Positions 1-64,000 of a stretch of DNA of 64,000 nt are shown in pieces. Every line of letters begins with the position of its first letter. The first letter of the stretch is position 1. The notes beneath the pieces were generated by a model, which did not search any database, was not told the origin of the DNA, and saw only the letters and a program-made list of their open reading frames with translations. Source of the stretch: Nemertoderma westbladi (lineage: Eukaryota > Animalia > Xenacoelomorpha). Both the position numbers and the translations under genes were made by a program. The stretch spans positions 385 through 64,384 of the forward strand of contig JAUCBJ010001497.1 in NCBI GenBank assembly GCA_032718475.1. The letters run 5' to 3'.

Positions 1-3000
1 ACCGAAAACGATCTCGTTAGGTGATCGTCCATCAGCTTTCGGGGTATTGCGGAGTTCCAGCAGTCCATCCTGGAACTCTTCAGAATTGGTATCGTGGCGG
101 GGAACCTTTGATGCGAGGTGTTTAAGGGATTTAACTGCAGCTTCTGCATGTCCATTACTGGACGGGAAGTATGGGGTGCTGGGTCTCCATTCAACTCCCC
201 ATCGCTTCAGGAATGCACGGAATGAGGCTGCATTGAATTGAGGTCCACCATCTGACCTCAAGAGAACAGGGACTCCTAGGTCTACAAACCACTGTCTTAA
301 AATATATGCAACTTCCTTTGAAGTTGGGTCATACCGCCACTCATGAATATCTGGGTAGCCAGAAAGTCGGTCGACGTAAACAAGGTAGTGTTTACTACCA
401 ATTGCAAAAAGGTCTGTAGATACAGATTGGAATGGATGGTTTGGAATTTCATCAGATTGTAGTGTCTCTTTCGCGAGACTGGGTCGCAATTCCTGGCAAG
501 CAAGGCATTTATTAATCATAAGTTCAATATCACGTGATATTCCAGGCCAGTATACAGTCTGGCGGGCGCGCTGCTTGGTACGGGTGATACCCTGATGGGA
601 TGTATGCAGTCGACGTAATATTTCGGGCTGTTGGGATTGTGGGATAATAATCCTATCCCGGTAAAGGATTAGTCCATCGGCTAATGAAAGTTCACCGCGA
701 ATCGATGTGAACTTTTTTAAAAATGGAGGTAGCTCTCGGATATCCTTAAAATCATTTTGGATTAATTCGATGAGTTTCTTGTAGTTCGAATCATCCTGTG
801 CTGCTACACGCAGTTCCTCGAGGATGGGATCATTGATTCGGGGTGTTGTTTCCTCGATTTTAGCACACGCAGCAGCGATATTAAAGTTACAGCCATCGAA
901 ATCGTCCTCCTCTGGGGAAGGGTCGTCAACTGGTGAACGGCTAAGGCAGTCGGCTATTCTATGGGATTTTCCTTTTTGCCATTCGACTTTGAATTGGTAA
1001 CAGGATTGCAGATCACTTTTGATCCGCTGAATTTTTGTGTTTTCGACCTGATCAACTGAGTAGTTATTAAATAGTGTGACTAAAGGCCTGTGATCTGTCA
1101 CAACTGTGAATAAAGGAAGGCCCAATAAGTATATGCGGCATTTCTGGATTGCATATCGGATCGCGCAGCACTCCAGTTCTATTGTGGCATAGCGCGTTTC
1201 TGCATCTGACAGGAAACGGCTACCGCAACATATTAAATTCCAATGATCTCCATGCCGCTGTAGAAGATCGAAACCGAAACCATGCAGACGGCTAGCGTCT
1301 GTTTCCAGCTTGGTCTCTGCCTGTAGATTAAATGGTGCAAGGATTGGCGGTTGCACCAATGCATTTTTCACCTTCAGGAATGCATCTTGGTGGTTGGGGG
1401 TCCACATGAAAGTATTACGGGTGCGCAATAAGTCCCGGAGAGGTGCTGCATATGTGCTTATTTCGCTGGAAAAATGGCCTAACTGGTTCACAAGGCCCAT
1501 AAAGCTGCGAAGATCCGGAATATTGAGAGGGGTTGGATAGCCAGCTATTGCTTTGAGTTTATTAGGGTCTGCTTCGGTTCCTGCACCAGACACAATAAAC
1601 CCGGCGAATTTTACACAGGGTTGGGCGAATTGCCATTTTGAGGGATGTAATGTAATCCCTGCCTCGCGGCATTTCTGAAGGATAGTCCGGACCCGCTGGA
1701 TGTGGTCTGTGAGGTTAGTGTCCTGGATGAGTATATCATCCACCACTTTATGTACCTGTGGCACCCCTTGGAGTGCCATGTCTCCACGGTAGTTATAGCT
1801 ATCGCCTGTAGATATGAACCCCATTGGAGCCCGTCGATATCTAAAACGTCCCCATGGAGTGATGAAAGTCGTATAATCCCGAGAGGATTCCGCAAGTTCC
1901 ACCTGCCAGTACCCCTTCCTGGCGTCTAGAACTGTAAATATTTGCGCCCCCGGTGTTCGATCAGATACTACGTCATATGGAGTGCGGGAATTGTGAGTAG
2001 TTCGGTGGACCTGGGAATTCAATTTAGTGAGGTCCACAGTCATGCGAATTTCTCCTGGGGAATTCGGCTTTGGGCAAACCACAATCGGGTGGCACCATAA
2101 AGTAGGGCGATCCCCTACCCGTTCTATAATTCCCTGCGTCTCCATGGCGATGATTTCCAATCGGGCTTTCTCCCTGTAGGGGAAAGGTATAGACCGCGCT
2201 GCATGGATACAAAATGGTTGGGCATTGTCCCTCAACTCAATCTCCATGGGAGGCCCGGTCATTGTCCGTAATGGACCACCACTAGCAAAAACATCCTGGA
2301 ATTCCACCAGAAGTTCTTGTTTAATATTTTTTACATTGGTATCATTATGATCTACAGGTACAGCTGAGATTAAATTTGGGATATTATTTATTGGTTTTGG
2401 AATAACAGTATATTCTATAGGTACAGCTGATATTATGTTCGGGATTTTATTTGGGGATTTTGAGGGATTACAAGGGATTACATTTATAGAAGTTTCTCTC
2501 CACCCACTTACCAGATGAAGAGGGGTGGGAAATTCTGGGTGAACAATCCCAAGCCCCTTACAGGCAGGGAGAGATAAGTATATATCTTTGAAAAGGTCTG
2601 GACAAAGATAAATCCAATCCCCATGGGTTTCATTCCCAACCGATAATTCCATATAAATCATCCCTTCACAAGATATAGTTCCGCCATTGGCATTTAACAA
2701 TGGGCAGTCTGGGGGCACAATTTTACCCCCTTCACCCTCAGGCAGGGCCCATTCGTATAGAATGTCTGAGCCCGCAGCAATAACTTGAGCCCCCGTGTCA
2801 GCAATACACGTAGTGTTTCCAACGTATTCCCCCTCCAAATAAAAATCAATGGGAACCAGCGGTTTCCGGTGTGTGGCTGTGTACCCATGGATATCCGCTA
2901 TGCGGATTACACTAGTGTTTTGCGGACGTTTTTTGTATTTTGCCGCGACGCATTGTGATGCGTAATGTCCTTTTATATTACAATTACGGCAAGTTTTATC

Positions 3001-3703
3001 GGCCGCTTTGCAATAATCACCGCCTCTATGTGGAAAATTCCCACCACAGTATATACATTCACCCTTTGCTTTGGCTTTAGCCATTGCATCCCGAATTCGA
3101 GCGGCTGAAGGAGATCGGGTTTGGATTTCTTCCTTAGAACGTTTATAACCGCTCTTATATCGCGACTTCGACTTACTCCTTCCTTGTCGGTTGTCTGTGG
3201 TACCGGTAGGTTGCTGTATTCCGCTAATACGGCGTTGTTTAAGGAGTTGAGTGTCACGAATTGCAATCTCGCGGGATCGACAAAAGTCGACAGTTTCTTG
3301 GCGATTCATTGGCGGACGTTTAGAGAATAATTCTTCCCGGGTTTCATCGTCCCGAATTCCTTGGATCAGAAGGGTGTTTAACCAGTCGTCCCTGTTCATT
3401 GATTCAAGCTCGGCGTCCTCGGCCATCTCGCAGAGGCGAACGTAATAATCGTCAAAATTCTGACCCTGTTCTTGCTGTAGTTGAACCAGTTTATGGCGAT
3501 CCACAACTACATTCTGCTCGGCGCGAAGATAAACCCGTATATCTTCCAGGACTTCCGACGCCGATTTTTCCGTTTCGGTGGATATTCCGAGTCTATAACG
3601 GATATGGTTGAGGAATTCTGGGGAACAGTAAGAGAAAAACACAGATATCTGTTCTTCCCGTGGTTTTTCGTCGAGTCTAACGGCACGAACGTAGTTACGC
3701 CAC
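1..3703 (-). mobile_element. Degenerate Ty3/Gypsy (Mag-like) LTR retrotransposon internal region, gag-pol, truncated by window start
   Basis: Minus-strand translation gives two gag CCHC knuckles (CIYCGGNFPH..C, CRNCNIKGHYASQC, ~2945-3060), protease IADTGAQ (~2785-2805), RNase H ETDASRLHGFG / ETRYATIELE / TDHRPLV (~1075-1310) and integrase SDGGPQF / SPYFPSSNGHAEAAVK (~130-255). The order PR-RT-RH-IN is Gypsy. Many stops and frameshifts. PBS-like TGGCGTAACT begins at 3702 (minus). Confidence 0.9.
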
Positions 3704-4348
3704 TGTACTTCCCAGCGTTTAAAACGCTGATAATTAAAGTCTATATCTGAAAGAAGAATAATCTATTGCAAGACCAGATGTTTATTATAATTTTCTTAGG
3801 CGATTTGACAATGGTTTACATGATAACGAATGATAATTTAAATAATTTAAACTTTGTGGCAGCCCAACGTTGGTATACAGTATAACTCAACATAGGATTC
3901 AATGGTGGGGTTAGTCATGCTACGTCTAATAAGAGCACAAACAGCCACAGATTATTTAGGGATTGAGCTAGGACCAAACTGGCCCACTTTATTTTCTTGA
4001 AAGGGTAATTTATGTTTTGGACCCCGTTCGCATCTTTATATTTCATTCTATCATGCTATTGTATGGCAAAAATAATACAAATGTACTGTATATTGTATTA
4101 TTGTTCCTATTGTATTGTATATTTCATTTGCTGTAGTACAATCTATTCATCTCGCGTCCCTATCTGATTGATTTGTGTCAAATTAAATTGCCTTTGGCAA
4201 CATTATTTGATACAAATCGATTGATTAAACAATTAATTAATTGTTTAATCGACCAATTAATTAATTGTTTAATTAATTAATGACCTACTTAACACCCAAG
4301 GTGTGAAGTTGGTCTAACTGTCGCCGAGGATGGCAAACCATTACTACT
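3704..4348 (-). mobile_element. Putative 5' LTR of the Gypsy element
   Basis: Lies directly upstream of gag/PBS, ends ...GTACA before TGGCG and interrupts a CR1-like RT ORF at 4348. 3748-4348 recurs inverted at 51247-52230. It starts AGT rather than TG, so boundaries are uncertain. Confidence 0.6.
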
Positions 4349-4919
4349 TGTAAGTATAGTGAAATTGGTAGAATGTTCAACTTTATTAGTCTTTCTTTAT
4401 ATCTGTTTTCATCATTTCCTAAAATCCATATTGAAGATCTGCGCTGAATGGATTCTACTCGATGGGCATCTGTCTTGTTAGCAAACCAGCAGGGTGATCC
4501 ATAACATATAACAGGCAAAACCATGGACTTATTTATATTATATTTATATTTTATTTATATTTTATTCTAAGTTTAGTTTAGATTGGATTGGTAATTGAGC
4601 TGAACAGTTTCTTTTGATGAGGAAGAGTGTACGATTTGCTTTGCTGCATTTGTCATTGATGTGAGCCGTCCATGCAGGACATTGCTTTCGCCGTGAGGAC
4701 CAGCCAGTGCATAATCTTGTACTTTGGCAGCCTCATGGAGTGAATAAGCATGGTGGACAGCCCATGACTTTCTTGAGACGCATCTTAAAGGACACTGGCC
4801 TTAAAGATGCGGATGATCTAGCAAATGTCATGGGTGATAGGGAGTTGTGGCGGTGCAATTTTGTTGACAAGCCGGCACAGCATTCTTAAAAATGCAGCTG
4901 CAATGCAGCATGCCGATCC

Positions 4920-4955
<36 letters not shown>

Positions 4956-5990
4956 AGCCGTCCAAGATAGGTTAGATGCTATTGTAATCCCCAAGTCTTT
5001 CTCTGTATCTACCTCTGTAGATCTCTGTATCTGTATCTTATTTTTCTTGAATATATAGTACGCTCTTCGATGTCGTCCTTAAAAACAATTTGCTTGCATT
5101 TCCGTTCGTTAAATTCTAGTCCAGCTTCTAATCCCCAAATCACAAGGTTGTCGATGTCTAGTTGTGTATTAGAAACGCTGTTTGATGCCGAGATAGATAG
5201 TAATTTACAATCGTCAGCGAGTAGAAAAGGAATGCTAACATTGCAAACCTCTGGCAAGAAAGAGTAGAGGCCCCAATAGGGAACCATGCGCCATCCCACT
5301 GTCTACTCGTCTCGCAGACGACGTGGCATTTCCAACTTTGACAGACTGTGTCCGTCCTGACAGATAGCTACGAATAATGTACCATAGATTCCCTCGCACA
5401 CTGATTATCCATAATTTCCTGAGAACCGATTCGTGGCTGACAGAATCAAATGCCTTTTGGATGTCCAGATAAATTGTCTCTACAGCTAATTGCCCGTCAT
5501 CTGTACCCTTGTACACATTGTCCAGGAATATCAGCAGTTGGGTTATTGTAGACCGGGATTTCCTGAAGCCATGTTGGGCATTTTGTAATCGCTCACGCAC
5601 TTGCTCATATATAGCTACAAAAATACAACGTTCAAAGACCTTTCCTGGAATTGCCAGAAGAGAGATTGGATGATATAGGATTACCTCGACCTTGCTTCCA
5701 TTTTTGTGTTGAGGACCAACAATTGCATGTTTCCATACTTTGGGAAAATGGTTTGATGCTTTTAGGATATCAAATAATGATGACAATGAGGGGGCCAACA
5801 CAGTTGCTAACGATTTGAATAATGCAGGGGGGATATTATCAGGATCACGAGATTTTGTCGCGTCTAAGGACGATAATACCTTCTCAACTGTCTCAACTGA
5901 TGTACCATAATCGTCTGTGGTTTCCATGTTAACAGGTTCAGTATAGTCGTGTGTTATATACAAAGTGAACTTGGAGTTTAAAGGGTCAGG
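4349..5990 (-). mobile_element. CR1/L2-like LINE ORF2 fragment (RT and C-terminal region), interrupted by an RTE insertion and cut by the LTR element
   Basis: ORF 5235-5963 has YHPISLL, QHGFRKSRST and YLDIQKAFDSV; ORF 5009-5299 has LADD; ORF 4285-4524 has YGSPCW...ESIQRR...YKERLIKLNILP. Confidence 0.85.
4673..4954 (+). mobile_element. 5'-truncated RTE-clade LINE copy with (TAG)n tail
   Basis: Near identical to the 3' ends of the copies at 6886 and 26934. 10-bp TSD GAGCCGTCCA at 4663-4672 and 4955-4964. Confidence 0.9.
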
Positions 5991-6059
5991 GAAATGTCAA
6001 GGTAAAGTGAGGAAAACTGAACTAGGGGTGCGACCCTGAAAAGCATGAATAGAAAATAA

Positions 6060-6390
6060 CAGGAAATGGTGTAACGGATATGCGGTTCTTATATAAATCT
6101 AAAAGCCACACAAAGTAGGAGGGTCGTTTGTGAAGATTCGACCACACCGACCTAGGCGTTACGCCATTAGTACATAGAAAGTGGTTCCGATATACGGTTT
6201 TACGTAAATCTAAAAACACAACACAACGTGGGAGGATTCTTTGTGAAGATTCTACCACACCGACGTAGGCGTTACACCATTAGTACATAGAAAGTGGTTC
6301 CGATATCCGGTTTTATGTAAATCTAAAAAAACAACACAACGTGGGAGGATCCTTTGTAATGATTCTCCCACATCCACGTTGTGTAGGCAT
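6060..6390. repeat. ~113-bp tandem repeat, ~3 diverged copies
   Basis: TTGTGAAGATTC-like motif at 6128, 6241 and 6354, with shared AGAAAGTGGTTCCGATAT and TAAATCTAAAA blocks. Confidence 0.8.
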
Positions 6391-6406
6391 TACAACATGG
6401 TAGCAC

Positions 6407-6852
6407 AAACTTAGTTCCAATCGCACATTTTCAAATGCGAACTTAGTTCCAATTGAAACGAATTTAGTTCCAAAATAAATTTTACAAAGCGAATTTAGTT
6501 CCAATCGAGGCGAACTTAGTTCCAATCCCAGAATATAAAAACGAACTTAGTTCCAATGGATGCGAATTTAGTTCCAATGCATGCGAATTTAGTTCCAATG
6601 CATGCGAATTTAGTTCCAATGCATGCGAATTTAGTTCCAATGAAAGCGAATTTAGTTCCAATGCATGCGAATTTAGTTCCAATGCATGCGAATTTAGTTC
6701 CAATGCATGCGAATTTAGTTCCAATGAAAGCGAATTTAGTTCCAATGCAAGCGAATTTAGTTCCAATGGAAGCGAATTTAGTTCCAATGGGTACGAACTT
6801 AGTTCCAATGTTTCAATCATGGGGTTAGCCACGTAGTAGGCGAAGCCTATTG
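6407..6852 (-). repeat. 21-bp satellite (reverse orientation) with a unique terminal segment ending in a hairpin
   Basis: Unit GCGAATTTAGTTCCAATGCAT. The flank 6811-6845 is the reverse complement of 8465-8500. Hairpin TAGTAGGC-GAA-GCCTATTG at 6834-6852. Confidence 0.85.
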
Positions 6853-6885
6853 CGTATTGCCACTATTTGGGGTGGGTCAGGGTCA

Positions 6886-8053
6886 GGCATCTGGCTGTTA
6901 TCTTTGTTGACTTCTTCAAGGCCTTTGATTCAGTCTCTCGCTCACGTATGTTCAGCATACTTTCATTATATGGGATTCCTGATGAAATTATTGCAGCAAT
7001 AAGATCAGTATACGATGGTTCGACAACATTTGTGTCTACTGTTGACGGTGACACAGAACCATTTGAAGTGTTATGGGGCGTCCTCCAAGGAGACACACTT
7101 GCACCATTCTTGTTCATTATTGTGGTTGACTATGTTCTACGCATGTCCTTAGATCATCATAATGATGATGGGGTGATGATAACTCCACCTACTGGCTCCA
7201 GAAGTCGAGGAAATCCTGCCAAGTACCTAACTGATCTAGACTTTGCTGATGACTTAGGAGTACTCTCGGAATCACTAGAGGGAGCCCAACGGCTCCTCAG
7301 CTCATTAGAACATGCTGCTTCTAGTGTTGGTCTTTTTATTAACTCCAGAAAGACCACAATTTTGACAGTTAACTTTGAAAGTCCTCAGCAAGTCTCTGAT
7401 CGGATGAGCATAAGCTCAAAGGATGGTATGCTTGAGCATGTGGACGACTTCTGTTACCTGGGATCATGGATCCGGAAGTCAGGTGAGGATACGTAAGGGA
7501 AAGGCATGGGCAGCCTTGAATAGGCTTTCCAGGATTTGGAAGTCACCGAGAATTAATCGGAAACTTAAGGTCCGATTATTTAGAGCAGCAGTAGTTCCAG
7601 TACTCCTCTACGGGAGTCCATGCTGGGCTCTAACTGCTGAGGACACCAAATCTCTGGATGGCACATTCACAAGAATGCTACGCCGGGTTCATTGTGTCAA
7701 GTACAATGCACACATCTCCAACCAGACACTATATAACATTGGAGGTGTCTCATTGGTTCCCCCAAGCTTGACACTAGAACAAAATCGCCTCCGCTTTGCA
7801 GGACATTGCTTTCGCCGTGAGGACCAGCCAGTGCATAATCTTGTACTTTGGCAGCCTCATGGAGTGAATAAGCATGGTGGACAGCCCATGACTTTCTTGA
7901 GACGCATCTTAAAGGACACTGGCCTTGAAGATGCGGATGATCTAGCAAATGTCATGGGCGATAGGGAGTTGTGGCGGTGCAATTTTGTTGACAAGCCGGC
8001 ACAGCATTCTTAAAAATGCAGCTGCAATGCAGCATGCCGATCCTAGTAGTAGT
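6886..8053 (+). mobile_element. 5'-truncated RTE-clade LINE (RT C-terminal half), frameshifted
   Basis: FVDFFKAFDSV, GVLQGDTLAPFLF, LDFADD and LLYGSPCW motifs; (TAG)n tail; probable TSD AGGGTCA at 6879-6885 and 8054-8060; 8-bp deletion near 7488 relative to the 27-kb copy. Confidence 0.92.
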
Positions 8054-8613
8054 AGGGTCAACAATAATTGCAATAAATTGTAAAATCCTTCCGTCATATT
8101 TAAAAAACGAAGTATTATTAATGAATTAAATGTATAATTACACATTTTGAAATATATATTAATCACGAGTATACTGATACTGACTGACTGAGTCTGTAGT
8201 ATTATATACTCAAGTCATGCACATTGTGCCATTTTCACAGCAAATACAATATTTACCAGTTGTTTGGGTTAGGAGGTTGGGCGTTGTTTTTTACAATGAA
8301 TATGATTTTAAATGATTAAATATAAATGAATTTAATTGAATTGTTTGGGTTAAGGGGTTGGGCGTAGTTTGGGGTAAGATTGTTTTGGTTAGGAGGTTGG
8401 GCGTTTTGGGTTAGTTATTTACAATTATTATTTAATCATCCACCTAATAGTGTCCTTAAACATTCTTCGCCAACTACGTGGCTCGCCCCACACCTGAAAC
8501 ATTGGAACTAAATTCGCTTCCATTGGAACTAAATTCGCTTGCATTGGAACTAAATTCGCATCAATTGGAACTAAATTCGCATCCATTGGAACTAAATTCG
8601 CTTGCATTGGAAC

Positions 8614-8750
8614 TAATTATAAATGAATTGTTGTGGGGTGGGTGACGGCGAATAAATATATATGTTATAGTACATTATGATAATGCTCTCCATAGCGAAA
8701 AATATCAACCGCCCCTATTGGGGCTCGAACCCGGTACCTAGGTTTCAAAC
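8614..8750 (-). mobile_element. Inverted partial copy of the 370-bp hammerhead repeat unit
   Basis: Reverse complement reads GTTTGAAACCTAGGTACCGGGTTCGAGCCCC...CATTTATAATTA, matching the unit from the ribozyme GAAA onward. Confidence 0.9.
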
Positions 8751-8975
8751 GGTTTATTCGCCGTCACCCACCCCACAACAATTCATTTATAATTAATTAA
8801 CACGTATGGCCGGCATACGGGGTTACAGTGGTTTCTACAACACTGTATAATAGTTATTCTTTGAGGCATGGTTGCCATTTCTGGCAGAGCACGGGAATAA
8901 CGTTGTACTTTACTATGAGTGACGTAAAAAGGCCTAAAAATGATACCCCACTCCATAGCGAATAAATCTTCTACC

Positions 8976-9081
8976 GCCCTGGTAGCTCAGTGGTCTTAGG
9001 ACACACACTCGGCTGATGATAACCGGAAGTTTGAAACCTAGGTACCGGGTTCGAGCCCCAATAGGGGCGGTTGATATTTTT
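8976..9081 (+). promoter_or_regulatory. tRNA-like Pol III type-2 cassette (A box, B box, T-run terminator); repeated at 9346, 9716, 10086 and 10456
   Basis: GCCCTGG-TAGCTCAGTGG (A box) ... GGTTCGAGCCC (B box) ... AGGGGCG, followed by GTTGATATTTTTT. D, T and acceptor stems are imperfect and there is no canonical 7-nt anticodon loop. Confidence 0.7.
9007..9050 (+). ncRNA. Type I hammerhead ribozyme, copy 1
   Basis: ACUCGG (stem I) - CUGAUGA - UAAC/CGGAA/GUUU (stem II) - GAAA - CCUAGG (palindromic stem III) - UA, then predicted cleavage after 9044 - CCGGGU (stem I'). Confidence 0.82.
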
Positions 9082-9376
9082 CGCTATGGAGAGCATTATC
9101 ATAATGTACTATAACATATATATTTATTCGCCGTCACCCACCCCACAACAATTCATTTATAATTAATTAACACGCATGGCCGGCATACGGGGTTACAGTG
9201 GTTTCTACAACACTGTATAATAGTTATTCTTTGAGGCATGGTTGCCATTTCTGGCAGAGCACGGGAATAACGTTGTACTTTACTATGAGTGACGTAAAAA
9301 GGCCTAAAAATGATACCCCACTCCATAGCGAATAAATCTTCTACCGCCCTGGTAGCTCAGTGGTCTTAGGACACAC

Positions 9377-9420
9377 ACTCGGCTGATGATAACCGGAAGT
9401 TTGAAACCTAGGTACCGGGT
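9377..9420 (+). ncRNA. Type I hammerhead ribozyme, copy 2
   Basis: Identical to copy 1. Confidence 0.82.
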
Positions 9421-9746
9421 TCGAGCCCCAATAGGGGCGGTTGATATTTTTCGCTATGGAGAGCATTATCATAATGTACTATAACATATATATTTATTCG
9501 CCGTCACCCACCCCACAACAATTCATTTATAATTAATTAACACGCATGGCCGGCATACGGGGTTACAGTGGTTTCTACAACACTGTATAATAGTTATTCT
9601 TTGAGGCATGGTTGCCATTTCTGGCAGAGCACGGGAATAACGTTGTACTTTACTATGAGTGACGTAAAAAGGCCTAAAAATGATACCCCACTCCATAGCG
9701 AATAAATCTTCTACCGCCCTGGTAGCTCAGTGGTCTTAGGACACAC

Positions 9747-9790
9747 ACTCGGCTGATGATAACCGGAAGTTTGAAACCTAGGTACCGGGT
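9747..9790 (+). ncRNA. Type I hammerhead ribozyme, copy 3
   Basis: Identical to copy 1. Confidence 0.82.
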
Positions 9791-10116
9791 TCGAGCCCCA
9801 ATAGGGGCGGTTGATATTTTTCGCTATGGAGAGCATTATCATAATGTACTATAACATATATATTTATTCGCCGTCACCCACCCCACAACAATTCATTTAT
9901 AATTAATTAACACGCATGGCCGGCATACGGGGTTACAGTGGTTTCTACAACACTGTATAATAGTTATTCTTTGAGGCATGGTTGCCATTTCTGGCAGAGC
10001 ACGGGAATAACGTTGTACTTTACTATGAGTGACGTAAAAAGGCCTAAAAATGATACCCCACTCCATAGCGAATAAATCTTCTACCGCCCTGGTAGCTCAG
10101 TGGTCTTAGGACACAC

Positions 10117-10160
10117 ACTCGGCTGATGATAACCGGAAGTTTGAAACCTAGGTACCGGGT
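10117..10160 (+). ncRNA. Type I hammerhead ribozyme, copy 4
   Basis: Identical to copy 1. Confidence 0.82.
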
Positions 10161-10486
10161 TCGAGCCCCAATAGGGGCGGTTGATATTTTTCGCTATGGA
10201 GAGCATTATCATAATGTACTATAACATATATATTTATTCGCCGTCACCCACCCCACAACAATTCATTTATAATTAATTAACACGCATGGCCGGCATACGG
10301 GGTTACAGTGGTTTCTACAACACTGTATAATAGTTATTCTTTGAGGCATGGTTGTCATTTCTGGCAGAGCACGGGAATAACGATGTACTTTACTATGAGT
10401 GACGTAAAAAGGCCTAAAAATGATACCCCACTCCACAGCGAATAAATCTTCTACCGCCCTGGTAGCTCAGTGGTCTTAGGACACAC

Positions 10487-10531
10487 ACTCGGCTGATGAT
10501 AACCGGAAGTTTGAAAACCTAGGTACCGGGT
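10487..10531 (+). ncRNA. Type I hammerhead ribozyme, copy 5 (GAAAA variant)
   Basis: As copy 1 but with an extra A in the GAAA core (mutation or homopolymer error). Confidence 0.7.
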
Positions 10532-11390
10532 TCGAGCCCCAATAGGGGCGGTTGATATTTTTCGCTATGGAGAGCATTATCATAATGTACTATAACATAT
10601 ATATGCATTGGAACTAAGTTCGCATCCATTGGAACTAAATTTGCATCAATTGGAACTAAATTCGCATGCATTGGAACTAAATTCGTTTTAGTTTTTCTCT
10701 AATTATTGGAACCAAGTTCAAATTGGAACTAAATTCGCCAAAATTGGAACTAAATTCGTTTCCATTGGAAATAAATTCGCTTGCATTGGAACTAAGTTCG
10801 CATCCATTGGAACTAAATTCGCTTCCATTGGAACTAAATTCGCTTCCATTGGAACTAAATTCGCTTGCATTGGAACTAAGTTCGCATCCATTGGAACTAA
10901 ATTCGCATCCATTGGAACTAAATTCGCTTGCATTGGAACTAAGTTCGCATCCATTGGAACTAAATTCGCATCAATTGGAACTAAATTCGCATCCATTGGA
11001 ACTAAATTCGCATCAATTGGAACTAAATTCGCATGCATTGGAACTAAATTCGTTTTCGTTTTTCTCTAATTATTGGAACAAAGTTCAAATTGGAACTAAA
11101 TTCGCCAAAATTGGAACTAAATTCGTTTCCATTGGAACTAAATTCGCTTGCATTGGAACTAAGTTCGCATCCATTGGAACTAAATTTGCTTCCATTGGAA
11201 CTAAATTCGCTTCCATTGGAACTAAATTCGCTTGCATTGGAACTAAGTTCGCATCCATTGGAACTAAATTCGCATCCATTGGAACTAAATTCGCTTGCAT
11301 TGGAACTAAGTTCGCATCCATTGGAACTAAATTCGCATCTGTACTATCTGATACTGGCGTACCACTGACTGACATACCAGCTACCTGCAA

Positions 11391-12095
11391 ATGGCTGACA
11401 ATTTTGATAATGTTAAAGATGATATATTGTCGTTATTCGCAGTAATAAAAACAAAGAAATATGTAACCTGTGACCAAGAGACCCAGCTGAGTGAACTATT
11501 AAGCGCTTTGACCTCGCTACACTCGAGGTCTCGAGATGATTTCACCGCAACTCTGGCAAATCTCGCCGAATCACGGAAAGAAACGGCGGATGCGCGAAAA
11601 GAAACTGTGGCCGCAAAGGACGAGCTCTTGAAGTTCCTGCAACTCGGCCCATCTACCATGGCTACTCCAGGACCCGGACCCGGCAGGTCAACATACAGTG
11701 CAGTCGTGCAAAGAAACCCGGTTCCAGATCCACACTCACCGCCGTCGAATAACGGACCATACGCCACGGATACGGACCGCAACTTCCGTCGCCCCGCCCC
11801 GGCGATACAAGGTTGCAGAGCTGGTGGTCCACTTCGTGTTGCCAAAGGAAACCCAGTCCAAGCCGTCGGGAAGGCGCATGTTCATATCGGCCGACTAGAC
11901 CCATCGACAAAAAGCAAGGAAGTTGCTGACTTTCTTCAATCCCAAGGAATCCCTTTCGACGACGTAACTCCACTACCGCTTAAAGATGGTAACTCACCTT
12001 ATCTAAGTTTCCATATCACATGCGATCAACAACATCGCGACACCCTAATGGACCCTGGATTGTGGGAAACGGGTCTCACAATCCGGAACTACTGA
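11391..12095 (+). CDS. LINE ORF1 protein (coiled coil plus C-terminal RRM-like domain)
   Basis: 234 aa. C-terminus HIGRLDPST...SFHITC...LMDPGLWETGLTIRNY is typical of LINE ORF1. The frame stays open after the TGA until a TAG at 12204. Confidence 0.8.
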   Translation: MADNFDNVKDDILSLFAVIKTKKYVTCDQETQLSELLSALTSLHSRSRDDFTATLANLAESRKETADARKETVAAKDELLKFLQLGPSTMATPGPGPGRSTYSAVVQRNPVPDPHSPPSNNGPYATDTDRNFRRPAPAIQGCRAGGPLRVAKGNPVQAVGKAHVHIGRLDPSTKSKEVADFLQSQGIPFDDVTPLPLKDGNSPYLSFHITCDQQHRDTLMDPGLWETGLTIRNY

Positions 12096-12206
12096 CTCAC
12101 GAACGCCGAACGCGAGGCACTCAGTCTACGTCGGCGCCCCGAACGCGAATTCGCTGGTGGAACCTCCAGCAGCTCACAGCAATACTCAACAAATACCGGT
12201 AACTAG

Positions 12207-15007
12207 GACAGGAGCACGGAGGTACAACTACTTCTATGGAATGTGGAAGGTCTCCGCTATTTAGTAGACAATTTATCTGAATCTGAATTATATGGTAAGG
12301 CCAATGTCGTGTTATTTACTGAAACTATGTACACGGACAAAGCATTTTATTCTAACTCGTATTACTCTTTTACTCACCCTGCGACAAAGTTAAACAGACG
12401 GCGCCCTATTGGCGGCCTTATGACTCTGTGCAGGCCGCACCTCAACCCTTCCTGTGTGAAACAAACAAATAAATACATTGTTATCAAAACCTTGGTATCC
12501 TTCTTTATTGTTTTCTATTTTACCCCCGAAACCCCACTGGATGAAATACTTATGGAAATAACTGAAGCACTGTCTTATACCAAAAACACAACCCCTATTG
12601 TTATAGCGGGAGATTTTAATTGCAGACTAGACCACGGATCTCGTGGTTCCGATTTAGTTGACGATCTGACCAACATCGGGTTTAGCTGTCTCAGCTCCCC
12701 GGATATCCCGACGTACATATCACCGCAAGGTGAAAGTGTAATCGATTTAATATTCGTGAGTTACCCAGCAATTGTTCCTACGTTGCTACCGCCTACAATA
12801 ATCTTGTCAAATCCCATAAGGAAACACCAGCCGGTGACCGTTAAGTTTGTTTTCCCTGCCGATATTCATGATTCAAAATTACCGAACCCCATTCCTCGTC
12901 TGTCGAGGCAGATCGATCGTAACGCATTTATATCGCACCACAATATTCCAATGGTTAGGCTACTTCTATCTAACAACGAAATAGATGCAGCTACAGACCT
13001 ACTGACTCTATCAATTGCAGACTCCACACCATCCACTCGCAAACCCCGCTATGGAAAACCGTGGTATGACTCGGAGTGCAAGACTCTAAAGAAACAGTTA
13101 ATTCACTGTATGTCTCGTCGTAATCTCTCGGCAATGGACTGCTCGCAGTTTTGGAATATCCGCAAAAGCTACAAGTCGCTCCTCAAACGGAAACGAGTTG
13201 CCTACGAGGAAGCTACACTGGCAGAATTGGTCAGCGACTCCGAAGTTAAACCATGGTTAATCACCAAGGATCACAAACGGACTATTGCACCAATAGACTC
13301 AGATACACTCGAGACACATTTCCGCAACCTTCTTGGTGTTAGAGTAGATCCCCCCAATGTTCTACCAGTTCCAATCCCTTCGTTGGATGAACTTGAGGGG
13401 GAGGAATGGTACAATGCGCCGATTACGGAAGAGGAAATATCCGCCAGTATAAACGACTCCAAGAATAACAAAGCTTCGGGTGTAGATGGAATATTCTACG
13501 ATCATCTCAAGTTAACCAAACCATTTATAATAACAATTCTCTGTCTATTATACAATGCCTGTCTCGATATCGGTAAACTACCGCAAATCTGGAAACAGTG
13601 TATAATAATGATCATCTATAAAGAAAGGGGCATTCTCAAACCCAGATAATTATCGCGGCATTGCACTCATCTCCGTGTTACTGAAAACTCTCACTTCAAT
13701 CGTAAACAAACGCGTCCGATGCTTTACGTCTCACCGGATACCTAGGGAACAATACGGTTTCATGCCAAACAGATCTACATTACAGGCACTAAACGCACTT
13801 ATATCCGATATCAATTTGGCTTTGCAATCCAATCTGTCATCACAACGGAAAATGTATGTCGCTTTTGTTGACTTTAGAAAGGCATTCGACTTTGTCAACA
13901 GAGCTGTTTTATTAAATAAGATATATGGATTCGGGATTAAAGGAAAATTATTTGTTCTGATAAAAGATTTACTCCAAAATTACATTCAGGTGTACGACGG
14001 CCTTTGTCTATCGAACCTAATCGAGCAACTCCGCGGAATTCTGCAGGGCGACTGCTTCTCTCCTCCATGTTTTAATTTCTTTATCGCCGACCTAGCTATA
14101 GCACTACGACAAGGATGTGCGATTCTAAAGTTTCTATTTTTTGCTGACGATCTCGCTTTCTACTCTTCCGATAGGAATGAAATACAACGCGGCCTAGACA
14201 TTCTCCTCGACTGGTGTACTCGTAACGGAATGGAAGTCAACCTCGACAAAACTAAAATTTTAAAATTCCGCAAAGGGGGTCGTCTCGCTACTACCGACAC
14301 TTTTAGCTACAATGGAAATAGCGTCACCATCTGTAACAATTACGAATACCTAGGACTCACGCTTCAGCCATCACTTTGTTTCTCGCAGCACATTAAAAAA
14401 GAAGAAGAAAAAAGTTTATGCAACAATAGGGTCTATAAAGAATCTCAAGCTATTGTCCGTTGACGCAGGTTTAAAACTATTTAAATTAAAAATTGCACCA
14501 ATGGCTTTGTATGCTCTACCCGTCTACTCTCGCTTTCTAACGATATCAAATTTAAAAGATCTAGACAGAATAAAATCGACATACATAAAGCGACTTCTAG
14601 GGCTACATATAAGTGCTTCGTCCACAATGGTGCTACACCTCGTAAACGAAAATTCGCTTATTGACGACATACTTCTAAAAGCTCCAAATCTATTCGCCCG
14701 CGACCTGATTGATCAATATAATGCATTTCGAACAAATCGCGAACTCAATTTCGTTACTGAGAATTATTTACTCGGTCCTGCGTTCAATTCATTTACCTGG
14801 CGACTATCCAATCAGAAGAACTGTCATGTGGTCACGAGAGCCACGTGTCACGGGTTTCACCACAAAATATGCACGAACTCACAGCCTTTCCACACACTAT
14901 CAACCGATTGTATTTGCCGATTTTGCCTTCTTCCCTGCCCAGACCGTTACCACGCCTTCTCTTGCGCCCAATGCCCCACAATGGCTGATCTCGCAACAAA
15001 ACTCTAA
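12207..15007 (+). pseudogene. LINE ORF2 (APE endonuclease, RT, Cys/His-rich C-terminus) with two frameshifts
   Basis: LLWNVEG, AGDFN, IDLIF, KHQPV (APE); QYGFMPNRST, FVDFRKAFD, GILQGD, FADD (RT); GFHHKIC...CICRFC...YH..C. Frameshifts near 13620 and 14400 fall in A-rich runs. Confidence 0.9.
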
Positions 15008-15840
15008 CATGCTAGCCCGCTCAGGCCACACCATAAGTAGTATATTGTCCCACTCGTGCTCCTAAGTAATCAATTAATACCAATGGTGATGGGTAATAAT
15101 TGCAATTCAATTATATTAATGTGCTAATAAATATATAATTAATATAATTGGTTACCTCGTTGGAGGTGTAAAGTGAAAAAAAAAATAAAAAAATAAAATT
15201 CGCATCAATTGGAACTAAATTCGTTTTCGTTTTTCTCTAATTATTGGAACCAAGTTCAAATTGGAACTAAATTCGCCAAAATTGGAACTAAATTCGCTTG
15301 CATTGGAACTAAATTCGCTTCCATTGGAACTAAATTCGCTTGCATTGGAACTAAGTTCGCATCCATTGGAACTAAATTCGTTTCCATTGGAACTAAATTC
15401 GCTTGCATTGGAACTAAGTTCGCATTCATTGGAACTAAATTCGCATCCATTGGAACTAAATTCGCTTGCATTGGAACTAAGTTCGCATCCATTGGAACTA
15501 AATTCGCATCAATTGGAACTAAATTCGCATCCATTGGAACTAAATTCGCATCAATTGGAACTAAATTCGCATGCATTGGAACTAAATTCGTTTTCGTTTT
15601 TCTCTAATTATTGGAACAAAGTTCAAATTGGAACTAAATTCGCCAAAATTGGAACTAAATTCGTTTCCATTGGAACTAAATTCGTTTTCATTGGAACTAA
15701 ATTCGCATGAGGCTTAAGTTGGAACTAAGTACGGGGAATCTTACAACATTGGTATATACAGTAGAAAGTGGAGCTTACTCAGAAGGTTTTACAACTTCCT
15801 AGAAATTATTTTTCATATATTTATATATTTACTTAAACCA

Positions 15841-16463
15841 GGAGATGATGATTGGACGTTTCTCAAACCAAATAAATTTCTCAGTACTACAATTGTAGAC
15901 TCATTCCTATCAATCTTACAGAGGAACCATAATAATGTGGCCTGTATCGACTCGGCTTTCTGCGAGAAGCTACAAAGTCCATCCTTTGATATAGCGAGTG
16001 CTATTAGTTATATCACCTGCCGTTGTGACGTCACAAAAACACCGCTTATATTATTCCCGGAGTGTAGCAGTGGACACTTTATTCTACATGTTGCTTGCTT
16101 AGAAAATCTCAACGTATACTCACATTGGACAGTCTATCAACTACAAGAGTCACACCTAATACAACCATAATATGTGATCTGCAAAACCTTATCTTCAAAG
16201 TGATTAAAGGGGAAGACAACACATGGTCCATTTCCAAGACACTCAGACCGTTCGCAGGGCAAACACCAGATTATGTGGATTGTGGAGCATTTGTGTGCCT
16301 TTATGGACTGTCACTAGCAAGGGGGGATAGATATCTTATCCCTGAACATAAAAATAGTTTTCAACTGCAGGAATGGCTAACTGCATGTCTGTCAGAAATT
16401 AAATTAGTTGTCCCAATCGCATCGAGTCCATATAAAAAACGCAGGGAATATGTCAACCTTTAG
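15841..16463 (+). pseudogene. Ulp1/SENP-like C48 cysteine protease domain, frameshifted
   Basis: LKPNKFLSTTIVDSFLSIL...VACIDSAF...LILFP...GHFILHV, then after a frameshift LTLDSL...QTPDYVDCGAFVC. This gives the His-Asp-Gln/Cys catalytic motifs in Ulp1 order. Confidence 0.75.
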
Positions 16464-17719
16464 CACAACCGATATTGATCTTCGTGCAGCTATCGAAAAT
16501 CCTCGGAAAATTGCAATTAAATTGATATCAACTAACGATAATGGCCAAATGACGCAACTCAGAGATGGTTTATTTGAGGATATTAAAGAACTCTTAACAC
16601 CCATACAGGTATTAACTCTCCATCTGAGACTTAGGAATGCTTCCTTTGAGATGGCTACCGATATTTATGTACTTGCATATTTTAAATTTAATGGAATGGG
16701 ACAGCTGCCTAAAGAGACTGCGTAAGGACAATAATAAAGTGAACACTCCAGTAACCTTGGAATCTTTTAGAATGGAAATGATCAATGCTGTAACCCTACT
16801 ACAAACTCGACTCTGTAAGATGGAAAATGAGAATGCCATTATAAATGAACATAACGATAAACTATCTGAGGATCTACAACACGAACGACACGCGCGACTG
16901 GTAATAGAAGTCTCACTGCAAGAAGTAAAAACAACACTTAGAAGCATATCCCTTAGCCACCGGGCTTGTCATCATAGCAATCCAAACAGCAATAATATCC
17001 CCAACAAGTTGTCTGGGAATATTATAACCAGGGCAAGCAATGACAACAGCAACGATCATTTATTGGAAATCCGATCGGATAGTAACATTGATATGGAAAG
17101 CATGGTGGTAATCGACTCAGTTGGACCAGACCAGACCAGACCAGTTGGTCCTTGCGTGGAATTTAATAATGGCTTCAATATCATCAACACCTTGAATGCA
17201 ATGAATACGAACAAGTATTCCAAGCAACACTCAAAGAACAAGCAATCAACAATAAAAGTAGGCCTACTAGCAAGGCAAATTATAAAAAGGAGGATGCATC
17301 CTACAGTAGGATAACTAGAAACAATATCTATAGCGTTCTGATTGATGCTGACGACACAACAACTAACGAATCCCCACAACAAAGTGCCTCACCGCAATAT
17401 CACCATACTATATCAGCCCCATCGGTCCCAATTGCATCTCAGAAGGCTATACAGACCAACAATTGTAAGATAACACATACCAGCACCCCCCCTAATGGCT
17501 AGAGAGCCAAACAATGCAGGTATTAATATATTAAACAATAATACGTATATGGAATCATCTAGATCTGAGGACGCGTTTCTACAAGGAATCCTTTGAAGAG
17601 GATATAGAGGAATACTTAGCATCAAGAGGGATTCACGCCTATAAAGTCACAACAAGGCTGAATGCCAGGCGAGATGGGAAATACATGAAGGTTATTCTTA
17701 AACCAGCGGACAAATACAG

Positions 17720-20700
17720 TCGTATATTTGTAGTAGGCCTAGCCTATCAATCTCAGTTCCGATTTTATATCCGATAGCCTCATTGACCCTCCATCTGTAG
17801 ATAAACCATCTTTTTTAACAACCTCATGTCACCCAACGGGATTTCTAGGGTCCACCACTGGTCCCAGGCAGACACATCTGCAGACACACTCTCAATCTGC
17901 TCCAACAGAACCACATCAAGCCAATCTACCCCGTTCCTTATGCGGCCCGTGCAGCAGGCAGTGCCTCACCAAAAGCAACGGTGGCCTCCGTAAACACAAG
18001 GCCCTGGATGGCTCCCATTGTCCTGGATCCGGTTCTCTACCACTACCCCTTCAGCAGGTGGTCAGCCCCACCTCCAACCAAACTCCTGTCTCAGGGCCTT
18101 CCTGCGAGCCACCCAACCCAGCCCTGAAACAAAGACCTTGTGAGGCACCCAGGTTCAATTATGCTGCACATTTGACAAACCTGTTCATAACTCTCTCTAA
18201 GATTAAAACCCTGACCGCATCCCGCATGGCGCCTGCACATCCGCCGCATCAGCCTACACCCACCTATGCACTTCTGTGACCCAGGACAATTCTGTAAAAA
18301 AATGGATCAACCTACTCGCCTTCCCCTATTGTCTCCGTGTCCCATCTTGCAATACCCGGATAAGACGCTGTAACAAATCCAACCACCCCAGCCGTGTTGA
18401 AAAGTCACTTACCTCTAAGGTCAAAGACCAAATCTCTGACTACCTCGATCTAGCCCTTGGCACCCCACCCATTGCCCTCCCCACCCCTCCTAGACGATGC
18501 CCACTCAAGACGGATTCCCAAGCAATCCATGATGAGCACTTAGGCAATCTCATATCCTCCAAAATAGAAGAAGGTAATGTCAAGGCCGCCGCCCGCCTGG
18601 CCCCCTCGGCCACCTCTATTGCACCCGCAACTCCCAAAACACTCCAGGCCCTCCTTTCACTTCACCCTCCAGCCGTTCCAGTTGATGTCCTAGATATCCC
18701 TCTCATCGAGATCTCCCTTCCAGAGATCATGAAATCTATCCGATCTTTTCCAAACGGTTCTGCCGCCAGCCCTGACAAACTTCGTCCTCAATTCCTTAAG
18801 GACTTTTGCTCCCACCAATCCAGCGATGCCGCCATGGGAGCTCTGAAAGGCATCACCAGCTTATCCAACCAACTAATCAAAGGATTAGCTCCAGAAGCCA
18901 TCCTCCCTTTTCTGTATGGGGCCCGACTATGTGCCTTTACCAAAGTCAACGGCGGAATCCGTCCCATCGCAGTAGGTTGCACCCTTCGACGTCTATCTGC
19001 TAAGACTGGGTGCCACCAATCTTCTAAGAACTCCCAACTCAAACTTGCCCCCCACCAACTAGGCCATGGAATACCCCATGGCTGAGAGGCCACTGTTCAT
19101 GCATCCTGGAGATTTCTTCAGAAGTCCGTTGAGCCAACCATCATGGTCAAAATTGACTTCAAAAACGCCTTCAACAGCGTTCATCGCGGGCCCATCCTCC
19201 ATTCAATCCTGCAGAACCTTCCACCCCTGTACCCCATCGCTTTCCAGGCTTACTCACAACCCACCCACCTCTTCTATGAGGACACAACCATTTCTTTGGA
19301 GGTTGGAGTCCAACAGGGTGACCCTCTAGGCAACCTTTTCTTCAGCTCTGACACCCACGAAATTGTTGAAAGTGTCGAAACTCCCCTCAATGTCTGGTTC
19401 TTAGACGATGGGTCCCTTGGAGGGACCCCCTCCGTTGTTGCCTCTAACCTTGAATCTGTGATCTCCAAAGCTGCTAATCTCGGCCTCCAGATTAAAGCAT
19501 CGAAATGTGAGTTGATTTTTTCCACCAACTTTCCACCCAATCTGAAACTTGAGACTGGCGCCATATTCGATGCGATCACTCCCAGACTCAAATGTATCGA
19601 CCTCGTCGATGCCTCCCTTCTGGGTGCTCCGCTCGGTGAACCAGCTATGGAGTCCATTCTCCAAAACAAAGCATCCAAACTGGTAACTTTCACCAATCGC
19701 CTCCAACTGCTTTCCTCTCATGACGCTTTATACCTGCTCCGCCACTGTTTCGCAATCCCCTAATGTATATCCTGCATTGCTCCCCTTGCTTCCTTGCCCC
19801 ATCTCTATCCGACTTCGACTCTTCAATTAGAGCTGCACTTGAGTCAATGCTGAATATTCGGCTCGATGACTCTTCCTGGTCTCAAGCCTCTCTCCCCATC
19901 GCTTCAGGTGGGCTTGGCATGCGTAGCACGAGGGACGTCTCACTGCCGGCCTTCTTGGCCTCTGTCTTCAAGATGCGGTCCCCTGCTTCGTGCCCTTCTG
20001 CCCCCCTCTATCTCCAACTCGACTAACCCGCCCATCTCAAAGGCCCTATCGCTCCTATCTTCTGGCACCGACACACCTCCCAACCCATCTTTCCAAATGG
20101 CCTGGCATGATCCCCTGTGCTCCAAAACCTATGACTCCCTCCTAGCTTCTGCCAACACCCCAAAGCGAAGGCCCGACTCATATCCTCTAAGGCTAAACAC
20201 TCAGGTGATTGACTCCAGGTGCTCCCCATCGCTTCCCTGGGGCTCCGTCTTAGCGACGACCAGGTCCGGATCGGCACAGCCATCTGTCTCGTCGTGCCAG
20301 TCTGTGCCGAGCATTCTTGTCGAGGCTGTGATGCTGTAGTCGACACAAGCGGGACTCATGGTCTCAGCTGCCTCCACAACTATGGTAAATACTCCCGGCA
20401 CGCTGAGGCCGACGATGTGATCCACCGCGCCCTGACATCTGCCAGTATATCATCCACCCTCAAGCCCCACGACCTCTGCAAGGATGGCCGGAAATCAGAC
20501 GGTATGTCTGTTGCCCCTTGGCACCAAGGACGTAGCCTCATTTGGGACTTCACCTGCTGGGATACCTTAGCCCAATCCTATCTCCCGATTACATCGATAA
20601 CCGAAGGAGGTGCTGCCGCAGCGGCTGAGGCAACCAAAGCTGCAAAATATGCCGACCTGGCTCACAACTATCACTTTGTGACGGTTGCCTCCGAAACCCT

Positions 20701-23218
20701 CGGCCCAATCGGTGATGAGGGCACCGTTCTCCTCAATGAGATCGGTCGCCGAATCGCCCGCGCCACCGGGGAACCAAGGTCCATCTTCCTGTTCCAGCGG
20801 CTATCGATTGCCATCACCCGTGGGAATGCCAGCGCCATCATAGGGACCCTCCCCACCCAAGCTAGCCTCGATGAAGTGTACCTACTTCGCTAGACCTGTT
20901 ATGACAGATTACAGAATGTGTTACGAACAAACTACCCGGCCTAACCAATAAAGACACAAAACTGCTCTATTTACTAGACAGGGCAATCAGGAGTGTATAA
21001 TTGCTAATGTAGGGCTGCTAAATACAAAACCGCTACTTACCGTTGGATGGCGCTAATCTGCCGTCCGCTAATATATTTCCTAATTTTCTACGGCTCCTGC
21101 TAATTTCTCGTTCCTTTCTCTACCAATTACTCGATAGAGAGCTAACTGTTCGAATATATGAGCCACGCGGGAATAACCAAAACAATAAACCCGAATCGGC
21201 TCCCTAAGCTGACTTAAGACGAGTGTGAGAGATTTGACACTCAGAGTGTATTTCTATGGCCTAATTTTACTGTAAAATGCGTTTACAACTACGTCCTCTC
21301 TAATCTAATCTAATCGCATCTAATCGCAATACTGGGGTTCCCTAACGGAATGTGTGAATGTGAGATATTTAAAATAATCAAAAATCGATGCAGCGTTTAT
21401 TTCGGGACTCAACTTATCTGCGGCTGGCTTTAGACCAGCAATTTACTGATGCGCGCTGTATACTGTATACTACGATGTGAATTTTGTCCACTAATTCAAA
21501 TAACCGCCCAGCGTGAATAGTGTACGGTACTCTAAAATTATTACCTTAACTACCCTCCGCTATGCTGCGTACAAATTCTTAATTTTACTAAATAATTACA
21601 GTCACAAATATGTAACGGCGTACTAATTACTAAGTATTCCAGAGTACGTAATTCTAAATTATTACGCAACGGGTTACACTAGCAACAGCCTAAAATACCG
21701 TATTATTTTCGACCTAATCAGAAATTAATTACAGTAAACTAAGAAATAGAAATCAATCAAAGGGAAAAGAGCGCCTATTCAAGCATTCGTGATTTATTAG
21801 GCACACTTTAATAACACACCAATCAGAGTATCAATCTATAGTTTATACTTACCAATTTAGTTCTTAACGCACAATTCACAATCAGCAGTCAGATAGCAAT
21901 CGCAACTCGCAATGTAAAGCACGCAGATCTCTCCCGGCTACGTCTAGGCTTCCTAACTAACCCAATTCCTGTCCCCCTAATACTACAAAATAGAGACAAA
22001 ATCTGGATCATCAGCCCCTAATTACTGAACCGGCGTACCTGACCCACTCTACGCTGCAAACATGCACACGCAATAGTAATCCCCCCAATGTTGCTTGTCT
22101 TTGAATCCTCCGCACTCCCATCGTCGCTAACCCCCCAATGCGCCCGCCGCGCTTACCGGTACCCTAGCCCTCCATCAGAATGAATAGCTACCGTAGCGGC
22201 ACATGCAAATCACAAAGTCTGACAGTCTAAGAAATCCCGTAGGATTATTGTCGAAAGGAATCACATAGAACCATTTACTAAAGGGTAGAAATCATAGTTC
22301 CAATTTGTAATTAACAGTGATCGTTAAGATTGATTGAGAAACACAAACAAGAATCAAACAGAAATTGCAAATTAGCGAATCATTGCAAGAAAATCAAAAG
22401 GGCAGTAATTTACACAGAAAAACTAAGCATCGAATAATAGTTGAACAGGAATAAGGTGAAGGTGAGCTGTGTGGGGTGTGGTTGTGGAAGGTAGGTAACA
22501 ATGGAAGTACGCCAATTTATAGGTGATTTGAGAAGGGTGATGCAGTCGATCTCTCATTGGCTCCCCAATCCGAGCTACCATTAGACCAACCTGGAAGCAG
22601 TTAGGCCAATAAGAGAGCCGGATTGTGAACCTATTGCTCCCTGAAATCGCAAATTGCCACCATAAAAGGTAATTTTCCCGATGCTTAATTTGGCGGTACT
22701 AATAATATCATGCACAAATATTAATTTAGCGCAATTATAGAGAAATTAAAACCAGTAGCTAGCATCATCAAGGCTAATAACGGCAAGCCCATATCCAGGG
22801 TCCAACAAGGACTTGCTACCCTGGAACTATCTACTTATATCCTATTACAAAATTACATAGGTAGGGCTACATACTATACAAAATGGATGAGTCAAAATAT
22901 ATGGGCGTTTCAATTTCCTTACCTAAATATCATTGCGCGTTATGCCTTATCTAAATAATTATACTGCATCACGGACTAATATATGATACTATATAATGGA
23001 CTAATATATTATACTGTATGATGGACTAATATATGTACAGTATAACGGACTAATATATTTCATAATGTAGGTACAGCGCCATATACCGTAACAGAATGGA
23101 TCTAGTTTCCTGTCACTTCTGGCTCTAACTCTAGTTACGTTACCAGTTACCCATTAATGTTGTGCTAATTATTTCTTATTAATGTGTTGTACTATTTGTA
23201 ATTAAATTATTGGTAAAA
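17720..23218 (+). mobile_element. CRE-like (RLE-type) non-LTR retrotransposon, frameshifted; coding region ~17826-20893
   Basis: N-terminal zinc-finger-like CGPC...HK; GGIRPIAVGCTLRRL, KIDFKNAFN, GVQQGDPLG, FLDDG (RT); ASLPIASGGLG; CRGC..H...C..RH..SDG..WDFT..E..KY..ETLG..QRLSIAITRGNA (restriction-like endonuclease). 3' UTR resumes after the solo LTR and ends in an AT-rich tract and AAAA at 23215-23218. Confidence 0.85.
20919..23093. mobile_element. Solo LTR or non-coding LTR-type insertion (2175 bp)
   Basis: Termini TGTTACG...CGTAACA (7-bp perfect inverted repeat, TG..CA) and 5-bp TSD GAATG at 20914-20918 and 23094-23098. No ORF >60 aa. Confidence 0.8.
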
Positions 23219-23411
23219 CTACAACCAGGTTTTTGGCCCAAACATCTAATCTGTGAAGGATGGAGAGACAATTCGATTCGATTGTCGCTGACTCGTTTTC
23301 TAGTAGACCGAGTAGAATTCTAATGAGGAACAACTACAAACAGCGGGTTTAACACTGGAGATCATAGTGGACCAGGTACCTCGGGAATTAAGGATAACCA
23401 GGATAGGATAA

Positions 23412-26400
23412 GTGAATCAGTACATTTTAAACTCGCAACATATAACTAACTGCCAAGGACTTATTAACAATGAGGAGTATATAATGTCTCTGCTACACAC
23501 ATGTGAAATATTGGGCATCCAAGAACATTGGCTAGATGGCTTAGAGGCTCGTGTACACCTAAAGGACTTTGACAAAGAATTTCAATGCGACTACTTTACT
23601 TAATTGGTAATAGAATGTCAAATCCTAATAGGAAACGGGGTTCAGGAGGGGTCGCAATGTTTGTTAGGAAATCAATCATAAATGAAGTGCATCGCATAGA
23701 CTCGGGAGATGATATTGTTGGATTCAAACTTCTGCCCAAACACACAAATCAGGAAATACTCGTCTTATCTGGATATGCTCCCGATTGCAGTAAGGGAGAT
23801 ACAGCTTATACGGAATTTCTGAGCAGAATAGAATCTCTAAAATCAATATACTCCAATGCTGTCCCATACATTTAATGGATAGCAATGCAGACATCGGCGC
23901 AGGCCAAGGGCCAAGGTATTGCTGTAATCGTATAAAGCCAACTAAGAGAGGGAAGTTACTATTGAACTATATGGGAGAATCGGGTCTGACTGCGATTGAT
24001 ACCACAAATATATTTGATGGCCCATGTATAACCTTCTATGGACATGGAAACACATGCATAGACCATATCTTAACCAACACGAGTGGCTGCGCCACATTTA
24101 TTGACGGAAAAGTTAGCTGCCAGGAGACTGACTCAAACAGCTCGGACCACGTTCCTGTTACTGGTACCATTAAAATTAGGAAACACAGCAACACTCCAAT
24201 AAAAATAACACCGTGGGAAAACAATTTTAAATGCCGCAAAAGACACTTACGCTTTAATTGGAAGAAATGTACATCCGAAGAGCTAGAAAAATACGCCAAA
24301 TGAGTTGAAGATGGATTGGACAACCTGAATAAGCGAATCACAGCCAACCCCTTAACTTGGGATTTTGAAACGATGAACTGTTACATGGACTGCTTTAAAG
24401 AAAATATTTTTGGGTCAGCAAACAGGCATATTCCGATGATACGTCCATGCAAACATAGTAGAAATCTTAGAGTTAGGGACTCCAGCCTAAAAGAGAAGTC
24501 AAAGGTGACAAAGAATTTGTATACCATCTGGTGTAACCAAGGCAAAGATATGAATAACCCGATACATGAGTCTTACCTACAGTCAAAATGGTCTACTCGA
24601 CGATTAAGAAACTGGTTGGCAAAGAAGAAGGTGATTAACAATCTCATTCATGGGTCTACTAACACTCATCAGGCACCATACAAGTTCTGGAAGTTTTTTT
24701 GGCAAGAAGTATCCTCAAGCAATCCCCCAATCTTGCAGGAAGACATAAGAAACCACATGGAAGGAAAGTTAAGCTCTGGCAATGACGGACAGGAACGAAA
24801 TAACCTACGAACAAAGCTCAATGAATGGAAATATAATGCAACAGCTCCATCGATCTCTGAAAATTGGATAAAATCTGCATTCCTATCTCTGCCATTAGGG
24901 AAGAGTCTAAATCTCCGAAACCCTTTTATTTTTATAAAATTTATTACTTAGACTTACCTTTTCGGCGGACAAAATGTCCTATATTTTTCGTAATTTATGG
25001 GATAGCCTATTTCGTGCAATACTAACCGGAACCTGTAGTTACTGTATGGTTTGGTGTAGTTTTTCTTGTGGTAGTTGGGATTATGTAGCACTAAAATCGA
25101 TTTGGAATTTTGGTTTTTTAATGGGCCTTAGTGCCTGAGTACTAACAGTGGCCCAAGTGGCCCTAAATGCTAGGTAGTATCTGAGGTAATAAGACCCCAT
25201 GTCCTATTTTATTGTTTTCATATTAGGGAAGAGCCCAGACTTAGACTCATTGACAGTTGAGCATATCCTCCACTTGCAGCCAACCACGATATGTCAATCA
25301 ATGGAGAAAGTGCTAGCAGCAGCTCTTCACTTGGGCCGCCTACCACTATTGTTCGGCAACACCGTAATTAGCAGCCTATATAAGGGTAAGGGTAAACAGA
25401 GAAACGATCCCACCTCATACCGACCTGTTAGTTCAATATGTATTTTTGCGAAGATGTTTGAATCAATCATCGTATACAGCACTATATGGGCAATGTGGAT
25501 AGTGATGTCATACAGTGCCAAGAACAGGGCCTGATATGGTAATAGCAACGGTGCTAGAAATAATGGATTACTATCACCAGCAAGGATCAGGATTATATGT
25601 CTGTCAACTGGATATAGAAGGAGCCTTCGACAATGTGAATCATGTTACCCTCATCAGCAAACTGGCCAATACGCTCAATCCCTACATATCATTTACTCTT
25701 GCTGGACTACTATTCCATTGGTCTTGCGTATTTAAAGTTCGGGACAGAAATCGACATAGATGGATTGATAATGACTAAGTGTATAAAACAGGGGTCACTG
25801 TTATCACCCTTATTATTCAATTACTATATGAAGGGTTTATTCTGTGCTGTAAAGCAACAACAGTTGGGCTGTACTGTATATGGGATGTGGGCAGGGTGCA
25901 TATCCTTTGCCGATGACATTTTACTGTTGAGTACCATGCCCTCTTCAATAGAACACATGGTTGGAACCATCGAAACTGGTCGAACCTCCATAGGTCTACG
26001 AATAGAAAATTCAAAAACGCACTGGATGAAAACAGAAGCAAATGGAAGAATACAACATAAACAGACATTTCTTCGCATTCTAGGGTCCCTGATAACATCT
26101 AAAAACATTATCACTTTTCTAGGTCATAAGCTATTTGCATCAAGCTCCTCCGTCAACTGCTTCAGAGAATGCCTGAAAGCCATAAAAATTTTGTCAGAAA
26201 GATTCCACAAGCTGGGATGGAACTCGCGCTGGTGTATTGCTGAAGAAATTTCAAAAATATGGAATATATATGCATTGCCATCGCTACTATATACTTTCGT
26301 TTTCCTGACTGGTGGATTAAGTGACAAACACTCTGCTCAACTTGATGCATATTATAGGAAAACTTTACGTGGCTTATTCATGGTTGGAAACTATGTCTCG

Positions 26401-26933
26401 AATGGATGTATCTACCATCTGGTGAAAACAAATTCTATAAGTGCAGAAAGTTATAGAGCGGCCGCCGGTCTGATTATGCGCATTAAAAACTGCCCTATTA
26501 TCCCTCTCCACTACATTATACGGAGTCTAATCTGGCATTAGAGGAATGATGGTTCTAGGAACCGACATATTATGACTGCTGGCTCAGCATACTCAAAATG
26601 CGTCCAGTGTTTTCCAGTCCCACAGCCAATTTCCCTACTTAACCATGAATACTCAAACTCAAAGGATGTAATTCGTGGTTCAATAACCCATGTTCCTAAT
26701 TGGATGGATATCATGAACGCAAATTTTGTGGAGGACGTCTACAGCCTAAGATACTCAACATTTAGTTTCAAAGATCGTCGGATACGTGAATATTTTAATG
26801 TGTAAAGGAAATCGAATATGCTCCAGGATGATGAACCACTGAACTTTAGAACTCCATTCGCGATACGGTACTAAGAGGTCCCCAGGTTTGCTGCATGATC
26901 GCCGTAACAACCCTTCTATCTTGAGAACTGACT
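23412..26933 (+). pseudogene. Degenerate LINE ORF2 (APE and RT)
   Basis: LATYN..CQG, GIQEHWL, RGSGGVA, IDHIL, SDHVPV (APE); SYRPVS, LDIEGAFD, IKQGSLLSP, FADD (RT). Many stops and frameshifts. Confidence 0.88.
24906..25221. mobile_element. 316-bp unclassified insertion with 12-bp TSD
   Basis: ATTAGGGAAGAG duplicated at 24894-24905 and 25222-25233. Removing the insert restores LPLGKSPDLDSL. Confidence 0.75.
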
Positions 26934-28173
26934 GGACCATGGAACCCATTTTGGCACGAAGAAGGATAATTGAAGAATTATCAAAAAAGAAAGACAGGCA
27001 TCTGGCTGTTATCTTTGTTGACTTCTTCAAGGCCTTTGATTCAGTCTCTCGCTCACGTATGTTCAGCATACTTTAATTATATGGGATTCCTGATGAAATT
27101 ATTGCAGCAATCAGATCAGTATACGATGGTTCGACAACATTTGTGTCTACTGTTGACGGTGACACAGAACCATTTGAAGTGTTATGGGGCGTCCTCCAAG
27201 GAGACACATTTGCACCATTCGTGTTCATTATTGTGGTTGACTATGTTCTACGCATGTCCTTAGGTCATCATAATGATGATGGGGTGATAATAACTCCACC
27301 TACTGGCTCCAGAAGTCGAGGAAATCCTGCCAAGTACCTAACTGATCTAGACTTTGCTGATGACTTAGGAGTACTCTCAGAATCACTAGAGGGAGCCCAA
27401 CGGCTCCTCAGCTCATTAGAACATGCTGCTTCTAGTGTTGGTCTTTTTATTAACTCCAGAAAGACCAAAATTTTGACAGTTAACTTTGAAAGTCCTCAGC
27501 AAGTCTCTGATCGGATGAGCATAAGCTCAAAGGATGGTATGCTTGAGCATGTGGACGACTTCTGTAACTTGGGATCATGGATCCGGAAGTCAGGTGAGGA
27601 CCTTCGAATACGTAAGGGAAAGGCATGGGCTGCCTTGAATAGGCTTTCCAGGATTTGGAAGTCACCGAGAATTAATCGGAAACTTAAGGTCCGATTATTT
27701 AGAGCAGCAGAAGTTCCAGTACTCCTCTACGGGAGTCCATGCTGGGCTCTAACTGCTGAGGACACCAAATCTCTGGATGGCACATTCACAAGAATGCTAC
27801 GCCGGGTTCATTGTGTCAAGTACAATGCACACATCTCCAACCAGACACTATATAACATTGGAGGTGTCTCATTGGTTCCCCCAAGCTTGACACTAGAACA
27901 AAATCGCCTCCGCTTTGCAGGACATTGCTTTCGCCGTGAGGACCAGCCAGTGCATAATCTTGTACTTTGGCAGCCTCATGGAGTGAATAAGCATGGTGGA
28001 CAGCCCATGACTTTCTTGAGACGCATCTTAAAGGACACTGGCCTTGAAGATGCGGATGATCTATCAAATGTCATGGGTGATAGGGAGTTGTGGCGGTGCA
28101 ATTTTGTTGACAAGCCGGCACAGCATTCTTAAAAATGCAGCTGCAATGCAGCATGCCGATCCTAGTAGTAGTA
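26934..28173 (+). mobile_element. 5'-truncated RTE-clade LINE copy
   Basis: RT ORF 27143-28132; (TAG)n tail; 11-bp TSD GAGAACTGACT at 26923-26933 and 28174-28184. Confidence 0.93.
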
Positions 28174-28439
28174 GAGAACTGACTCGGTTCGGATTCGGTT
28201 AGGGTCTAATAATCTATATGAAATATAGAACTTTTAGCACTGAACGATGCCCTCTGCCGCACTAAGTGCTTTTTAATGGATTTTTAATATGTTATAACGT
28301 GTCACTGTGGTCTGTTTTTAATAATTAATAATATATCAATTTATTTGATTAAAAGCAATGAAATGAAATGAAATATAATAAAGAAAGAAAGTTTGCACTA
28401 ATGATGTAAGACCTACGTCAATATATTTATCAGCCTGTG

Positions 28440-29120
28440 ATATGATGTAAGGCCGTCGTGTACTAGACTACATAATTACATTATCAGCCTGTACTAATGG
28501 TGCACTACCGGTGTAACTACATAAATACATTATCACTATGCACTATGGTGCACTGCCTGTGAGTAACTACATAAATACATTATCACCATGCTCTATGGTG
28601 CACTGCCAGTGTAACTACATAAATACATTATCACCATGCACTATGGTGCACTGCCAGTGTAACTACATAAATACATTATCACCATGCACTATGGTGCACT
28701 GCCGGTGTAACTACATAAATACATTATCAGCCTATACTAATGGTGCACTACCGGTAGGTGTAACTACATAAATACATTATCACCATGCACTATGGTGCAC
28801 TGCCAGTGTAACTACATAAATACATTATCACCATGCACTATGGTGCACTGCCAGTGTAACTACATAAATACATTATCACCATGCACTATGGTGCACTGCC
28901 GGTGTAACTACATAAATACATTATCACCATGCACTATGGTGCACTACCGGTGTAACTACATAAATACATTATCACCATGCACTATGGTGCACTACCGGTG
29001 TAACTACATAAATACATTATCACCATGCACTATGGTGCACTACCGGTGTAACTATACATAAATACATTATCGCACTGCCTGTGTGTAACTACATAAATAC
29101 ATTATCAGCCTTCACTATGG
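28440..29120. repeat. 48-bp minisatellite
   Basis: Unit GTGTAACTACATAAATACATTATCACCATGCACTATGGTGCACTGCCA, ~13 copies. Confidence 0.92.
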
Positions 29121-29413
29121 TGTAAGGCAGATCTAACTATAGTATATTATATTAACTTACAGTAAAACTATAGATAATATTCATGCAACATTTAGGAAAA
29201 AATAGAGTTTCTTAAGGTGCAGTAAACATACATGGAATGGATACTTTTGGTTGGGTAAGTACATCAATTCTTAGACAAATACAATAAGTTCAAGTACTCA
29301 GTTTTATAGCACATCAATTAAAACTCGCGATACTTAAGTAGTTTATTGAGCATTGAGCAGAAAACGACTCTAAACCACAGTTTTGCGAAAAGATGCCAGT
29401 ACAAGAACGTGTA

Positions 29414-29626
29414 TTAGTCAAATATATCGTTTGACGCTCGGTTCTCGAAGTATTGTATAAGTAGGTTGACCTCTCTCTCAGTGCCAAGGTATAGAAATTC
29501 CTTGCAGTCCCGCAATATCAACAGCGTCCTAAGGTTCCTGATGAAATCGTTACTTTGTGGTGACACAAATCGCTTTCTGTGACCCAGGGGCAGCTGGTCA
29601 TCCGTTATAATCTGTAGTCGCACCAT
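29414..29626 (-). CDS. Last coding exon (4) of a secreted four-helix cytokine-like protein
   Basis: Acceptor TTTTATAATTCAG; 70 codons plus TAA; LLILRDCKEFL motif; AATAAA (minus) at 29342-29347. Confidence 0.78.
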   Translation of the reverse strand: MVRLQIITDDQLPLGHRKRFVSPQSNDFIRNLRTLLILRDCKEFLYLGTEREVNLLIQYFENRASNDIFD

Positions 29627-29656
29627 CTGAATTATAAAACGTGAGGTATATATATA

Positions 29657-30725
29657 TACTAGAAAGCCAGCAAGCTGGCTGGAAGGAGCCCGGGGGAAAA
29701 ATCCTAGCCAAGACTATTACAAAGAACTATGTCAGTCAGCAGTAAGTAAACTAAAATTGTCTAAACTGCAAGGCGTGAGGCTAGCTGACTTTGTGGCTCG
29801 CCCCACATAATAAAAAATGCAACTTAGCTACCACTAACAAAAATATAATATGAAGCAAATAATTTCATTATCAAGAACGTTTACAAGATATAAGATGCGA
29901 TTACCGAATATTTATAAAAAATGCCCATGATGCACAACCAGATAAATAACAACGAATAGAGCCAAATAACAAATTTAGTTTCCTTCTATAGGTATTACCC
30001 CGTCGTCAAGCGGAATATCTCTTCCCAGTGAATTCTATGTGAATATGTAATATAGGTACTCCTTAGGCGGTAGGCCAGAGCGGGCTCCTTAAATACATGC
30101 AACTACTGTATTATAGTGTAGGTCAACTATAAAACATTTTGCAATCCACAGTGAGTATCGACTGCAATAGGACACAACACACTGCTTTGTGTAACTAAAA
30201 TTCATTCTCCTGATCCACCCCCTAACATAGCAGAGTGAGTAAGTAACCTTATTGTAGATATACCCTTAGGAAGCACTGGGAGAGCAATCAGCTTATGGGG
30301 TAATACATTAGAAACCAACAGCTTATGTGTGAGTAAACATTGCCTTTCCTTATAGCCTACTAGTAAAACTTGGCAACCAACACGTTTTTCTATGACTGTG
30401 TATAACATATTAAGCCATATTTCATCATGAACACCAGCTGTTATTTTACCATTGCTTTTAATTTCGCGACAAAACAATGTCAAAAAATTAAATATATCGA
30501 ATACCACACATAGAATCGATCTGAAATTTTGTAACGCGATTATGAACCACCAAAGCAATGTACTTGCAAAATTTAATCAAAATCGCCAGGCAGGAAGTGC
30601 CTTAACCTAGATAAATGTCAGTCAGTCAGTATGTCAGTCAGTGTAATGTATCCTGAGATTTTTTACAGAAAGTATCCCTGAGATTCTTACAGTAAGTATC
30701 CCGCTGTCAAGCGGGCTCCTAATTA
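29657..30725 (+). mobile_element. Putative non-autonomous Helitron/Helentron-like element in an intron
   Basis: Starts ACTAG plus hairpin AGCCAGC-AA-GCTGGCT, contains (GTCA)n tracts and ends with hairpin CCCGC-TGTCAA-GCGGG. Shares GTGGCTCGCCCCACA with 8478-8492. Confidence 0.35.
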
Positions 30726-31163
30726 TAAGAATGCGTTTAAGAGCATTTATAAATAGAAAATAAGAAATTAAATTCTTAACGTAATTAATTAAAGTTAATA
30801 TATATATTTAATTCTTTTACAGAAGTGTTTCAATGGGATACCGGCGAAAAATAAAAATTCCGGTTCCGAAACTGACTTTTTGGAAATGGGATCAAATTTG
30901 GAATCTTGATAAAAATCTGCTCTAGGTGAAATATCAAAAAATATTTGAAAACATTTCTAAGCCCCCATCCTTAATATAAGCCTAAAAGATTCTCCCATTC
31001 ATTACCCGTATAATTAACCCACATGCTATCTCGAGGGGATGATTTCAATCACTCGAATCAGAATATTATTTTATAATCTTGCGATTTAAATAATTGAACG
31101 AATTAATAGAAAAAAATAATTAAAATTTAAATATTGGTATATATTGTTAAGTATATAACTTAC

Positions 31164-31331
31164 AACGTTAGTGAAAGCTGCGAGAATTGCGTCAAGTTTG
31201 AGTCGAACTCGATCGAGGCCATCTAATACGTCTTGAACTTCACCGTAGCGTTCATGAACTGAATGGAGCTGTAGTACTATATCGCTGTATCTGAATAGCT
31301 CTGCATGATTTACTAACAGTTGGTGTTTTAT
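31164..31331 (-). CDS. Coding exon 3 of cytokine-like gene (predicted helices B and C)
   Basis: Acceptor TTTTCTGTTGCAG, donor GTAAGT; 168 nt, phase 0/0; IKHQLL...AAFTNV. Confidence 0.8.
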
Positions 31332-31365
31332 CTGCAACAGAAAAATCAATAAACACTTAGAGAAC

Positions 31366-32870
31366 ACTTGAGCGGAAAAGGTGGCCAGTCTTTTACTTGA
31401 GCAGAAAAGGTGGCCAGTATTTTACTTGAGCAGAAAAGGTGGCCAGTCTTTTACTTGAGCAGAAAAGGTGGCCAGTCTTTTACTTGAGCAGAAAAGGTGG
31501 CCAGTCTTTTACTTGAGCAGAAAAGGTGGCCAGTCTTTTACTTGAGCAGAAAAGGTGGCCAGTCTTTTACTTGAACAGATAAGGTGGCCAGTCTTTTACT
31601 TGAGCAGAAAAGGTGGCCAGTCTTTTAGTTGAGCAGAAAAGGTGGCCAGTCTTTTACTTGAGCAGAAAAGGTGGCCAGTCTTTTACTTGAGCAGAAAAGG
31701 TGGCCAGTCTTTTACTTGAGCAGAAAAGGTGGCCAGTCTTTTACTTGAACAGATAAGGTGGCCAGTCTTTTACTTGAGCAGAAAAGGTGGCCAGTCTTTT
31801 AGTTGAGCAGAAAAAGTGGCCAGTCTTTTACTTGAGCAGAAAAGGTGGCCAGTCTTTTACTTGAGCAGAAAAGGTGGCCAGTCTTTTACTTGAGCAGAAA
31901 AGGTGGCCAGTCTTTTACTTGAACAGATAAGGTGGCCAGTCTTTTACTTGAGCAGAAAAGGTGGCCAGTCTTTTACTTGAGCAGAAACGGTGGCCAGTCT
32001 TTTACTTGAACAGATAAGGTGGCCAGTCTTTTACTTGAACAGAAAAAATGGCCAGTCTTTTACTTGAGCAGAAAAGGTGGCCAGTCTTTTAGTGGAGCAG
32101 AAAAGGTGGCCAGTCTTTTACTTGAGCAGAAAAGGTGGCCAGTCTTTTACTTGAGCAGAAAAGGTGGCCAGTCTTTTACTTGAGCAGAAAAGGTGGCCAG
32201 TCTTTTACTTGAGCAGAAAAGGTGGCCAGTCTTTTACTTGAACAGATAAGGTGGCCAGTCTTTTACTTGAGCAGAAAAGGTGGCCAGTCTTTTAGTTGAG
32301 CAGAAAAAGTGGCCAGTCTTTTACTTGAGCAGAAAAGGTGGCCAGTCTTTTACTTGAGCAGAAAAAATGGCCAGTACTTGAGCAGAAAAGGTGGCCAGTC
32401 TTTTACTTGAGCAGAAAAGGTGGCCAGTCTTTTACTTGAGCAGAAACGGTGGCCAGTCTTTTACTTGAACAGATAAGGTGGACAGTCTTTTACTTGAGCA
32501 GAAAAGGTGGCCAGTCTTTTACTTGAGCAGAAAAGGTGGCCAGTCTTTTACTTGAGCAGAAAAGGTGGCCAGTCTTTTACTTGAACAGATAAGGTGGCCA
32601 GTCTTTTACTTGAGCAGAAAAGGTGGCCAGTCTTTTAGTTGAGCAGAAAAAGTGGCCAGTCTTTTACTTGAGCAGAAAAGGTGGCCAGTCTTTTACTTGA
32701 ACAGATAAGGTGGCCAGTCTTTTACTTGAGCAGAAAAAATGGCCAGTCTTTTACTTGAGCAGAAAAGGTGGCCAGTCTTTTACTTGAGCAGAAAAGGTGG
32801 CCAGTCTTTTACTTGAACAGATAAGGTGGCCAGTCTTTTACTTGAGCAGAAAAGGTGGCCAGTCTTTTAC
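31366..32870. repeat. 29-bp intronic minisatellite
   Basis: Unit ACTTGAGCAGAAAAGGTGGCCAGTCTTTT, ~52 copies. Confidence 0.95.
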
Positions 32871-33329
32871 CGTCTTCTACAGGAAACTGGTAGGCCTATA
32901 ATGTATCGGGATGGTTTTCCATTGCACCCTTGATATTATGTAATCCATTACATTAATAGTACATCAAATTCATATATAACCCATGATATAGATAGTATGC
33001 TCTCTATTGTTTTGGAGACATACCGACGGACAGACCGACAGTTAAACCGACATAGAGAGATATGTCGAAAATTAAAGTAATCTTGCTAAATGGTTTTCAA
33101 ACTTTGAATCTTGATAGAATTCTGCTCTAGAAAAAATTGTAAATAAATGCCACAATAATATAGTAAATACCACAATAAATGCCACAATAGTAAAACGCAA
33201 AAACGTAAAACGCAAAATAAAACGATTTATTTATGACTTTTATAAAAGGAACTTAAATGAAATATTAAATTATGGTTTGGTCTATAACTTCGATTAGTAT
33301 CGGTATCACTTTATGGTCTATAAACTTAC

Positions 33330-33461
33330 ATCGTTAGGTAAGAACGGTGAAGATTCGTGGGTTTCTATGAATGACTCGGTAATGTTATGAGGCGTAACCT
33401 TAGGGGTGTAATTCAATGTGAGATCCGTGTCAATAGATTCCCTTGGAAACCACCTGGATTT
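33330..33461 (-). CDS. Coding exon 2 of cytokine-like gene (predicted A-B loop); not in the ORF track
   Basis: Acceptor TTATTTTTGTTCCAG, donor GTAAGT; 132 nt, open in phase 0/0: KSRWFPRESIDTDLTLNYTPKVTPHNITESFIETHESSPFLPND. Confidence 0.75.
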
Positions 33462-33685
33462 CTGGAACAAAAATAATATCATTAAATGTTAACATCAATA
33501 ATAAATAAGTGAAATGGGAATTTAACTTAGTAAAGGATTCAGGGGTTAAGGGAGAAATTGGAATATTGGAAAGTTGGTGCTTTCTTTGGGAACAAGGAAT
33601 TTATGTTTAATTGTTATAATTAAATTATCGGAAGTAATATTTTACTTAATCAATGTAAATAAAACAATCAGAATCAAGTTTAACG

Positions 33686-36660
33686 GCCCATGTGAAGAAT
33701 ACCAGACTTTCTGCTGTTATATTTCACTTTACAGTTACCCCCATGTGAAGAATACCAGAATTTCTGCCGTTATATTTAACTTTGCAGTTACCCCCATGTG
33801 AAGAATACCAGACTTTCTGCTGTTATATTTCACTTTACAGTTACCCCCATGTGAAGAATACCAGAATTTCTGCCGTTATATTTAACTTTGCAGTTACCCC
33901 CATGTGAAGAATACCAGACTTTCTGCCGTTATATTTCACTTTGCAGTTACCCCCATGTGAAGAATACCATACTTTCTGCCGTTATATTTCACTTTGCAGT
34001 TACCCCCATGTGAAGAATACCAGACTTTCTGCTGTTATATTTCACTTTACAGTTACCCCCATGTGAAGAATACCAGAATTTCTGCCGTTATATTTAACTT
34101 TGCAGTTACCCCCATGTGAAGAATACCAGACTTTCTGCCGTTATATTTCACTTTGCAGTTACCCCCATGTGAAGAATACCAGACTTTCTGCTGTTATATT
34201 TCACTTTGCAGTTACCCCCATGTGAAGATACCAGACTTTCTGCCGTTATATTTAACTTTGCAGTTACCCCCATGTGAAGAATACCAGACTTTCTGCCGTT
34301 ATATTTCACTTTGCAGTTACCCCCATGTGAAGAATACCAGACTTTCTGCCGTTATATTTCACTTTGCAGTTACCCCCATGTGAAGAATACCAGACTTTCT
34401 GCCGTTATATTTCACTTTGCAGTTACCCCCATGTGAAGAATACCAGACTTTCTGCCGTTATATTTCACTTTGCAGTTACCCCCATGTGAAGAATACCAGA
34501 CTTTCTGCCGTTATATTTCACTTTGCAGTTACCCCCATGTGAAGAATACCAGACTTTCTGCCGTTATATTTCACTTTGCAGTTACCCCCATGTGAAGAAT
34601 ACCAGACTTTCTGCCGTTATATTTCACTTTGCAGTTACCCCCATGTGAAGAATACCAGACTTTCTGCCGTTATATTTCACTTTGCAGTTACCCCCATGTG
34701 AAGAATACCAGACTTTCTGCCGTTATATTTCACTTTGCAGTTACCCCCATGTGAAGAATACCAGACTTTCTGCCGTTATATTTCACTTTGCAGTTACCCC
34801 CATGTGAAGAATACCATACTTTCTGCCGTTATATTTCACTTTGCAGTTACCCCCATGTGAAGAATACCAGACTTTCTGCTGTTATATTTCACTTTACAGT
34901 TACCCCCATGTGAAGTATACCAGACTTTCTGCCGTTATATTTAACTTTGCAGTTACCCCCATGTGAAGAATACCAGACTTTCTGCCGTTATATTTCACTT
35001 TGCAGTTACCCCCATGTGAAGAATACCAGACTTTCTGCCGTTATATTTCACTTTGCAGTTACCCCCATGTGAAGAATACCAGACTTTCTGCCGTTATATT
35101 TCACTTTGCAGTTACCCCCATGTGAAGAATACCAGACTTTCTGCCGTTATATTTCACTTTGCAGTTACCCCCATGTGAAGAATACCAGACTTTCTGCCGT
35201 TATATTTCACTTTGCAGTTACCCCCATGTGAAGAATACCAGACTTTCTGCCGTTATATTTCACTTTGCAGTTACCCCCATGTGAAGAATACCAGACTTTC
35301 TGCCGTTATATTTCACTTTGCAGTTACCCCCATGTGAAGAATACCAGACTTTCTGCCGTTATATTTCACTTTGCAGTTACCCCCATGTGAAGAATACCAG
35401 ACTTTCTGCCGTTATATTTCACTTTGCAGTTACCCCCATGTGAAGAATACCAGACTTTCTGCCGTTATATTTCACTTTGCAGTTACCCCCATGTGAAGAA
35501 TACCAGACTTTCTGCCGTTATATTTCACTTTGCAGTTACCCCCATGTGAAGAATACCAGACTTTCTGCCGTTATATTTCACTTTGCAGTTACCCCCATGT
35601 GAAGAATACCAGACTTTCTGCTGTTATATTTCACTTTGCAGTTACCCCCATGTGAAGAATACCAGACTTTCTGCCGTTTTATTTCACTTTGCAGTTACCC
35701 CCATGTGAAGAATACCAGACTTTCTGCCGTTATATTTCACTTTGCAGTTACCCCCATGTGAAGTATACCAGACTTTCTGCCGTTATATTTAACTTTGCAG
35801 TTACCCCCATGTGAAGAATACCAGACTTTCTGCCGTTATATTTCACTTTGCAGTTACCCCCATGTGAAGAATACCAGACTTTCTGCTGTTATATTTCACT
35901 TTGCAGTTACGCCCATGTGAAGAATACCAGACTTTCTGCTGTTATATTTCACTTTGCAGTTACCCCCATGTGAAGAATACCAGACTTTCTGCCGTTATAT
36001 TTCACTTTGCAGTTACCCCCATGTGAAGAATACCAGACTTTCTGCCGTTATATTTCACTTTGCAGTTACCCCCATGTGAAGAATACCAGACTTTCTGCTG
36101 TTATATTTCACTTTGCAGTTACCCCCATATGTGAAGTATACCAGAATTTCTGCTGTTATATTTAACTTTGCAGTTACCCCCATGTGAACAATACCATAAT
36201 TTCTGCTGTTATATTTCACTTTGCAGTTACCCCCATGTGAAGAATACCAGAATTTCTGCTGTTATATTTCACTTTGCAGTTACCCCCATGTAAAGAATAC
36301 CAGAATTTCTGCTGTTATATTTAACTTTGCAGTTACCCCCATGTGAAGTATACCAGAATTTCTGCTGTTATATTTCACTTTGCAGTTACCCCCATGTGAA
36401 GAATACCACACTTTCTGCCGTTATATTTCACTTTGCAGTTACCCCCATGTGAAGAATACCCGGTTTTCATCAAAAACAACAGGTTACAGAAGGGCTTAAT
36501 CTAACCAAAACAATAAACTAATTAGTATCTGTACAGGTTATAAGACAGAAATAAGCGCTATAAAACACTTAATAAAGATAAATTTAAAAAAATAAGAAAT
36601 CTTTAAAATTCCAATAAAAAGTCGACCGAAAAGTGAAATCCTGGTATTCTTCTCATGGGC
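33686..36660. repeat. 53-bp satellite array (33686-36461) inside a TIR-bounded, MITE-like element
   Basis: Unit CCCCATGTGAAGAATACCAGACTTTCTGCCGTTATATTTCACTTTGCAGTTAC, ~52 copies. An inverted partial unit AAAGTGAAATCCTGGTATTCTTCTCATGGGC lies at 36630-36660. Confidence 0.9.
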
Positions 36661-37530
36661 GAGTTTATCCATCATATCATAAGTCGTTACAAATTAACTC
36701 ATTATTTCCATTATTATCCCTGCCTGTCCGTGTTAATCATTATAGACTTAATGAATAGGAAATAATAATAGACTTTGTTATAGGGGGATTAGTGTCCGCT
36801 ATACAAGGGACAAGATGGGCCTAGCTATACCACAACTACCCCAACAATACATTGACTTAAAGTAGTTTTTATGGCATATTTATCCAGTGCTACTTGCTTG
36901 CGTGTTGTGTGACACAACCTAAGACTCGAGCATATAAACAATAAAGGGAAATTTTATCACATCAACCAAACAAAGAGGGTTTTATTTCGCAAACATGATC
37001 AATATTATAAGCATCATGGACTAAACCTAAAGGGAAATTCCTACTATCTCAATCCTATCCAGGGGATTTTAGGGGACAACTGAAGGAACTCTCCTGACTT
37101 AAATTACACCACCTGCTCTTAGTATATGGGGAACTCTGCTGTGTAAGGCCCAAACTTTCCACACAAATGATATTCACTTTATTCATGATTTATAGTAGCG
37201 CTACCTACCCAGCCCAGCCCTGATGCATAGAAATTTACATAGACAAAACAATGTGCGACCATAACTCCTCCTGTTGTTATAGTCCTCGACAACGTTGTGT
37301 TACTTAATAACTGTTAGTATAATGACATCGCAATGAATCGGTCTCTCTTATAACAGTTACATTGGTGCTAAGGGTGCCTAACGTACAACCTAATGTAACA
37401 CGACGTGGTCTGTAACCCGATCTTCTGTAAATTGATCTCTTGTAACAATTCTGAAACCTGGTATTCTGTAAATTTATCTTCTGTAACTGTAACCAGATCT
37501 TCTGCAATCTGAACTTCTGTAACTCTATAT

Positions 37531-38400
37531 TTGAAGGGGGTAACCCCCCCCCCCCCCCCCATACGTTTTTTTCTTATTTTGTACATGTCTCCAATGTGGT
37601 TAAAAAATGTGTAGAAAACGATATACCAGCGAAAAGAGAATCATCAAAAGTACATAAATATTAGAAATACAATTTTTGGCGCCCCCTTGCGGCCTGCGTG
37701 AGATTGAAAAATTTCGCTAAGAAGACTAACTCCTCCGTTATTTCCCATTTTTATTTTCCGATACCACATTTTTTGGAACCAGCATGTTCATTTTCATAAT
37801 ATTTTTTTCACGCTCTGTTTGTGTTTTCGTTTTCTATTTCTGATAATTGGCAATTTTGTAAAAAAAATAGGGAACAGAACTAAAAATAACCATGTTTTCT
37901 TAATTTTTCATTCAAAAATGGGAAGATATTATTAAATTAAGAAAATTGCGTGAAATTACTTTTCATATAAAGCAAAAATTGCAAAAAACGGTTAAGAAAT
38001 GAAGGAGAAGTAGTATTTTTCGTGCGGAAAAATGTCATTCTGAGATAATCACCATCAAAGTTCAAACCTTCCCGCGCAAAACTGCCTGTATGGGGTCTGG
38101 TTGGTTAACAGTGTCCGACACCGACATGAAGGAAACACACCACCGAGCTAAAATTATATTTATTGGGGTTTTCGGGGTCGTTGATTCCATTTTCAATGTC
38201 AGTTTTATTATTTGGTGCAATCTGTCCGTCTGTCGGTTGTCTTACAGACAGATTGGCAGACAGATATTCAACGATAACTCGAGAACTATAATAAATCTCT
38301 CTAAACCATTTTGATATTTGAAATCGCCATTAAATTCTGCTCTAGAATGAAAAAAAAATTTCTAAAATTTTTAGCGAGGGTGGAGTGCTACCCCCCTTAA
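37531..38400. mobile_element. Putative non-autonomous DNA transposon (Kolobok-like termini)
   Basis: TTGAAGGGGGTA ... TACCCCCCTTAA imperfect inverted ends. It interrupts a CTTCTGTAA-repeat tract present on both sides. Confidence 0.4.
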
Positions 38401-39519
38401 AAGCCAACCTTCTGTAATCTGACCTTCTGTGCCTTCTGGCCTTCTCTCTCCTACCTACCTACCCAGTTGAGTCTGCGTATATTCATTTATTATTACAGCA
38501 CTCCCACAATACCAACACAGGTGAATTACATCGCGAAATTGTGTAAGTATAAGCTCAAGTGGTTTGTTTATTGTATTTTTGTTTATATCGGTAAGCAAAC
38601 CACCAAGCACAGGATTTTATATTTTAACACGAACGTGTTAGTATGAGTGGATTGATGGAGGTGAGTTGGAAAGATGCAGGAGACCAGTTGGAAAGCCGAA
38701 GCTTGATAGCTTGATAACCTTAGCCGTCTTTCTGAATCTTTATTGTCAGTAAGCAGTAACCGTATAGCTTAGTTTATATCTAATCACTGCACTACTGCAC
38801 GCAAGATTATGCATGAGATCCCTGTAGGTATACATATCAAATATTAGAGCAAGCCCACCCCTTCCCCCCTAAACCTATGACTTAGAAATACGGACGTGGG
38901 AGTGAGAGCCAAGAGGATAATGTAAATTACCCCAACATCGATGCGCCTATAATCCGGTAATGATGCAACAATTATTCCGGATGCGCAGAGAACTACAATG
39001 ACCCAATGAAATATAGGTTTATTTTTTGGGCAGCGAATTCAGTGGGAAATGCCCAACTCCCACGCAAGTGCGTCATAGCTTTTTGTCCGTCCCTTCATGT
39101 GGTATTATTTAATTTAGGCGTCAGGTGTTGCTTAACTCAAATTATCATTATGATTTATTATAATTAACATTATGATGGATATCATTATTATTATCATCAT
39201 TCATGATATAAAAAATTGTATGTTAAATACTGCATGTTAAAACCATATATAAAAAATATAACACAATGATTTGACTTTATAGTCAAATCGTAATGGTAGT
39301 TCGAGATTAAAGCCACCACTTTAAAATAAGTTGAGCAAATAAGTTTACTCTATTGCCGCTCCGCGGACAAAAGCAGACACTTCTCCTGCGCTATCTGTAA
39401 TGACAAGTAACTATTATGGCTTTACGATTTTAAAATTTTAATGTTCATTTTAACATAATAATAATATCACCATGAGTGAATTAATATAAAGCCCTTAGGG
39501 TGCCACATGGCTTTTATGC

Positions 39520-40780
39520 AATCAAATTCGTATTAAAATCCTCATCTTTCGAAATTGTGGTAATGCAATTGTTTGAATTCAATGAAATTGTTGGCTTGGC
39601 CCAAGTGAAGCTGCCTTTTACTTCAATAAACGTCACTTAATGAATGGCTTATCTTGTTATTACTCTATTGCTAATGGAATGGAGTCAAAACCTAGAGTAA
39701 GAGGTGAGGGCGGAGTGGCTATGCTAATTAAAGATTGCCTTATTAGTAACATTAGCTGGATCAAAACTAATTCAGATCGTATTGTTGCAGTCAATATCAA
39801 GGGAATGTTTCGCAAAAATATTACAGTGATTGGGACGGGACCTACGGACGGGACGGGACGGGGGACGGGACGGGGGACGGGACGGGGGACGGGACGGGAC
39901 GGGGGACGGGACGGGACGGGACCTACGGACGGGACGGGACGGGAGACGGGGGACGGGGCCTTCAGCATGTGGTAATGAAGAAGATAAGACTAAATACCTG
40001 AAGACGTGCGCCTCACACTCAGTTCTTCACCGTGATTCTACAGATGCAGGGGCTAAAACTATAATAGAAGGTGACATTAATTGCGATATTTCCGCAGGAA
40101 GAAATCCTCAGTTACCAAAAGTAAGACATATTGATTCCTTGACTTAGAGACAACCGGGGAATCTTCGCTCACAACTAGTCCAAAGACGTCACATCGTTTC
40201 AGAGCAAAAGAAGGTATTATTATCCGAACTTCTCTTATAGATCATATACTAACCTCTCAAACTCTCTTGGCATACCTCAACTCAAATCTATTTTACTTTC
40301 AGTAATAAGAATTCATCAGACCATACCACCGTTTTTTCACATTTTACACTCAAGGCAGACGGATCGAATAATTCGGATCGAATAACGCAAATGCAAATAT
40401 TTGGAGTAAAAGCAAGCATCCTATCTACCAGTTCAACATGGCTACCAAAGAGCAACTAGAAAACTATCAGCTAGAACTCTCATTAAACCTGACCACCAGT
40501 TGTGCAGCTTCAAAACTTATTGACACTAAAACAAATGCTGCTCGAAAGTTTGTACATACCAAAGATTAACCCAAGGAAACATAGGCTTCATCCACCAAAC
40601 ATGGTTGCGCAAATACGGGATTAAATCGGCTTAGGGAAGTTGAATATTGCACAACCAATAATGCCTAGATTAGAATCAATGATTGCACACTTCAATTATA
40701 GAAGGAAAAATCACTATCTAAGAGGAAAATACAAAATAACTAGCTGCAAACTGCCGATCTAATCAAATCAACCAAAATTT
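39520..40780 (+). pseudogene. Decayed LINE APE endonuclease fragment interrupted by a (GGGAC)n-type repeat at 39832-39960
   Basis: RGEGGVAML...SDRIVAV, IIEGDINCD, IDHIL- and SDH-like remnants. Confidence 0.65.
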
Positions 40781-40929
40781 GGGTCTTGGACGTCAATTAA
40801 AGGTTGAAAGAAGAATAAAGATACCAGATACCTTTGTTTTCTATTACGTAGGTATATATATACACATATATATGTTTATTGACCCTAAGTTTGATTAAAT
40901 GGCAGATAATTAAGCAAGCAGAAATTTAA

Positions 40930-41990
40930 TTTACTTTTACAAATTGACTCTCCCGTAACTTGAATGAGATCGGACATTCTCGCAACACATAATTCTGTTT
41001 GTAACGATTTATTGTCGCAACCACAGACTCTTTGATCACTAGGGGTCCTTCACCCCCTACCCGTCTAAGCTATGGGAGATGACCCTAATTCTCGTAAACC
41101 ATACATGTACTGTATGTAATCAGGTACACTCTTTGATCACTAGGGGTCCTTGACCCCTTGCCCGTCTCTATTCTTAAGCTATGGGAGATTACCCTAATTC
41201 TCGTAAACCATACACTTATGTTGTAATCAGGTAGAAATGGTTTCGAAATACGATATACAGGGTGAGGCACTAAATCCTTATTGATGTCCGTTCGATAAGT
41301 AACAAACTTGGTTGCAGTATCAGGCTTGCTATTTATCCTATTGCGTACTTCCCTATTGCGTACTTCCCTATTGCGTACTTCAATAAGTTTGTTTACATTT
41401 TGTTGCCCATTATTTGCTTCCATTAATAACCGGTATCCAGGCGTATTTGCTTGCCTGCCTACATAACTCAAAAACCTGTGTAAATGGGAGTTCAGTATCC
41501 TGATTTATCAACATCTTACTTATAAATCTTTTCCTAGCACGTGAAATTAAGTACTTCATGGGTGGTGCTCCTACTTCTACCAAACAAATATCCGTGGGGG
41601 TTTGAGCCCTAACACCAAGAATACTTTTCACCATCCTGGTATAATATTGTTCTATTAGACTGGTGTCACTCGTTAACCATTTCTGATCCATATATACGAG
41701 GCCAAATAATCCTGCAGCATCAAATTTTTTAATTGCAAAAGGTAGACTTGTGTTTGTGCTCGTAAAAATGTTAAATTTATTGACAGTTTCTCCACACTTA
41801 AGCCGGTGATGCTTAAGAGTACACTGAACCTTCCCATCAACACAAAATGGTACTCCCAAATATACATAAACCGCACAATAATTTACAACTAAATTATTAA
41901 TAGTCAATGGCGCCTAGACTAACCTAGACTAGGGTTAATAACAAAAAATTTAGTGTTTTTTTTATTAATTCCCAATTCACATTACCGGCA
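40930..41990 (-). mobile_element. Decayed 3' fragment of a LINE related to the element at 53.4-57.8 kb
   Basis: YVYLGVPF..DG, FDAA, ILGVRAQTPTDICLVEVG and TRIRVISHSLRIETG parallel the C-terminus of ORF 54494-57427. Confidence 0.75.
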
Positions 41991-42303
41991 AGGTACAGGC
42001 GCCATTAGGTCATACTATCATCTTATCAGAACGCCTGCTTTACTTTTCCCCCAGCAAAGCCATTATACCGCTGGGTTGGACAAAGCACTAAAGTCTAAAT
42101 CCTCTAAATTCCTTAAGGACACATCAGTGCGAAATTTATACAGCCTTTAGTAGGATTTGAACCTGCGGCGCTAAACACTATTGTCAAAGCGGTTCAGGCG
42201 CTGTACCGTATTCACTCGGACACTGGGACACTGGGACACTCGGACACTGGGCCACTCGGACACTATTGGAACTATAATATGTTAGAAATAAAAATATACT
42301 TAC

Positions 42304-42486
42304 AAGTTCTTCTATAAATTCTTCCAATTGCCTTATCAATGTCGATGTTAACCCGTCCAGAGAATTCAGCAGCTGTATAGGCGTTTGTACGATGTAATCT
42401 TCTGGTTCATCCACTTGTCGTCGCACCACAAAAGATTGCGCTTGTAACACAATAAGGAGTGCTGCTACCACAGCCAAGTGCGCCAT
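42304..42486 (-). CDS. Coding exon 1 of cytokine-like gene (signal peptide and helix A)
   Basis: Acceptor TTTTGCTTCAG upstream of 42494, ATG at 42486, donor GTAAGT; 183 nt, phase 0; MAHLAVVAALLIVLQAQS|FVVRR...LEEFIEEL. Confidence 0.8.
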
Positions 42487-43470
42487 TTGTCTTCCTGAAG
42501 CAAAATATATTGTCAACATTGTATCAGAAGCGAACGATACACAGTCGGAAAAGTATAAAAATGAGAATTGAAAAAAGAAAAAAAAAAGAAAAATTTATAT
42601 TTATGCTTTAATATATTTAAAATAACAGTTTATTATATTTATTAAAATCAAAATTTATCAAAATGCGAATGTGCTTGAGCCTTGGTCTAATCGAAAACGT
42701 TAACTTTATTTAGAAAGGTTTGGGAACTTTAGAGTTTCGACCATTAGTGTAAACAATCAATCGATTTACATAAAACACATACATCAGAATCTTCTTATTG
42801 TATATCGGTAATCCATCATTGCGAAATGAATATAACAATGATGGACGGACCCTTTTATAAGTTGACAATCATTACAAATAGGACCAACCAGCTGGTGTAG
42901 AGTGAGTATTGTATCATTGCATTCGAGGGGTTGGGATTAGTGATAAAATTTAATTCCACAAAAGAAAATTATTGATATTAGGCATGTGAACAAACGTCCT
43001 TCAACAATCAATCTCTCAACAAAATTTCAAACAGTGATAAGATCTTTAAGTCAAACCAGTTACCTACCATATACAATCTTAGTAGTTTAGGTCTCATATT
43101 TGATATATTTTTTATCGACTTATCGCGATACTTTCATTATCTTCAACAGTAGAGTTCGTTTCAGAACGGAATAATATACTTTTCATAGTGTAATTGGCAT
43201 TTAACTTTTAATCTGCCCTGTATTCCGGTCAATGACTTCCTTGAGACGCCTCTTGAAAAGGACACTGGCCTTGAAGATGCGGATAATGCAATTTTGTCGA
43301 TAAGCCGGCGTAGAATTCATTAACTAACCCGAACCTAATCTAACAAACTAATAGCTATTAATTGTACAATTTATCTTTTGTGTTGTAAACATTGTTTTTA
43401 AATCTGGACATACTACTACTACTTAACATTCATGAACATAATTTTTACTCAATATTGTGCATATATTGTG

Positions 43471-43506
<36 letters not shown>

Positions 43507-43597
43507 ATTTATTTGATATACAACAATAAAAAATTATTTACCAATAAACTAATACACAATTACATGAAATGAAATAAATAAGAATAAATTAAATTAA

Positions 43598-43666
43598 ATG
43601 TATGTATGTATGTGTGTATGTATGTATGTATGTATGTATGTATGTATGTATGTATGTATGTATGTA
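43598..43666. repeat. (ATGT)n microsatellite; an (AT)n tract lies at ~43473-43505
   Basis: Direct reading. Confidence 0.9.
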
Positions 43667-45533
43667 CATCAACGGTTTTGCATGGTTATTGTACCGGTAC
43701 TATGGAGTACAAAGAATGCGGAATATTGCCTTTTTACCATTAGACTATTTACAAACCCCAGACGGAATAGATTCAGATGTATACAAATAGTTGTCAGACT
43801 AAGTCTGTAAAACAACTTCTGCTAGGCAAAGGCCATGTTTCTATGACTAATATGAACATAGACAATAGGCATAGACCTCATTTGGCTCCGTTCTAACTTG
43901 GTAGTTCAGTAACCTATGATAAGACGAACCTACCACACCCGGATTGCTTTCCAGATCTTTTATTTCTTATATTTAAATGTTGCTACAGGTATAAGGACTT
44001 GGGGTGATGTTTTGACCCCATCCCCACCCATAATTAACGAAAAAATAATTATTTATTTAATTACCTGGGAAATATATAACTTTTTTTCACTATTCTCGAG
44101 GCATTTTATTTACCGAGCGTCAGCGAGGTTAATAAAGGGTCGAGAGAATATTGAAAAAATGTATATTGTATATATAGTGTTACAAAATATATTGAACTGC
44201 AGTATTTTACTATATTGCTTCCATAGTTACTGCAATTCAAATTACTGTACTCATCGACTCCTGATGTTGCCTTACTCAATGTTAAATAATTTAGATTTTC
44301 TAAAAAATATTTAAATTTACTTTTTACGCCGGGAAAAAAATTAAAACCAATGCAATCCTATGGGTTACTTTTTCTCCCGATTTTGGAATCTTAATATTAA
44401 ATAATAAGAATATAAATTTTTATAATTTAATTTTCACGAAATTTCAAGACTTGTCATTAATCTGCTAATTTTCTTCAAAGGTTTTACGAATGCTAATTCG
44501 GATTGCGTCGAAAGTTCCCCCCTCCCCCTATCTGCCATTTTGACCCATCCATAAACCGTGGGTTAAATAGGCTTAGGGGCATAGCTGTAGAGAAGAACTC
44601 TATAGAGTTTTTTTTATTGAGGGTCTACGTGCAAAAACATGCAAGGCCTATCGAATTAATAATTTACATTTAGTGCGGCCGCGATCTATAATTTCTCACG
44701 AAACAGATACGGTAGCCTTAATCTAATGAATGGCGATAAAACTAAACTAAACTCACTTCTGAAAGGATTGATTTTTAAAATGATGTTGTTCGATAGACTG
44801 ACAGCTTTCTTCCTATCTTCCTTTTCCTTCTAGTCGGATTCTGCGAACACGAATTCTGATGTCACTGATGGGATTCCAACGAATTAAATTTACAATATTT
44901 GAAAATATGATTAAATATTTAACTTGAAAAATGTAATCTGGATAAAAGGCAAAGATTACATAAATAAATTTGTAAACTTCTAAATTTATATCCAAAGGAT
45001 CTTCCATTTTGTAGGAATCTACCCAACTCCCACGCAAATGAATATCACCAATCACGGCTTGGCAAGCTATGACAGTAAACCAATGGGCATGTTCGCTTCC
45101 CAGCCCTCACAGCTGTGCTATCCTTGAGCTTCGAGTGATACTTACTTGTGACATCACAAGGGAAATTTGATTAACCCATTGTACATGCAAGGATGTGAAT
45201 AACTTACTTTGTAGGCTTACCTTATGCTACCTACAAAAAGTTTCCCAGTAGACACCCAGTAGTGTTTGTCTGACAAAAATAAATTAACTGCTTCCCGGCC
45301 AGACTTATTTCGTGTCTATGTATGTAGTTATCTTAATAAGAGTAAAAAATTACAATACAAATTTGTTATACATCTATAATCATGTTTTCTTATATTTTTA
45401 CTTGGAAATTTTCAGAATTTATAAATTTTAGCTGGGAAGGCGGTTCACTCAAAGACCACACTCAATGGTGTATGTCGTACGTGTCCATGGTTGGTTTGCC
45501 TACTATAACAGTATATACCACCATGAAGTATTT

Positions 45534-45583
45534 AGTACTCTGCGTTGATACCACTGCTTAAGCAGTGGTATCAACGCAGAGTA
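45534..45583. other. Library artefact: head-to-head SMART / PacBio amplification adapter dimer
   Basis: Reverse complement of AAGCAGTGGTATCAACGCAGAGTACT (45534-45559) immediately followed by AAGCAGTGGTATCAACGCAGAGTA (45560-45583). Confidence 0.97.
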
Positions 45584-46886
45584 TATTTCATTAGTTAAAC
45601 GATTTAAAAAGTACCCTTTTTTTGTAAAAACGAACCGCCCTTATATAATCCCGGGTACGGGCCTGTAAACTAGAACTGTAAAAACAAATTATATCTATTA
45701 GCTATCTATATTTCTAATTTCATTGGGGAGGGGGGGGGGGGTTAACATAATTCAAGATATGAGAGGATTGTGTGTACGGTATTTATAAAAATTCCCCCCC
45801 CCCCCCCCCCCTTCATAAATTCCTAGATCCGCCACTGGCTGGGCCATGCCCTGTACCCATGCTGCCAGGTGAAGATCGCAGTGGAGTGCACTCAAATTGG
45901 AGATGAGAGCACTCTACTCCTGTCCAGCCATTGGCCATATACCCTTGCAGCCGCGTATAGGGGGGGGGTCCTTAACCCAGGAGCAAGGGCATAACTGTCC
46001 CAGTACGAAGGGGTTATGAAGGGGGGACGATTTGTTACACGTTACAGGACCAGATTATGCCCTTAGTAAGAGGGTCTATGCACACAGGTGGCCAGGCACC
46101 ATGGAGGTGGCAAGTTTTCTGAATCAATGACTAAGAATACTGAAACTAAAACTAAAACTCTGTGGCCAAAAATTTGACTAAATAAGATAATATCAGCCTA
46201 AAAGATGTGTTGGGCTCTTGAATACACGACAAGAGCGCGAGCGGTGGGATTGTCGCTTCCAATATTCCAATTCTCAAAAAGTTAAAACTAATCTCTATCC
46301 TCTTCTTCATACAAACAATATGTTATTTAGTATTACCTAATCCTGGAGTTCAGACACATTCACTGCCCAGATGGTGACCGGTCAGCTGTAATGTCTCTCA
46401 TAGAGTGTTTCGAAATTACAACGCGCAACAGTTCTAATTCTGTCCTCATATAAAATTGGCAATTCGGTTTTATCTGTTGGCAGTATCTGTTGATATGGCA
46501 GTCTCCTCTCTGCTCTCCTTGTCGGTTTGTTTAATAACAGTATGGGTTTACCAGATCTACTCGGTCAATTATGTTCTGAATTATTCTGAAAGTATTAGAG
46601 TCTCAATTAATCACGTCCAATAGGATCTTCGTAATGTTGCAAGATATATAATGAGCAAATAACATCAACAGTTCTAAATTAACATATATAATACAGTTTG
46701 TTGTACATTTTAAATGTTCATATTTCACGGTGGCTGGAATGCCAGCTCTGTGGTTTGCCTCTGTTGTTTCCTGTTTCATTTTCATTTATCAATTTACTTT
46801 ACTTATGAATTTCTGTAATTTAAACATCTTAGTTGATAATATGCGGTACAAAGTGAACGATATCTGGTTGTATGGCAATATAACTG

Positions 46887-48149
46887 TCAAATCGAACTGA
46901 TACCATATTCATCCTCCATCATCTTCATATATGCCGCTACAGCTGCCTTGCGGTACACACCCATAGCCATACTAGAGTCTTTGTGCTTAGCTGTCAGTTC
47001 CATTAACATTCGATCAATTCTATTTTCATCATCACACAAATATATAAAACACTTTACTTTATTCGCGTTTGTTTTAATTGAATTTTTATCTAAGCAGTCG
47101 GAATTTATTCGCTTTTTAGTTTCTCTAAATACTTTTAATTCTCTCTCCATTCTCTCAAAACCAAATATTTCTATTTTATCCCAAAGTGTTTTATTGAAGT
47201 GTTTGTAAAGTTTCCAATCTCCGATATTTATATTTCTGAGTTTTTCTGTATCAAAAATATCCAGTTTTTGATTTTGCACACCTTTACTCCTATAAACGAC
47301 GTCTTCAAATTCCCAACACATTAAATCTTTCAACAAAATCATCGATTCGTCAAAATATTCCAATAAAATCACCAAATCAAATTCCTCATCAATCTCTTTT
47401 ATAATATCATCATAATCACTATCATTGGGTGAATTTACATTATAGCCGAATTCGTATAACAAAGGATTTAAAAACGACCTATAATTGAGCATAGTGCCAT
47501 TTGGATTACTAATGAAATATTCATAAATATCTTTTGTAGTATTGAGTGCTAACTCATTTGCGTCACGAAAATTTGAATATGGAGCATAATAAGTCATGTA
47601 GGATTTGATGACATTTGAAGGGTCACGAATTCCAACAATATACATGGTATCTGGTGGCATCAACTTTTTTACATCAATGTTAAATTTTCCGTGTAGAAAT
47701 GAAACATTAGGATGTTGTGTGAACTGGTTTAAATGTTCGCCCCACCAGTAACTCCATTGCCGACCTCTACATTTCGCAAATGATTCTTCATCGGACAGAG
47801 CGGGTGTTAGATTGTGATTAATAGCGTGATTAATAATCACAGAAACTGTGGTACGGGACCCAGTTCGGTGGGTCTTCAAGTAAAAAACATTCATTTTCGT
47901 TTTGCAACTTCCATTCAATTGTGTCACATTTGTTTCATTCTCTTCCACAAAGTTTTGAGCCGTAGTATACATTTGCATTCCTACTGAACTATAAGATATA
48001 TTGTTGTCCAATTGTTTCACATACTTGTACACAAGTATAAGCATTGCTATAAGTATAAGCATAAAAGTGGATAAAGTTAATTTTCGAAAAGTCACATTAT
48101 TGAGGTACATGTTTCGTTCCATACACATAAATTCGAGCAATGGAATCAA
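46887..48149 (-). CDS. Galactose-3-O-sulfotransferase (Gal3ST/CST family), type II membrane protein, single coding exon
   Basis: 420 aa. N-terminal TM segment; FYLKTHRTGSRT (5'-PSB), IRDP (3'-PB), FDLVILLEYFDESMILLKDLMCW and DWKLYKHFNKTLW family motifs. Confidence 0.92.
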   Translation of the reverse strand: MIPLLEFMCMERNMYLNNVTFRKLTLSTFMLILIAMLILVYKYVKQLDNNISYSSVGMQMYTTAQNFVEENETNVTQLNGSCKTKMNVFYLKTHRTGSRTTVSVIINHAINHNLTPALSDEESFAKCRGRQWSYWWGEHLNQFTQHPNVSFLHGKFNIDVKKLMPPDTMYIVGIRDPSNVIKSYMTYYAPYSNFRDANELALNTTKDIYEYFISNPNGTMLNYRSFLNPLLYEFGYNVNSPNDSDYDDIIKEIDEEFDLVILLEYFDESMILLKDLMCWEFEDVVYRSKGVQNQKLDIFDTEKLRNINIGDWKLYKHFNKTLWDKIEIFGFERMERELKVFRETKKRINSDCLDKNSIKTNANKVKCFIYLCDDENRIDRMLMELTAKHKDSSMAMGVYRKAAVAAYMKMMEDEYGISSI

Positions 48150-48355
48150 TCATAAAGTATTATATGGTTTAAAATTCGAATGAAACTTAGAAATTTATTA
48201 TTTAATTTATTTAATTGTCAACAAACTAAATTGCAACTGAGACCAGATCAGTTGACAACAGTCATTTGATATGGCCTATACATTGTTGCTACCAGTAAGT
48301 ACACCTGTAGAACGGTGTGAATATTTAGGGCATATCTTTCATAGTTCAACTTGTG

Positions 48356-48731
48356 ACAATAACAATATGATAAACCAGTTACATTCACAATATCAATATG
48401 ATAAACCAGTTACATTCACAATATCAATATGATAAACCAGTTACATTCACAATAACAATGTGATAAACCAGTTACATTCACAATAACAATGTGATAAACC
48501 AGTTACATTCACAATAACAATGTGATAAACCAGTTACATTCACAATAACAATGTGATAAACCAGTTACATTCACAATAACAATGTGATAAACCAGTTACA
48601 TTCACAATAACAATGTGATAAACCAGTTACATTCACAATAACAATGTGATAAACCAGTTACATTCACAATAACAATGTGATAAACCAGTTACATTCACAA
48701 TAACAATATGATAAATCAGTTACATTCACAA
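48356..48731. repeat. 31-bp minisatellite
   Basis: Unit ACAATAACAATGTGATAAACCAGTTACATTC, ~12 copies. Confidence 0.93.
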
Positions 48732-49151
48732 AGTTTTTGCATAACAATTATATTGCAATTCGTTATGGTCTAACTAAACAGGTTGCTAGGAGTAGGTTGC
48801 TAGGAGTTTAGGTTGCTACAACAACCTAGACAGTTATTGGCTTTAAATACGACTGCAGTGTCTCTAATATGCTTGATGTTCTGAATAATATTCAGTATGA
48901 TACACAATTCCAAATTTACGCATTTCTCAATTTTTAATTTGGGTATTTCGACATTCATGCAAAATTCTGACTTTGTATATCAATAACAGAAAACAATAAT
49001 GGTCTGAGATTTTTAAATTTCGTTTGTGAATAAAGGGGGATAAATATATTACAAATATGAATTTGATTACATTAGTGTTGCAATAAGTTTGAAATATGTG
49101 TAAAGGACTGCAAAGTTATAACATTGAGTTATAGTATACAATCTGAAATAA

Positions 49152-50150
49152 AAATACTAACGGTATGCTAACTATAATACCAACTGAGGATATTAAATAC
49201 TAACGGTATGCTAACTATAATACCAACTGAGGATATTAAATACTAACGGTATGCTAACTATAATACCAACTGAGGATATTAAATACTAACGGTATGCTAA
49301 CTATTATACTAACTGAGGATATTAAATACTAACGGTATGCTAACTATAATACTAACTGAGGATATTAAATACTAACGGTATGCTAACTATAATACCAACT
49401 GAGGATATTAAATACTAACGGTATGCTAACTATAATACTAACTGAGGATATTAAATACTAACGGTATGCTAACTATAATACCAACTGAGGATATTAAATA
49501 CTAACGGTATGCTAACTATAATACCAACTGAGGATATTAAATACTAACGGTATGCTAACTATAATACCAACTGAGGATATTAAATACTAACGGTATGCTA
49601 ACTATAATACTAACTGAGGATATTAAATACTAACGGTATGCTAACTATAATACCAACTGAGGATATTAAATACTAACGGTATGCTAACTATAATACTAAC
49701 TGAGGATATTAAATACTAACGGTATGCTAACTATAATACCAACTGAGGATATTAAATACTAACGGTATGCTAACTATAATACTAACTGAGAATATTAAAT
49801 ACTAACGGTATGCTAACTATAATACCAACTGAGGATATTAAATACTAACGGTATGCTAACTATAATACCAACTGAGGATATTAAATACTAACGGTATGCT
49901 AACTATAATACTAACTGAGGATATTAAATACTAACGGTATGCTAACTATAATACCAACTGAGGATATTAAATACTAACGGTATGCTAACTATAATACTAA
50001 CTGAGGATATTAAATACTAACGGTATGCTAACTATAATACTAACTGAGGATATTAAATATTAACGGTATGCTAACTATAATACCAACTGAGGATATTAAA
50101 TACTAACGGTATGCTAACTATAATACTAACTGAGGATATTAAATACTAAC
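49152..50150. repeat. 43-bp minisatellite
   Basis: Unit AAATACTAACGGTATGCTAACTATAATAC(C/T)AACTGAGGATATT, ~23 copies. Confidence 0.95.
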
Positions 50151-50439
50151 TACTAATATTACTATGTAATGTTGACGATTTGGAAAAATTATTATTATTT
50201 ATTTTATTATAAAGTCTACAGAATTACAAATTTTATTTAGAGACTTTAGTTATAGTAAATAATAATATATATAATCTAATTATACATAACCAAATTATTA
50301 ACCCTCAACAAATGTACGTTGGCATGAAGTTAAGTATTTCCCATTACAAATTTTGGAACTTTTCCCAAATCTATAATAAATCTAACCCGCCCAAGACAAC
50401 AATAGTAGGAGTAGTCCTATTTGTCTTGCTGGTAATGGG

Positions 50440-51044
50440 TACTACTACTATAATCGACCTGCTGCATTGAGCTGCTATACTGGCTTAACAAAAACGTTTC
50501 GTCACCACCATGGGATCCACAATTCACCACCACAACTCCCTATCCCCCATGACAATTGTGAGATTATCCGCATCTTCAAGGCCAGTGTCCTTTAAGATGC
50601 GTCTCACGAAAGTCACAGGCTGTCCACCATGCTTATTCACTCCATGAGGCTGCCAAAGTACAAGATTATGCACTGGCTGGTCCTCACGGCGAAAGCAATG
50701 TCCTGCAAAGCGGAGGCGATTTTGTTCTAGTGTCAAGCTTGGGGGAACCAATGAGACACCTCCAATGTTATATAGTGTCTGGTTGGAGATGTGTGCATTG
50801 TACTTGACACAATGAACCCGACGTAGCATTCTTGTGAATGTGCCATCCAGAGATTTGGTGTCCTCAGCAGTTAGAGCCCAGCTTGGACTCCCATAGAGGA
50901 GTACTGGAACTACTGCTGCTCTAAATAATCGGACCTTAAGTTTCCGATTAATTCTCGGTGACTTCCAAATCCTGGAAAGCCTATTCAAGGCTACCCATGC
51001 GTTTCGCTTATGTATTCGAAGGTCCTCACCTGACTTCTGGATCA
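50440..51044 (-). mobile_element. 5'-truncated, more diverged RTE copy
   Basis: ORF 50524-51072 matches the RTE C-terminus (RLRFAGHCFRR); (CTA)n tail at ~50440. Confidence 0.88.
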
Positions 51045-51246
51045 GGTGAGGTAATGCGTAATGCTGTGTCAAATAGGTTTAGGATTCAAACCAAAAGTTG
51101 AATGAATATTTTTACATATTATGTAACAATTAAGTGATGCTTAAATTATTAGCTAACATAATTATATAACATATTCTCTGGTCATCGAACACATACTGAA
51201 TATTAATCCAGACGTGATCTGTCCTGTTATATGTAACATAGTTAAT

Positions 51247-52230
51247 AGTAGTAATGGTTTGCCACTCTTGGCGACAATTGGACCAACTTCGCACCTTGGG
51301 TGTTAAGTAGGTCATTAATTAATTAAACAATTAATTAATTGGTCGATTAAACAATTAATTAATTGTTTAATCAATCGATTTGTATCAAATAATGTTGCCA
51401 AAGGCAATTTAATTTGATACAAATCAATCAGATAGGGACGCGAGATGAATAAATTGTACTACAGCAAATGAAATATACAATACAATAGGCACTGTACAAT
51501 ACAATATACAGTACATTTGTATTATTTTTGCCGTACAATAGAATGATAGAATGAAATATAAAGATGCGAGCGGGGCCCAAAACATAAATTACCCTTTCAA
51601 GAAAATAAAATGGACCAGTTTGGCCCTGGTTCAATCCCTCAATAATCTGCGGCCGTTTGGGCTCTTATTAGACGTAGCATGACTAACCCCACCAGTAGTA
51701 ATGGTTTGCCACTCTTGGCGACAATTGGACCAACTTCACATCTTGGGTGTTAAGTAGGTCATTAATTAATTAAACAATTAATTAATTGGTCGATTAAACA
51801 ATTAATTAATTGTTTAATCAATCGATTTGTATCAAATAATGTTGCCAAAGGCAATTTAATTTGATACAAATCAATCAGATAGGGACGCGAGATGAATAAA
51901 TTGTACTACAGCAAATGAAATATACAATACAATAGGCACTGCGCAATACAATATACAGTACATTTGTATTATTTTTGCCGTACAATAGAATGATAGAATG
52001 AAATATAAAGATGCGAGCGGGGCCCAAAACATAAATTACCCTTTCAAGAAAATAAAATGGACCAGTTTGGCCCTGGTTCAATCCCTCAATAATCTGCGGC
52101 CGTTTGGGCTCTTATTAGACGTAGCATGACTAACCCCACCATTGAATCCTATGTTGAGTTAAACCATTGTCAATTCGCCTAAGAAAATTATAATAAACAT
52201 CTGGTCTTGCAATAGATTATTCTTCTTTCA
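51247..52230 (+). mobile_element. Solo LTR-like copy of the 3748-4348 sequence with a 447-bp tandem duplication
   Basis: AGTAGTAATGGTTTGCCA starts at 51247 and 51694; the copy ends TTCTTCTTTCA at 52230. Confidence 0.75.
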
Positions 52231-52515
52231 CAACTCCATTCTAGCCTCCCTCTATAATAGCCCCCATTCACCGCATTCCCATTATTTATTCAAGAAATTA
52301 TATGTTTTTTATAATATATTTTGGAAAATTAGCCGACTAAGTCATAATTTTTAAAACTTTAAATAAGGGTGGAGTTATTTTATAAAGTTAAGAAGAGTGA
52401 ATCAATGGAGGCAACATGAAGTCTAATCTCTTGCCCTTTACTCATAAGACCGCACATTAACTCCCAAGGTTGCATACTATCACTATAGCTGGGAGAGTCA
52501 AAGCTAGTGTACAGG

Positions 52516-53301
52516 AATGAGGAAGTGAGGGAGTGAGGGAAGTGAGGGAAGTGAGGGAGTGAGGGAAGTGAGGGGGTGAGTGAGGGAGTGAGGGAAGTGA
52601 GGGAAGTGAGGGAAGTGAGGGAAGTGAGGGAAGTGAGGGAGGTGAGGGAAGTGAGGGAAGTGAGGGAAATGAGGGAAGTGAGGGAAGTGAGGGAGTGAGG
52701 GAAGTGAGGGAGTGAGGGAAGTGAGGGAAGTGAGGGAAGTGAGGCAGTGAGGCAGTGAGGGAAGTGAGGGAAGTGAGGGAAGTGAGGGAAGTGAGGGAGT
52801 GAGGCAGTGAGGGAAGTGAGGGAGTGAGGGAAGTGAGGGAAGTGAGGGAGTGAGGGAAGTGAGGGAAGTGAGGAAAGTGAGGGAAGTGAGGGAAGTGAGG
52901 GAAGTGAAGGAAGTGAGGGAAGTGAGGGAGTGAATGAGGAAGTGAGGGAAGTGAGGGAAGTGAGGGAAGTGAGGGAAGTGAGGAAAGTGAGGGAAGTGAG
53001 GGAAGTGAGGGAAGTGAGGGAAGTGAGGGAGTGAGGGAAGTGAGGGAGTGAGGGAAGTGAGGGAGTGAGTGAGGGAAGTGAGGGAAGTGAGGGAGTGAGG
53101 GAGTGAGGGAAGTGAGGGAAGTGAGGGAAGTGAGGGAAGTGAGGGAAGTGAGGGAAGTGAGGGAAGTGAGGCAGTGAGGGAAGTGAGGGAAGTGAGGGAA
53201 GTGAGGGAAGTGAGGGAAGTGAGGGAGTGAGGCAGTGAGGGAAGTGAGGGAAGTGAGGGAAGTGAGGCATAGTGAGGCATAGTGAGGCATAGTGAGGCAT
53301 A
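52516..53301. repeat. 9-bp purine-rich tandem repeat (AGTGAGGGA)n with 8-bp variants
   Basis: Direct reading; it explains the PHF/SLT repeat ORFs. Confidence 0.95.
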
Positions 53302-53405
53302 GTCGACCAATTAATTAATTGTTTAATTAATCGATTTGTACACTTCCCTCACATTAACATTAACTCACCGCTGCCTGACTGGCCCTACTGCCCTACTGCC
53401 CTTCT

Positions 53406-54380
53406 GTGACTGGCCCTACTGCCCTACTGCCCACTGATGTAGTTTGCTCGGAATCCCAAACTTCCTTTTGCGCAAGGGAAAAAATCTCAGCAACGATGTC
53501 GAATTCTCAAGAAAAACCACAATTGAATTTGTCAGATCTCGCCGGAATATCGAAACAACAATTTCTAGCAAAGATTACAAAGGAACGATTGTACGAAGCA
53601 TTACAATCCGCAGGACTTCTCGATGACTCAAGGGATACTCAACTGAACGAGACAAGTTCACAGCAATGCAAATCAGATATGGCCACCATAATCCGTGATG
53701 CAATTCGTATCGAGTTGGCGGATGTTAAGGGCGAAATCTCTGGCGTTAATAAGAAACTAGACGAGCTGGGTGCTCTACGATCAAAAGTAACGGCGCTAAA
53801 CGACGTGGTTGACAACGTGAAGAAAGATAATGCAAAACTACGCAGCGAGGTAGAAGGTTGTAAAGATGTTATAGCAAAACAGCAGCGTCAACTAGAAGTT
53901 TTTGACACTGACAGAAGATCGAAGAATATAATTATTCGTGGGATACCAGAAATAAATCCAGAAGTAGATCGCGCATTTTCAATAAAGATATTGAAGATTG
54001 CCGGCATGGAGAACCCTAACAACGTTTCGTTTAGACGATTAGGACGACAGTCAGATACAACTAATGGGACACAACAGGGTGGGAGTGCCCCGAGTCGTCC
54101 TCGACCGGTGTTAGTTGAGCTGGAGTCTCGCTATATTCGTGATAAGCTACTAGTTGGTGCCAAATCGTTGTCTAAGGCAGGAGAGGAATTTCACAACGTA
54201 TATATTAAACGAGATGAGATACCCCAGACCCTTGAAATGAATAGCAAACTGTATAAAGCGCTGCACGAGGAGAAACAGAAGCCCGTCAATATCAATGCAA
54301 ACGTATTTATTAACTGGCGTACAAGGTGTGTGATGAGGGATAATACTGTATTATTTCAGGTACCCAAATTGGGTTTTTAA
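53406..54380 (+). CDS. LINE ORF1 (coiled coil plus RRM/L1-type RNA-binding domain); likely start is ATG 53496
   Basis: RRSKNIIIRGIPE, RRLG, RPRPVLVEL and VYIKRD motifs. Confidence 0.88.
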   Translation: MTGPTALLPTDVVCSESQTSFCAREKISATMSNSQEKPQLNLSDLAGISKQQFLAKITKERLYEALQSAGLLDDSRDTQLNETSSQQCKSDMATIIRDAIRIELADVKGEISGVNKKLDELGALRSKVTALNDVVDNVKKDNAKLRSEVEGCKDVIAKQQRQLEVFDTDRRSKNIIIRGIPEINPEVDRAFSIKILKIAGMENPNNVSFRRLGRQSDTTNGTQQGGSAPSRPRPVLVELESRYIRDKLLVGAKSLSKAGEEFHNVYIKRDEIPQTLEMNSKLYKALHEEKQKPVNINANVFINWRTRCVMRDNTVLFQVPKLGF

Positions 54381-57300
54381 TAGGGCCGTGTGTAGATCTT
54401 AACATTCTTTGGTTTAATATCGCTGGAATTCAGAATAAGTTAGAAAATAGAAATACTGTACACTTTTTACTCCAATTTGACATTATATTTTTATTGGAAA
54501 TTAATAGTGCTTTGAATTTTACTGTACCTGGGCTCAAGTTTTTAAAGCGAAGTAAAATTTTACAAGGCAGAGGCCACCGTGGCGGTGTGGCTCTATTTGC
54601 CAAACCGTTTTTAGAGGATTTTATTACTGAAATAAAAGACAATTATGAGGACCAGTTGTGGATAAAAATACCTACCGTAGATTCAAGGTATATCGGAGGA
54701 TGTTACATCCCCAATAGCAGTTCAAAATTTTTTGATATATCATGTATTGGGATTATTCAGGGTATGTTTATGTCTGGGGATGCCCTATTGGCCGGAGGTG
54801 ATTTAAACAGTAGAATTGGTTACCCCGGTTGCCAACCGCTGGATGGGGCCTATAAAACCTGGCCAGATAATACTGTAAATAGCCATGGAAAAATATTGAA
54901 ACAAATGTGTACTGACACGGATGCAGTTATTGTGAACGGTTTAAAAGTACCATCATGTGATTTTCAGAGTGGTCTAACTTATAAAATAAAAGGAGTATGG
55001 AAGTCAGCTTTGGACTATATAATAGTAGCGAGGTCTCACGTAGAAGGTCCCAACAATAAACTCAGGTCATTAACTATTTGGTCTGACATAACCTTACCAT
55101 CTGATCATGCACCAATTAGTATATCTATTAGAGCAAACGAGATGCCTCTGGCACTATTAGATAAGCGAGCAACGAGTTTAGGTACCTATGACAATTACCT
55201 TAAAAGAGGGCACGAGGTAGCACATCGATTGAAGCCAAACCAAAACAGTGTATCCAACTATACCCAGTATATGCGAGTCAATAACCCACCGCCGTCATTG
55301 AGTATAAACATGAGTGATGTGCATTTCATTTGTAACGAACTTAGTAACCAATTATATGCTGCAGCAAAAACAACCCGTTGTAGGATAAAGGCGAGAGCTG
55401 GCAGTACCGACACCACATCTTGGGGGAATGAGAGGTGGAACCACTTACTTGCATGTAAAGACTCTAAAGCGTTATGGGCTGCCATTGATTGGAGAGGTAA
55501 TGTATCTACGCTGTCAACTCAAACAGATAGTCCAACATGCCCAACAGACGATGAATTTCAAGCTCATTACAATGCGCTATTAAATGATCCTGAGTATATA
55601 GAAGAGCAAATTGAATCTGAAATTAATATCCCTCTTTTAGATGAAGATATAACAATCAATGAAGTCAATGACGCAGCCTCGAAACTGAAATCGAACCGTG
55701 CTAGCGGTCCAGATGGATTGGCATCCGAATATTTGAAATCACTTCCAATGAACTGGCTGATTACTTTAACAATGATATTTAACTTGGTATTCTCTTCTAG
55801 AATTTACCCAAACACATGGGCATATGCTACACTTGTGTCAATCTTTAAGAAAGGAAATCGAATGTTATGTTCGAATTATAGGGGGATCAGTGTCATGAAC
55901 TGTATACCTAAGCTTTATGATATGATATTAACTAGTAGGCTCATGGCCTGGTATAAACCATTACCTGAGCAAGCAGGTGCTAGTAAGGGCCGAGGATGTA
56001 TTGAGCAAATTCTGGCGATACGATTGCTTTGTGATCATGCGAGGAAATGTAAAGCTATACTCTATGTGGTCTTTGTAGATTTCGAAAAGGCCTATGACAA
56101 TGTTAATCGTAACTACATGTTTGAAATGTTGAATAAGCTTGGCTGTGGTTCTAGAATGCTTAGAGCTTTACAGGCTATGTATAAGACAACTATTGCTTCA
56201 GTCCACTCACTATATATTATTTGTAATAAAGGCGTCCGCCAAGGTTCACCAGGAAGCTTATACTTGTTCGTAACCATTATTGATTGTTTTGTAAGAGCAC
56301 TTAAAAAGCTCCCACCCGATAGCTGGCTCAGAAAGCTCCACAGTGTACTACTTATGGATGATACTGCAATAATGGGAACATCTAGGGAGGCAATTATTGT
56401 GAAATTAAAAGTGCTTGAGGAATTCTGCCGGACTTCTGGGATGATCATCAATATTAAGAAAACCAAATTTATTGTAATAAACGGAACTGACGATGACAAA
56501 CGCGACTTCATTATTGGGAACAAAGCAATAAAAAATACAAATTCATATATATATCTGGGCTCACCTATTTCTGCAGACGGTTTAGTTTCAACCGCAATAG
56601 AGCTGATAGCAAAGGAGAAACAGTCGCACTTATTGAAATTCTCTACATTCATCAATAAGAACCCTGATGTACCATTCCGTGTGAAAAGGAAAATTTTTGA
56701 TGCTGCCTTAGTATCAGCAATTACATATGGGTGCGAAACATGGTGCGGTGGGTCAATAGTTCCAATGACGAAGATTTACATGTCAATGGTACGTCTGTTA
56801 TTGGGTGTCCGACCAACAACGTGTGGCGACATTTGCCTGATCGAGCTCGGTATTCCTGACTTTGAGACTTTAGTCCTGGACAAACAACGAAAATTCTTAA
56901 ATAACTTCACTATTGTCGATGATTCCCCTCTAAAGATAGCTATGGAACTCGTTGAAGTTTCTAGAAGTCCAATGTACCTAGCTATGGAGAGGGTAAGGAA
57001 ACTGCCCAATAATTACCTTGATCAGCAGCATTCAAAACTCACGAAATCGGTAGTAACATCAATGACAACAAAACGTCACCTTTATAAACTAATGAACCCT
57101 ACTACGTCACCACCTCATTTATACTTTGATCCAAGGGTTCCAGAACGTCATAGGATATCCTGGTCCCGCTTCAGATTAGGCAGCCACAATTTCCCAGTTG
57201 AGCGAATGCGGTGGGCGAGAGTGAAACCAGAGGAGCGTTGGTGTCAGTGCGGGGCAATTCAAACTGAACAGCACTTAGTTACGGAGTGTCCTAAAACACT

Positions 57301-57427
57301 GAAACATAGAACAGAGACAGAGGGGTGTACTGGAACGGCTTGGAACGATCTGGCTAGTTTATTTGCTTTGGAAAACCAGCCTGCTATAGCCAAAATGATT
57401 TATAAAATAAACGGCGAATTTGATTGA
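54371..57427 (+). CDS. LINE ORF2 (APE endonuclease, RT, C-terminal CCHC); no initiating AUG, overlaps ORF1 in the -1 frame
   Basis: Frame open from 54344. LNILWFNIAG, GGDLNSR, LDYI, SDHAPI; NYRGIS, FVDFEKAYD, GVRQG, LMDD; CQCG..QTEQH...C. Confidence 0.92.
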   Translation, partial: GFLIGPCVDLNILWFNIAGIQNKLENRNTVHFLLQFDIIFLLEINSALNFTVPGLKFLKRSKILQGRGHRGGVALFAKPFLEDFITEIKDNYEDQLWIKIPTVDSRYIGGCYIPNSSSKFFDISCIGIIQGMFMSGDALLAGGDLNSRIGYPGCQPLDGAYKTWPDNTVNSHGKILKQMCTDTDAVIVNGLKVPSCDFQSGLTYKIKGVWKSALDYIIVARSHVEGPNNKLRSLTIWSDITLPSDHAPISISIRANEMPLALLDKRATSLGTYDNYLKRGHEVAHRLKPNQNSVSNYTQYMRVNNPPPSLSINMSDVHFICNELSNQLYAAAKTTRCRIKARAGSTDTTSWGNERWNHLLACKDSKALWAAIDWRGNVSTLSTQTDSPTCPTDDEFQAHYNALLNDPEYIEEQIESEINIPLLDEDITINEVNDAASKLKSNRASGPDGLASEYLKSLPMNWLITLTMIFNLVFSSRIYPNTWAYATLVSIFKKGNRMLCSNYRGISVMNCIPKLYDMILTSRLMAWYKPLPEQAGASKGRGCIEQILAIRLLCDHARKCKAILYVVFVDFEKAYDNVNRNYMFEMLNKLGCGSRMLRALQAMYKTTIASVHSLYIICNKGVRQGSPGSLYLFVTIIDCFVRALKKLPPDSWLRKLHSVLLMDDTAIMGTSREAIIVKLKVLEEFCRTSGMIINIKKTKFIVINGTDDDKRDFIIGNKAIKNTNSYIYLGSPISADGLVSTAIELIAKEKQSHLLKFSTFINKNPDVPFRVKRKIFDAALVSAITYGCETWCGGSIVPMTKIYMSMVRLLLGVRPTTCGDICLIELGIPDFETLVLDKQRKFLNNFTIVDDSPLKIAMELVEVSRSPMYLAMERVRKLPNNYLDQQHSKLTKSVVTSMTTKRHLYKLMNPTTSPPHLYFDPRVPERHRISWSRFRLGSHNFPVERMRWARVKPEERWCQCGAIQTEQHLVTECPKTLKHRTETEGCTGTAWNDLASLFALENQPAIAKMIYKINGEFD

Positions 57428-57781
57428 TATTTTGAAAGAATTTTCTATTTGAAAGGTTGAACATATTTGGTTTTTGTATCTTAGTTTCATGACAATTTAT
57501 TTATTTGAAAATTTAAGCAAGTGAAGTTTCTTTTACGGAGCCCCTGAAGTTTTCATTAGTTTTCGACAATGAATCGATTATTATATATATTATATATATA
57601 TTTTACTATTATTGTGCTATATTGTATTTATAATATATTTATTTACTGTAAGAGAATTATTTAGTGTTCTTACCGGTACATTTAATGGTCTCACCATTCT
57701 TCACACGGCCAAGAAGTAATTAATTTGTGATATAATATTGTGTATTTATATGTGATGACAATAAACTTCAATCAATCAATC

Positions 57782-60700
57782 ACCAGGCTTCCCCCTTCCC
57801 TCCCTTACAGTCCCTTATATTAGACTCACCAGGCTTCCCCATTCCCCCTTCCCTCCCTTACAGTCCCTTATATTCGATTCACCTGGCTTCCCCATTCCCC
57901 CTTCCCTCCCTTACAGTCCCTTATATTAGACTCACCAGGCTTCCCCCTTCCCTCCCTTACAGTCCCTTATATTAGACTCACCAGGCTTCCCCATTCCCCC
58001 TTCCCTCCCTTACAGTCCCTTATATTCGATTCACCTGGCTTCCCCATTCCCCCTTCCCTCCTTTACAGTCCCTTATATTAGACTCACCTGGCTTCCCTAT
58101 TCCCCCTTCCCACCCTTACAGTCCCTTATATTAGACTCACCTGGCTTCCCCATCCCCCCTTCCCTCCCTTACAGTCCCTTATATTAGATTCACCTGGCTT
58201 CACCATTCCCCCTTCCCTCCCTTACAGTCCCTTATATTAGATTCACCTGGCTTCCCCATTCCCCCTTCCCACCCTTACAGTCCCTTATATTAGACTCACC
58301 TGGCTTCCCCATTCCCCCTTCCCTCCCTTACAGTCCCTTATATTCGATTCACCTGGCTTCCCCATTCCCCCTTCCCTCCCTTACAGTCCCTTATATTCGA
58401 TTCACCTGGCTCCCCCCTTCCATCCCTTACAGTCCCTTATATTAGACTCACCAGGCTTCCCCATTCCCCCTTCCCTCCCTTACAGTCCCTTATGTTAGAT
58501 TCACCTGGCTTCCCCATTCCCCCTTCCCTCCCTTACAGTCCCTTATATTAGACTCACCTGGCTTCCCCATTCCCCCTTCCTTCCCTCCCTTACAGTCCCT
58601 TATATTAGATTCACCTGGCTCCCCCCTTCCATCCCTTACAGTCCCTTATATTAGACTCACCAGGCTTCCCCATTCCCCCTTCCCTCCCTTACAGTCCCTT
58701 ATATTAGATTCACCTGGCTTCCCCATTCCCCCTTCCCACCCTTACAGTCCCTTATATTAGACTCACCTGGCTTCCCCATTCCCCCTTCCCTCCCTTACAG
58801 TCCCTTATATTCGATTCACCTGGCTTCCCATTCCCCCTTCCCTCCCTTACAGTCCCTTATATTCGATTCACCTGGCTCCCCCCTTCCATCCCTTACAGTC
58901 CCTTATATTAGACTCACCAGGCTTCCCCATTCCCCCTTCCCTCCCTTACAGTCCCTTATGTTAGATTCACCTGGCTTCCCCATTCCCCCTTCCCTCCCTT
59001 ACAGTCCCTTATATTAGACTCACCTGGCTTCCCCATTCCCCTTCCCTCCCTTACAGTCCCTTATATTCGATTCACCTGGCTTCCCCATTCCCCTTCCCTC
59101 CCTTACAGTCCCTTATATTCGATTCACCTGGCTCCCCCCTTCCATCCCTTACAGTCCCTTATATTAGACTCACCAGGCTTCCCCATTCCCCCTTCCCTCC
59201 CTTACAGTCCCTTATATTAGACTCACCTGGCTTCCCCATTCCCCCTTCCCTCCCTTACAGTCCTTTATATTAGACTCACCTGGCTTCCCCCTTCCCTCCC
59301 TTACAGTCCCTTATATTAGACTCACCTGGCTTCCCCATTCCCCTTCCTTCCCTCCCTTACAGTCCCTTATATTAGATTCACCTGGCTTCCCCATTCCCCC
59401 TTCCCTCCCTTACAGTCCCTTATATTAGATTCACCAGGCTTCCCCATTCCCCTTCCCTCCCTTACAGTCCCTTATATTAGACTCACCTGGCTTCCCCATT
59501 CCCCCTTCCCTCCCTTACAGTCCCTTATATTAGACTCACCAGGCTTCCCCATTCCCCCTTCCCTCCCTTACAGTCCCTTATATTCGATTCACCTGGCTTC
59601 CCCATTCCCCCTTCCCTCCCTTACAGTCCCTTATATTCGATTCACCTGGCTCCCCCCTTCCCTCCCTTACAGTCCCTTATATTAGACTCACCAGGCTTCC
59701 CCATTCCCCCTTCCCTCCCTTACAGTCCCTTATATTAGATTCACCTGGCTTCCCTATTCCCCCTTCCCTCCCTTACAGTCCCTTATATTAGATTCACCTG
59801 GCTTCCCCATTCCCCCTTCCCTCCCTTACAGTCCCTTATATTAGACTCACCTGGCTTCCCCATTCCCCCTTCCCTCCTTACAGTCCCTTATATTAGATTC
59901 ACCTGGCTTCCCCATTCCCCCTCCCTTACAGTCCCGTATAATTAGACTCACCTGGCTTCCACATTTCCCCTTCCCTCCTTACAGTCCCTTATATTAGATT
60001 CACCTGGCTTCCCCATTCCCCCTTCCCTCCCTTACAGTCCCTTATATTAGATTCACCTGGCTTCCCCATTCCCCCTTCCCACCATTACAGTCCCTTATAT
60101 TAGACTCACCTGGCTTCCCCATTCCCCCTTCCCTCCCTTACAGTCCCTTATATTCGATTCACCTGGCTTCCCCATTCCCCCTTCCCTCCCTTACAGTCCC
60201 TTATATTCGATTCACCTGGCTCCCCCCTTCCATCCCTTACAGTCCCTTATATTAGACTCACCAGGCGTCCCCATCCCCCCTCCCTTACAGTCCCTTATAT
60301 TCGATTCACCTGGCTTCCCCATTCCCCCTTCCCTCCCTTACAGTCCCTTATATTCGATTCACCTGGCTTCCCCATTCCCCCTTCCCTCCCTTATAGTCCC
60401 TTATATTAGATTCACATGCCTTCCCCATCCCCCCTCCCTTACAGTCCCTTATATTCGATTCACCTGGCTTCCCCATTCCCCCTTCCCTCCCTTACAGTCC
60501 CTTATATTAGACTCACCTGGCTCCCCCCCCCCCTTCCCTCCCTTATAGTCCCTTATATTAGACTCACCTGCCTTCCCCATTCCCCCTTCCCTCCCTTACA
60601 GTCCCTTATATTAGATTCACCTGGCTTCCCCCTTCCCTCCCTTACAGTCCCTTATATTAGACTCACCAGGCTTCCCCATTCCTCCTTCCATCCCTTACAG

Positions 60701-63700
60701 TCCCTTATATTAGATTCACCTGGCTTCCCCATTCCCCCTTCCCTCCCTTACAGTCCCTTATATTAGACTCACCTGGCTTCCCCATTCCCCCTTCCCTCCC
60801 TTACAGTCCCTTATATTAGATTCACCTGGCTTCCCCATTCCTCCTTCCCTCCCTTACAGTCCCTTATATTAGATTCACCTGGCTTCCCCATTCCCCCTTC
60901 CATCCCTTACAGTCCCTTATATTAGACTCACCTGGCTTCCCCATTCCCCCTTCCCTCCCTTACAGTCCCTTATATTAGATTCACCTGGCTTCCCCATTCC
61001 CCCTTCCATCCCTTACAGTCCCTTATATTAGACTCACCTGGCTTCCCCATTCCTCCTTCCCTCCCTTACAGTCCCTTATATTCGATTCACCTGGCTTCCC
61101 CATTCCCCCTTCCATCCCTTACAGTCCCTTATATTAGACTCACCTGGCTTCCCCATTCCCCCTTCCCTCCCTTACAGTCCCTTATATTAGACTCACCTTG
61201 CTTCCCCATCCCCCCTCCCTTACAGTCCCTTATATTAGACTCACCTGGCTCCCCTCCTTCCCTCCCTTACAGTCCCATATATTAGACTCACCTTGCTTCC
61301 CTATTCCCCCTTCCCTCCCTTATAGTCCCTTATATTAGACTCACCTTGCTTCCCCATCCCCCCTTCCCTCCCTTACAGTCCCTTATATTAGATTCACCTG
61401 GCTTCCCCATTCCCCCTTCCCTCCCTTACAGTCCCTTATATTAGACTCACCTGGCTTCCCCATCCCCCCTTCCCTCCCTTACAGTCCCTTATATTAGACT
61501 CACCTGGCTTCCCCATTCCCCCTTCCCTCCCTAACAGTCCCTTATATTAGACTCACCTGGCTCCCCCCCCCTTCCCTCCCTTACAGTCCCTTATATTAGA
61601 CTCACCTGGCTTCCCCATTCCCCCTTCCCTCCCTTACAGTCCCTTATATTAGACTCACCTGGCTTCCCCATTCCCCCTTCCCTCCCTAACAGTCCCTTAT
61701 ATTAGACTCACCTGGCTTCCCCATCCCCCCTTCCCTCCCTTACAGTCCCTTACAGTCCCTTATATTAGACTCACCTGGCTCCCCCCCCCCCTTCCCTCCC
61801 TTACAGTCCCTTATATTAGACTCACCTGGCTTCCCCATTCCCCCTTCCCTCCCTTACAGTCCCTTATATTAGACTCACCTGGCTTCCCCATTCCCCCTTC
61901 CCTCCCTTACAGTCCCTTATATTAGATTCACCTGGCTTCCCCATTCCCTCTTCCCTCCCTTACAGTCCCTTATATTAGATTCACCTGGCTTCCCCATTCC
62001 TCTTTCCCTCCCTTACAGTCCCTTATATTAGACTCACCAGGCTTCCCCATTCCCCCTTCCCTCCCTTACAGTCCCTTATATTAGATTCACCTGGCTTCCC
62101 CATTCCTCTTTCCCTCCCTTACAGTCCCTTATATTAGACTCACCAGGCTTCCCCATTCCCCCTTCCTTCCCTCCCTTACATTCCCTTATATTAGACTCAC
62201 CTGGCTTCCCCATTCCCCCTTCCCTCCCTTACAGTCCCTTATATTAGACTCACCAGGCTTCCCCATTCCCCCTTCCATCCCTTACAGTCCCTTATATTAG
62301 ACTCACCTGGCTTCCCCATCCCCCCTTCCCTCCCTTACAGTCCCCTTATATTAGACTCACCTGGCTTCCCCATTCCCCCTTCCCTCCCTTACAGTCCCTT
62401 ATATTAGACTCACCTTGCTTCCCCATCCCCCCTCCCTTACAGTCCCTTATATTAGACTCACCTGGCTCCCTTCCTTCCCTCCCTTACAGTCCCATATATT
62501 AGACTCACCTTGCTTCCCTATTCCCCCTTCCCTCCCTTATAGTCCCTTATATTAGACTCACCTTGCTTCCCCATCCCCCCTTCCCTCCCTTACAGTCCCT
62601 TATATTAGATTCACCTGGCTTCCCCATTCCCCCTTCCCTCCCTTACAGTCCCTTATATTAGATTCACCTGGCTTCCCCATTCCCCCTTCCCTCCCTTACA
62701 GTCCCTTATATTAGACTCACCTTGCTTCCCCATCCCCCCTTCCCTCCCTTACAGTCCCTTATATTAGATTCACCTGGCTTCCCCATTCCCCCTTCCCTCC
62801 CTTACAGTCCCTTATATTAGACTCACCTGGCTTCCCCATCCCCCCTTCCATCCCTTATATTAGACTCACCTGGCTTCCCCATTCCCCCTTCCCTCCCTTA
62901 CAGTCCCTTATATTAGACTCACCTTGCTTCCCCATCCCCCCTCCCTTACAGTCCCTTATATTAGACTCACCTGGCTCCCCCCCCTTCCCTCCCTTACAGT
63001 CCCTTATATTAGACTCACCTGGCTTCCCCATTCCCCCTTCCCTCCCTAACAGTCCCTTATATTAGACTCACCTGGCTTCCCCATCCCCCCTTCCCTCCCT
63101 TACAGTCCCTTACAGTCCCTTATATTAGACTCACCTTGCTTCCCTATCCCCCCTCCCTTACAGTCCCTTATAGTAGACTCACCTGGCTCCCCCCCCCCCC
63201 TTCCCTCCCTTACAGTCCCATATATTAGACTCACCTTGCTTCCCTATTCCCCCTTCACTCCCTTATAGTCCCTTATATTAGACTCACCTGGCTTTCCCCA
63301 TCCCCCCTTCCCTCCCTTACAGTCCCTTATATTAGACTCACCTGGCTTCCCCATTTCCCCTTCCCTCCCTAACAGTCCCTTATATTAGACTCACCTGGCT
63401 TCCCCATCCCCCCTTCCCTCCCTTACAGTCCCTTACAGTCCCTTATATTAGACTCACCTTGCTTCCCTATCCCCCCTCCCTTACAGTCCCTTATATTAGA
63501 TTCACCTGGCTTCCCCATTCCTCTTTCCCTCCCTTACAGTCCCTTATATTAGACTCACCAGGCTTCCCCATTCCCCCTTCCCTCCCTTACAGTCCCTTAT
63601 ATTCGATTCACCAGGCTTCCCCATTCCCCCATCCTTCCCTCCCTTACAGTCCCTTATATTAGACTCACCTTGCTTCCCCATTCCCCCTCCCTTACAGTCC

Positions 63701-64000
63701 CTTATATTAGACTCACTGGCTTCCCATTCCCCCTTCCCTCCCTTACAGTCCCTTATATAGACTCACCTGGCTTCCCCCCACCCCCCCCCCCACCCCCCCA
63801 CCTTTACAAGTCCATTGTATTAGACTCACCTGCTTCCCTATTCCCCTTCCCTCCCTTACAGTCCCTTATATTAGACTCACCTGCTTCCCCCATTCCCCCT
63901 CCCTTACAGTCCCTTATATTAGACTCACCTGCTTCCCATTCCCCCTTCCTTCCCTCCCTTACAGTCCCTTATATTAGACTCACCTGGCTTCCCCATTCCC
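57782..64000. repeat. 53-bp C-rich satellite running off the window end
   Basis: Unit CACCTGGCTTCCCCATTCCCCCTTCCCTCCCTTACAGTCCCTTATATTAGACT, >110 copies. Confidence 0.96.

What the first reader, a model, noticed from the sequence alone, without database searches (positions are those of the whole stretch)
8753..10603. Tandem 370-bp retrozyme-like array: a hammerhead ribozyme with palindromic helix III in every unit
Seen: five complete, near-identical units, each with stem I (ACUCGG/CCGGGU), CUGAUGA, a short stem II, GAAA, the palindrome ACCUAGGU and a GUA cleavage triplet. Known: type I hammerheads with a short palindromic helix III occur in Penelope-like elements and in metazoan non-LTR retrozymes (schistosome SM-alpha, newt satellite 2, cricket pDo500), can cleave as dimers, and can release monomers that circularise. 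Inference: array transcripts self-process to 370-nt monomers or circles, and the array is a reverse-transcribed multimer. The first stem II pair is a non-canonical U-U, which may lower activity.
Basis: partly seen in the sequence, partly recalled or inferred. Interest (0 to 1): 0.9.

Follow-up and report, generated by a model that had tools for sequence, protein, structure and literature searches.

The report
Retrozyme with hammerhead nested in tRNA
This is a young five-copy insertion of an abundant non-coding jumping repeat in an animal genome, likely copied in by a Penelope-type enzyme, and its predicted self-cutting RNA sits inside what is likely a decayed tRNA, so that cutting would split the tRNA-type promoter and only re-joining the RNA ends would restore it.

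Summary
The array is real: five 370-bp units, each with a type I hammerhead motif (0 of 20,000 shuffles match).

(1) The insertion has the Penelope footprint: a back-to-front, 5'-truncated copy with a 46-nt tail in front of the array, all inside a 14-bp target-site duplication in a 21-bp satellite. Other genomic copies show the same inversions (10 of 13 listed joints).

(2) The hammerhead lies between an A box and a B box in a tRNA-like frame. Stems I and II occupy the anticodon arm, variable loop and T-stem positions.

Against activity of this copy: its hammerhead fold lies 6-10 kcal/mol above a competing anticodon-like fold. The commoner genomic letters (9379C with 9395A) are predicted to favour stem I. 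A run of five Ts just after the tRNA-like part would stop RNA polymerase III after about 105 nt.

No cleavage, circle, transcript or partner enzyme was shown. Verdict: a new variant of non-LTR retrozymes, close to schistosome Sm-alpha. The retrozyme part is known biology. The tRNA-nested ribozyme is the new part.

The parts
8603..8616 (+). Left copy of the 14-bp target-site duplication; its last 3 bases are shared with the end of the inverted tail
   Evidence: Identical to 10604-10617. The satellite's variant order supports duplication rather than deletion.
8611..8750 (-). Inverted, 5'-truncated copy: 94 nt of the unit's 3' end, starting in the 3' strand of hammerhead stem II (no CUGAUGA), plus the tail
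   Evidence: 140 nt, 99% complementary to 9029-9168 and equivalents
8611..8656 (-). 46-nt tail: extension past the element's main 3' end, present on the inverted arm only
   Evidence: Matches unit positions 1-46. Loose ends of other copies at 9166 and 8795.
8753..10603 (+). Five head-to-tail units (370, 370, 370, 370, 371 nt), head to head with the inverted copy and separated from it by 2 nt
8940..9102 (+). Long imperfect hairpin that carries the tRNA/hammerhead domain at its tip (repeated every 370 nt)
   Evidence: Predicted -61.5 kcal/mol, z = -5.0 against 100 shuffles, computed on 9310-9472; arms seen
8976..9069 (+). tRNA-like frame, unit 1 (others 9346-9439, 9716-9809, 10086-10179, 10456-10550): acceptor-like arms, A box, anticodon-arm-like part, T-arm-like part with B box
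8983..8993 (+). A-box-like motif (others start 9353, 9723, 10093, 10463)
   Evidence: The A+B box pattern (recalled consensus) hits only these 5 places in the window and 2 of 20,000 shuffles
9007..9050 (+). Type I hammerhead, unit 1; predicted cut after 9044
9048..9056 (+). B-box-like motif; overlaps the 3' strand of hammerhead stem I and begins 4 nt after the cut
   Evidence: Sequence
9077..9081 (+). Five-T run, 8 nt after the tRNA-like 3' end; the only run of 4 or more T on the + strand of the unit; possible polymerase III terminator
   Evidence: 9447-9451 in unit 2
9377..9420 (+). Type I hammerhead, unit 2; predicted cut after 9414
9747..9790 (+). Type I hammerhead, unit 3; predicted cut after 9784
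10117..10160 (+). Type I hammerhead, unit 4; predicted cut after 10154
10487..10531 (+). Hammerhead of unit 5, with one extra A in the GAAA run; likely impaired
10604..10617 (+). Right copy of the target-site duplication
8500..8616 (+). Target: 21-bp satellite, left part; it continues at 10606-11339

Best explanation
This is a young insertion of a high-copy, non-coding tandem element whose type I hammerhead motif lies inside a likely tRNA-derived frame, and which was likely inserted by a Penelope-like reverse transcriptase/endonuclease from an RNA that likely had its ends joined or was left uncut. Shown: five units, the inverted truncated copy with its tail, the 14-bp duplication, the A and B boxes flanking the hammerhead core, and many 5'-truncated and inverted relatives in the same organism. 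Inferred cycle: (a) a multimeric RNA is made through the array, either by polymerase III reading through the five-T run or by read-through from outside; (b) neighbouring hammerheads pair through the ACCUAGGU palindrome and cut after GUA, releasing 370-nt monomers with the B box at the 5' end and the A box near the 3' end; (c) a host RtcB-type ligase closes the monomer, which re-forms the A-B promoter across the junction; (d) a Penelope-like enzyme primes on both target strands from two start sites about 46 nt apart. One start gives the five-lap array and the other the short inverted copy with the tail. The copy in this window is predicted to be a weak cutter; the commoner genomic variant is predicted to be the better folder.
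For: Penelope footprint: inverted 140-nt arm, 14-bp duplication and 46-nt tail, matching the layouts in PMC8557442, PMC3846280 and the two-start-site model in PMC11167929. In contigs of 4 DNA runs (at most 3 samples), 10 of 13 listed joints are between opposite strands and copies end at 9473-9488 in AT-rich flanks. Copies run through the cut site with no listed break (summed depth 323k to 279k in X1 across 9410-9421), so the template was uncut or re-joined. Two cores co-fold into the swapped double hammerhead with an 8-bp stem III (-26 kcal/mol against -6.1 for one core). The frequent variants avoid the core: 9379 T>C (55-74% of depth) turns a U-G pair of stem I into C-G, 9395 G>A (47-64%) is in loop II, and the most recurrent core change is at the free N7 position (22/17/18/2 contigs). 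tRNA frame: A+B boxes in 2 of 20,000 shuffles; relaxed ARAGORN call over 9345-9440 against 4 of 500 shuffles; 18 middle positions match an isotype-blind panel of 114 viral tRNAs in register (best 13 of 18; top-10 mean 12.3, reached by 0 of 5,000 shuffles).
Against: No cleavage, transcript, circle or partner element was observed. In context the hammerhead fold of the window variant is 6.1-10.3 kcal/mol above the minimum, with stem I probability about 0, and an anticodon-like stem competes (P 0.5-0.7). Stem II has U-U instead of the conserved G10.1-C11.1 pair (PMC4209133). The five-T run would end polymerase III transcripts after about 105 nt. Default ARAGORN finds no tRNA, Rfam shows no tRNA hit, only 1 of 6,930 in-silico deletion variants passes ARAGORN's default threshold, and a profile of 41 non-Asn tRNAs hits only the T arm at E about 1. 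Linkage of the common variants is not shown. Eight of nine Xenopus retrozyme dimers did not cleave in vitro, and hammerhead cleavage was not needed for PAc insertion in vitro. No GIY-YIG hit among the 17 of 45 window ORFs scanned.
Confidence: 0.6

Rival explanations
1. Penelope-type insertion of one or two units from an uncut linear RNA, later expanded to five by slippage or unequal exchange. The hammerhead is a passenger and no circle is involved.
For: [quoted passage not shown]
Against: Family-wide frequent variants spare the core and improve stem I. Contigs from other runs continue past the tail into the next unit (X1 record 6, 9026-9219; X4 record 20, 9092-9207), so multimers are not peculiar to this locus.
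Confidence: 0.2
2. The unit is the end repeat (pLTR) of an autonomous Penelope-like element whose ORF lies elsewhere in the genome; this locus is an ORF-less by-product rather than a member of an independent retrozyme family.
For: Summed contig depth is about 5-10 times higher over the hammerhead-to-3'-end part than over the rest of the unit. Retrozymes are homologous to pLTRs in Xenopus.
Against: Steep 5' truncation gives the same depth pattern. Only about 1% of laid contigs in X1-X3 run on into unlike sequence. The hammerhead has the canonical 6-bp helix I of retrozymes rather than the minimal PLE form.
Confidence: 0.1
3. The tRNA resemblance is convergent or coincidental: a hammerhead picked up box-like motifs, and no tRNA was the ancestor.
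For: No Rfam tRNA hit and no default ARAGORN call. The non-Asn profile is not significant. The register was chosen by eye. T and D stems are broken (T stem 3 of 5 pairs).
Against: A box, B box, acceptor-like arms (6 of 7 pairs counting G-U) and the anticodon-arm middle all fall in tRNA order, and a five-T run follows where a tRNA gene terminator would be.
Confidence: 0.1

Closest known systems
Metazoan non-LTR retrozymes (Cervera and de la Pena 2020, PMC7229834: passages and parts 2-4 of 6 read, supplement unreadable; Li, Clavereau and Pollet 2026, bioRxiv 10.64898/2026.07.22.740005: parts 1-3 of 5 read)
   Same: Tandem non-coding units of 150-450 bp, under 50% GC, with a type I hammerhead in each unit and a target duplication longer than 4 bp. 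Axolotl HHR_Amex2 has the same 2-bp helix III with tetraloop and U-U at the base of helix II, and cleaves better as a dimer.
   Different: No tRNA-like A/B-box frame around the hammerhead is mentioned in the parts read. Circles and cleavage are shown there and not here.
Schistosoma Sm-alpha / Sj-alpha SINE-like hammerhead repeats (review PMC6765202 and PMC2770079, passages read; Ferbeyre 1998 not held, nothing seen)
   Same: tRNA-related polymerase III promoter plus hammerhead in tandem repeats; cleavage leaves promoter sequence at the wrong end of the monomer.
   Different: The review describes a promoter followed by a hammerhead. Here the hammerhead lies between the boxes and its cut splits them. 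Sm-alpha is linked to tRNA-Gln; this frame is closest to Asn/Met/Ile-type anticodon arms (unresolved). I could not check the original Sm-alpha layout.
Insertion units of endonuclease-bearing Penelope-like elements (Adineta Pen2a, PMC3846280; Naiad/Chlamys, PMC8557442; Anolis PAc, PMC11167929; passages read)
   Same: Partial tandem plus inverted 5'-truncated copy at the 5' end, a one-sided tail, a short target duplication, and a hammerhead with palindromic helix III near the 3' end.
   Different: No ORF here; tail 46 nt against 30-40; duplication 11-14 bp against 8-10 bp in the Adineta examples; partner element not identified.
TRIMp3 elements Cassandra, Helenus, Ajax (PMC10886601, passages read)
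   Same: A small-RNA-derived polymerase III promoter inside a repeat of a non-autonomous retroelement that can form tandem arrays.
   Different: Those are LTR-type elements with primer-binding sites and no ribozyme; this one has Penelope-type ends and a hammerhead.

Membership tests
Non-LTR retrozymes | Tandem units of about 150-450 bp, GC under 50% | tested here: met
   5 x 370 bp; GC 0.40-0.43 in the 2-kb bins that hold the array
Non-LTR retrozymes | Type I hammerhead in at least two consecutive units | tested here: met
   5 of 5 units match the descriptor; unit 5 has an extra A
Non-LTR retrozymes | Non-coding | tested here: met
   No ORF of 120 aa or more within the array
Non-LTR retrozymes | No LTR, primer-binding site or polypurine tract | not tested
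   No LTR layout is visible; PBS and PPT were not searched
Non-LTR retrozymes | Target-site duplication longer than 4 bp | tested here: met
   14 bp (11-14 allowing for shared letters)
Non-LTR retrozymes | Self-cleavage, and expression as linear and circular monomers | not testable with these tools
   Needs in vitro cleavage and RNA data; folding predicts weak activity for this variant
Canonical type I hammerhead | Conserved core CUGANGA, GAAA, NUH; 6-bp helix I; 1-2 bp helix III with palindromic loop | tested here: met
Canonical type I hammerhead | 4-bp helix II starting with G10.1-C11.1 | tested here: not met
   U-U plus 3 pairs; predicted pairing probability 0.05 or less. A precedent exists in HHR_Amex2.
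Canonical type I hammerhead | Loop 1-loop 2 tertiary contacts; Rfam gathering score | tested here: inconclusive
   HH9 19.7 bits against a gathering score of 52; contacts not modelled
Penelope-mobilised elements | Inverted 5'-truncated copy, one-sided tail, short target duplication | tested here: met
   10 of 13 listed joints in other copies are inversions
Penelope-mobilised elements | Autonomous RT + GIY-YIG partner sharing the 3' end | not testable with these tools
   No whole genome is held; no GIY-YIG hit in 17 of 45 window ORFs
Sm-alpha-like SINE-type hammerhead repeats | tRNA-related A and B boxes plus hammerhead in a tandem unit | tested here: met
Sm-alpha-like SINE-type hammerhead repeats | Promoter lies before the hammerhead | tested here: not met
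   The core and cut site lie between the boxes; the known layout is taken from a review legend only
Sm-alpha-like SINE-type hammerhead repeats | Multimeric polymerase III transcripts | not testable with these tools
   The five-T run 8 nt after the tRNA-like end argues for early termination
Classical tRNA-derived SINEs | tRNA head at the 5' end, LINE-type 3' tail | tested here: not met
   The tRNA-like part ends about 50 nt from the element's 3' end; the ends are Penelope-like

The most novel reading that the evidence does not exclude
A hammerhead ribozyme arose inside a captured tRNA gene. The anticodon stem and loop, variable loop and T stem were re-paired into stems I and II and the CUGA turn, with about 3 nt added in the loop and 12 nt (GAAA, palindrome, cut site) added before the T stem. 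The result is a two-state RNA (anticodon-like fold or ribozyme fold) whose cut splits its own polymerase III promoter, so only circularised or multimeric copies stay transcribable. The family is caught evolving from the tRNA fold toward the ribozyme fold. The roughly 105-nt polymerase III product may also act in trans as the second half of the dimeric hammerhead.
Probability: 0.35. Interest if true: 0.8.

Novelty: new variant of a known kind. Interest (0 to 1): 0.55.

Why it matters
Where animal retrozymes come from, what transcribes them and what inserts them are open questions in the papers read. This locus shows the full Penelope insertion footprint on a retrozyme array, which supports the proposed Penelope partner from insertion anatomy rather than from co-occurrence. 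If the nested design is right, it is a natural example of a catalytic RNA built out of a tRNA. It would also couple circularisation to promoter integrity. Both natural variants (window and common) are short and can be compared directly in a cleavage assay.

Tried and rejected
Whole-genome search: no genome is held for this window, so copy number, linked haplotypes, true covariation and a partner element could not be examined.

RNA: no RNA holder listed. X5, only guessed to be RNA, gave 7 contigs that do not cover the hammerhead. This is no evidence either way.

Relatives elsewhere: the A box-core-B box pattern gave 2 viral and 55 metagenome loci; 0 of 57 pass the hammerhead descriptor or align to the unit beyond 17 nt. 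The family-specific core pattern gave 0 viral hits. blastn against phages gave no match. These collections are mostly microbial.

tRNA-Asn as ancestor: all 38 viral loci from my first pattern were tRNA-Asn, and a profile of 28 of them aligns end to end at E=1e-4. That pattern was shaped by my recollection of tRNA-Asn, so this result is circular. On an isotype-blind panel, Met(CAT)-labelled tRNAs scored best and Asn ranked third or fourth by mean. The isotype is left open.

Intact tRNA plus an insertion: rejected (1 of 6,930 deletion variants passes default ARAGORN).

The MIR946 hit at 8618-8790 is the inverted repeat, far below its gathering score.

Insertions ending at the ribozyme cut: only 2 of the 10 inversion joints have an end within 1 nt of the cut (9414, 9416). 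This is a weak hint and was not used.

Deletion instead of duplication at the target: disfavoured by the satellite's variant order.

Literature: nine searches found no paper describing a hammerhead between A and B boxes. The library lacks most subscription papers, Ferbeyre 1998 was not held, and the supplement of PMC7229834 and those of the 2026 preprint could not be seen and may bear on novelty. Passages of PMC5680766, PMC3531059 and PMC8490949 added nothing.
Full report
Setting. The window is repeat-rich eukaryotic DNA with many satellites, LINE fragments and one sulfotransferase ORF. It reads as an animal genome (inference). No whole genome is held.

Observation. The array spans 8753-10604 with period 370 and 5.0 copies. 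Units 2-4 are identical, unit 1 has one difference and unit 5 is 98.9% identical. My type I descriptor hits only these five places in 64 kb and 0 of 20,000 shuffles of the unit. Rfam is weaker: nothing at gathering threshold, no hammerhead in a 1.2-kb search, and Hammerhead_HH9 at E=0.0083, 19.7 bits against a gathering score of 52, in a 141-nt search. Unit 5 carries an extra A in the GAAA run.

Insertion anatomy. Directly upstream, 8611-8750 is a 140-nt inverted copy. It holds 94 nt of the unit's 3' end and a 46-nt extension into the next unit. The whole structure sits in a 21-bp satellite, between identical 14-mers at 8603-8616 and 10604-10617. Because the target is a satellite I tested duplication against deletion. 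The left-flank 18-mer is followed by the G-variant unit in 9 of its 12 other occurrences, and the right-flank 23-mer is preceded by the left-flank letters in 8 of its 8 other occurrences. The empty site is therefore best read as having one copy of the 14-mer. Tandem plus inverted truncated copy plus one-sided tail plus short duplication is the described Penelope layout (PMC8557442; PMC3846280; passages). PMC11167929 (passages) explains the tail by two reverse-transcription start sites and cleavage and extension of both target strands.

The family. Six listed runs hold the stretch or part of it, five of them of one coded organism. Laying contigs on 9320-9490 gave 1288, 835, 670 and 74 contigs in X1-X4; X1 and X2 are one sample and X1 may be the source of the assembly. 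Summed depth reaches about 340,000 in X1 against about 6-33 for the single long pieces listed. That is not a copy number, but it indicates a high-copy family. Depth is highest over the 3' part. Loose ends cluster at 9473-9488 with AT-rich flanks (24 of 421 shown), and a second set of ends lies at the tail end (9166, 8795, 24 of 683 shown). Ten of 13 listed joints are between opposite strands. Copies run through the cut site, so the template was uncut or re-joined RNA. Among the 20 variant rows listed, the frequent ones are 9379 T>C (55-74% of depth; U-G to C-G in stem I), 9395 G>A (47-64%; loop II) and 9437 G>C (57-61%). Within the core, the free N7 position varies in the most contigs (22/17/18/2), and C3 and A6 in 6 or fewer contigs per run and change. 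This fits selection on the ribozyme but is single-site evidence, not covariation.

The tRNA-like frame. In each unit an A-box-like motif (9353) and a B-box-like motif (9418) flank the hammerhead core. This pair (recalled consensus) occurs only at these five places in the window and in 2 of 20,000 shuffles. ARAGORN finds nothing by default but calls a tRNA over 9345-9440 at 90% of threshold with introns allowed, against 4 of 500 shuffles, and nothing at 95%. In tRNA register the acceptor arms pair at 6 of 7 positions counting G-U, the T stem at 3 of 5 and an anticodon-like stem at 4 of 5. The best match is 13 of 18 (19 of 5,000 shuffles reach it), the top-10 mean is 12.3 (0 of 5,000) and the mean is 7.9 (11 of 5,000). 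The register was chosen by eye and these counts are not corrected for that. So the 5' strand of stem I maps to the anticodon stem, CUG to the start of the anticodon loop, stem II to the rest of the anticodon arm and the variable loop, and the 3' strand of stem I to the T stem. The weak U-U stem II is what such an origin would leave. Against this: no Rfam tRNA hit, a non-Asn profile that finds only the T arm at E about 1, and a cloverleaf that is not restored by removing the insertions (1 of 6,930). The isotype is open: the Asn result is circular, and the blind panel prefers Met-labelled tRNAs. No host tRNAs were available.

Folding. The domain sits at the tip of a long hairpin (9310-9472, z = -5.0); the cut-to-cut monomer has z = -2.3. 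For the window letters the hammerhead fold costs 3.1 kcal/mol in isolation and 6.1-10.3 in context, with stem I probability about 0 in context. The anticodon-like stem competes at P 0.5-0.7. Of the 12 combinations of common letters, only those with both 9379C and 9395A give stem I (P 0.90-0.93 in the two longer contexts; 0.03-0.55 in the 106-nt context). Linkage of these letters is suggested by similar frequencies but not shown. Two isolated cores co-fold into the double hammerhead with the 8-bp palindromic stem III, as described for short-helix-III hammerheads (PMC4209133). The only run of four or more Ts lies 8 nt after the tRNA-like end. By established knowledge this terminates polymerase III, so a 370-nt unit needs read-through or another polymerase. 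This is unexplained.

Mechanism. Best reading (0.6): a retrozyme cycle of multimer, dimeric cleavage, ligation and Penelope-type insertion. The cut falls between the boxes, so a linear monomer has the B box first and the A box last, and only a circle or multimer yields DNA copies with a usable promoter. The anatomy and family pattern are shown; transcription, cleavage, ligation and the partner are inferred from PMC7229834 and the 2026 preprint. That preprint also reports that 8 of 9 predicted dimers did not cleave. Rivals: DNA-level expansion with a passenger ribozyme (0.2), pLTR by-product (0.1), coincidental tRNA likeness (0.1).

Comparison and novelty. It meets the testable features of non-LTR retrozymes and works like one; its hammerhead departs from the canonical form at helix II, as axolotl HHR_Amex2 does. 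The tRNA promoter plus hammerhead pairing is known from Sm-alpha, described there as a promoter followed by a ribozyme. I found no description of the nested layout in nine searches, with the limits listed under Tried and rejected. Unchecked notes from this scan report tRNA-headed Penelope-type repeats and Penelope-inserted retrozymes in other genomes, with the hammerhead behind the tRNA part or absent. They lower the novelty of 'tRNA plus Penelope' and are not support. No look-alike of this sequence and no nested case was returned. Verdict: new variant of a known kind, interest 0.55; 0.8 if the ribozyme really was built from the tRNA (probability 0.35).

Noticed in passing
L040, L060, L063, L071, L075, L088, L089, L090 (around the pattern match): tRNA-like genes in microbial or viral contigs with short extra sequence in the anticodon-loop region containing CTGATGA; judged by eye. 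They fail the hammerhead descriptor and may be short tRNA introns.
   Followed up: no
window 6840-8060, 26995-28174, 50518-51043, 4673-4931: Near-identical (95-99%) 5'-truncated copies of one LINE-type RT element, at least two ending in TAG repeats; a young family.
   Followed up: partly
window 51247-52140 and 3904-4348: A 447-bp head-to-tail dimer (99%) with a third, inverted copy at 94%; no hammerhead or A+B box by my patterns. Nature unknown.
   Followed up: partly
window 6542-6810, 8500-8616, 10606-11339, 15260-15708: A 21-bp satellite on both strands with a conserved order of unit variants. Besides the retrozyme, a broken LINE (about 11373-15007, endonuclease and RT domains) lies between two of its arrays.
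   Followed up: partly
window 46887-48149 (-): Uninterrupted 420-aa ORF matching galactose-3-O-sulfotransferase, PF06990, E=3.6e-53; the only clear host-type gene among the ORFs scanned.
   Followed up: no
window 9371 equivalent, in runs X1-X4: Many contigs diverge upstream of 9371 but their consensus still shows an A-box-like motif, which suggests subfamilies with a different 5' part.
   Followed up: no
window 8611-8750 versus the array: A transcript crossing the inverted arm and the array would form up to 140 bp of double-stranded RNA over stem III, the cut site and the B box, which could block the ribozyme or trigger silencing (inference).
   Followed up: no
window 8753 and 10603: The array is exactly five laps: its 5' end falls on the base after its own 3' end. 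Other loci in the runs start at varied positions, so this may be chance; unexplained.
   Followed up: partly

Follow-up and report, generated by a model that had tools for sequence, protein, structure and literature searches.

A 370-bp repeat, inserted as a head-to-tail array in the genome of Nemertoderma westbladi, carries in every unit a type I hammerhead ribozyme motif that lies between the A and B boxes of a tRNA-type RNA polymerase III (Pol III) promoter. We consider it moderately likely that this five-unit insertion is a non-LTR retrozyme copied by Penelope-like enzymes and transcribed by Pol III from its own boxes, and that its ribozyme region is a remodelled tRNA gene. The anatomy of the array, the order of its motifs and the abundance of the family can be read directly from the DNA. 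A preliminary description of the locus had proposed that the hammerhead element is mobile and that the predicted cleavage site divides its tRNA-type promoter, which the present analysis supports; it had taken the cassette to stand alone, whereas the cassette belongs to a unit of a retrozyme-type tandem array, its repetition in all five units and the inverted partial copy having been missed.

The window (the whole stretch analysed, 64,000 nucleotides) is repeat-rich DNA of animal type, with several reverse-transcriptase ORFs and many satellites. The array is hosted by a 21-bp satellite with patches at 6411-6810, 8500-8616, 10606-11339 and 15260-15708, one of them inverted, and interrupted by LINE-like fragments. 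The sole host-type gene recognised among the window ORFs scanned is an unbroken 420-codon frame (46887-48149, minus strand) matching galactose-3-O-sulfotransferase (PF06990, E 3.6e-53), and a 1254-codon open frame (1-3762, minus strand) runs past the window start. A 447-bp unit occurs as two tandem copies (51247-52141) and as an inverted copy, 94% identical, at 3880-4351; it has a B-box-like word near 51627 and long AT-rich palindromes, lacks the CTGANGA core on both strands, and is possibly another non-autonomous tandem-forming element. The parts of the 370-bp insertion are as follows.

8604-8616, plus strand: left copy of a candidate 13-bp target-site duplication, ambiguous because it lies within the 21-bp satellite
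8611-8750, minus strand: partial copy in inverted orientation, 5'-truncated, covering unit positions 9029-9168 and preceding the array
8753-10604, plus strand: 370-bp unit repeated 5.0 times head to tail, the cassette present in each (repeat search and unit comparison)
10605-10617, plus strand: right copy of the candidate 13-bp target-site duplication, a flanking repeat

The array units are 99-100% identical to each other, and the fifth has one additional A within its GAAA core (10514-10517). No ORF of at least 150 aa overlaps 8753-10604. A non-LTR retrozyme is defined by non-coding units of about 170-400 bp in tandem, every one with a type I hammerhead, and 5.0 units of 370 bp answer to this; the assignment follows from the presence in each tandem unit of a type I hammerhead of the dimer type, with a 1-bp palindromic helix III. 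The Penelope-type reading rests on the tandem array together with the inverted 5'-truncated copy and a one-sided tail, all of them features described for Penelope-like insertions (PMC8557442). The inverted arm extends to unit position 9168 and the forward array stops at the equivalent of 9122, leaving a one-sided extension of 46 nt (a tail of 30-40 bp is expected), while the 13-bp flanking repeat falls in the 21-bp satellite. The 370-bp repeat is thus very probably a Penelope-mobilised repeat of non-LTR retrozyme type, and the autonomous partner of the insertion would in all likelihood be a Penelope-type reverse transcriptase; no autonomous Penelope-like partner was found among the 19 window ORFs scanned.

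Further copies were collected by aligning contigs from sequencing runs onto one 370-bp unit. Three DNA runs, from three studies of one organism, contain 1071, 880 and 98 family contigs, the first of them (X1) being perhaps the source of the window, and a fourth run (X6), RNA by guess only, contains 3. Head-to-tail joints are present in three of the four runs, strand inversions account for 5 of the 15 joints shown, and loose contig ends cluster at 9099-9117 and 9165-9166. Given these counts, joints and clustered ends, the family is abundant and inserts in the Penelope way. In X1, 412 of the 1071 contigs are less than 95% alike. Contigs ending loosely before 9001 in one run retain an A-box-like consensus (13 contigs, agreement 0.49). 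Summed contig depth is greater over 9016-9106 than over the A box, contig depth being a quantity that cannot rank the parts of the unit.

The cassette, in the copy at 8951-9091, is composed of the following overlapping parts, all on the plus strand.

8951-8962, plus strand: 5' strand of a 12-bp outer helix, upstream of the expected Pol III start (an inferred position)
8976-8982, plus strand: equivalent of the acceptor-stem 5' strand (tRNA positions 1-7), 6/7 paired with 9062-9068
8983-8993, plus strand: Pol III A box
8992-9000, plus strand: strand predicted to pair with the helix III palindrome and cut site (9037-9047), holding the ribozyme off (P about 0.68)
9007-9012, plus strand: helix I 5' strand, equivalent to the anticodon-stem 5' strand; 9009 is C in many family contigs
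9013-9019, plus strand: hammerhead core CUGAUGA, at the anticodon-loop position (structural scan)
9020-9032, plus strand: helix II, with a U-U base, 3 bp and a 5-nt loop ending in A, in tRNA-Asn-like letters; 9025 is A in many contigs
9033-9044, plus strand: GAAA core, 1-bp helix III closing a palindrome (8-bp palindrome 9036-9043) and GUA triplet, with the predicted cut after 9044
9045-9058, plus strand: helix I 3' strand (9045-9050), unpaired U 1.7 (9051) and B box (9048-9058), overlapping
9062-9069, plus strand: equivalent of the acceptor-stem 3' strand (positions 66-72) and the discriminator position
9077-9081, plus strand: T5, candidate Pol III terminator
9080-9091, plus strand: 3' strand of the 12-bp outer helix

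Both strands were scanned structurally, and type I hammerheads turned up in this array only, with four of the five units exact. The core elements follow the type I order (CTGATGA 9013-9019, GAAA 9033-9036, GTA 9042-9044). Helix I (9007-9012 with 9045-9050) has 6 bp including one G-U, helix II has 3 bp over a U-U mismatch (9020/9032), and helix III is a single bp closing the palindrome. The G10.1-C11.1 pair, which is common though not universal in hammerheads, is replaced by this U-U mismatch. An unpaired U stands at the seventh base past the cut, and the last base of loop II is A. Metazoan type I motifs are described as having a helix I of 6 bp and a helix III of 1-2 bp with a palindromic loop, their dimers being active and their monomers cutting poorly (PMC4209133; PMC7229834). 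The axolotl motif HHR_Amex2 has a U-U helix II base, yet is reported as active (PMC7229834). An unpaired U1.7 is a known hammerhead tertiary contact with the loop II A, the U being reportedly non-essential in the constructs of the paper that describes it (PMC11875169). In one preprint, 8 of 9 retrozyme dimers assayed were without cleavage (bioRxiv 10.64898/2026.07.22.740005). The motif fits the metazoan type I hammerhead of the dimer type, and its cleavage is presumed from this class. Rfam gave no match in the whole window at gathering score, and its matches in 8900-9300 at E 10 or below included neither tRNA nor hammerhead, comprising three unrelated weak ones.

The A box (8983-8993) and B box (9048-9058) flank the hammerhead, the B box overlapping the 3' strand of helix I, just where the preliminary description had placed them. 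Also confirmed are its nested pairings GCTC/GAGC (8985-8988 with 9053-9056), ACCGCCC/GGGCGGT (8973-8979 with 9065-9071) and a perfect 12 bp (8951-8962 with 9080-9091); the T run that it had counted as T6 is T5 (9077-9081), the sole run of at least four T in the unit. When the unit was shuffled, 8 of 20,000 sequences contained A and B boxes 25-110 nt apart, and 9 of 2000 contained a perfect inverted repeat of at least 12 bp. Of the two shorter pairings, the first joins A-box to B-box letters and the 7-bp one comprises the acceptor stem plus 3 bp, so neither is independent of the likeness to tRNA. Pol III is expected to start 10-20 nt before an A box. Since the 5' strand of the 12-bp outer helix lies upstream of that point, this helix would pair only in read-through, multimeric or circular RNA, and the analysis does not support the original suggestion that it closes a monomeric Pol III transcript.

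The resemblance to tRNA extends to spacing. With 8983 read as tRNA position 8 and 9050 as position 54, the strands 8976-8982 and 9062-9068 fall in the acceptor register and pair at 6/7, the best of 21 registers. The combination of A and B boxes with at least 6/7 acceptor pairs in the tRNA register occurred in 0 of 20,000 unit shuffles. Between the boxes, 9009-9033 agrees by eye with a mammalian tRNA-Asn fragment at 19/22 positions with one 3-nt gap, through helix I, the CUG of the core and helix II, so that the tRNA-Asn likeness first noted for a shorter stretch reaches further than that. The matched fragment is printed in PMC7330628, and its 3' part is labelled AsnGTT in PMC6433273. Against a longer tRNA fragment, printed in PMC12025293, the T loop agrees at 7/7 and the acceptor 3' strand at 5/7 plus the discriminator. 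In a shuffling test that kept the core of the cassette fixed, the observed score against 104 viral-contig tRNA-Asn sequences was attained by 11 of 3000 shuffles; the Asn isotype was picked post hoc, and the resulting p of about 0.004 loses strength in line with the number of isotypes. The 5' end of the cassette fits other printed tRNA fragments equally well (17/19 and 19/24 by eye). We take these two to be of the isotypes Lys-CTT and Glu-CTC.

Detectors of whole tRNA genes did not respond to the cassette. Two calibrated tRNA covariance models, built from 63/63 non-Asn and 50/104 Asn tRNAs (71-78 nt, mostly phage-type), gave E 5.2 and 6.6-9.5 on the cassette, worse than several chance matches. 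ARAGORN reported 0 tRNA genes, and its setting with introns and a relaxed score, which called 88 'genes' in the window, was uninformative. In global alignment the cassette came closest to archaeal-type tRNA-Phe genes with inserts; the search pattern had preselected these insert-bearing genes, and we do not read the alignments as a sign of descent.

These insert-bearing genes came from pattern scans for a second family with the nested architecture; the scans covered viral, metagenome and prokaryote collections rather than animal genomes, and say little on other animals. Viral contigs gave one match, not tRNA-like by eye, and 14 more, none with GAAA after the core, again by eye. Among the 120 of about 200 metagenome matches examined, only one (L057) has a helix I of at least 4 bp and a helix II of at least 3 bp, and it lacks an A box; none of the 120 of about 130 prokaryote matches examined has both helices. 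The hammerhead of metagenome contig L057 (601-651, minus strand) is a complete type I motif, with 6 bp in helix I, 4 bp in helix II and a stable helix III, and a B-box-like word comes after it. L110, L046, L061, L020, L106, L334, L292, L274 and others are tRNA-Phe-like, largely archaeal where named, with an insert after the anticodon and CUGAAGA, GAAAC and GUC in hammerhead order. In a few of these genes the anticodon 5' strand could form 6 bp with a T-stem strand, leaving only helix II missing. Three contigs of one metagenome (L033, L050, L078) contain a type III hammerhead by eye amid tRNA-like fragments. L013, L034 and L104 share an identical minimal hammerhead-like motif with a helix II of 6-7 bp, abutting B-box-containing sequence, which may be a chance repeat junction. 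The tRNA-Phe-like genes, with their core words in hammerhead order, make a route from tRNA to hammerhead plausible and at the same time warn of convergence.

Convergence would turn the element into an ordinary non-LTR retrozyme transcribed by read-through, in which helix I and the U1.7 loop together happen to read as a B box, and a rod-shaped fold accounts for the A box and the acceptor pairing. The lack of a significant covariance-model match is in line with this, as is the known role of the unpaired U at 1.7 in tertiary contact (PMC11875169), and a review states that metazoan retrozymes seem promoterless. Unrelated archaeal-type tRNA-Phe genes with inserts have the core words in tRNA order (50/120 and 62/120 matches), which places the two motifs close in sequence space, and L057 pairs a full type I hammerhead with a B-box-like word in a setting free of an A box. 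What convergence has to explain here is an A box, a B box, an exact acceptor register, an anticodon-arm remnant and a T5, all in tRNA order and matched by none of the 20,000 shuffles, together with an Asn likeness that persists with the core held fixed (11/3000). We therefore regard it as unlikely, and prefer a scaffold inherited from a tRNA gene.

From motifs and register, and with the covariance models at chance level, the scaffold is likely tRNA-derived and tentatively Asn-like in its ribozyme part. If the match to tRNA-Asn is real, tRNA letters run through the ribozyme itself, which fits building in place better than grafting; the ribozyme first described as 'grafted' into a tRNA thus keeps its tRNA likeness and is better called interleaved with it. 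The unusual U-U at 10.1/11.1 coincides with tRNA-Asn letters, and on the same proviso these letters would be the reason why G10.1-C11.1 is absent. That an Asn-like tRNA acquired two small insertions (3 nt in the core, and 13 nt with the AAA, palindrome and cut site) and so gave the ribozyme is a tentative proposal, with chances somewhat short of even. More doubtful still, although not far behind, is the full scenario of a hammerhead born in a tRNA gene. There, the anticodon stem would have become helix I, the anticodon-loop U-turn the CUGA turn, the anticodon 3' strand and variable loop helix II, and the T arm the substrate strand and tertiary-contact U, with the two small insertions finishing the ribozyme. 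Family intermediates would range from tRNA-like and ribozyme-off (this copy) to ribozyme-favoring, and the promoter of the self-promoting, self-cutting mobile RNA would be re-formed only across the ligated cut.

Fold predictions, whose energies exclude tertiary contacts and magnesium, describe this copy as largely inactive. The 141-nt fold (8951-9091, ends chosen in the preliminary description) has z = -4.75, with 0/200 shuffles as good, and the fold of the whole unit has z -2.23, with 2/100 as good. The lowest-energy structure predicted is rod-shaped, a rod with 8992-9000 bound to the palindrome and cut site at 9037-9047 (P ~0.68). Helices I, II and III can all form, and the hammerhead makes up a small share of the structures predicted for this copy (helix I P 0.004). 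The monomer hammerhead lies 6.1 kcal/mol above the minimum; a dimer gains 5.8 kcal/mol over two monomers by forming the double hammerhead, which still lies 9.6 kcal/mol above the minimum. Helix I stays below 1% in nearly all co-transcriptional prefixes that contain 8992-9000. A cloverleaf with D, anticodon and T arms fares no better: the D-stem 3' strand is absent, the T arm has P 0.001, the cloverleaf-constrained fold is 4.4 kcal/mol above the minimum, and ARAGORN and Rfam both return 0. The inactive fold is accordingly predicted to be a rod, not a cloverleaf.

This bears on the original model of the locus, a self-contained Pol III RNA of 110-140 nt, closed by the 12-bp inverted repeat and switching between a tRNA-like fold and the hammerhead. 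One part of that model stands, namely that a CGG/CCG pairing (P about 0.63) is among those predicted for this copy, in competition with helix I. The pairing is not conserved, since 9025A breaks it in 40, 31 and 4 contigs of the three DNA runs, about half of the aligned contig depth. The tRNA-like fold on the other side of the switch fails with the cloverleaf (T arm, D-stem 3' strand and ARAGORN as above), the main blocking helix is 8992-9000 with 9037-9047, the 12-bp arm begins upstream of the expected start, and the mobile unit is 370 bp long. Such a self-contained switch is very improbable.

Variation within the family touches the balance between rod and ribozyme. The 40 rows shown of 68 variant rows leave the core, palindrome, cut site and B box unchanged. 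Within the ribozyme, the two differences met most often in these rows are 9009C (54, 60 and 7 contigs in the three runs; 55-73% of aligned depth) and 9025A (47-65% of aligned depth), depth not being copy number; both diverge from tRNA-Asn. Outside the ribozyme, an A-box change, 8992T, is found in 23, 21 and 3 contigs, and 9067C, which disrupts one acceptor pair, in 42, 30 and 11. If carried by one and the same copy, 9009C and 9025A would raise the predicted P of helix I from 0.004 to 0.88 and abolish CGG/CCG. A shift of this size was matched by 1 of 2500 random double substitutions, 25 of which exceed 0.5. Singly, 9009C and 9025A give helix I 0.014 and 0.011, and all five listed differences combined give 0.31.

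A third reading makes the element a Penelope-dependent SINE transcribed by Pol III, in which the hammerhead is a weak or dead relic and arrays arise from uncut read-through transcripts, without circles. Helices II and III are indeed weak, the inactive rod dominates in this copy, and the fifth unit has an extra A in its core. Contigs spanning the predicted cut site are present, as expected from uncut templates. A relic would be hard to reconcile with the absence of core and cut-site variants in the 40 rows shown when 412/1071 contigs of X1 are less than 95% alike, with common alleles that favor helix I, and with exactly 5.0 near-identical units, which fit rolling-circle copying. We rate this reading as quite unlikely, between the convergent origin and the self-contained switch.

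The preferred reading, a retrozyme transcribed from its own boxes, implies the following cycle. Pol III would probably start at ~8963-8976 and mostly stop at T5, giving a 110-nt RNA folded as the inactive rod. Leaky termination at T5 would allow read-through into the next unit and thus yield dimers. In these, the palindromic helices III of two hammerheads would pair and cuts would fall after 9044 and 9414, a step that precedent makes rather probable for the family and less so for this copy. The 370-nt monomer may then be circularised by an RtcB-type ligase, again by precedent, rejoining the A and B boxes across the junction; RtcB-type circularisation has been demonstrated in vitro for other retrozymes. 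As the predicted cut lies between the boxes, the B box would come at the 5' end of a linear monomer and the A box close to its 3' end, and the whole promoter could be templated only by a circle or by an uncleaved multimer. The circle, or a multimer left uncut, would serve as template for a Penelope-type reverse transcriptase, and tandem units with an inversion at their 5' end would be inserted. Even one inserted unit, if at least ~150 bp long, would contain the complete promoter, unlike in Sm-alpha.

In the open-access literature, judged mostly from listings, no ribozyme nested between A and B boxes surfaced. Two open questions are touched by this arrangement: how animal retrozymes, which according to a review seem promoterless, are transcribed, and whether genomic hammerheads arise anew or merely spread. 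With a Pol III promoter and a ribozyme on the same bases, and alleles predicted to switch the ribozyme on, both become testable with short constructs. If the tRNA origin is true, the family would let one trace how a housekeeping RNA gave rise, in nature, to a catalytic one.

Among known systems, the animal non-LTR retrozymes are close: as far as they are described in PMC7229834, PMC7761336 and bioRxiv 10.64898/2026.07.22.740005, they too consist of non-coding units of 170-400 bp in tandem, each bearing a type I hammerhead, and share the self-paired fold and the proposed Penelope mobilisation. The axolotl motifs Amex1 and Amex2 resemble ours in their weak palindromic helix III and U-U helix II base, respectively (PMC7229834). 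They differ in that animal retrozymes seem promoterless and, in the parts of these sources consulted, are described with no mention of a tRNA-derived part, whereas here A and B boxes and an acceptor register enclose the ribozyme. Penelope-like elements themselves, from the accounts in PMC8557442 and PMC4209133, show partial and full tandems, an inverted 5'-truncated copy, a one-sided tail, insertion in simple repeats and dimer-type hammerheads, as here; the 370-bp repeat differs in being non-coding and in its helix II without G10.1-C11.1, a pair described there as highly conserved. The non-autonomous LTR elements Helenus and Ajax are likewise reported to have captured a tRNA-derived A/B promoter without being LINE-dependent SINEs, as proposed here, and differ from the 370-bp repeat in their LTR mechanism and in having no ribozyme according to the same account (PMC10886601).

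Sm-alpha and Sj-alpha of Schistosoma, as presented in PMC6765202, PMC2576457 and PMC2770079, combine tRNA-related boxes A and B with a type I hammerhead and form tandems, as here, and their multimers are cleaved to unit length. Of the Sm-alpha-type features, the 370-bp unit has both boxes and departs from the order of promoter followed by hammerhead. In Sm-alpha, as a review describes it, this order leaves the promoter whole at the 3' end of the cut unit (PMC6765202), whereas the cut predicted here falls between the boxes. The B box of the 370-bp unit also forms part of helix I. The combination of promoter and hammerhead is thus already known from Sm-alpha and Sj-alpha, and a split Pol III promoter enclosing the hammerhead is, within the open-access literature covered here, a new arrangement.
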